Part shown: one piece after another, positions 1 to 32,000 of the stretch
How positions within the stretch are numbered: the stretch's first letter is position 1
Layout: each line of letters opens with the position of its first letter
Origin: Microcystis aeruginosa NIES-2549
GTDB taxonomy: Bacteria > Cyanobacteriota > Cyanobacteriia > Cyanobacteriales > Microcystaceae
Direction of reading: 5' to 3'
Length of the DNA stretch: 32,000 bases
Assembly (NCBI RefSeq): GCF_000981785.2
Contig: NZ_CP011304.1
Location: 810,001-842,000 of the forward strand
Position numbers and translations under genes: made by a program
The notes under the pieces: generated by a model
Told to the model about the DNA's origin: nothing
Database searches by the model: none
Seen by the model: only the letters and a program-made list of their open reading frames with translations

Positions 1-2
1 AT

Positions 3-3000
3 ACGGGCGGCAATTCTGCCACGTCTCCCAATACTGTCAGTCTGGTTCACACAGTTAATTTGGCGGCGGGTCAGGTAGCGACAGGGATTGACTTTGGTAA
101 TGAGACTGTTAACGTCGGCCCTACTGATTTAGCCTTAAGTGCGACAACAGTAAATGAAAATGTTGCCCCCAATACAGTGATTGGAACATTTTCTAGCACA
201 GACCCCGATACTGGCAATACCTTTACCTATAGTTTAATAGCAGGAACAGGAGATACAGATAATACTGCCTTCTCGATTGTAGGGAATCAATTACAGATTA
301 ATAATTCCCCGGATTTTGAAACCAAAAATAGTTACAGTATTCGGGTAAAAACCACAGACCAAGGGGGACTAAGTTTTGAGAAAACCTTGACAATTACTGT
401 CAATGATGTTAATGAAAATCCTAGTAATCAAGCTCCGACGGATTTAGCATTAAGTGCCACTACAGTAGATGAAAATGTTCCTGTTAACACAGTGATTGGA
501 ACATTTTCCAGCACAGACCCCGATACTGGCAATACCTTTACCTATAGTTTAATAGCAGGAACAGGAGATACAGATAATACTGCCTTCTCGATTGTAGGGA
601 ATCAATTACAGATTAATAATTCCCCGGATTTTGAAACCAAAAATAGTTACAGTATTCGGGTAAAAACCACAGACCAAGGGGGACTAAGTTTTGAGAAAAC
701 CTTGACAATTACTGTCAATGATGTTAATGAAAATCCTAGTAATCAAGCTCCGACGGATTTAGCATTAAGTGCCACTACAGTAGATGAAAATGTTCCTGTT
801 AACACAGTGATTGGAACATTTTCCAGCACAGACCCCGATACTGGTAATAGCTTTACCTATAGTTTGATAGCAGGAACAGGAGATACAGATAACTCAGCAT
901 TCTCGATTGTGGGGAATCAATTACAGATTAATAATTCCCCCGATTTTGAAACCAAAAATAGTTACAGTATTCGGGTAAAAACCACAGACCAAGGGGGACT
1001 AAGTTTTGAGAAAACCTTGACAATTACTGTCAATGATGTTAATGAAAATCCTAGTAATCAAGCTCCGACGGATTTAGCATTAAGTGCCACTACAGTAGAT
1101 GAAAATGTTCCTGTTAACACAGTGATTGGAACATTTTCCAGTACAGACCCCGATACTGGTAATAGCTTTACCTATAGTTTGATAGCAGGAACAGGAGATA
1201 CAGATAACTCAGCATTCTCGATTGTGGGGAATCAATTACAGATTAATAATTCCCCAGATTTTGAAACCAAAAATAGTTACAGTATTCGGGTAAAAACCAC
1301 AGACCAAGGGGGACTCAGTTTTGAGAAAACCTTGACAATTACTGTCAATGATGTTAATGAAAATCCTAGTAATCAAGCTCCGACGGATTTAGCATTAAGT
1401 GCCACTACAGTAGATGAAAATGTTCCTGTTAACACAGTAATTGGAACATTTTCTACCACAGACCCCGATACTGGTAATAGCTTTACCTATAGTTTAATAG
1501 CAGGAACAGGAGATACAGATAATACTGCCTTCTCGATTGTAGGGAATCAATTACAGATTAATAATTCCCCCGATTTTGAAACCAAGAATAGTTACAGTAT
1601 TCGGGTAAAAACCACAGACCAAGGGGGACTCAGTTTTGAGAAAACCTTGACAATTACTGTCAATGATGTTAATGAAAATCCTAGTAATCAAGCTCCGACG
1701 GATTTAGCATTAAGTGCCACTACAGTAGATGAAAATGTTCCTGTTAACACAGTGATTGGAACATTTTCTACCACAGACCCCGATACTGGTAATAGCTTTA
1801 CCTATAGTTTAATAGCAGGAACAGGAGATACAGATAATACTGCCTTCTCGATTGTGGGGAATCAATTACAGATTAATAATTCCCCCGATTTTGAAACCAA
1901 AAATAGTTACAGTATTCGGGTAAAAACCACAGACCAAGGGGGACTAAGTTTTGAGAAAACCTTGACAATTACTGTCAATGATGTTAACGAAACACCAACA
2001 GATTTACTTTTAAGTGCCACTACCGTAAATGAAAATGTTGCCCCCAATACAGTGATTGGAACATTTTCCAGTACAGACCCCGATACTGGTAATAGCTTTA
2101 CCTATAGTTTGATAGCAGGAACAGGAGATACAGATAACTCAGCATTCTCGATTGTGGGGAATCAATTACAGATTAATAATTCCCCCGATTTTGAAACCAA
2201 AAATAGTTACAGTATTCGGGTAAAAACCACAGACCAAGGGGGACTAAGTTTTGAGAAAACCTTGACAATTACTGTCAATGATGTTAATGAAAATCCTAGT
2301 AATCAAGCTCCGACGGATTTAGCATTAAGTGCCACTACAGTAGATGAAAATGTTCCTGTTAACACAGTGATTGGAACATTTTCCAGCACAGACCCCGATA
2401 CTGGTAATAGCTTTACCTATAGTTTAATAGCAGGAACAGGAGATACAGATAATACTGCCTTCTCGATTGTGGGGAATCAATTACAGATTAATAATTCCCC
2501 CGATTTTGAAACCAAAAATAGTTACAGTATTCGGGTAAAAACCACAGACCAAGGGGGACTAAGTGTTGAGAAAACCTTGACAATTACTGTCAATGATGTT
2601 AACGAAACACCAACAGATTTACTTTTAAGTGCCACTACCGTAAATGAAAATGTTGCCCCCAATACAGTGATTGGAACATTTTCCAGTACAGACCCCGATA
2701 CTGGTAATAGCTTTACCTATAGTTTGATAGCAGGAACAGGAGATACAGATAACTCAGCATTCTCGATTGTGGGGAATCAATTACAGATTAATAATTCCCC
2801 CGATTTTGAAACCAAAAATAGTTACAGTATTCGGGTAAAAACCACAGACCAAGGGGGACTAAGTTTTGAGAAAACCTTGACAATTACTGTCAATGATGTT
2901 AATGAAAATCCTAGTAATCAAGCTCCGACGGATTTAGCATTAAGTGCCACTACAGTAGATGAAAATGTTCCTGTTAACACAGTGATTGGAACATTTTCCA

Positions 3001-4850
3001 GCACAGACCCCGATACTGGTAATAACTTTACCTATAGTTTGATAGCAGGAACAGGAGATACAGATAACTCAGCATTCTCGATTGTGGGGAATCAATTACA
3101 GATTAATAATTCCCCCGATTTTGAAACCAAAAATAGTTACAGTATTCGGGTAAAAACCACAGACCAAGGGGGACTAAGTTTTGAGAAAACCTTGACAATT
3201 ACTGTCAATGATGTTAATGAAACTCCCGGTAATCAAGCTCCAACAAATTTAGCATTAAGTGCCACTACAGTAAATGAAAATGTCCCTGTTAACACAGTAA
3301 TTGGAACATTTTCTAGCACAGACCCCGATACTGGTAATAACTTTACCTATAGTTTAATAGCAGGAACAGGAGATACAGATAATACTGCCTTCTCGATTGT
3401 AGGGAATCAATTACAGATTAATAATTCCCCCGATTTTGAAACCAAGAATAGTTACAGTATTCGGGTAAAAACCACCGATCAAGGGGGACTAAGTTTTGAG
3501 AAAACCTTGACAATTACTGTCAATGATGTTAATGAAACTCCCGGTAATCAAGCTCCCACAGCCCTAATTTTCCAAAATGCTGTCACCGAGTTAGCTGAAA
3601 ATGTCGATGTCACACCAGAATTTAAAGTCGCCGATCTCCTGATTGAAGATGATGGTTTAGGAACCAATAATCTCTTCCTCACGGGACGGGATAGGGAGCG
3701 CTTCTTAATTCAGAATTCGGCTCTTTTCTATGTCGGTTTTACTCCTAATTTTGAAGCTCAAAACAGTTACGAAGTCACCGTCAATGTCGATGATACAACC
3801 GTTGGTGTCACCCCCGATCTCACCCAAACCTTAACTTTAAACATCACCGATGTCAACGAAGCTCCCACAGCCCTAATTCTTGCTAATAGCACCAATACGA
3901 TCGCTGAAAATACCGATACCAGTCAAGGTGTCAAAGTTGCCGATATTCAGATCAGCGATGATGCCTTGGGGACCAATAGCCTTTCTTTGTTGGGCAGTGA
4001 TCAGAGCAGTTTCCAGATTCGTGGCCGGGAATTATTCTTCATCGGTAAGGCTGATTTTGAAGCCCAATCCCTCTATAATCTGACGGTGGCGGTAACGGAT
4101 ACCACCCTCAACCCGGCTCCCAATGCCACGCCAGACGCAACGGTTAATTTCACCCTAGAAATTACCAATCTACCCGACCAAGACGTTAATCCCCAGGCCC
4201 TTGAATTTAAAAATACGGGCAATGGACAGGTTTCTCTGGTTTTCAACTTCAGTAACTTGCCCAGTAGCATACAGGTCACAGCCATTGAGGAGGGACTCCA
4301 ACAGACGGGAGCCTTCTTCAATAACGTTGTCGGTCTCTATCCAGTGGCGGATGACAACGGAGCCGTTTTTGACAGCCTCGATTTAGATGGAGATGGCAAC
4401 GTGACAGAGTTAATTCAACCCGGTCAAGCGGGTTATGCGCGTAGTGCCTTAAGTCAAGCAGTGAATAACTTCATTTTGCGGGCCAGTGGAGAAGGGGCAA
4501 ACCAAAGCACCACCGCCGCTGAATTTAACGAAGGGGATGTGTTGTTGGAAGGAGGGCGACGCTACGCACCCTTTGTGATTGCCAATGGCGGCAATCTGGG
4601 AGAAAGTCTGCAAGGGAGTATTCAGGCATTTTTGACCAAGAATCCCGATAATGTGGCGGCTACCCTAGAAAACTATATGAGTCATGAGGTGGCCTATTTC
4701 TCCTTTGGCTCGGCAAATCCCGATGGGGCGGAACATTTACGGTCAAGGGGGAATAATATCTTTGGCTTTGAGGATTTACCGGGGAACTTACCCAATATCA
4801 GCGATAACGATTTTAATGATGGGATTTTGGCGTTTAATTTTATTGCTTAA
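3..4850 (+). CDS. Giant secreted/surface adhesin-like protein, 5'-partial: SdrD-B-like end, 11 near-identical plus 2 diverged cadherin-like repeats, C-terminal DUF4114-like domain
   Basis: The frame of the listed ORF (60..4850, TTG) stays open back to the window edge (..TGGNSATSPNTVSLVHTVNLAAGQVATGIDFGN), so the gene starts upstream. Each unit carries cadherin hallmarks (ENV..NTVIGTFS.TDPDTGN.FTYSL..G.GD.DN..F.I.GNQL...DFE....Y.I.V..TD.GGLS....LTI.V.DVNE.P). The C-terminus ..FGFEDLPGNL.NISDNDFNDGILAFNF matches my memory of DUF4114. Confidence 0.85.
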   Translation, partial: TGGNSATSPNTVSLVHTVNLAAGQVATGIDFGNETVNVGPTDLALSATTVNENVAPNTVIGTFSSTDPDTGNTFTYSLIAGTGDTDNTAFSIVGNQLQINNSPDFETKNSYSIRVKTTDQGGLSFEKTLTITVNDVNENPSNQAPTDLALSATTVDENVPVNTVIGTFSSTDPDTGNTFTYSLIAGTGDTDNTAFSIVGNQLQINNSPDFETKNSYSIRVKTTDQGGLSFEKTLTITVNDVNENPSNQAPTDLALSATTVDENVPVNTVIGTFSSTDPDTGNSFTYSLIAGTGDTDNSAFSIVGNQLQINNSPDFETKNSYSIRVKTTDQGGLSFEKTLTITVNDVNENPSNQAPTDLALSATTVDENVPVNTVIGTFSSTDPDTGNSFTYSLIAGTGDTDNSAFSIVGNQLQINNSPDFETKNSYSIRVKTTDQGGLSFEKTLTITVNDVNENPSNQAPTDLALSATTVDENVPVNTVIGTFSTTDPDTGNSFTYSLIAGTGDTDNTAFSIVGNQLQINNSPDFETKNSYSIRVKTTDQGGLSFEKTLTITVNDVNENPSNQAPTDLALSATTVDENVPVNTVIGTFSTTDPDTGNSFTYSLIAGTGDTDNTAFSIVGNQLQINNSPDFETKNSYSIRVKTTDQGGLSFEKTLTITVNDVNETPTDLLLSATTVNENVAPNTVIGTFSSTDPDTGNSFTYSLIAGTGDTDNSAFSIVGNQLQINNSPDFETKNSYSIRVKTTDQGGLSFEKTLTITVNDVNENPSNQAPTDLALSATTVDENVPVNTVIGTFSSTDPDTGNSFTYSLIAGTGDTDNTAFSIVGNQLQINNSPDFETKNSYSIRVKTTDQGGLSVEKTLTITVNDVNETPTDLLLSATTVNENVAPNTVIGTFSSTDPDTGNSFTYSLIAGTGDTDNSAFSIVGNQLQINNSPDFETKNSYSIRVKTTDQGGLSFEKTLTITVNDVNENPSNQAPTDLALSATTVDENVPVNTVIGTFSSTDPDTGNNFTYSLIAGTGDTDNSAFSIVGNQLQINNSPDFETKNSYSIRVKTTDQGGLSFEKTLTITVNDVNETPGNQAPTNLALSATTVNENVPVNTVIGTFSSTDPDTGNNFTYSLIAGTGDTDNTAFSIVGNQLQINNSPDFETKNSYSIRVKTTDQGGLSFEKTLTITVNDVNETPGNQAPTALIFQNAVTELAENVDVTPEFKVADLLIEDDGLGTNNLFLTGRDRERFLIQNSALFYVGFTPNFEAQNSYEVTVNVDDTTVGVTPDLTQTLTLNITDVNEAPTALILANSTNTIAENTDTSQGVKVADIQISDDALGTNSLSLLGSDQSSFQIRGRELFFIGKADFEAQSLYNLTVAVTDTTLNPAPNATPDATVNFTLEITNLPDQDVNPQALEFKNTGNGQVSLVFNFSNLPSSIQVTAIEEGLQQTGAFFNNVVGLYPVADDNGAVFDSLDLDGDGNVTELIQPGQAGYARSALSQAVNNFILRASGEGANQSTTAAEFNEGDVLLEGGRRYAPFVIANGGNLGESLQGSIQAFLTKNPDNVAATLENYMSHEVAYFSFGSANPDGAEHLRSRGNNIFGFEDLPGNLPNISDNDFNDGILAFNFIA
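120..3554 (+). repeat. In-frame tandem array of 11 near-identical units, nine of 315 bp and two of 300 bp, each encoding one cadherin-like domain
   Basis: The unit start CCGACGGATTTAGCATTAAGT recurs at about 435 and 750, a period of 315. The arithmetic 9x315 + 2x300 = 3435 nt matches 120..3554 exactly. Units differ at only a handful of nucleotides. Confidence 0.95.
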
Positions 4851-5004
4851 TCATCCCTTGCTGGTTTGACAAACCATTTCCTCTGGGAGTTGGCGGCGAT
4901 CGCCTTTTTCTAACTGCGAATCACCGTCATTTGTCGCGCCACAGGCCTCATTGCCGTTTCTGATTAATGATAGCACGGCTGGCTTCCAATCCAGCAATGA
5001 TTTA

Positions 5005-5120
5005 TATAGCGTTTTTCAGTCTGCTGAGGTACAAAAGTTATGGGTTTTAGGCAAAAGGCAAGATGCAAAACGCAAAAGGGAAGAAAATAGGTGTACCTCA
5101 CTAGCTTGGGAAACGCTATA
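5005..5120. repeat. MITE-like imperfect inverted repeat (28-nt arms, about 60-nt core)
   Basis: The left arm TATAGCGTTTTTCAGTCTGCTGAGGTAC (5005-5032) pairs with the reverse complement of the right arm GTACCTCACTAGCTTGGGAAACGCTATA (5093-5120). I count 22 of 28 matching positions by hand. The core contains GGCAAAAGGCAA, also seen at about 9389. Confidence 0.5.
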
Positions 5121-5345
5121 GTTATTTCAAATAAGAACGAGACACTAGCCTGAATTATTCACCAATTGCCGACCGTTTTTTAGCCAGAGGACTGAATGAC
5201 CTTTCTAGCAAGACTTTTGAGTATTCTCCCAAATCTTCATCAATAATCGGGGCTAAGTAAATAAATTTTCACAACTCGATCGCTACAACTATCCCGCCAA
5301 GAACTACAATAACCCTAGGCATTTGTGTGAAAAAAAGACCCATCT

Positions 5346-5648
5346 ATGCAACTTTCGCCCCAAGAAAAAGATAAATTACTCATTTTCACGGCGGCACTGC
5401 TCGCCGAAAGACGCAAAAATCGCGGTATCAAGTTAAATTATCCCGAAGCGATCGCCTATATTAGCGCCGCCATCCTCGAAGGTGCTAGGGAAGGTCGTAG
5501 CGTGGCTGAATTGATGAGTTACGGCACCACTTTATTAACTCGCGAGGAGGTAATGGAAGGCATCCCAGAAATGATCACGGAAGTGCAGATCGAAGCGACT
5601 TTTCCCGATGGTACTAAATTAGTTACCGTTCACAATCCCATTCATTAA
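5346..5648 (+). CDS. ureA: Urease subunit gamma
   Basis: The 100-aa product [48 protein letters not shown] is the canonical UreA sequence and length. Confidence 0.95.
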
Positions 5649-5667
5649 CAGGAGATTTTTAGCAGTT

Positions 5668-5994
5668 ATGATTCCGGGAGAAATTATCACACCATCCGGG
5701 GCAATCGAGATTAATGTCGGTCGCGACACCCTGCGTATTTCTGTGGCTAATACAGGCGATCGACCGATTCAAGTGGGTTCCCACTATCATTTTTATGAAG
5801 TTAACGAGGCCCTGGAGTTCCAGCGCGAATTAACCAAAGGAACCCATCTCAATATTCCCGCCGGGACATCAGTTCGATTTGAACCGGGAGACACGAAAGA
5901 GGTGGAGTTAGTTGCCATCGCGGGAACTGAAGAAATTTATGGCTTTAATGGTTTAATTAATGGTTCCCTCAAGGGCAAAAAAAAGAAAAAGTAG
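5668..5994 (+). CDS. ureB: Urease subunit beta, with an unusual C-terminal GKKKKK tail
   Basis: MIPGEI......IE.N.GR....[23 protein letters not shown] is the canonical UreB sequence. An AGGAG Shine-Dalgarno at 5650-5654 lies 19 nt after ureA. Confidence 0.95.
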
Positions 5995-6076
5995 GGTCTT
6001 GACAGAAAAATTATCACAGTTCGATCGCTCAATTGTGGTAACATCAAGGCAACGATAACTAATTCTTTCCAAGACT

Positions 6077-6964
6077 ATGACGACGGTAAAAATTGGCATC
6101 ATTGGCGGCAGTGGTTTGTATAAAATGGATGCCCTCAAGGATGTGCGGGAAGTATCCCTCGATACTCCTTTTGGTTCTCCTTCCGATGCTTTAATTCTCG
6201 GGACTTTAGAGGGAACAGAAGTGGCCTTTTTAGCGCGTCATGGCAGAAGTCACCATTTTTTACCGACCGAATTACCCTTTCGAGCTAATATTCACGCTCT
6301 CAAACAATTAGGGGTTGAATATATTATTTCCGCTTCGGCCGTTGGTTCCCTAAAAGCGGAAGTTAAACCCCTAGATTTAGTCATTCCCGATCAATTTATT
6401 GACAGAACTAAAGAGAGAATAGCGACTTTTTTTGGGGAAGGAATTGTTGCCCACGTCGCCTTTGGTGATCCCATTTGTCCGCAATTAGCCCAAATTTTAG
6501 GGGATGCCGTCGCTAGTTTAAACCTGCCGGAAGTTACCTTACATCGGGGCGGTACATATCTCTGTATGGAGGGACCAGCTTTTTCTACTAAAGCGGAATC
6601 AAATCTCTATAGAAGTTGGGGGGCAACCGTGATCGGTATGACCAATTTAACCGAGGCAAAATTAGCCCGAGAAGCGGAAATTGCCTACGCTACCTTAGCC
6701 CTAGTTACCGATTACGATTGTTGGCATCCCGATCACGATCATGTCACGGTAGAAATGGTGATCGAAAATCTACACCATAACGCTATTAATGCCCAAAAAG
6801 TTATCCAAGAAACGGTGCGCCGTCTGGCAGCTAATCCTCCCGTTTCCGTCGCTCATTCTGCCCTTAAATACGCTATTCTTACCCGTCTAGATTCTGTTCC
6901 CGTCGCCACTAAAGAAAAATTAGCTCTCCTGTTGAAAAAATATCTTGAAGAAGTAGAGAAATAG
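6077..6964 (+). CDS. mtnP: S-methyl-5'-thioadenosine phosphorylase
   Basis: [26 protein letters not shown]...P.E...RANI.ALK.LGV..I...SAVGSL and [15 protein letters not shown] are typical of MTAP/PNP family 2. Confidence 0.9.
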
Positions 6965-7057
6965 CCGAGAAAAGTCGCCCATGAATTTAGAAATAGGTCA
7001 TTTTTCTCGCTGTGATCCAGACGATCAATTTGACCCAAATTCTAGGTTATCTGTGGC

Positions 7058-8014
7058 TTAACTAGCTAGATATTCTCTGATGTTAGCTCGGCGTTTTCTC
7101 AATTTGGCGATCGCTTCTCGTTCGATCTGACGGACGCGTTCACGACTGATATTGAGTCGAACGCCAATTTTCGCTAAGGTGAGGGGCTGCCCATTATCTA
7201 AACCAAAACGCAGACAAATCACTTCTTTTTGTTGAGGGGTGAGGTCTGCCATCAGTTTTTCCAAATCCACTTGCAGGGAAGAATAGGCAGTGTAATCTTC
7301 GGGGGAAAGTCCCGTATCTTCCAAGAGTTCCCCTAATTCCGTGTCTTGATTGTCCCCCACCTTTAAGTCAAGGGAAAGGGGTTGACGGGACCTTTCCAAG
7401 TAGTCTCGCACCTGTTTGGGAGTTAGCTCTAATTCCTCGGCTAATTCGGCAATGGTGGCAGCGCGACCTTTATCTTGAGCTAGTTGACGCTGGGCCTTTT
7501 TGATTTTATTCAGTTTTTCGGTGATGTGGATGGGCAGACGGATGGTGCGACTTTTTTCTGCGATCGCCCGGGTGATGGCTTGGCGAATCCACCAATAAGC
7601 ATAGGTGGAGAAGCGATAGCCTTTGGTGGGATCGAATTTTTCCACACCTCTTTGCATCCCAATCGTTCCCTCTTGGATGAGGTCCAATAAATCTAGATTG
7701 CGTTTTAGGTATTTTTTAGCGACGGAAACCACTAGACGCAGGTTCGCTTCTACCATCTTGCGTTTGGCGAAATCCCCTGCCCCCAATTCTCGACGTAGTT
7801 GTTCTTCGCTAATTTCTGCCGCTTCTGACCACTGGCGATCGCTGGGGTCGCTGCCGAGTTTCGCCTTTAGGGATTCTTTGATTTTTTCCAGAAAAATTAA
7901 TCTTTGTACCTGTTTCGCGTAGAGAATTTCTTCTTCATGGGTGAGAAGGGGAACTCGGCCAATTTCTCTGAGATAGGCGCGAACTGGATCGGTAAGGTTT
8001 TTCGAGGTTTTCAT
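7058..8014 (-). CDS. RNA polymerase sigma-70 factor, cyanobacterial group 2 (SigD-like by length, 318 aa)
   Basis: [21 protein letters not shown], the region 2 motif [17 protein letters not shown] and the region 4 motif [18 protein letters not shown] are present. The subgroup assignment is tentative. Confidence 0.9.
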
Positions 8015-8452
8015 GAGTGCGCGTCGATTGAGGGTTGATATTCAGGAATTGATGGCGTTTTTAAGATCGCTTCCCCAGGGGCGGTTAAGGAGATGCTATC
8101 AGAGTTTTTTCTCGTTTTGTAAAGAGATTGGTAAGTGATTACTCAACTATAGAGAGAAATCTCATTGACTATTTAATTGCCTCTATAGTCCTTTTTTGGC
8201 TAGATATAGAGTTTTTGGGCATAAATGGCAAGTAGTAAGAACATTGGTTATTTAACCAATATTACAACAATTATTAAATATTGTAAAGTTTATGAGAGAA
8301 AAAAAATTATCCCTCTCAGGAAAGCAGCAATGAAGAGGAGGTTTGAGTATCTCTACTCATATATTACCCAGAGGTTTCCCATCGGGATGCAATCTAGATG
8401 ACAAAATGAGCAATTTTCTCATTTAGCGATCGCAGAGTGAGCGGTGAGGGAA

Positions 8453-8486
8453 GTGGGGTGTGGGGTGTGGGGTGTGGGGTGTGGGG
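8453..8486 (+). repeat. (GTGGGGT)n heptamer array, five GGGG tracts spaced by TGT
   Basis: Read directly: GTGGGGTGTGGGGTGTGGGGTGTGGGGTGTGGGG. Confidence 0.9.
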
Positions 8487-8504
8487 AGAATAAATAAAAA
8501 TAAT

Positions 8505-8552
8505 CTCCTGAATACTGACTCCCGGCTCCTGAATACTGAATACTGACTCCCG
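8505..8552 (+). repeat. Direct repeat CTCCTGAATACTGA(ATACTGA)CTCCCG, two copies
   Basis: Read directly. The second copy has one extra ATACTGA heptamer. Confidence 0.7.
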
Positions 8553-8627
8553 TCTATTGACCTTGCCTAGCGGTTCAGGGGGGATTGTGTAAAAATAAGA
8601 GAAGATCGGTTTTTTTTTACTAAACCT

Positions 8628-9266
8628 ATGGCCACTTCTTCCATTGCCGTTAGAGAATTACCTCTCTTTCCCCTACCCGAAGTTGTTTTATTCCCGGGTC
8701 GTCCCCTGCCCCTGCACATCTTCGAGTTTCGCTATCGGATTATGATGAATACGATATTGGAAGAAGATCGCCGTTTTGGGGTCTTAATGGTAGATCCTGC
8801 CACCGGAGAAATCGCTAAAGTGGGCAGTTGTGCGGAAGTTGTCCGTTGTCAACGTCTTCCAGATGATCGCTTAAAAATTCTCACCATCGGTCAACAGCGC
8901 TTCCGTGTCCTAGAATACGTCCGGGAAAAACCCTATCGCGTCGGTTTAGTGGAGTGGATTGAAGATGTTCCCACCACCCAAGATCTGCGACCTCTGGCCA
9001 AAGAAGTAGACCAACTGCTGCGGGATGTGGTTCATCTCTCAGCCAAATTAACCGCTCAAAAAATTGAACTCCCCGACGATTTGCCCAGTCTTCCCCTCGA
9101 ATTATCCTACTGGGTGGCGGGTAATCTCTACGGTGTGGCTGGGGAACAACAAGCTTTATTGGAAATGCTCGATACAGTCAGTCGTCTGCAACGAGAATCG
9201 GAAATTCTCACCTCGACTCGCAATCATCTGGCCGCTCGCACGGCTCTTAAAGATGCTTTAAATTAA
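8628..9266 (+). CDS. LON N-terminal (substrate-binding) domain protein
   Basis: LPLFPLPEVVLFPG.PLPLHIFE.RYR.M is the typical start of stand-alone Lon N-domain proteins. At 212 aa it has no ATPase or protease part. Confidence 0.8.
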   Translation: MATSSIAVRELPLFPLPEVVLFPGRPLPLHIFEFRYRIMMNTILEEDRRFGVLMVDPATGEIAKVGSCAEVVRCQRLPDDRLKILTIGQQRFRVLEYVREKPYRVGLVEWIEDVPTTQDLRPLAKEVDQLLRDVVHLSAKLTAQKIELPDDLPSLPLELSYWVAGNLYGVAGEQQALLEMLDTVSRLQRESEILTSTRNHLAARTALKDALN

Positions 9267-9315
9267 TGATCTTGAGGTTTTTCAGCTGCGGGAGAAGGAA
9301 ATGGGGAAGTTATTT

Positions 9316-9537
9316 CAGTGAACAGTAATCAGTAATCAGTGAACTGATAACTCATACTAAATCCGTTGAGTATAGGCTACATATCAGGACAGGCAAAAGG
9401 CAATAGGCTTCGGCCGTGAGCTCAGCCGAACGGCAATAGGCAAAAGGAGCAATAGATAATCAGTTTTTAATAACCAGATTTAGTATCACATCTGAAAACT
9501 GATGACTTACCCACTGATAACTGATAACTGATAACTG
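9316..9537. mobile_element. Composite MITE-like element: heptamer arrays flanking an ATACTAAATC...GATTTAGTAT inverted repeat with a central hairpin
   Basis: Heptamers (CAGTGAA/CAGTAAT/CTGATAA) lie at both ends. The terminal inverted repeat is at 9354-9363 and 9477-9486. A central near-palindrome TTCGGCCGTGAGCTCAGCCGAA is flanked by GGCAAAAGG/GGCAATAGG units. The right end recurs inverted at 29576-29622. Confidence 0.5.
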
Positions 9538-9622
9538 TTAATCTGGGGATTACCTAATGTTTACCTTGATACAGTAAAGTGGGGTTAAAATTGTTGGCCC
9601 CTCACCCAGGAGAACTTCGATC

Positions 9623-10225
9623 ATGTTGCTGACCTATAATCCCAACGTCTCACCCTTCCGAGAAGACTATAGCGAGAGTCGTCGGCTCCATTTTTATGAT
9701 CGCGGGGAAAATATTCCTCTGGTGGTTGATGGAGTCTGGCAAGTTTATCGGGGTATGGCGCAACTAAGTCAAATATCTGAGAGTGGAGAGGAAATTTTAC
9801 TAGGCTGGGTTCATTCATCCCACTTTTTTGGCTTAAATTTGACCCATCTGGAATCCTATCACGCCAGAGCCTTGTCGGAATTGTACCTAAAATGGTACAC
9901 GATCGCCGAAGTGGAAAATTCGGTGGAATTAACTAGGATGATGTTAAATCAAATGATCCGTCGTCAACAACAAACGGAATCCCTACTGGCAATCGCAGGA
10001 ATCAAACGAGTGGAGGAACGTCTTCAGCAGTTACTACAGTTATTAAAGCGGGAAATGGGAGAACCAATCGCCCAAGGCAGTCGTTTAAAGATACGTTTAA
10101 CCCATCAAAATCTCGCCAATGCTATCGGTACCACGAGAGTAACGGTGACGCGTTTATTAGGCGAATTTCAGCGTCAGGGAGCGGTGAGTATCGATTGCGA
10201 TCGCCATTTAATTATTCACGATTAA
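9623..10225 (+). CDS. Crp/Fnr-family transcriptional regulator
   Basis: The C-terminal helix-turn-helix RLTHQNLANAIGTTRVTVTRLLGEFQRQG is typical of the Crp family. The N-terminal part looks like a cNMP-binding-like beta-roll. A GGAG Shine-Dalgarno precedes the ATG. Confidence 0.8.
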   Translation: MLLTYNPNVSPFREDYSESRRLHFYDRGENIPLVVDGVWQVYRGMAQLSQISESGEEILLGWVHSSHFFGLNLTHLESYHARALSELYLKWYTIAEVENSVELTRMMLNQMIRRQQQTESLLAIAGIKRVEERLQQLLQLLKREMGEPIAQGSRLKIRLTHQNLANAIGTTRVTVTRLLGEFQRQGAVSIDCDRHLIIHD

Positions 10226-10240
10226 GTCAGACAATTTTAA

Positions 10241-11134
10241 TCAGATCCCGCCCACTAATTGCCAAGCTAATTTAGCAGCCCCCACCATCCCAGCGCGATT
10301 ACCTAACTCGGCCGTTAACACCTCTAATCCTTCTCTGGAACTAGGTAACACCCGTCTTTCGATTTCTGTGAGCAGAGAGGGAAAGAAAAACCTAGCACTG
10401 GCACTAATGCCGCCGCCGATAATTACCGCCTCTGGGGTGAGAACATAGAGTAAACTGGCGATACCAGCCCCCAGTAAACAACCGTAACCCTGCCAGAATT
10501 CTAAAGCCTCTCGATCGCCTTTTTCGGCCAATTCCGCCAATTGCTTCGGTTCTTTGCCAGTCATCCGGCGAATAGCTTGCAGGGAAGCGTACTGTTCCAA
10601 GGAACCCTGATTACCGCTATTGCACAATGGACCGTCAAAATTGAGGGTTATTAAGCCTAATTCTGCGGCTGTTCCCTTGCTGCCGACAAATAAGTGACCA
10701 TCGAGGATAATTGCCCCTCCTACTCCCGTTCCCAAGGTCAACAGGATCAAGTTTTGAAACCGTTTGCCCGCTCCTAACCAAGCTTCCCCTAAACCGGCAC
10801 AATTGGCATCATTGGCTAAAATTGTCGGCATTCCCGTGCTTTCTTCTAACCAATCGGCCAGGGGAATATCCCGCCATCCTGCCAAATTAATCGCTATTTT
10901 GGCAATTCTTCCCTGAGCATCCGTCGGCCCTGGCGTTCCCACACCGATGGCTTGACAACTTTTATCTAAATTTACTTGACAAATGCCTTGATGTATGGTA
11001 TGGGCGACTTCTTTGGGTGTAGCGGGTTGGGGAGTGGGCAAGGTGAGAGATTCGAGACAATTGCCCTCTTGGTCAAATTTACCAATTTTAATAGCGGTTC
11101 CACCTAAATCGACACCTATTACTGTTTTCACCAT
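10241..11134 (-). CDS. ROK-family sugar kinase (glucokinase-like) lacking the canonical zinc motif
   Basis: The N-terminal IGVDLGGT..K, then ANDAN.A.LGE and LGTG.GG, are ROK/ASKHA motifs. Confidence 0.85.
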   Translation of the reverse strand: MVKTVIGVDLGGTAIKIGKFDQEGNCLESLTLPTPQPATPKEVAHTIHQGICQVNLDKSCQAIGVGTPGPTDAQGRIAKIAINLAGWRDIPLADWLEESTGMPTILANDANCAGLGEAWLGAGKRFQNLILLTLGTGVGGAIILDGHLFVGSKGTAAELGLITLNFDGPLCNSGNQGSLEQYASLQAIRRMTGKEPKQLAELAEKGDREALEFWQGYGCLLGAGIASLLYVLTPEAVIIGGGISASARFFFPSLLTEIERRVLPSSREGLEVLTAELGNRAGMVGAAKLAWQLVGGI

Positions 11135-11293
11135 CGGGCTTTCCTTGTTACTCTGGGAGTAGCTAGGTTTATTATCACTCTTTTTGGCGGTTTTTTCGCA
11201 GTTAGATCTGATTGAGAGGATAATTCGGCTAAACTGGCAAAACTAGCTGATTGATTAGCCCCAAATTTCTTCTATAGTTTAGATACCTGCAGC

Positions 11294-11417
11294 TTAAGTA
11301 GGTGGGTGGAATTAAATATAAAATGAACGTAGGTTGGGCTGAAGCATGAAACCCAACTCCCGCATGGGTTACGCTACCGCTAACCCATCCTACAAATAAT
11401 TGTGCCTACCTACTTAA
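11294..11417. mobile_element. MITE-like element with TTAAGTAGGTGGG / CCTACCTACTTAA termini
   Basis: The 13-nt terminal inverted repeats match at 12 of 13 positions. Inside are the hairpins GTTGGG..CCCAAC and GGGTTA..TAACCC, typical of small cyanobacterial repeat elements that I recognise from other genomes. Confidence 0.55.
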
Positions 11418-11442
11418 CTCCTGATTTTTACCGATTTTAAAA

Positions 11443-11934
11443 ATGATGAATATTACCATCCCCACTCTCTACGATAGCGATTATCAACTTTGGTTAGAAA
11501 ACACTATCAACCAATTGCGTCAAGGCGATTTTCAAGGGGTAGATTGGCAGAATTTATTAGAGGAGTTGGCAGATTTGGGGAAAAGTGAACGAAGAGCATT
11601 AGCCAGTTTATTAACTCGACTTTTAGAACATTTACTGAAGTTAACTTACTGGCAATCCCAACGGGATTATAATCAAGCAGGATGGAAAGGGGAAATTAGA
11701 ACCTTTCGGAAACAAATCAAGAAAATACTGAGAGATAGTCCCAGTCTCAAACCCTATTTATGCGAGATACTTGAGGAATGTTACAGCGATGCTCGGGAGA
11801 TAATTATTGATATAACCCAATTAGATGCCAGTATTTTCCCTGGGGAAGTGTCAGCTAGTCTAGAGGAGATTCTCGATGAAAATTGGCTGCCGGATTGGGA
11901 AGCTATCAGCAAGGATTCTGAAAAGTGCAATTAA
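11443..11934 (+). CDS. DUF29-family protein (paralog 1)
   Basis: LYD.DY.LW...T...LR.GDF...DW.NL.EEL..LGKSERRAL.S.L..LL.HLLK..YW matches my memory of DUF29. The start may be the second ATG at 11446. Confidence 0.8.
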   Translation: MMNITIPTLYDSDYQLWLENTINQLRQGDFQGVDWQNLLEELADLGKSERRALASLLTRLLEHLLKLTYWQSQRDYNQAGWKGEIRTFRKQIKKILRDSPSLKPYLCEILEECYSDAREIIIDITQLDASIFPGEVSASLEEILDENWLPDWEAISKDSEKCN

Positions 11935-11947
11935 GGAGTAAAAAATC

Positions 11948-12439
11948 ATGAATATTACCATCCCAAATCTTTACGATAGCGATTATCAACTTTGGTTAGA
12001 GTCCACTATCAACCAATTGCGTCGGGGGGATTTTCAAGCGGTAGATTGGCAGAATTTATTAGAGGAGTTGGCAGATTTGGGAAAAAATAATCGACGAGCG
12101 CTTAAGAGTCTCTTAACTCGACTTCTAGAACATTTACTGAAGTTAACCTACTGGCAATCCCAACGAGATTACAACCAAGCGGGATGGAAAAAAGAAATCA
12201 GGAATTTTCGCCTACAAATTGCTGATCTTTTAGCAGATAGTCCCAGTTTAAAGTCCTATTTAAGGGAAATTTTAGCAAAATGTTATCTCGATGCTCGCAA
12301 TCTGCTTATTGACGAAACCCAATTAGATGCCAGTATTTTCCCCGGGGAAGTGTTAGCTAATCTAGAGGAGATTCTCGATGAAAATTGGTTGCCGGATTGG
12401 GAAGATATAAACAGGGATAAATCTTCCGAGGTGAACTAA
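11948..12439 (+). CDS. DUF29-family protein (paralog 2, tandem duplicate)
   Basis: It is collinear with the preceding ORF and about four-fifths identical by my hand alignment. Only 13 nt separate the two. Confidence 0.8.
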   Translation: MNITIPNLYDSDYQLWLESTINQLRRGDFQAVDWQNLLEELADLGKNNRRALKSLLTRLLEHLLKLTYWQSQRDYNQAGWKKEIRNFRLQIADLLADSPSLKSYLREILAKCYLDARNLLIDETQLDASIFPGEVLANLEEILDENWLPDWEDINRDKSSEVN

Positions 12440-12448
12440 AGATTAGCT

Positions 12449-12829
12449 TCACCTACCCGGTTTACAGACATTATAGTCCTCGTGAGAGATCACCGCCTCC
12501 GGGACGAGGAGATTGCCGTAGTCGCGACAGATGAGGCGATAATTGCGGGTAACGGGGATACTGATAATAAAGCGATCGTGTCGCAATCGTTTCCCGTGGA
12601 AATCTCGATAATTGCGGTGATCTTGCAATCCTTGCAGGATTTCCCTAGCTTTAAGTACCACATTTTTCGGTAATTCCCGCAGATCGATCGGATCTTCGGA
12701 AAAAGTGGCTTCCCAGGCATTTTTTTGACGTTTTCTTTCTTCCCAAGCGGCGTCCCGTTGAGCGCAATGATGGCAGACTTGGCCATAGCCCTTGTGACCA
12801 CAGGGAAACTTCTTCTTTCTTCTGGACAT
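12449..12829 (-). CDS. ParE/RelE-fold toxin-like protein with an N-terminal Cys/His (zinc-knuckle-like) cluster
   Basis: The C-terminal GKRLRHDRFIISIPVTRNYRLICRDYGNLLVPEAVISHEDYN follows the RelE/ParE pattern (kLkG..ysiRi...yRliy......v.i.....H.dY). The N-terminal part is KKKFPCGHKGYGQVCHHCAQ. Confidence 0.6.
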   Translation of the reverse strand: MSRRKKKFPCGHKGYGQVCHHCAQRDAAWEERKRQKNAWEATFSEDPIDLRELPKNVVLKAREILQGLQDHRNYRDFHGKRLRHDRFIISIPVTRNYRLICRDYGNLLVPEAVISHEDYNVCKPGR

Positions 12830-13035
12830 AATACCATCTGTCTGTAAGGCTGTGAGAGAGCATTCAAAAGCGGTAAAGCTTGCTTCATTTTTGGCAGATG
12901 GAGAAGAAAGTCTTTACCTAGTGATTATCTATACTTACCAGCATACAGTGATCGATACCTCGTTTGGCCATTGACCAGGAAGAAAGTTGATCTTGGTTAG
13001 TGAGGGTCTGCTGTCACCAACAGGATTAAGGCTGC

Positions 13036-14088
13036 TTAGAATAATTCCCATTCTTGGGTTCTTAAACGTTTGAGAATGGCCAAACGGCTACTAAAATAAT
13101 TAGCACAGAGACGACTATAATCAGTTAAACGCAGGTTATTTAAGCTAATTGACCAAGACCAAATATAGGCCGCTTGGGTGAGATACTGAAGACAAGATAA
13201 TTCACCATCGGTTAAAGGTACTGTTTTATCGTAACCTTGAATAAAACCGTGGCGAACCTGGCGATTTAAGCCAGATTGTAGGGAAACTTGCAGAAATTTA
13301 GCGATATCAAAAACTCGCCAACCATAACCACACTGATCGAAATCAAATAGGGTCATCTGATTATCAGGGGTGATATGCACATTACCACTATGAGGATCGC
13401 CCCAACAAATGCCCCAATAGGGAGATTCTGTCGGTAATTTAGCGGTTTTTTCTTCTATTTCCCCAATGGTTTCTAAAACAAAGTCTAGGTCCCTCGGTCG
13501 TTGGTGCAGAAAAGGTGCGATAATTTGCAGGGAATCCTCGAGAAGATATTTGAGGTTGAGGGGATGACGATAGGCTAGGGGTTGAAAATCTGCTGTCACC
13601 CGATGTAAATTAGCCACGATTGCCCCTAAGTGATAGGCTTGTTGTATATCTATATCCCCAATAGCAATTCCCCCAGGGGCATAGGGAAAGAGGACGGCGT
13701 AACGTTTCCCTTCTGGGGCATTAATTTCTAGGGATAAATCACCGTTTTTTGTGCGAATTGGGGCGGCGACGGGAACCTGAGAGCGATCGAGATAATCTAA
13801 TAATTCTAACTCGAAGTCGATTTCCATTTTGCTGCGCCAATGGCAGTGAGATACGCGCAAAATGTAGGGAGTTGTCAGGGTTTCGAGGAGATAGACATCA
13901 CTTAAACCCCGATGCCAAAATTGACAATTTTTCGGTACATCAATCTCGTAACGAGAAAAAACTAAATCTGCTAGGGCAGCGGGAGCAAGAGTGGAGTAGA
14001 GTGTGGGAAAAGTCCATTCTCCGGTCTGAAAATTAGTAGCAGGAGAACTAGAAGGCAGTAAATTGAGCGAAGCCAGAAAAGTCGTCAC
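13036..14088 (-). CDS. Aminoglycoside-phosphotransferase / homoserine-kinase-II-type (APH family) kinase
   Basis: The catalytic-loop-like GDPHSGNV and the FDFDQCGYGWRVFD metal-binding motif are present, with an N-lobe typical of the phosphotransferase enzyme family. The track ORF starts at TTG 14106. I prefer GTG 14088 because GGAGG lies 5 nt upstream, but the start is uncertain. Confidence 0.75.
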   Translation of the reverse strand: MTTFLASLNLLPSSSPATNFQTGEWTFPTLYSTLAPAALADLVFSRYEIDVPKNCQFWHRGLSDVYLLETLTTPYILRVSHCHWRSKMEIDFELELLDYLDRSQVPVAAPIRTKNGDLSLEINAPEGKRYAVLFPYAPGGIAIGDIDIQQAYHLGAIVANLHRVTADFQPLAYRHPLNLKYLLEDSLQIIAPFLHQRPRDLDFVLETIGEIEEKTAKLPTESPYWGICWGDPHSGNVHITPDNQMTLFDFDQCGYGWRVFDIAKFLQVSLQSGLNRQVRHGFIQGYDKTVPLTDGELSCLQYLTQAAYIWSWSISLNNLRLTDYSRLCANYFSSRLAILKRLRTQEWELF

Positions 14089-14371
14089 GGTTCCCTCCCG
14101 ATGCAAGTATGGACAACGCTCGCATCATCCTATTTTATAGGCCACATATATTACAAATTGGTTCGATCGCTCCGTATATTTCGCTACATTCCTCTGTTAA
14201 TCAGTCTTTAAGTAGTCAGGCAAAATTAATTACCGACCACAGAGGGCTGAAAGCCTTGCTAGACAAGGATCGCTATGGGTAAATAATTTTACCCAGATAC
14301 TTGATATCCCCTACTGCCCGCTCTCGACGATTATTTTAAATGCCTAAAAGTTGAGCCTGAAAAAATATTGC

Positions 14372-15058
14372 TTATCTTGATTCTTCCTGACTGAGATGAC
14401 GTAGTTTATCTCGAAAATAGCCAAAGCTGGGCGATCGATTAATATCCACATTCATCTGAGGAGAAATATTTTCTGCCCAGACTGTTTTCTCTTGACCCAC
14501 AGAAGCTCCACCTAACTTAGATAATTGTTTCGCTCCACCTCTGTATATAGCATCTGCCAGTTTTTCCCAAGTACCACAGATACTATCATTAATATAGGAA
14601 TCCAAGATAGCACTTTTGGCCTGGGGATAAGCAATTTTTATGGCATTAATATCACCTAAATACCAAGCTTCTCCTTCTTCAATAGCAATACAGAAGTAAA
14701 TTTGGGATTGGATAGCAGATTTTTCCAGACAATTGCTTAATTCCTCTCGAAATTCCCGAAAACATCGATTATCCAGATCGCAAACCACGATCAGTACAGC
14801 AGCATAATTATCAGGGTAACTAGAAAAAGTTTTATCATATCCTTGAATCAGTTTAGGTAGTCGCTCAAGAAGAATCCGTTTGCTCGGATCGGAAACAGAC
14901 TGTAAGTCTCTGGGAAGATGACCACTGCCTTTATAGGAATGAACCCTAAATGTATGACCTGCATTCATGTCAATAATCCTAGGAATTAGAATATCAAGTG
15001 CTTTTTTTCCCGACAAATCCTCAACCAAAATTTCAAAGTGCATGACCTTATCTCTCAT
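14372..15058 (-). CDS. Small TOPRIM-like protein (DUF4276-like), partner of the upstream ATPase
   Basis: The acidic motifs HFEILVEDLSG, VVCDLDN and IAIEEGEAWYLGD fit the E...DxD...ExEA[WL] pattern I associate with DUF4276 and OLD-type TOPRIM domains. The start is ATG 15058 (11-nt overlap with the ATPase) or ATG 15043 (4 nt after its stop). Confidence 0.65.
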   Translation of the reverse strand: MRDKVMHFEILVEDLSGKKALDILIPRIIDMNAGHTFRVHSYKGSGHLPRDLQSVSDPSKRILLERLPKLIQGYDKTFSSYPDNYAAVLIVVCDLDNRCFREFREELSNCLEKSAIQSQIYFCIAIEEGEAWYLGDINAIKIAYPQAKSAILDSYINDSICGTWEKLADAIYRGGAKQLSKLGGASVGQEKTVWAENISPQMNVDINRSPSFGYFRDKLRHLSQEESR

Positions 15059-16337
15059 CTAAGTAATCACTATACCAAAGACTACCAAGGGGCAATCCTT
15101 CTGAGACGAGATTCTTGATTAAGGGATTGTCACTGGCCCGTTTAATCCGAGAAAAACCATCATCACCTTTTTCCAGAATCCAAACTTCTTCCGGCTGGAG
15201 AGCATCAACAAAATAAGGTTGATGAGTGGTGATAAAAATTTGAGAACGTCCTCTCTGTCCTGTGGCGTGTTTTCTAAATTCTTGAGCCAAGGTTTCTAAT
15301 AGTTTATGGTATAAGCCGTTTTCTGGCTCTTCAATACAGATAAATGGCGGTGGAGAAGGGTCTTCTAACAGTAAGAGATAGGCGAATACTTTTAAAGTAC
15401 CATCGGACATTTGCTGTACATAAAATGGGTCTTGGAATCCCCGATCATTAAATTTTAATAGTAGTCGATTATCGGGACTTTTTTCGGTGCTAATTTTTTC
15501 TATACCCGGTATCTTACGAGAAATACTATTAAGTATATTCTGAAATTTCTTGGAATGCTCTCTTTCCATAAACTGCACCACATTACCGAGATTATCTCCA
15601 TGGATATTGAGATGTTTCTGGGGTCCTGCTAGGGGCAAACTTCTGGCCGCATCGGGAGTAAAATAGCTGAGATACCATCCCTCAATAAATCTCCGAAATA
15701 GGGAAATTCTCGGATGCTGTTTGAGAGAACCTAACGTAGCAATTCCTAGTTTGCGCTTATCATTCAGTTCCACTAACTCGGTTTCCTTGCTTTCCTCATC
15801 AGCTTCTCGTTGAATTTTTTCTATTAACTTAAATAAATCAAAATGGTCTTGACCTTCTTCTACTTGTTTCCCTTCTTCTTCTCCTTTCCAAACGATTCCT
15901 TTCCCTTCATCGAGGATTAAAAATGAACAAGGCCATCCGGTCTTTTGACCTTTTCTTCTCTGTCTGAGTCTTTCTTTTTTTACATAAGGTCTATTATCCG
16001 TATCTAGATCAATAGCTAATTCATAGGTAATTGGTCGGGAATTGTAATCTTCTTTGTAATAAATCTGAAATTCAATGCTTCCTTCCTGACCCTGGGAACG
16101 AAGACGATCAAACCCACCCCGACCTCGCGCATCACAAGCTTCTTCTACTCCTCCTTTAAGACAATCAGATAAAAAACCGAACGCATCAAAAAGTGTGCTT
16201 TTTCCCACACCATTTTTGCCGATAACGGCCGTCATCGGTGTCAGAGAATCTCGATTTTGAGTGTTCCATAACTTGCCCAGGGTTATATCCTTGAGCGCTC
16301 GATAATTTTTAATCCTCAATCCCTCAATTCCGGCCAT
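15048..16337 (-). CDS. ABC/SMC-type AAA_15/AAA_21-like ATPase (COG4637-like)
   Basis: It has Walker A GKNGVGKST (aa 40-48, nt 16194-16220), the signature-like MSDGT, Walker B FICIEEPENGLY and the H-loop FITTHQP. A charged insertion lies between the Walker motifs. Confidence 0.85.
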   Translation of the reverse strand: MAGIEGLRIKNYRALKDITLGKLWNTQNRDSLTPMTAVIGKNGVGKSTLFDAFGFLSDCLKGGVEEACDARGRGGFDRLRSQGQEGSIEFQIYYKEDYNSRPITYELAIDLDTDNRPYVKKERLRQRRKGQKTGWPCSFLILDEGKGIVWKGEEEGKQVEEGQDHFDLFKLIEKIQREADEESKETELVELNDKRKLGIATLGSLKQHPRISLFRRFIEGWYLSYFTPDAARSLPLAGPQKHLNIHGDNLGNVVQFMEREHSKKFQNILNSISRKIPGIEKISTEKSPDNRLLLKFNDRGFQDPFYVQQMSDGTLKVFAYLLLLEDPSPPPFICIEEPENGLYHKLLETLAQEFRKHATGQRGRSQIFITTHQPYFVDALQPEEVWILEKGDDGFSRIKRASDNPLIKNLVSEGLPLGSLWYSDYLDER

Positions 16338-16411
16338 TATTTAGTCCCGTTTCTCATTACTAAAGTAATTTGAGCAATTTCTTGATAGATTGATTCTAGA
16401 CCAGTTATCAA

Positions 16412-19400
16412 TTACTGACCCGATTCGATCGCTCCTTCGGCCTCATGGACAATTGCCCTCAATCGATCTAAAGTTTTCTGGTCCACCTGGGTCCATAATC
16501 CCCGTTGTTGAGCCTCTAATAATCTTTCGGCCATATCTCGCAATGCCCAGGGGTTTTTCTCCTGAATAAATTGTTGTACCTTGTCGTCAAATAAATAAGC
16601 TTCGGCTACTCCCTGATAGATAAAATCCTCCACTAGGTGAGTAGTGGCAGAGTAGGCAAAAATATAATCTACGGTCGCAGCCATCTCGAAAGCGCCTTTA
16701 TAGCCGTGTCGCATCACTCCCGCTATCCATTTGGGATTAACCACTCGCGAGCGGTAAACGCGGCGAATTTCTTCCTCTAGGGTTCTGATGCGGGGATTTT
16801 CCGGACGGGAATGATCACCAAAATAGGTGACGGGATTTTTGCCGGTTAATGCCCGGACACTGGCAGTTAAGCCGCCTTGAAATTGATAGTAGTCATCGGA
16901 GTCGAAAATATCGTGTTCTCGATTGTCCTGATTGTGCAGCACTATCTCTAATTCTTGCAGTCTATTTCTCAATACTTCCGGTAAAGAATGGGCAGTTCCT
17001 TGGCTATTATATGCATAACAACTCCAGTTAATATAAGCATTAGCTAAGTCTTGATCATTTTGCCAGTTTTGTGACTCGATTAACCCCTGTAAACCGGCCC
17101 CGTAAGCACCCGGTTTGCAGCCAAAGATTCTGGCAGTAGCTCTCAGTTTCGCCTCTTTTTCTCCTAAGCCCTGACTTAGCCAAAACTCCCTCTCTGTCTT
17201 GACTTTCGCCGCTAAAGGATTAATTTTTTCCTCTTCCTCTTGACAAGCTACCGCATTTATGCCAGAATTAAGAAGATGTAGTATGCTGGGGAAACTGTCC
17301 CTAAAAAAGCCCGATACCCGAACAGTCACATCAATACGAGGACGGCCTAAGCTAGACGGGGTAAGGATTTCAAACCCGACCACCCGACGGAAAAAACCAT
17401 CCCAAAGGGGACGAATTCCCAGTAAAGCCATGGCTTCGGCCACATCTTCGCCACTATTTCTCATCGTCGAAGTTCCCCAGATAGAAATCGCCAAAGTGCG
17501 GGGATATTCGCCATTTTCTTGGGTATAACGTTCAATTAGTGCCTCTGCGGCCTTTCTTCCCACTTCCCATGCGGTTTCTGTGGGGATTGCGCGGGTATCG
17601 ACAGAATAGAAATTTCTGCCGGTGGGGAGAACATCGGGACGGCCGCGGGTAGGAGCGCCAGAAGCACCACTGGGGACGTATTCGCCAGCGAGACCTTTTA
17701 AGAGATAGGTAAGTTCATCGGGAGTTTGTTTTAAAGCAGGAATTAACTGATTTTCTAGCCAAACTAATTCTTTTGCCGTATTTTCGCCTACAGGTTCAAT
17801 TTTCCGGCTAATTAAATCCTGAGCGAGACCTTCCAGATAAGTAGTAGTATCGTTATATTCCGTCAGGGGGTCGCAGTCGAGATGGAGGTCAAGGGCAAGG
17901 GAACGGGTTAAACCGGGGCGGTCGGGACTGGGAGAACGAGCAATCGATTGGATTAAATCAATTAACTGCTGACCCTGGGGACATTGACCGAAGATATGTA
18001 AACCGTCGCGGATTTGTGCTTCCTTGAGTTCACAGAGATAACCATCCACGACGGTGAGAAATTGACCAAAGGAAGCGCTGGTCGCAACGCGCTCGCTACG
18101 CGAGATCGTGCCTAGCTCTCGATCGAGATTAGTTTTCGCCACCAGATCGTTAATCCGCTCGCGAATCAGAGCTAAACGAGAAGGATCAAGAGATTCTGCC
18201 TGATAATATTCATCGATGAGGGACTCTAACTTTTCCCAATCTCCATACAATTCCGCTCGCGTCATTGGGGGGGTGAGATGGTCGATGATAACAGCTTGGG
18301 AACGTCTTTTAGCGCTGGACCCTTCTCCGGGGTCATTGACAATAAACGGATAAAAATTCGGCAGCGACGAGAAAGCAATTTCGGGATAACAATGGGGAGA
18401 AAGAGCGAGACTCTTCCCGGGTAGCCATTCTAAATTGCCGTGTTTACCGAGATTAATCACAGCAGTGACTTGGAATTCCTGTCGTAACCAATGGTAAAAA
18501 GCGAGATAGCTGTGGGTAGGTTCCAGGTCGGGGGAATGATAATTAAGAGTCGGGTCAAGGTCATAACCGCGAGAAGGTTGAATACCGATAAAGACATTAC
18601 CTAACTGGATGCCGGGGATAGGAAAATCCTTGTCTGGATATCCCCAACGGTCAAGCAGAGCGCTTTGATTATCGGGGGGAAGGGAGGAGAAATAATCTAG
18701 ATATGCTTCTAGGGAGAGAGATTGATAGATAGGTTTTAATTCCCTTGTCTCCAGGTCATTAGTGATACCGGAAATCAGCAATCGCATTAATTCATCGCTA
18801 TGGTCGGGGAGGTCGGTGAGGGTATAACCTTGGGTTTGTAGTGCGCGAAGAATTTCCAAACCACTAGCGGGAGTATCTAAACCAACTCCGTTAGCGATAC
18901 GACCATCCTTATTGGGATAGTTGGGGAAAATGAGAGCAATTTTTTTCTGGGAGTTGGGAAGGGAGGAGAGTTGACAATAGTTTGCGGTTAAATCAGCGAC
19001 AAAATCAACCCGGTGGGGGAGGGGTTGATAGATAACTATTTCCGTTTCTAGTTTGGGATGTCGGGTGAGGACAGATTTAAAGGAAATAGCACGGGTGATA
19101 ATTTTGCCATCCATTTCCGGTAAAGCGATATTCATGGCCACATCCCGGGGGGAAAGACCTTGATAACCCTGTTGATAAGCTTCTAAACTGCTGCTGCTGA
19201 GGATTACTTGGAAGATGGGTTTATTGAGGGACTGCCAGAAGTGATGATTTTGTTTGTCTTCCGGTCGCTGGATAGAGAAGCTAGTGGTGTCGAGAATTAA
19301 GTCTGGGGGATGGTGGGAAAAGAGGGTTAATAGTTCCTCTTGCACTTCAATTTCCCGGAGAGAGGAGAGAAAGATAGGGACAGTTTCAATGTTTCTTTGG

Positions 19401-20053
19401 GTGAAAGCACTGATTAAAGCATCGATAGCTTTGGTGTTACCCGCGAGATAATGGGAACGATAGAAAAGTATCCAAGTCCGTGCTTGGGGTTGGGATAGGG
19501 TTGTCTGGGAATAGATTCCCAACCTAGGGACAACCTGAGGAGGAGAGGGAGGATAGTCGAAATGGAGACAGGTATGCGCGATAAATTTAGCAGCATTAAT
19601 CCAGTTATCTATCCCTGCTTCCGTGAAATAGCACCATAACTGGTTAACAGTAGTCAGGGAAGCAGTGGAATGACTCATCAACTCTAAATCCGGTTTATCC
19701 TCTCCCGGGAGGACAAATAAAGTCGCACCGGTTTCCTCGACAATTTCCTTAACTACTTCCAACCCGTAGGACCAACTCCCCCGTCCCCCCAATAAGCGAA
19801 GAATAATCACCCTTGCTTGGGATAGTACCTTGTCCCCATAGTTATCGATACTGTATTGCTGTTGTAACTGGGATAAATTGAGGGCGCGAATTGCGGGAAA
19901 ATTATCCGGTAGATGGTCGATAGCTGCCGCTAGAGTTTGAATATCGGTATCAGCCATGGTGAGGAGGACAATCGGGGCCGGATTTTGGTCAATAATAATC
20001 ACCCCTTCGGTATCTGCTGTCCAACCACCCGCTTGGGGAGCAATTCGGTGCAT
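16412..20053 (-). CDS. cobN: Cobaltochelatase subunit CobN
   Basis: At 1213 aa it shows CobN/Mg-chelatase family features throughout (..GNLEWLPGK.., ..PTRGRPDVLPTGRNFYS.D.., ..HGYKGA.E...). The length fits CobN rather than ChlH. Confidence 0.9.
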   Translation of the reverse strand: MHRIAPQAGGWTADTEGVIIIDQNPAPIVLLTMADTDIQTLAAAIDHLPDNFPAIRALNLSQLQQQYSIDNYGDKVLSQARVIILRLLGGRGSWSYGLEVVKEIVEETGATLFVLPGEDKPDLELMSHSTASLTTVNQLWCYFTEAGIDNWINAAKFIAHTCLHFDYPPSPPQVVPRLGIYSQTTLSQPQARTWILFYRSHYLAGNTKAIDALISAFTQRNIETVPIFLSSLREIEVQEELLTLFSHHPPDLILDTTSFSIQRPEDKQNHHFWQSLNKPIFQVILSSSSLEAYQQGYQGLSPRDVAMNIALPEMDGKIITRAISFKSVLTRHPKLETEIVIYQPLPHRVDFVADLTANYCQLSSLPNSQKKIALIFPNYPNKDGRIANGVGLDTPASGLEILRALQTQGYTLTDLPDHSDELMRLLISGITNDLETRELKPIYQSLSLEAYLDYFSSLPPDNQSALLDRWGYPDKDFPIPGIQLGNVFIGIQPSRGYDLDPTLNYHSPDLEPTHSYLAFYHWLRQEFQVTAVINLGKHGNLEWLPGKSLALSPHCYPEIAFSSLPNFYPFIVNDPGEGSSAKRRSQAVIIDHLTPPMTRAELYGDWEKLESLIDEYYQAESLDPSRLALIRERINDLVAKTNLDRELGTISRSERVATSASFGQFLTVVDGYLCELKEAQIRDGLHIFGQCPQGQQLIDLIQSIARSPSPDRPGLTRSLALDLHLDCDPLTEYNDTTTYLEGLAQDLISRKIEPVGENTAKELVWLENQLIPALKQTPDELTYLLKGLAGEYVPSGASGAPTRGRPDVLPTGRNFYSVDTRAIPTETAWEVGRKAAEALIERYTQENGEYPRTLAISIWGTSTMRNSGEDVAEAMALLGIRPLWDGFFRRVVGFEILTPSSLGRPRIDVTVRVSGFFRDSFPSILHLLNSGINAVACQEEEEKINPLAAKVKTEREFWLSQGLGEKEAKLRATARIFGCKPGAYGAGLQGLIESQNWQNDQDLANAYINWSCYAYNSQGTAHSLPEVLRNRLQELEIVLHNQDNREHDIFDSDDYYQFQGGLTASVRALTGKNPVTYFGDHSRPENPRIRTLEEEIRRVYRSRVVNPKWIAGVMRHGYKGAFEMAATVDYIFAYSATTHLVEDFIYQGVAEAYLFDDKVQQFIQEKNPWALRDMAERLLEAQQRGLWTQVDQKTLDRLRAIVHEAEGAIESGQ

Positions 20054-20357
20054 AAGTTTTGAGAGTCAGGTTAAATAATGATTAGGTTTTGAGAATCAGG
20101 GTCTCGATCGAGGGATCATTGTTGGGTAGATAGAGATGATTATATCTGTCTGCGGCAATTTATAGCAGTTATCTTAATGGTGAGGTGCGAAGTTTTCGTT
20201 TTGGGGAGCCAGTGGTCGGTCGTCAGGAGTTGATATCAAATTAGGTTACATTTCCCACTTATGAGAAACACTGTTAAGAATAGGGATTGGGGAATAGTAG
20301 GGGATAGGGACTAAGAAAACTTGACCAAACCCCAGTCCCCAGTCCCCCCATCACCTT

Positions 20358-20494
20358 ACTGATAACTGATAACTGATAACTGATAACTGATAACTGATAA
20401 CTGATAACTGATAACTGATAACTGATAACTGATAACTGATAACTGATGACTGATGACTGATGACTGATAACTGATAACTGATAAATGATAAATG
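20358..20494 (+). repeat. Array of about 19 copies of heptamer CTGATAA, with CTGATGA x3 and ATGATAA variants, running into the ATG of the downstream kinase
   Basis: Read directly. It is preceded at about 20331-20350 by CCCCAGTCCCCAGTCCCCCC, an STRR1-like CCCCAGT heptamer. Confidence 0.95.
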
Positions 20495-22693
20495 AATGCT
20501 TCTCCCGCTTATGTTTGCTGTCAAGTGTTATCATCTACTCACCTCGAACAAATTCGTTCTTGGTGGGGACAGTTGACGCTACAGGTGACAGCACCGAGGA
20601 TTAGTCTCAGTGAAAGAGAGCTGCCCCTAAAGACGGGGGAAATCTATCAACTCTTGCTTTCCACCGACCTACAAGTTTTATTGTTAGCCAGTCCCCAAGC
20701 ACATAACTTTGATTACGAAGTCCGCATTAGTTTTGAAGCGAACACGATTAAAAACTTTCTGCAAGGACTGTCCGTCAAGTCTCTCCACCACCCGAAAATT
20801 CAGCAGGGTTATCAAATTTTAAATCTGCCTCTATCCAATAATGTCAGCAGTTTTCAAAATAAAATTTTAGTCAAAATTCTCTCGATAATTTCTTCTCCGT
20901 CTGCTGAGGGGGGTTGTCCCCGCATCTTCTCCGTTTGTCAACCGGTAGAAGCGGCCCTATCCCAACAAATCGAACAGGAAAGATTATTAAACCAAGTCAT
21001 CACCCAAATGCGTCAGAGTCTGGAGTTACCGGTGATTCTGGAAACCGTGGTCAGGGAAGCGCGGGAATTTCTGCAAGTGGACCGATTGTTAATTTATCAA
21101 TTTTTCCCCGGTATCGGTGAGGGAAAGGGAAAAATAACTTCCGAGTCGCGCGTTTCTGACCAGATAAATTCCGTGTTAAATTTAACCCCCGAAGACGATT
21201 GTTTTTCCTATATTCCTCAATACAAGGAAAAGTATCGTCAAGGATTAATTCTGGCCGTGGATGATGTGGATGTTAACTATTCTTCTTCCTTCTGTTTGTC
21301 CGAATTTTTGCGACAACACCAAGTGCGATCAAAATTAATCGCCCCGATTGTGGTACAAGAAGAATTGTGGGGTTTATTGATTGCCCATCAATGTGGAGAA
21401 AAACGCCGATGGTTGCCGCAGGAAAAGAAATTTTTAGGTCAGATTGGTGAACATCTCGCTATCGCTATCTACCAAGCGCAATTATATTCTCAAGTCCAGG
21501 AACAAAAAGATATTTTTGAACGCCGGGTAATAGAAAGAACCCAAGAATTACAAGATACTTTAATGGCCGCCGAAGCTGCTAACCTCTGCAAAAGTGAATT
21601 TTTAAATAATATGAGTCATGAGTTATTAACTCCCCTAACTTGTATTATCGGTTTGTCCAGTACCCTGCAAAAATGCTCGGCAACCAGTAATTTTTTACCT
21701 CCCGACAAACAAAAAAACTATCTAAAAGTTATTCAGGATAACGGCAATAAACTATTAGAATTAATCAATGATTTGCTTAATTTCTCGCAAATTTCGGCAG
21801 GGAAAGCTGTTTTAGATATTAAACAATTTTCGCTAAAATATCTCTGTAATCATGTTTTAGAAATCATTAAAACAGAGGCAGAAACTAAAGAAATTAATCT
21901 GATGTTAGAGATGAAAATCACCGAAAAAGAGCATTATTTTTACGCCGATTATGATCGAGTTCAGCAGATACTTTTGTACTTGTTAAAAAATGCCCTGAAA
22001 TTTACCCCCGAACAGGGTGCTGTCACCCTGAGACTGTGGAAAGAAGGCAGTCAGGTCATTTTTCAGGTAGAGGACACGGGCATCGGCATTCCTGCTCAAA
22101 AAATACCGCTTCTGTTTGAAAAATTTACCCAATTGGATGGCTCTCGCAAACGTCGTTATGGTGGTATAGGATTAGGATTGGCTTTAACTAAACAATTAGT
22201 GGAACTGCATCGCGGCACGATCGAGGTAGAATCTTGCTTAGATAAAGGTTCCATCTTTACCGTCCGTTTACCTCAACAACAGCCCCCTAAATCCCAACCC
22301 CAACCCTCGGATCATAATCCCCATTTTAATCACCACCATCCCACTGTAGTTTTGATTGAAAGTGACGAAGAAATTGCCAATCTTATTTGTGAGTTATTGA
22401 TGGTGGCACATTATCAAGTTATTTGGTTAATCGATAGTGTCTCCGCTATCAAAAAAATTGAGATCGTGCAGCCAAGTATTATAATTGTCGATCGGAAAAT
22501 GCCCGATATATATCATCTCTGTCATCTCTTAAAAAAATCCAGCCAAACTCAGGCCAGTAAAGTGCTAATCTTGAATGATACCCCCGAAATCAGCGTTAAT
22601 TTCCTCGGTCGTCATGGCATTGATGACTATCTGCTCAAACCGATTCAACCCTCCCTATTGTTGGAAAAAATCCGCTATCTAACCGCTTTATAA
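20492..22693 (+). CDS. Hybrid sensor histidine kinase: unknown N-terminal domain, GAF, HisKA, HATPase_c, C-terminal receiver-like domain
   Basis: The GAF domain shows ..FLQVDRLLIYQF...ELWGLLIAHQC...W...E..FL.Q. The H-box is FLNNMSHELLTPL, the G-boxes are EDTGIGIP and GGIGLGLAL, and the receiver-like part is VVLIESDEE...IIIVDRKMPD...YLLKP. The start is uncertain because the ATG lies inside the repeat. Confidence 0.85.
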   Translation: MNASPAYVCCQVLSSTHLEQIRSWWGQLTLQVTAPRISLSERELPLKTGEIYQLLLSTDLQVLLLASPQAHNFDYEVRISFEANTIKNFLQGLSVKSLHHPKIQQGYQILNLPLSNNVSSFQNKILVKILSIISSPSAEGGCPRIFSVCQPVEAALSQQIEQERLLNQVITQMRQSLELPVILETVVREAREFLQVDRLLIYQFFPGIGEGKGKITSESRVSDQINSVLNLTPEDDCFSYIPQYKEKYRQGLILAVDDVDVNYSSSFCLSEFLRQHQVRSKLIAPIVVQEELWGLLIAHQCGEKRRWLPQEKKFLGQIGEHLAIAIYQAQLYSQVQEQKDIFERRVIERTQELQDTLMAAEAANLCKSEFLNNMSHELLTPLTCIIGLSSTLQKCSATSNFLPPDKQKNYLKVIQDNGNKLLELINDLLNFSQISAGKAVLDIKQFSLKYLCNHVLEIIKTEAETKEINLMLEMKITEKEHYFYADYDRVQQILLYLLKNALKFTPEQGAVTLRLWKEGSQVIFQVEDTGIGIPAQKIPLLFEKFTQLDGSRKRRYGGIGLGLALTKQLVELHRGTIEVESCLDKGSIFTVRLPQQQPPKSQPQPSDHNPHFNHHHPTVVLIESDEEIANLICELLMVAHYQVIWLIDSVSAIKKIEIVQPSIIIVDRKMPDIYHLCHLLKKSSQTQASKVLILNDTPEISVNFLGRHGIDDYLLKPIQPSLLLEKIRYLTAL

Positions 22694-22718
22694 GTAGGGT
22701 TTGCGGCAAAAAGTTTTT
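22694..22718 (+). repeat. 25-nt motif GTAGGGTTTGCGGCAAAAAGTTTTT directly after the kinase TAA stop (copy 1)
   Basis: It is identical to the reverse complement of 29760-29784. Confidence 0.6.
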
Positions 22719-22782
22719 TGTGGGGGTAGGGGTGCATCTCATTTTCATCTGGTCAATATTTTTCTTTTTTCCTCAGAAAATA

Positions 22783-22823
22783 GGGCTTGAAAACTAACTA
22801 TTAAATAGCTAATTTTCAAGCCC
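22783..22823. terminator. Hairpin between the convergent kinase gene and psaI, a probable bidirectional terminator
   Basis: GGGCTTGAAAA (22783-22793) pairs with TTTTCAAGCCC (22813-22823), and inner CTATT/AATAG pairing extends the stem. On the minus strand it is followed by TATTTTCT. Confidence 0.55.
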
Positions 22824-22848
22824 TTAATTGTAGGAATCCTAGGCTAAA

Positions 22849-22965
22849 TTAGGATTCACTTTCGATATAGATAAATAACAAACCCATGACCACGGCTGGC
22901 ATTAACCAACAGACGATCGGGATTAAAATCCAAGGCAGATAAGAAGCTGCGTAGTCACCAGTCAT
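22849..22965 (-). CDS. psaI: Photosystem I subunit VIII (PsaI), 38 aa, below the ORF-track size cutoff
   Basis: My hand translation of the minus strand gives [38 protein letters not shown]. It closely matches the Synechocystis PsaI sequence as I remember it. An AGGAG Shine-Dalgarno lies upstream, and the gene starts 57 nt downstream of psaL. Confidence 0.85.
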
Positions 22966-23022
22966 GTCAAATGCTCCTAGTAAAAAAATAAGGAAATGAT
23001 AATCAGGTAGAAAAAGGGTTAA

Positions 23023-23505
23023 TTATTGATTAAAAACCCCGCGCATGATGCCATCAACGACACCAAGATTTTCTAGGAGGAAATAGGCCACAAAAGCGCC
23101 ACCCATACCACCAATAAAGAAACCAGCGGCGAATTGACTCCAACCCTCGGAGGATTGCAGAGGATCACCAGTAGCGGCCTTACCTTGGAAAGAGACAAGA
23201 CCATAACTAGCTAAACAACCCGTAGCCAAGAGAACCATGGCCAAAGCGGGGATTAAGCCGCCGAGATTAGCGTATTCCGAGTCTCTCAGGGGACCCAGGA
23301 CAACCCAGGGACCACCGAGGAAATAACCGTGGGCCATACCCACTTCTAGACCGCGCAGAATCGGAGCTAGACCGGGACGATAGGCAGGTAAGTTACCAAT
23401 AAAAGCTTTGGTAAAACCAGAAGCGGAAATGGGGGTAGCTAGATGACCAATGAACGGATCATCATTGTAGGGTGTCACCACCTGTTTGTATCCAGTTTCA
23501 GCCAT
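23023..23505 (-). CDS. psaL: Photosystem I subunit XI (PsaL)
   Basis: ..DPFIGHLATPIS.S.FT..FIGNLPAYR.GL.PILRGLEVGMAHGYFL.GPW..LGPLRDSE.. is canonical PsaL. I place the start at MAETGYK (ATG 23505, with an AAGGAG Shine-Dalgarno) rather than the track start 23550. Confidence 0.95.
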   Translation of the reverse strand: MAETGYKQVVTPYNDDPFIGHLATPISASGFTKAFIGNLPAYRPGLAPILRGLEVGMAHGYFLGGPWVVLGPLRDSEYANLGGLIPALAMVLLATGCLASYGLVSFQGKAATGDPLQSSEGWSQFAAGFFIGGMGGAFVAYFLLENLGVVDGIMRGVFNQ

Positions 23506-23715
23506 TGTGTTTGAGTTCTCCTTTTTCCGATCAACAGGAAAATTGATCATAAAACTTTAAGATTACACTTTAGGCCTAAGAATTACTTCAAGCAACCCCA
23601 TAGATCGAGTTTTCAAGGGTTGACGGCTGAAACTCTCACAATTCGTTACATTTCTCTCAGGAGACAGGAGTGGGGAGCTTTGTTTCAGTGTTGCCAAAGG
23701 CACGGCGTAGCCGTC

Positions 23716-23790
23716 CAGTAAACAGTAAACAGTAATCAGTGAACTGATAACTGCTCACTGATAACTGCTCACTGATAACTGCTCACTGAT
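23716..23790 (+). repeat. Composite heptamer/14-mer array (CAGTAAA)2 CAGTAAT CAGTGAA then (CTGATAACTGCTCA)3, abutting the usp stop codon
   Basis: Read directly. It shares an exact 23-mer, CAGTAATCAGTGAACTGATAACT (23730-23752), with 9330-9352. Confidence 0.9.
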
Positions 23791-24200
23791 TAAGGGATAA
23801 TCAACACAGGACAGGGGGCAAGGTTGATAACTTTGGTGGTGACGCTTTCGGACACCCCTTCGCTGGTTAAACCTAAACCGCGACAACCCATAACGATCAG
23901 GTCGGCATTAACTTCATCGGCCACATCACAGATGATAAAAGAAGGCATTCCCTCCCTTTCAATCATTTCCGCCTTGATGCCAGCTTGGGCGAAAATCGCT
24001 TGCGCCGATTGTAATAATTTATCCACCGCTTCGATCGAACTCATCCTATCGTCGGGGGTAATTTCTCCGGTGGGTGTCGTTTCCACCACCGACAACAGCA
24101 CCAAACGACTGTCAAAAATTTTGACTAATTCGATCACACTACTGGTAGCGTCACGACTTTCGCGGCTGTGGTCGATGGGAAATAAAATCGTCTCAAACAT
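23790..24200 (-). CDS. Universal stress protein (UspA family)
   Basis: MFETILFPIDHS......A......L........L.LL.V.....and C-terminal DLIVMGCRGLGL......GSVS..V...A.CPVLI are typical of the family. The start is chosen at ATG 24200. The track start 24290 would add 30 aa that are atypical for Usp. Confidence 0.85.
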   Translation of the reverse strand: MFETILFPIDHSRESRDATSSVIELVKIFDSRLVLLSVVETTPTGEITPDDRMSSIEAVDKLLQSAQAIFAQAGIKAEMIEREGMPSFIICDVADEVNADLIVMGCRGLGLTSEGVSESVTTKVINLAPCPVLIIP

Positions 24201-24363
24201 AATTAGCAAGTCTCTCCAATCAAATTTTTCTGGGCAAATCAGTCTTGGAACTGCAACACTGATCCCCAAATCTGAAATAATCTTTGTCAAAGTAATTGCC
24301 GCAAGTAGCGATACCCTGATTTAATCTTTATTGTACGGTAAGCAATCTAGGAGGTTATGGGCT

Positions 24364-25572
24364 GTGCCAAAAAAAACAATAGCCAATTTAACAGAAGCTG
24401 ATTTAGCGGGCAAACGGGTCTTAGTCCGGGTCGATTTTAACGTTCCCATGGACAAAGCCACCGGGGCAATCAGCGATGATACCCGCATTCGGGCAGCACT
24501 ACCAACTATTGAGGATTTAATCAAAAAAGGGGCTAAGGTTATTTTATGCAGCCACATGGGTCGCCCCGACGGTCAAGTTAAAGAAAATTTGCGTCTGACC
24601 CCTGTAGCTAAACGTCTCTCGGAATTATTGGGCCAGGAAGTAGTCATGTGTCCCGATTCTATTGGTGAGGGAGTTACGGCAGCGATTAGCCAAATGTCTA
24701 ACGGTCAAGTGGCCCTTTTAGAAAATCTGCGTTTCCACGGTGAAGAGGAGGCAAATGATCCCGATTTTGCCAAGCAATTAGCCGCTAATGCCGATTTATA
24801 CGTTAATGATGCTTTTGGTACCGCCCACCGCGCCCACGCTTCTACGGAAGGCGTTACCCACTATCTCAGCCCCTCGGTGGCGGGTTATTTGATTGAAAAA
24901 GAGTTAAACTACCTACAAGCAGCTATTGAAACTCCCCAACGTCCCCTAGCGGCGATTATCGGCGGTTCTAAGGTTTCTAGTAAAATTGGCGTGATCGAAA
25001 CTCTATTAGAAAAGTGCGATAAACTGCTCATCGGTGGCGGTATGATCTTTACTTTCTACAAGGCCCGCGGTTTAAGTGTTGGTAAGTCTTTGGTGGAAGA
25101 GGACAAACTGGAATTAGCCAAATCCCTGGAAGCGAAAGCTAAAGAAAAAGGGGTGGAATTTCTCCTTCCTACTGATGTGGTGTTAGCGGATAAATTCGAT
25201 AAAGATGCCGAGTCCCAAATCGTCAAGGTCGAAAATATTCCCGATGGTTGGATGGGATTGGATATTGGACCTGAATCAGTTAAAGTTTTCCAAGAAGCTT
25301 TATCTAGCTGTAAATCTGTCCTCTGGAATGGCCCCATGGGGGTGTTCGAGTTCGATAAATTTGCGGCGGGTACAGATGCGATCGCTCACACTTTAGCCGA
25401 TTTAACTGCTACGGGTACAACTACCATTATCGGTGGTGGTGACTCGGTAGCGGCGGTAGAAAAAGTGGGAGTGGCGGAAAAAATGAGCCATATTTCCACC
25501 GGTGGTGGCGCTAGTTTGGAATTACTCGAAGGGAAGGTTTTACCCGGTATTGCCGCTCTCGATGAGGCCTAA
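24364..25572 (+). CDS. pgk: Phosphoglycerate kinase
   Basis: ..[16 protein letters not shown]......[26 protein letters not shown] is canonical Pgk. I place the start at GTG 24364, which has AGGAGG 9 nt upstream. The track start is TTG 24331. Confidence 0.95.
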
Positions 25573-25598
25573 TTATCTCTAATATCTAAGGTTTAAAC

Positions 25599-25626
25599 AA
25601 GGTGGGTCCTGGCCTGCCTTTTTTTT
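25599..25626 (+). terminator. Rho-independent terminator after pgk
   Basis: AAGGTGGG-TCCTGG-CCTGCCTT forms an 8-bp stem with two G-U pairs, followed by TTTTTT(TT). Confidence 0.7.
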
Positions 25627-25712
25627 ATAAATTATGAATTGGGAATTAGGTTTTTAAAGTTGGATTGGGAGTTGATCATATAAAGACTTTTGCGGCAAAA
25701 ATAGTTGAGTCA

Positions 25713-26297
25713 TTAGGATACTTCAATCGCGGTAAAATCGACACGCTGATATAAATCTGTCAGGGATATTTGAAAATCTAGAGAAAACAGAGTTAAAATC
25801 GCTTCTTGGCTGTGATAATCCCGGAATGCCCAATGATCGCCTCTTTTATGAAATTGTTCTATATAATAACCATATTGATCGATTAAAATATATTCTTCAA
25901 AACTATTAAGAGAGCGATAAAATTTAAACTTATCACCCCGATTATAGTCTTGAGTAGATTTTGATAAAACCTCGATAATAACCTGTGGATTGGTAATCGT
26001 ATCGGTGCGTCCTCTTTCAAGAATTGGTTCCCCCTTAACGATCATAATATCGGGATAGGTGTACATATTATAGGCGGGTATTGCCAAGCGTAGATCGTTG
26101 ATAAATATATCATAGGCTTGATTCTGGATAGTTAAGGGAAATTTTCTACAGAAATTCAAGGCAATGCGATTATGGTTAGGAGTTCCCCCAGTCATAATAA
26201 TAATTTCTCCATCTCGATACTCGTGTCTGTCGGTGGCAGCTTCCTCTAGTTGAAAGTATTCTGCGACTGTGTAGCGTTTCTCAGTGGTTGCGACCAT
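25713..26297 (-). CDS. Uma2-family (DUF820) PD-(D/E)xK putative endonuclease
   Basis: YTVAEY..LEE.....HEY.DGEI..M.GGT.NHN.I, PDIMIV, IIEVLSKST...D...KF..Y......EY.LIDQ is the typical Uma2 pattern, a family expanded in cyanobacteria. Confidence 0.85.
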   Translation of the reverse strand: MVATTEKRYTVAEYFQLEEAATDRHEYRDGEIIIMTGGTPNHNRIALNFCRKFPLTIQNQAYDIFINDLRLAIPAYNMYTYPDIMIVKGEPILERGRTDTITNPQVIIEVLSKSTQDYNRGDKFKFYRSLNSFEEYILIDQYGYYIEQFHKRGDHWAFRDYHSQEAILTLFSLDFQISLTDLYQRVDFTAIEVS

Positions 26298-26398
26298 ATT
26301 GACCCCTTGAAAGCAAAGCTCTGTCTTTATAATAACCTGTTTTCTGAAAAGCTACAATTATCGGTTTTAATCAGGTGCTGACTGCCAGATAAATATTG

Positions 26399-26422
26399 AG
26401 AGACCTTGTTAACAAGGTCTCT
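26399..26422. terminator. Perfect 24-nt palindrome AGAGACCTTGTTAACAAGGTCTCT downstream of opcA, a candidate operon terminator
   Basis: I checked the perfect self-complementarity base by base. It lies 33 nt after the opcA stop. No clear U-tract follows on either strand. Confidence 0.45.
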
Positions 26423-26454
26423 TGAAAGTGGGTGGGATTATTGTCGCTAATTTG

Positions 26455-27810
26455 TTAATCTGGTTGGGATAATTTGAGGATAGCGCCGGTGACTTTCATG
26501 CTTTCTTGATAAAGCACGTCCTGGCCCCAACGCTGTAACTGTTTACCTAGCAGAGTTTCTGTTTTTTGGTCTTCCAGATGGGACACTTGTTCAATGCGGC
26601 AAGATTGGGCCCCTCCCGAAGCTTCCATCCGCATACAGCCTGTAGTTCCCGAACAAATTACCGTGCAACAATCAGCCTGAAGATTAGTAGAACTGAGTTT
26701 AATACTAATCAGATCCCCTTGTACCTCACCCCAATCGGCCACGGGAACACCGGCTAATTCTGCCTCAATTAAACGCTGGTCCTGACCGAGGAAGCTAATC
26801 CGATGAATAGCATAATCTCCCGACCGGTGACTATATCCCACCGGTCGCCATTGTAACCGGCTGGCCATCCAACCGAGGAACATAAAAGCTTGGCAAGGAT
26901 TGCCCTTTTCGTAATCAATAGTGATGCGATCGACTTCCAGAATAGCATCCCGGCGCTCCGGTGGATCGAAAGCCTCGGCGGTTAGTTCTTGCCAGGGGGC
27001 GAGACGACTCCAGTTCAGGTCAGCTAATGGTACATCTGTTGCTAATAAATCCCCCACTTGCAGCAGTTCCTTTTCCGGTTCCCGAAAAGTGCTGGAATCG
27101 ACGATAATCGTATCACATTGACTGGCCAAACGTTTAAATAGTCCATATTCGCCATCGGGACTGGCTTTCCACCAGAGAAATTTGGGCAAACTGGGAATAG
27201 TTAACTCGGAAATAATGCCGCCAATTCGTTCCAAAGCTTCCGCCGTACCGCTTAAAGTGACGTATTCACAGCAAACTAAAGTGTTCTGACTACGTTTGTT
27301 AACGGGACAATAGGCAGAAACAGAGGCTTTTACCCCTTCATCGGCCTCGGCGGTGGGACAGAGGGTAATAATGCGACAGGGATTGGAGGCAGCGATCGCA
27401 TCTGCGACCCCGATAGCATCCAAATCGGCGGCGTATTGACGATGATTAGCCCCATCCTCGGCGTTTTTTTCCGCTTCCCAGGCCGCCCTTAACCTGGCGA
27501 CAAATTCATCGCTAGAATGTCCGGTTACTTCTAGTTCTAGGTCCTTCTGGGCGACTTTGATGGCGGCGTGGGTCCGCGGACCTGCAATACCATCAATCGG
27601 GCCGGTGTAATAGCCGAGAAGGGTTAACAATTCCTGTACTGCGTCGGGTTCGTAGACAATAAAGCTAAAGGTGGTGGCCCGGGTGGCGGCCATCCCATCC
27701 TCATTATTATTATAGGATTGCCAGATATCGCGCAGTTCCTGCTCGATCACATCGATGGAAACATCTTTTGGTGCTTGCAGGGAGACAATGGGGGGGCTTT
27801 GGGTGGTCAT
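26455..27810 (-). CDS. opcA: Glucose-6-phosphate dehydrogenase assembly/activator protein OpcA
   Basis: It sits immediately downstream of zwf on the same strand. The N-terminal ..IE.EL..IW......ATRA.TFS.IVYEP.. and the overall 451-aa length fit cyanobacterial OpcA. Confidence 0.9.
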   Translation of the reverse strand: MTTQSPPIVSLQAPKDVSIDVIEQELRDIWQSYNNNEDGMAATRATTFSFIVYEPDAVQELLTLLGYYTGPIDGIAGPRTHAAIKVAQKDLELEVTGHSSDEFVARLRAAWEAEKNAEDGANHRQYAADLDAIGVADAIAASNPCRIITLCPTAEADEGVKASVSAYCPVNKRSQNTLVCCEYVTLSGTAEALERIGGIISELTIPSLPKFLWWKASPDGEYGLFKRLASQCDTIIVDSSTFREPEKELLQVGDLLATDVPLADLNWSRLAPWQELTAEAFDPPERRDAILEVDRITIDYEKGNPCQAFMFLGWMASRLQWRPVGYSHRSGDYAIHRISFLGQDQRLIEAELAGVPVADWGEVQGDLISIKLSSTNLQADCCTVICSGTTGCMRMEASGGAQSCRIEQVSHLEDQKTETLLGKQLQRWGQDVLYQESMKVTGAILKLSQPD

Positions 27811-27812
27811 GT

Positions 27813-27922
27813 CAGTTATCAGTTATCAGTTATCAGTTATCAGTTATCAGTTATCAGTTATCAGTTATCAGATGTGAGTTTTTAGTTTACTGTTTACTGA
27901 TTACTGATTACTGGTCACTGTT
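27813..27922 (+). repeat. Heptamer arrays (CAGTTAT)8 plus (TTTACTG/ATTACTG) units that fill the whole zwf-opcA spacer
   Basis: Read directly. The opcA ATG ends at 27810 and the zwf stop is at 27923-27925. Confidence 0.95.
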
Positions 27923-29452
27923 TTAGAGTCGTCGCCAACGACGGCCATCGCGGTTAAGGAGAAATTCCGCTTCTGTGGGTTCCCAGGTACCCGCTTCGTA
28001 TTGGGGTACGGAGGCGGGATCGGAGGGAGCGTCCCAAGCGGCGAGAGCGGGAGTAACGATGCGCCATGCTTCTTCTACCTCGTCAGAACGGGTAAATAGG
28101 GTTTGATCTCCTAGCATAGCGTCTAAAAGTAGGCGATTATAGGCATCGGCGCTGGTGACACCGAAGGAGGAACCATAACTAAAGTCCATTTCTACCGTGC
28201 GCGTGCGTAATTCCGACCCCGGCATTTTTGCCTCAAAACGGAGGGCAATGCCTTCGTTAGGCTGAATCCGCATACTCAGTACATTTGCATTAGTTTGTTG
28301 AGCTGCCGATTGGAAGATTAATAACGGCACATGGCGGAATTGGATGGCAATCTCGGAAACTTTTTTGGGCAGACGTTTACCGGTACGCAGATAGAAGGGG
28401 ACACCCTGCCAACGCCAGTTATCGACGATTAATTTCATGGCGACGTAGGTGGGAGTGGTCGATTCTGGATTAACCCCCGGTTCTTCCCGATAGCCCGGAA
28501 TGGGTTTTCCTTTCATCCAACCGGCTTTATACTGGCCGCGGATGGCGGATTTTTCCAGGTTATTAATATCGGCCAGGTGAGTCGCTTGTAGGACTTTGAC
28601 TTTTTCGCCGCGGACACTATCAGCGTTGATAGCGTTGGGTGCTTCCATCGCCGTCAAGCAGAATAACTGCATCAGGTGATTTTGCACCATATCGCGCAAA
28701 GCTCCCGATTTTTCGTAATATCCGGCCCGCTCCTCCACTCCCACGGTTTCGGCCACGGTAATCTGGACGTGATCGATAAATTGACGATTCCAGAGGGGTT
28801 CAAAGATAGCGTTAGCAAATCGGAACACCAATAAGTTTTGGACGGTTTCCTTGCCTAAATAGTGGTCAATGCGATAAACTTGGTTCTCCTGACAAACCTC
28901 TTGTACGACTCGATTGAGAACTTGGGCAGAACTGAGGTCTTTGCCAAAGGGTTTTTCGATCACTAAGCGGTGTTTAATTGGATCTTTCAGCATTCCGGCC
29001 GCCCCGAGGTTTTTAAGACCGGGGGGAAAGAAATTAGGAGAAACCGCTAGATAAAAGACTCGATTGCCGCGGGTTCCCCGGATTCCGTCTAGTTCTTCCA
29101 GAAAGACTTTCATTTTGGCGTAACTTTCTGGGTCGTCCATGTTGCCGGGGAAATAGTACAACCCTTGGGCGAAGTCTTGCCAATATTCCTCACTGCCAAT
29201 CCCGTCGGAAAATTCTTCGATGCCTTGGCGCATCTGTTGGCGAAAATAATCATGACTCCACTCTCGGCGCGCTGTACCGACGATGGTTAATTCGGCCGGT
29301 AGTCGTCTTTCCCGTTTCAGTTGATAGAGAGCAGGAACCAGTTTTCTTTGGGTTAAGTCTCCCGATGCCCCAAAAATGACTAAGATTAGGGGTTCTGGGG
29401 TTCTTTCTTGTCGCAATCCCACTCGGAGAGGATTTTCGAGCAGCTTTACCAT
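27923..29452 (-). CDS. zwf: Glucose-6-phosphate 1-dehydrogenase
   Basis: [15 protein letters not shown], the active-site RIDHYLGKE and the 509-aa length are canonical Zwf. Confidence 0.97.
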
Positions 29453-29539
29453 AGGATTTTGTCTAGCCGAGGTGCATTATTTTCCAGTCTAGCGAGAATA
29501 CTCGACGGCATACCTAAAGTAAAAATTAATAACCACAAT

Positions 29540-29622
29540 CAGTGATCAGTGATCAGTAATCAGTGATCACTGATCATACTAAATCTGGTTATTAAAGACT
29601 GATTATTTATTCGTCCTTTTGC
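29540..29622. mobile_element. Heptamer array (CAGTGAT/CAGTAAT) plus a partial inverted copy of the 9316-9537 element end
   Basis: 29576-29622 (ATACTAAATCTGGTTATTAAAGACTGATTATTTATTCGTCCTTTTGC) matches the reverse complement of 9440-9486 at 43 of 47 positions by hand alignment. Confidence 0.5.
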
Positions 29623-29759
29623 ATGAGTGCCTAGGCCTTTTTGAAATCAAACAGTGCCAGGCATGGGAGTGAGCGGGGGGAAAATTGGGGGACTTTTTCC
29701 CTGAAAATTAGGTAATTGACCTCCTAAAAATGGCTGAAACCCCACAACCTACCCCTAGG

Positions 29760-29784
29760 AAAAACTTTTTGCCGCAAACCCTAC
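29760..29784 (-). repeat. 25-nt motif GTAGGGTTTGCGGCAAAAAGTTTTT directly after the SLH-protein TAA stop (copy 2, minus strand)
   Basis: The reverse complement of 29760-29784 equals 22694-22718. The stop codon at 29785-29787 is immediately adjacent. Confidence 0.6.
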
Positions 29785-30975
29785 TTATTTTTTGGCGGTT
29801 TTAACACAATCGAGGGTACGGACGATGGCGGCTGCTGCGTAGTTACGACGGGCGGGATCGTTTGGTACAAAAGCACTACCCTGCTCGTTCAAGGGAGAGG
29901 CCACAGCGCAAAATCCCGACATCTGGGTAATTAAACCAGCGGCCCAATGACCGGAAGTATCGGAAAAATTGACGGGGGTTTTAGTTTGGGCTAAATCGGG
30001 GGCCTGTTTTTGCTGGGTTTTCAGGTAGGTGGCGGCCTGTTTGAGAATCGCCATCAATTCGGCCCTAGTGATGGGGTCGGTGGGACGGAATTCGCCGTTA
30101 GCTCTGCCGGCAACAATACCATTAGCCCGGGCCCATTGGATTTTTTTGGCACTCCAGCGCGTCGCTTCTACGTCGTTAAAACTGCCGCTGCCGGGGGGAA
30201 TATCTTCTAGGTTAATTTTGGTGACAGTTCCCATCCCCTCAATAATCATCGAGACGAATTGTTCCCTGGTGACGGGATTTTCGGGGCGGAAGGTGTTATC
30301 TTCTTTGAAACCGGCCACCACCCCAAGGGCGATCGCTTTTTCGATCTCAGTTTTATAGATATCGCCGCTAATATCCCGGAAACTGGCCCCAGAACTGGGG
30401 GGGGGAGTGGTTTCGTTGATGGGCGGTCTGCCGGCGGCCGCGAGAACTTCCGTTTCTTTGCCGCTAAAGTAGAAGTGGCCTAAACTTTTGCCCTGGAAAG
30501 TACGACGGCTAAATCTCCAACCCGGTTCGAGGATAATTTTCATAAATCCTGTTTGCATTCCTCGGGTTCTTCCCACCACTAATTCCGGTCTGCGAGCATC
30601 CCGGGGAGTTCCCACTAAGTATAATTCGCCATTGCGTTCCACAATACGCAGGATGTAATCTAGCCCAAAATCCCGGCCATCGAGACGGATAGAATAACCA
30701 TTACTATCGGTGGCGCGGCGACAAATGCCGGTAAAGTCAAAGTTGAGGAGCAGCGGGTCGATCATGACCGGATTTGAGCCGCTTTCGCTCCAACACTTCT
30801 GTTTTCCCTGGATTTGTTCCAATACTAGCAGGTCAAATTTATTGCCTCCGTAGGGACGAGCGATCGCTACTATCTGGCTCTGCTCGATCTCCTGTTCATC
30901 AAAGTTGGCCGCTGGTGTGGCAGTTATGCCCAAGGTCATTAGGGCGGTTAGGGCGATCGATAATCTGGCTTTCAT
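29785..30975 (-). CDS. Secreted DUF3747-like plus triple SLH-domain cell-envelope protein
   Basis: It has a signal peptide MKARLSIALTALMTLGITATPAA. The N-terminal part, with conserved Cys (..QKCWSE...NFDFTGICRRATDSNGYS.R), resembles DUF3747. Three SLH-like repeats follow: F.D..G......I......G...G......FRP..P.TR. Confidence 0.8.
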   Translation of the reverse strand: MKARLSIALTALMTLGITATPAANFDEQEIEQSQIVAIARPYGGNKFDLLVLEQIQGKQKCWSESGSNPVMIDPLLLNFDFTGICRRATDSNGYSIRLDGRDFGLDYILRIVERNGELYLVGTPRDARRPELVVGRTRGMQTGFMKIILEPGWRFSRRTFQGKSLGHFYFSGKETEVLAAAGRPPINETTPPPSSGASFRDISGDIYKTEIEKAIALGVVAGFKEDNTFRPENPVTREQFVSMIIEGMGTVTKINLEDIPPGSGSFNDVEATRWSAKKIQWARANGIVAGRANGEFRPTDPITRAELMAILKQAATYLKTQQKQAPDLAQTKTPVNFSDTSGHWAAGLITQMSGFCAVASPLNEQGSAFVPNDPARRNYAAAAIVRTLDCVKTAKK

Positions 30976-31437
30976 AATCTTTATCTGTAAGACGATTTTT
31001 GCAGTAAAAATAATAGACGTGCTAATCCCAATATTCTAAGACTGAATACTTCCAGTTGTTGTTCCAGACTGCGCCGGATTGTTGTCTGTCTGCACAAGTT
31101 TTCTCTCAATCTTCAATTTCCGAACCTATTTATCCTGGCAATATTCTGATTAAACTGGTGGGTTGATCAATATTAATTCGGTTAGCTGTTGAAACTGGGG
31201 AGATTTTGGCAGATTGTCGAAAATTTTAGCCAGCCATTTGAGTCTTAGGCTAAGATGGGGAGAGAGGCTTTTAATTGGCCGCAGCCCTTGACTTCCTCAC
31301 AGGATTTAAGCCCAGTAATTGCCTAAATAATTGCAATTAATCGATTGAGGGCTATCAGTGCCGCGGTGAATTATCATAGTTCATTAGCTCTGGTGAGCCA
31401 TTGCCCTTTCTTTGGTGTGTGTGTGAGGTAAACAATT

Positions 31438-32000
31438 ATGAGTAACTCCCCCGGTGATCCTTCTCCTCGTCCTCATCTTTTTCTGAGTATCGGTCGATTT
31501 TTACGCCGGCCTTCTACTTTAATTGTCGGGGGAATTACTCTCCTAGGAATTACCTCCCTTGGCTATTTTACGACTCGTTATTTAGTTTATGAACGTCTCA
31601 CCCCAATTTTAGATAATATCTTCAGTGAAATGCTGCACAGACCCGTCAGGGTAGGTAAGATAGAGGGCTTTTATTTTAATCGCATTCGTATGGGTAAATC
31701 GGAAATTCCAGCTACGGCCAATTCTGCCGATAGTTTATCTATTGATGCGATCGAATTGGAATTAAATCCGCTGCCCTTACTTTTAGGTCTGCCGCTGCCA
31801 GTTGATGTCAAGTTAATTAATCCCAGTATTTATCTGGATCAGGATAGAAATGGTCAATGGCTCGATAATTTAGAAAAAATAGCTAGTAACTTAGATCGGG
31901 AGGCACCTATTAAGTTAAATCTGGGGTTTCAGGTGGAGAAGGGAGCTATTACTATCCAACCCTATGCCCTGAAAAAACCGATAGAAATTAAGGCCGATGG
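31438..32000 (+). CDS. 3'-partial ORF, N-terminus of a TamB/AsmA-like translocation-and-assembly-module protein
   Basis: I translated it by hand with no stop through the window end: MSNSPGDPSPRPHLFLSIGRFLRRPSTLIVGGITLLGITSLGYF..LHRPVRVGKIEGFYFNRIRMGKSEIPAT... It has an N-terminal transmembrane anchor and a GAGG Shine-Dalgarno. The family call rests only on my recollection of cyanobacterial TamB N-termini. Confidence 0.55.
   Translation, partial: MSNSPGDPSPRPHLFLSIGRFLRRPSTLIVGGITLLGITSLGYFTTRYLVYERLTPILDNIFSEMLHRPVRVGKIEGFYFNRIRMGKSEIPATANSADSLSIDAIELELNPLPLLLGLPLPVDVKLINPSIYLDQDRNGQWLDNLEKIASNLDREAPIKLNLGFQVEKGAITIQPYALKKPIEIKAD

Follow-up and report, generated by a model that had tools for sequence, protein, structure and literature searches.

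An HEC-01-type ABC ATPase and DUF4276/TOPRIM-like gene pair under unusually strong constraint in Microcystis aeruginosa

The 32,000-nucleotide stretch of the Microcystis aeruginosa NIES-2549 genome analyzed here (positions 810,001 to 842,000 of contig NZ_CP011304.1; hereafter the window) carries a two-gene pair that is an already known kind of system, the candidate anti-phage system HEC-01. The upstream gene (15048..16337, minus strand) encodes an HEC-01A-type ATPase of 429 aa, and the downstream gene (14372..15043, minus strand) encodes an HEC-01B-type partner of 223 aa with DUF4276 and TOPRIM-like features. HEC-01, or Hma-embedded candidate 01, was described as an ABC ATPase paired with a TOPRIM protein (Payne et al. 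2024, bioRxiv 10.1101/2024.01.29.577857). The HEC-01A model PDLC04182 of PADLOC-DB v2 matches the ATPase with an E-value of 9.2e-202, aligning residues 1-428 to positions 1-402 of the 406-position profile, and a second HEC-01 ATPase model, PDLC04144, matches at 6.6e-94. The partner is matched by the HEC-01B model PDLC04205 (E 1.4e-94, with residues 6-221 aligned to positions 1-211 of the 213-position profile), and the two genes adjoin on the same strand with a 4-nt spacer. No Hma system surrounds the window pair; HEC-01 detection does not depend on such a context. An earlier note on this DNA had put the pair forward as novel; since an existing tool classifies it as HEC-01A plus HEC-01B, the outcome that the note itself had named as making the pair known, this claim fails.

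Both open reading frames exist as first described, the ATPase with 429 aa and the partner at 14372-15058 with 228 aa when read from its first ATG; as a point of correction, both lie on the minus strand. The geometry of their junction also holds: a start at ATG 15058 gives 11 nt of overlap, and one at ATG 15043 leaves a 4-nt spacer. Judged from sequence, the partner's true start is ATG 15043 and not 15058, so that the motifs quoted for this protein stand while its proposed length of 228 aa is reduced to 223 aa. This choice follows from the Met-His-Phe that opens the partner at the equivalent position in 80 of 80 related loci, from the HEC-01B and DUF4276 profile alignments, which start at residues 6-7 of the long (228-aa) form, and from the lengths of partner homologues (about 205-235 aa, with 218-222 aa cited for the start choice). 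The coupling junction (15041..15058, minus strand) comprises the last ATPase codons, the TAA stop at 15048-15050, the spacer at 15044-15047, and the ATG at 15041-15043. Across related loci, a ribosome-binding site, GAGGTGA-N4-ATG, encloses the ATPase stop codon. AGG-TGA at the end of the ATPase gene yields the Shine-Dalgarno-like GAGGTGA in most of the 80 loci, where the layout of a stop, four nucleotides, and ATG-CAY-TTT also recurs; the spacing from stop to ATG is identical on plasmid pGLE121P3. With a ribosome-binding site that overlaps the stop codon of the ATPase gene, the partner is predicted to be translated by coupling, and this conserved architecture fits the coupling originally proposed. 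A scan for promoters and terminators returned no signal exceeding shuffled expectation.

Every ATPase motif quoted in the earlier note is present (GKNGVGKST, MSDGT, FICIEEPE, TTHQP, and a charged segment). The Walker A/P-loop motif GKNGVGKST spans residues 40-48 (16194..16220, minus strand) and includes the P-loop lysine, K46; across 77 homologues, the G, K, N, G, G, K, and S of this motif show 100% conservation. The ABC signature-like motif MSDGT occupies residues 310-314 (15396..15410, minus strand), where S311, D312, G313, and T314 are invariant in the homologues, and the H-loop TTHQP at residues 370-374 (15216..15230, minus strand) is invariant from T370 to P374. The “EE” of the Walker B motif FICIEEPE (residues 332-339; 15321..15344, minus strand) had been singled out as unusual. 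It is not: conservation of IEEPE among 77 family members reaches 99%, and IIEEPE of the class 2 OLD nuclease 6P74 falls at the same place in the alignment, which led us to reject the anomaly. The protein thus has Walker A, a signature-like motif, Walker B with a catalytic Glu, and an H-loop, all invariant or about 99% conserved, and its assignment as an ABC-type ATPase is confirmed by Pfam AAA_21 (4.5e-51) and AAA_15 (1.4e-16); SMC_N and AAA_23 match as well. It is 100% identical to amyaer_0798 of M. aeruginosa NIES-2481. Its structural model, built from a 15-sequence alignment, has low confidence (pLDDT 62.8). Foldseek matches of the modeled fold include SMC, Rad50, and SbcC heads and retron ATPases at a TM-score of about 0.2, and the model backs only the designation “ABC ATPase” and no specific family. 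The single ATPase sequence finds no match among PDB sequences, and a profile built on it finds only marginal, P-loop-centered ones.

A charged helical insert occupies residues 151-196, approximately (15750..15887, minus strand). Its first 30 residues, 151-180, form the least conserved stretch of the protein, with conservation of 0.54-0.67 versus 0.85-0.99 elsewhere, and 19 of the insert residues have no counterpart in the tested HEC-01A from Pseudomonas agarici. This variability makes the insert a candidate sensor surface.

The partner is assigned to DUF4276 by Pfam (32.5 bits versus a cutoff of 30.2, 1.3e-7), as the earlier note had anticipated, and 30 of 30 of its homologues match the same family; a database clustered at 90% identity holds 4033 partner homologues. 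DUF4276 has already been published as a TOPRIM family, described together with RloB (PMC12065111). The three quoted motifs, FEILVEDLSG, VVCDLDN, and IAIEEGEAWYLGD, are all found, with acidic residues that do not vary among 30 homologues. In TOPRIM proteins, a Glu follows strand 1 and a DxD motif follows strand 3 (PMC12065111). The putative catalytic Glu is E8, which together with D9 ends strand 1 in ILVED (15017..15022, minus strand), is invariant in the 30 homologues, and aligns with LLEE of the tested HEC-01B. The DxD metal-binding motif is D89-L-D91 in VVCDLDN (14771..14779, minus strand), where C88, D89, L90, and D91 are invariant in the same homologues and the motif aligns with DQD of the tested HEC-01B. 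E8 and DxD are positioned where predicted strands 2-7 and 82-87 end. A second acidic cluster, EEGE (E122-E125 in IAIEEGEAW; 14669..14680, minus strand), contains the invariant E123 and E125 and, by analogy with the two-metal mechanisms of OLD and AriB, is probably a ligand for a second metal.

The proposal that this protein is a TOPRIM-like effector therefore holds at the level of its catalytic motifs, while the structural match to OLD TOPRIM regions is weak. The partner model (pLDDT 73.5) shows alternating strand-helix units up to the third strand; the expected fourth TOPRIM strand (FCIAIEE) is poorly modeled or absent, and the C-terminal part is a conserved helical domain. The top two PDB matches of the model are the OLD TOPRIM regions 6NK8_A and 6NJV, with weak scores (E 0.027-0.036, TM 0.37-0.44; Foldseek). 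The partner profile has no meaningful match among PDB sequences, and Toprim_OLD, RloB, and DUF4435 were not found in Pfam searches of the partner. The catalytic motifs of both proteins are intact across phyla, and nuclease activity is predicted.

Like the tested P. agarici HEC-01, the window pair consists of two genes, ABC ATPase first and DUF4276/TOPRIM second. The ATPases share 37% identity end to end, and the partners about 29% (hhalign probability 84%), with the Glu, DxD, and acidic motifs in register. The pairs differ in several respects: the window partner is longer (223 versus 192 aa), the window ATPase has the longer charged insert, the window genes are 4 nt apart whereas the P. agarici genes overlap by 4 nt, and the window pair lies between cobN and a kinase-like gene rather than in an Hma system. 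By these comparisons, the window pair is a subfamily distinct from the tested representative. The P. agarici HEC-01 protected against none of the phages in the panel (Payne et al. 2024, bioRxiv 10.1101/2024.01.29.577857). A cold-seep HEC-01 expressed in E. coli B was protective against one or more of the phages T7, T5, and T4. Both published tests used lytic phages only.

The suggestion in the earlier note that no experimentally characterized system built on this module is known is also not supported. In the experimentally studied methylation-associated defence system MADS (Maestri et al. 2024, as cited in PMC12065111 and PMC11464382), Mad3 and Mad4 are likewise an AAA_15/21 ABC ATPase and a DUF4276 TOPRIM protein. 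The window ATPase matches mad3 models (PADLOC 6.5e-26; NCBIfam MADS3 1.3e-29), but its NCBIfam antiphage_MADS3 score of 103.7 bits falls far short of the cutoff of 420, so it is not a Mad3 equivalog. Neither a methyltransferase nor other mad genes were found in the window or among the conserved neighbors of the 80 loci.

A resemblance to PARIS had been noted as well, and it is only partly upheld. Both systems have an ABC ATPase (AAA_15/21) gene followed by a separate TOPRIM nuclease gene, and the ATPase-first order stands; PARIS membership does not, the partner having no DUF4435 or AriB match. No such match was obtained for the window partner or its 30 homologues even at E ≤ 5. The partner belongs to DUF4276 whereas AriB contains DUF4435, and at 223 aa it is smaller than the 35-kDa AriB. 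AriA belongs to a specific clade of ABC ATPases and assembles into a hexameric scaffold; the profile of the window ATPase matches AriA chains 8UX9 and 8V45 only marginally (E 0.4). A PADLOC “AriA” model, PDLC02980, does match at 8.4e-48, but with a length and coordinates equal to those of Pfam AAA_21 it looks like a model of the generic domain. PARIS is, in addition, often phage-encoded, whereas the window family is almost missing from viral data. By analogy, it is plausible that the window pair shares with PARIS the logic of a sensor ATPase and a released nuclease.

OLD nucleases and the Gabija protein GajA likewise combine an ABC ATPase bearing an IEEPE-type Walker B with a TOPRIM domain containing Glu and DxD, and OLD TOPRIM regions are the partner's best, if weakly scoring, structural matches. 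In those proteins, however, ATPase and TOPRIM are fused, while here they are separate ORFs with an intervening stop, in the window and in the related loci alike; no ATPase-TOPRIM fusion occurs among the best 150 representatives, and, in contrast to Gabija, no GajB-like UvrD helicase adjoins the window pair. AbiL (AbiLi/AbiLii) and RloB-type pairs also place an AAA_21-type ATPase before a small TOPRIM-like protein, and the AbiLi model matches the window ATPase at 1.7e-26. HEC-01 models nevertheless outscore AbiLi models by far on this ATPase, and the partner matches neither RloB nor AbiLii.

The co-occurrence of the two genes that the earlier note had expected is complete. Among 80 bacterial and archaeal loci retrieved through the partner alone, all 80 carry the ATPase directly upstream on the same strand, a pairing far beyond chance. 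The two genes also co-evolve (Mantel r 0.59, a value that 0 of 999 permutations reach), and no third gene is conserved beyond lineage-specific synteny among ORFs of at least 80 aa in the ~6 kb around these loci. The pair is a fixed, self-contained two-gene operon. One homologue, L008, carries an internal stop and is a pseudogene. That single case is the only observation favoring a fortuitous adjacency or non-functional ORFs whose motifs are an artefact of reading, an explanation we consider wholly improbable: it is refuted by the 80/80 adjacency and by omega values far below 1 for both genes, and it is further opposed by the thousands of homologues and the full-length family-profile matches of both proteins.

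Purifying selection on the pair is strong (median omega 0.078 and 0.16 for the two genes), and synonymous sites are saturated. ATPase identity across phyla is 57-87%, mostly 74-87%; between archaeal and bacterial copies it is 82-83%. Recent horizontal transfer was ruled out as the cause of this high identity because dS is saturated; the cross-domain spread of the pair does require that horizontal transfer has occurred. A pattern scan of 185,579 species genomes recovered at least 562 relatives in a patchy distribution, and the GC3 of the pair is below that of flanking core genes. The pair is widespread among bloom-forming Microcystis, and among tractable Nostocales as well. Most copies are chromosomal, with 4 matches in 72,556 plasmid records; one copy, carried by a conjugative plasmid, has T4SS genes on one side and the relaxase on the other and lies beside stability genes. 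IMG/VR contains no relative of the pair, and the one close match in GenBank phages is an unverified 11-kb faecal contig with 50% identity, the others being distant and RecF-like. A phage origin was rejected on this record.

In the window, the pair is flanked by cobN and an APH-family kinase-like gene, with no other PADLOC match within about 5 kb. The nearest neighbors in most of the 80 loci are housekeeping rather than defence genes, and HmaA is matched by 2 of 136 nearest neighbors in related loci. Some related loci do adjoin PglZ/BrxH, HmaA, or DrmD-like genes (BREX, Hma, and DISARM-like, respectively). In Microcystis the pair keeps a stable place beside cobN, and in Nostocales it shares synteny with housekeeping genes; at its 3′ end, the homology between Microcystis strains breaks off. 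A 12-nt exact direct repeat bracketing the pair was considered as an insertion scar and treated as chance, given its HIP1-like GATCGC core and the location of one copy inside cobN. The window contains no tRNA gene or Rfam family.

Such constraint and context could point to a conserved cellular module for nucleic-acid maintenance, in DNA repair or RNA processing (compare Rad50/SbcC and RNase M5), rather than to immunity; the ATPase would bring the nuclease to an invariant nucleic-acid structure of the cell that it recognizes. The low omega at saturated synonymous sites, the archaeal-bacterial ATPase identity, the stable site beside cobN, the Nostocales synteny, the mostly non-defence neighbors, and the near-absence from viral and plasmid collections all agree with this explanation, as do the negative screen of Payne et al. 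and the Rad50, SbcC, and SMC heads among the fold matches of the low-confidence ATPase model. We nonetheless regard it as unlikely. A maintenance function is at odds with the patchy distribution, the cross-domain spread that requires horizontal transfer, the low GC3, the plasmid copy between conjugation genes, the pseudogene, and the loci that adjoin BREX, Hma, or DISARM-like genes; moreover, the nearest characterized relatives of the family are all defence modules, and one HEC-01 protected against phage.

The plasmid copy bears on another explanation, in which the two genes act as a selfish module for addiction or exclusion, resembling toxin-antitoxin systems. The TOPRIM protein would be a toxin restrained by the ATPase, and the pair would persist either through the harm that follows its loss or by keeping out rival plasmids or mobile elements, as opposed to phages. 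In Pfam, AAA_21 carries the description “putative AbiEii toxin, type IV TA system”, the ATPase-first order and coupling would ensure that the regulator is made before the nuclease, and the conjugative-plasmid copy lies beside stability genes. The homology break at the 3′ end of the Microcystis pair and the restriction of both published tests, one of them negative, to lytic phages are also compatible with such a module. Toxin-antitoxin pairs, however, are usually small, fast-evolving, and multi-copy, whereas the window pair is highly conserved and rare on plasmids, and an intact ABC signature suggests ATP-driven dimerization and sensing rather than simple neutralization. We therefore judge an addiction role improbable.

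With moderate confidence, we favor the interpretation that the pair encodes an ATPase-controlled, metal-dependent nuclease of the HEC-01 type that acts against phages or mobile elements. By analogy with PARIS, OLD, and Gabija, the SMC/Rad50-like ATPase would dimerize or oligomerize in an ATP-dependent manner and in this form hold the nuclease or regulate it. The variable charged insert would probably sense a cue that an infecting phage or another mobile element provides, and this cue would change the nucleotide state of the ATPase and thereby activate or release the nuclease, which would cut DNA or tRNA/RNA and halt replication, either the invader's or the cell's own. AriA and AriB of PARIS provide a mechanistic precedent. 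A defensive role is favored by the first discovery of HEC-01 embedded in Hma systems, the phage protection by the cold-seep HEC-01, the same module in MADS, the defence-gene neighbors of some loci, the conjugative-plasmid copy, the patchy cross-domain distribution, and the low GC3. On the other side stand the negative screen of Payne et al., although the HEC-01A tested there is only 37% identical and the partner tested with it only remotely similar, the housekeeping neighbors, the rarity of the pair in phages, IMG/VR, and plasmids, and the very low omega and high cross-phyla ATPase identity, which are unlike those of typical fast-evolving immune sensors. The fold support is limited by a TOPRIM match that is weak alone (E about 0.03) and by a poor ATPase model (pLDDT 62.8).

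The cross-phyla identity of 57-87%, the archaeal values of 82-83%, the saturated synonymous sites, and the chromosomal housekeeping contexts also suggest a more speculative possibility, to which we give a low probability: the ligand recognized by the ATPase may be an invariant one (a universal nucleic-acid structure, a tRNA, or a conserved cellular process, for example), making the pair a “guard” or genome-surveillance nuclease. If so, its target would be conserved and common to Bacteria and Archaea, and its design principle would differ from that of PARIS-like sensors, whose trigger-binding surfaces evolve quickly.

As a claim of discovery, the pair carries little weight because the module is known as HEC-01 and as Mad3/Mad4, and DUF4276 is known as a TOPRIM family; the two published phage tests of HEC-01 disagree. 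What is new is a very large, sharply delimited, mostly chromosomal HEC-01 subfamily with invariant catalytic residues and unusually strong constraint; its two genes adjoin in all 80 of the loci from bacteria and archaea, the conserved junction places the ATPase stop within a ribosome-binding site, and no third gene is conserved. The subfamily is a clean candidate for the biochemistry of ABC ATPase control over TOPRIM nucleases, and it allows one to ask whether a highly conserved “defence” module truly serves defence.

The two ORFs proposed in the earlier note are borne out, as is every motif quoted there. Read as ORFs, they are a 429-aa ATPase (15048-16337, minus strand) and a partner of 228 aa from its first ATG (14372-15058, minus strand). 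The domain logic, an ABC ATPase with a DUF4276 TOPRIM-like partner, was also read correctly: in Pfam the ATPase hits AAA_21 (4.5e-51) and AAA_15 (1.4e-16), and the partner reaches 32.5 bits for DUF4276, above the gathering score of 30.2. All 30 aligned partner homologues match DUF4276, and none of them matches another TOPRIM-related Pfam family, even at E <= 5. At the sequence level, PADLOC-DB v2 models covering the full length of both proteins (PDLC04182 for the ATPase, E 9e-202; PDLC04205 for the partner, E 1.4e-94) unambiguously class the pair as HEC-01 (Hma-embedded candidate 01), a term introduced by Payne et al. (bioRxiv 10.1101/2024.01.29.577857) for a pairing of an ABC ATPase with a TOPRIM protein, found embedded in Hma systems. 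Two further models in this database cross their names, PDLC04144 (“HEC-01B”) matching the ATPase (6.6e-94) and PDLC04143 (“HEC-01A”) the DUF4276 partner (1.3e-11), so the names look swapped.

The pair is therefore already catalogued, as a system that has been partly tested. HEC-01 gave no protection against the coliphage panel of Payne et al., and a cold-seep metagenome study reported one representative as protective in E. coli B against one or more of the phages T7, T5, and T4. The earlier note was aware of no experimentally characterised system of this kind and took the pair for a candidate uncharacterised one, while allowing that classification by an existing tool would make the pair known rather than novel; the novelty fails, as PADLOC classifies the pair as HEC-01 and DUF4276 has been published as a TOPRIM family.

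The junction sequence, GAG AGA TAA GGTC ATG CAC TTT, places the ATPase stop at 15048-15050 and permits a partner start at 15058 (11-nt overlap) or at 15043 (4-nt spacer), the two geometries described earlier. In 80 of 80 related loci the partner begins ATG-CAY-TTT (Met-His-Phe), in most of them exactly 4 nt downstream of the ATPase stop; family profile alignments open at residues 6-7 of the long form, and homologues are 218-222 aa long. These comparative data settle the predicted start at 15043, giving a partner of 223 aa (14372-15043, minus strand). In most loci the last ATPase codon and stop read AGG-TGA. The resulting GAGGTGA resembles a Shine-Dalgarno sequence and precedes the ATG by 4-5 nt, so that the stop codon sits inside the ribosome-binding site. 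This arrangement is a conserved coupling device, of which the Microcystis junction (AGA-TAA-GGTC) is a weaker form.

The partner carries invariant acidic motifs at E8/D9, C88-D89-L90-D91, and E123/E125, and its C-terminal helical half has the invariant residues W159, E160, G169, G170, K186, and W189 and the motif N-x-SPSF-x-YFR. In the structure model (pLDDT 73.5, pTM 0.73), strand-helix units alternate through the third strand, and the fourth strand expected of a TOPRIM fold is missing. The model's two top-ranked hits in the PDB both come from TOPRIM regions in class 1 OLD proteins. Since these are weak (E ~0.03, TM 0.37-0.44) and that strand is missing, we take the fold as supportive, not conclusive by itself. 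The predicted TOPRIM identity rests instead on the motifs, the Pfam family, and published analyses: Payne et al. found the HEC-01 metal site conserved relative to B. pseudomallei OLD (6NK8), the Menshen paper adds DUF4276 (Mad4) and RloB to the TOPRIM members, both having the canonical Glu and DxD, and the PARIS paper counts “MADS3-4” as one of the ABC-ATPase/TOPRIM systems and employs DUF4276 when annotating domains.

Across 77 full-length ATPases, the Walker A motif, the signature-like MSDGT, the Walker B motif CIEEPE, and the H-loop are essentially invariant, and residues 151-180, in the charged insert, form the least conserved stretch. The “EE” of Walker B, previously considered unusual, is a family trait that also occurs in the class 2 OLD nuclease 6P74, whose IIEEPE aligns at this position. 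The model of the ATPase is of low quality (pLDDT 62.8); its fold matches SMC, Rad50, and SbcC heads and retron ATPases, with a weak match to GajA as well. Such matches of a predicted fold support only an ABC-class assignment, made earlier for the HEC-01 ATPase by Payne et al.

The HEC-01 pair tested by Payne et al. (Table S2) comes from Pseudomonas agarici and comprises 395-aa and 192-aa proteins. The window ATPase is 37% identical to its counterpart over the full length (E 7e-86), with a charged insert longer by 19 residues. The partner family aligns with the P. agarici HEC-01B at profile level only (hhalign probability 84%, E 7e-6, ~29% identity), and its motifs (Glu, DxD, acidic cluster) are in register. 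On these alignments the window contains a distinct HEC-01 subfamily, with its own PADLOC models, separate from the phage-tested representative. In NCBIfam the ATPase reaches Mad3, the ATPase of MADS (methylation-associated defence system), only below threshold (103.7 bits against a cutoff of 420). By the defining features of those systems, the pair is not PARIS, OLD, Gabija, or MADS. Of the proposed PARIS/OLD-like candidate, the ATPase-TOPRIM logic stands; the uncharacterised status does not.

A partner-derived pattern search over one genome per species returned at least 562 relatives, and the best 80 formed our set of related loci. They span Cyanobacteria, Desulfobacterota, Gammaproteobacteria, Spirochaetota, Planctomycetota, Latescibacterota, and Ignavibacteriales, as well as methanogenic or ANME archaea. 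Co-occurrence holds throughout: the ATPase lies directly upstream of the partner on the same strand in 80/80 loci. The two proteins co-evolve, their pairwise distances being correlated (Mantel r 0.59; 0/999 permutations as high). No third conserved gene lies within ~6 kb of the pair in these loci; the nearest-neighbour ORFs (n = 136) fall into 149 Pfam families, few of them defence-related (BrxHI/II, HmaA, DrmD-like, PglZ). Clustering at 50% leaves 724 representatives of the partner family at E <= 1e-3; the full-length ones are nearly all ~205-235 aa, which argues for a stand-alone protein over a commonly fused domain. One ATPase, in a Microcoleaceae MAG (L008:4713-5993), has an internal stop codon, which marks either a pseudogene or an error in the assembly.

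In phage records the pair is all but missing (one unverified contig); it was not found in IMG/VR with the patterns used and is carried by 4 of 72,556 plasmid records. One of the four is the conjugative Antarctic Pseudomonas plasmid pGLE121P3 (L081, NC_021212.1, 5704-7663), on which the pair keeps the 4-nt spacing and lies between T4SS genes, adjoining a phospholipase D family gene, and a MobF relaxase.

In all 80 loci the ATPase is 57-87% identical to that of the window (mostly 74-87%), and synonymous sites are saturated in almost all comparisons. This combination points to long-term purifying selection and rules out recent transfer as the source of the conservation; where an estimate was possible, ATPase and partner have median omega values of 0.078 and 0.16, respectively. 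Archaeal copies occur in Methanolobus (L037), Methanosarcinaceae (L043), and an ANME-3 MAG (L069). The first two ATPases share 82-83% identity with those of Desulfobacterota and Gammaproteobacteria, and dS is saturated, which marks an old cross-domain transfer under strong constraint. Such unusually strong conservation, together with the housekeeping surroundings on the chromosome and one phage screen of HEC-01 with a negative outcome, would also suit a role in cellular maintenance, which we consider unlikely, or one in addiction or mobile-element exclusion, which is improbable to the same degree.

The window itself is a segment of the M. aeruginosa chromosome, and psaL, pgk, zwf/opcA, and cobN are among the genes flanking the pair. 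Its ATPase is 100% identical to amyaer_0798 of NIES-2481, and many Microcystis strains carry copies at 98-100% identity. In the window, PADLOC recognises no further gene within ~5 kb of the pair. GC3 is 0.28-0.32 in the pair versus 0.37-0.51 in flanking core genes (cobN, pgk, zwf, a ROK-family gene), a difference that fits either low expression or a horizontal acquisition long ago. On the cobN side, Microcystis strains are syntenic (97-98%). Homology ends at the partner stop codon in related locus L002 (window 14372) and 67 nt past it in L001 (14305), so a rearrangement breakpoint adjoins the operon at its 3' end. The pair lies between the two copies of an exact 12-nt direct repeat, TTCGATCGCTCC (14162-14173 and 16424-16435); considered as an insertion scar, this repeat is probably due to chance, given its HIP1-like GATCGC core and the location of one copy inside cobN.

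Elsewhere in the window, two 163-aa DUF29 paralogues in tandem (11443-11934 and 11948-12439, plus strand; 13 nt apart) have no PADLOC match. A 126-aa protein (12449-12829, minus strand) has a zinc-binding DUF7682 at its N-terminus together with a ParE-like toxin domain, and no cognate antitoxin was identified for it. A Uma2-family (putative restriction endonuclease-like) protein (25713-26297, minus strand) matches the PADLOC single-gene candidate PDC-S03 (6.8e-23); in other cyanobacteria, Uma2 and PDC-S03 genes also rank with the most frequent neighbours of the pair. A 1596-aa protein with 11 cadherin repeats and a C-terminal DUF4114 (60-4850, plus strand) lies in a low-GC part (0.37-0.38).

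Taken together, our analysis best supports a reading in which the pair would act as an autonomous two-gene HEC-01 module, its ABC ATPase regulating a TOPRIM metal-dependent nuclease. In PARIS, the AriA scaffold frees the AriB tRNase on trigger sensing. By analogy with PARIS, OLD, and Gabija, ATP-dependent changes in the ATPase would turn the nuclease on, and this switch may answer an invading element. For the sensing surface, the charged insert, which is moderately variable, is the best candidate. The residual value of the pair lies in its mechanism and in an atypically conserved subfamily that extends across both domains.
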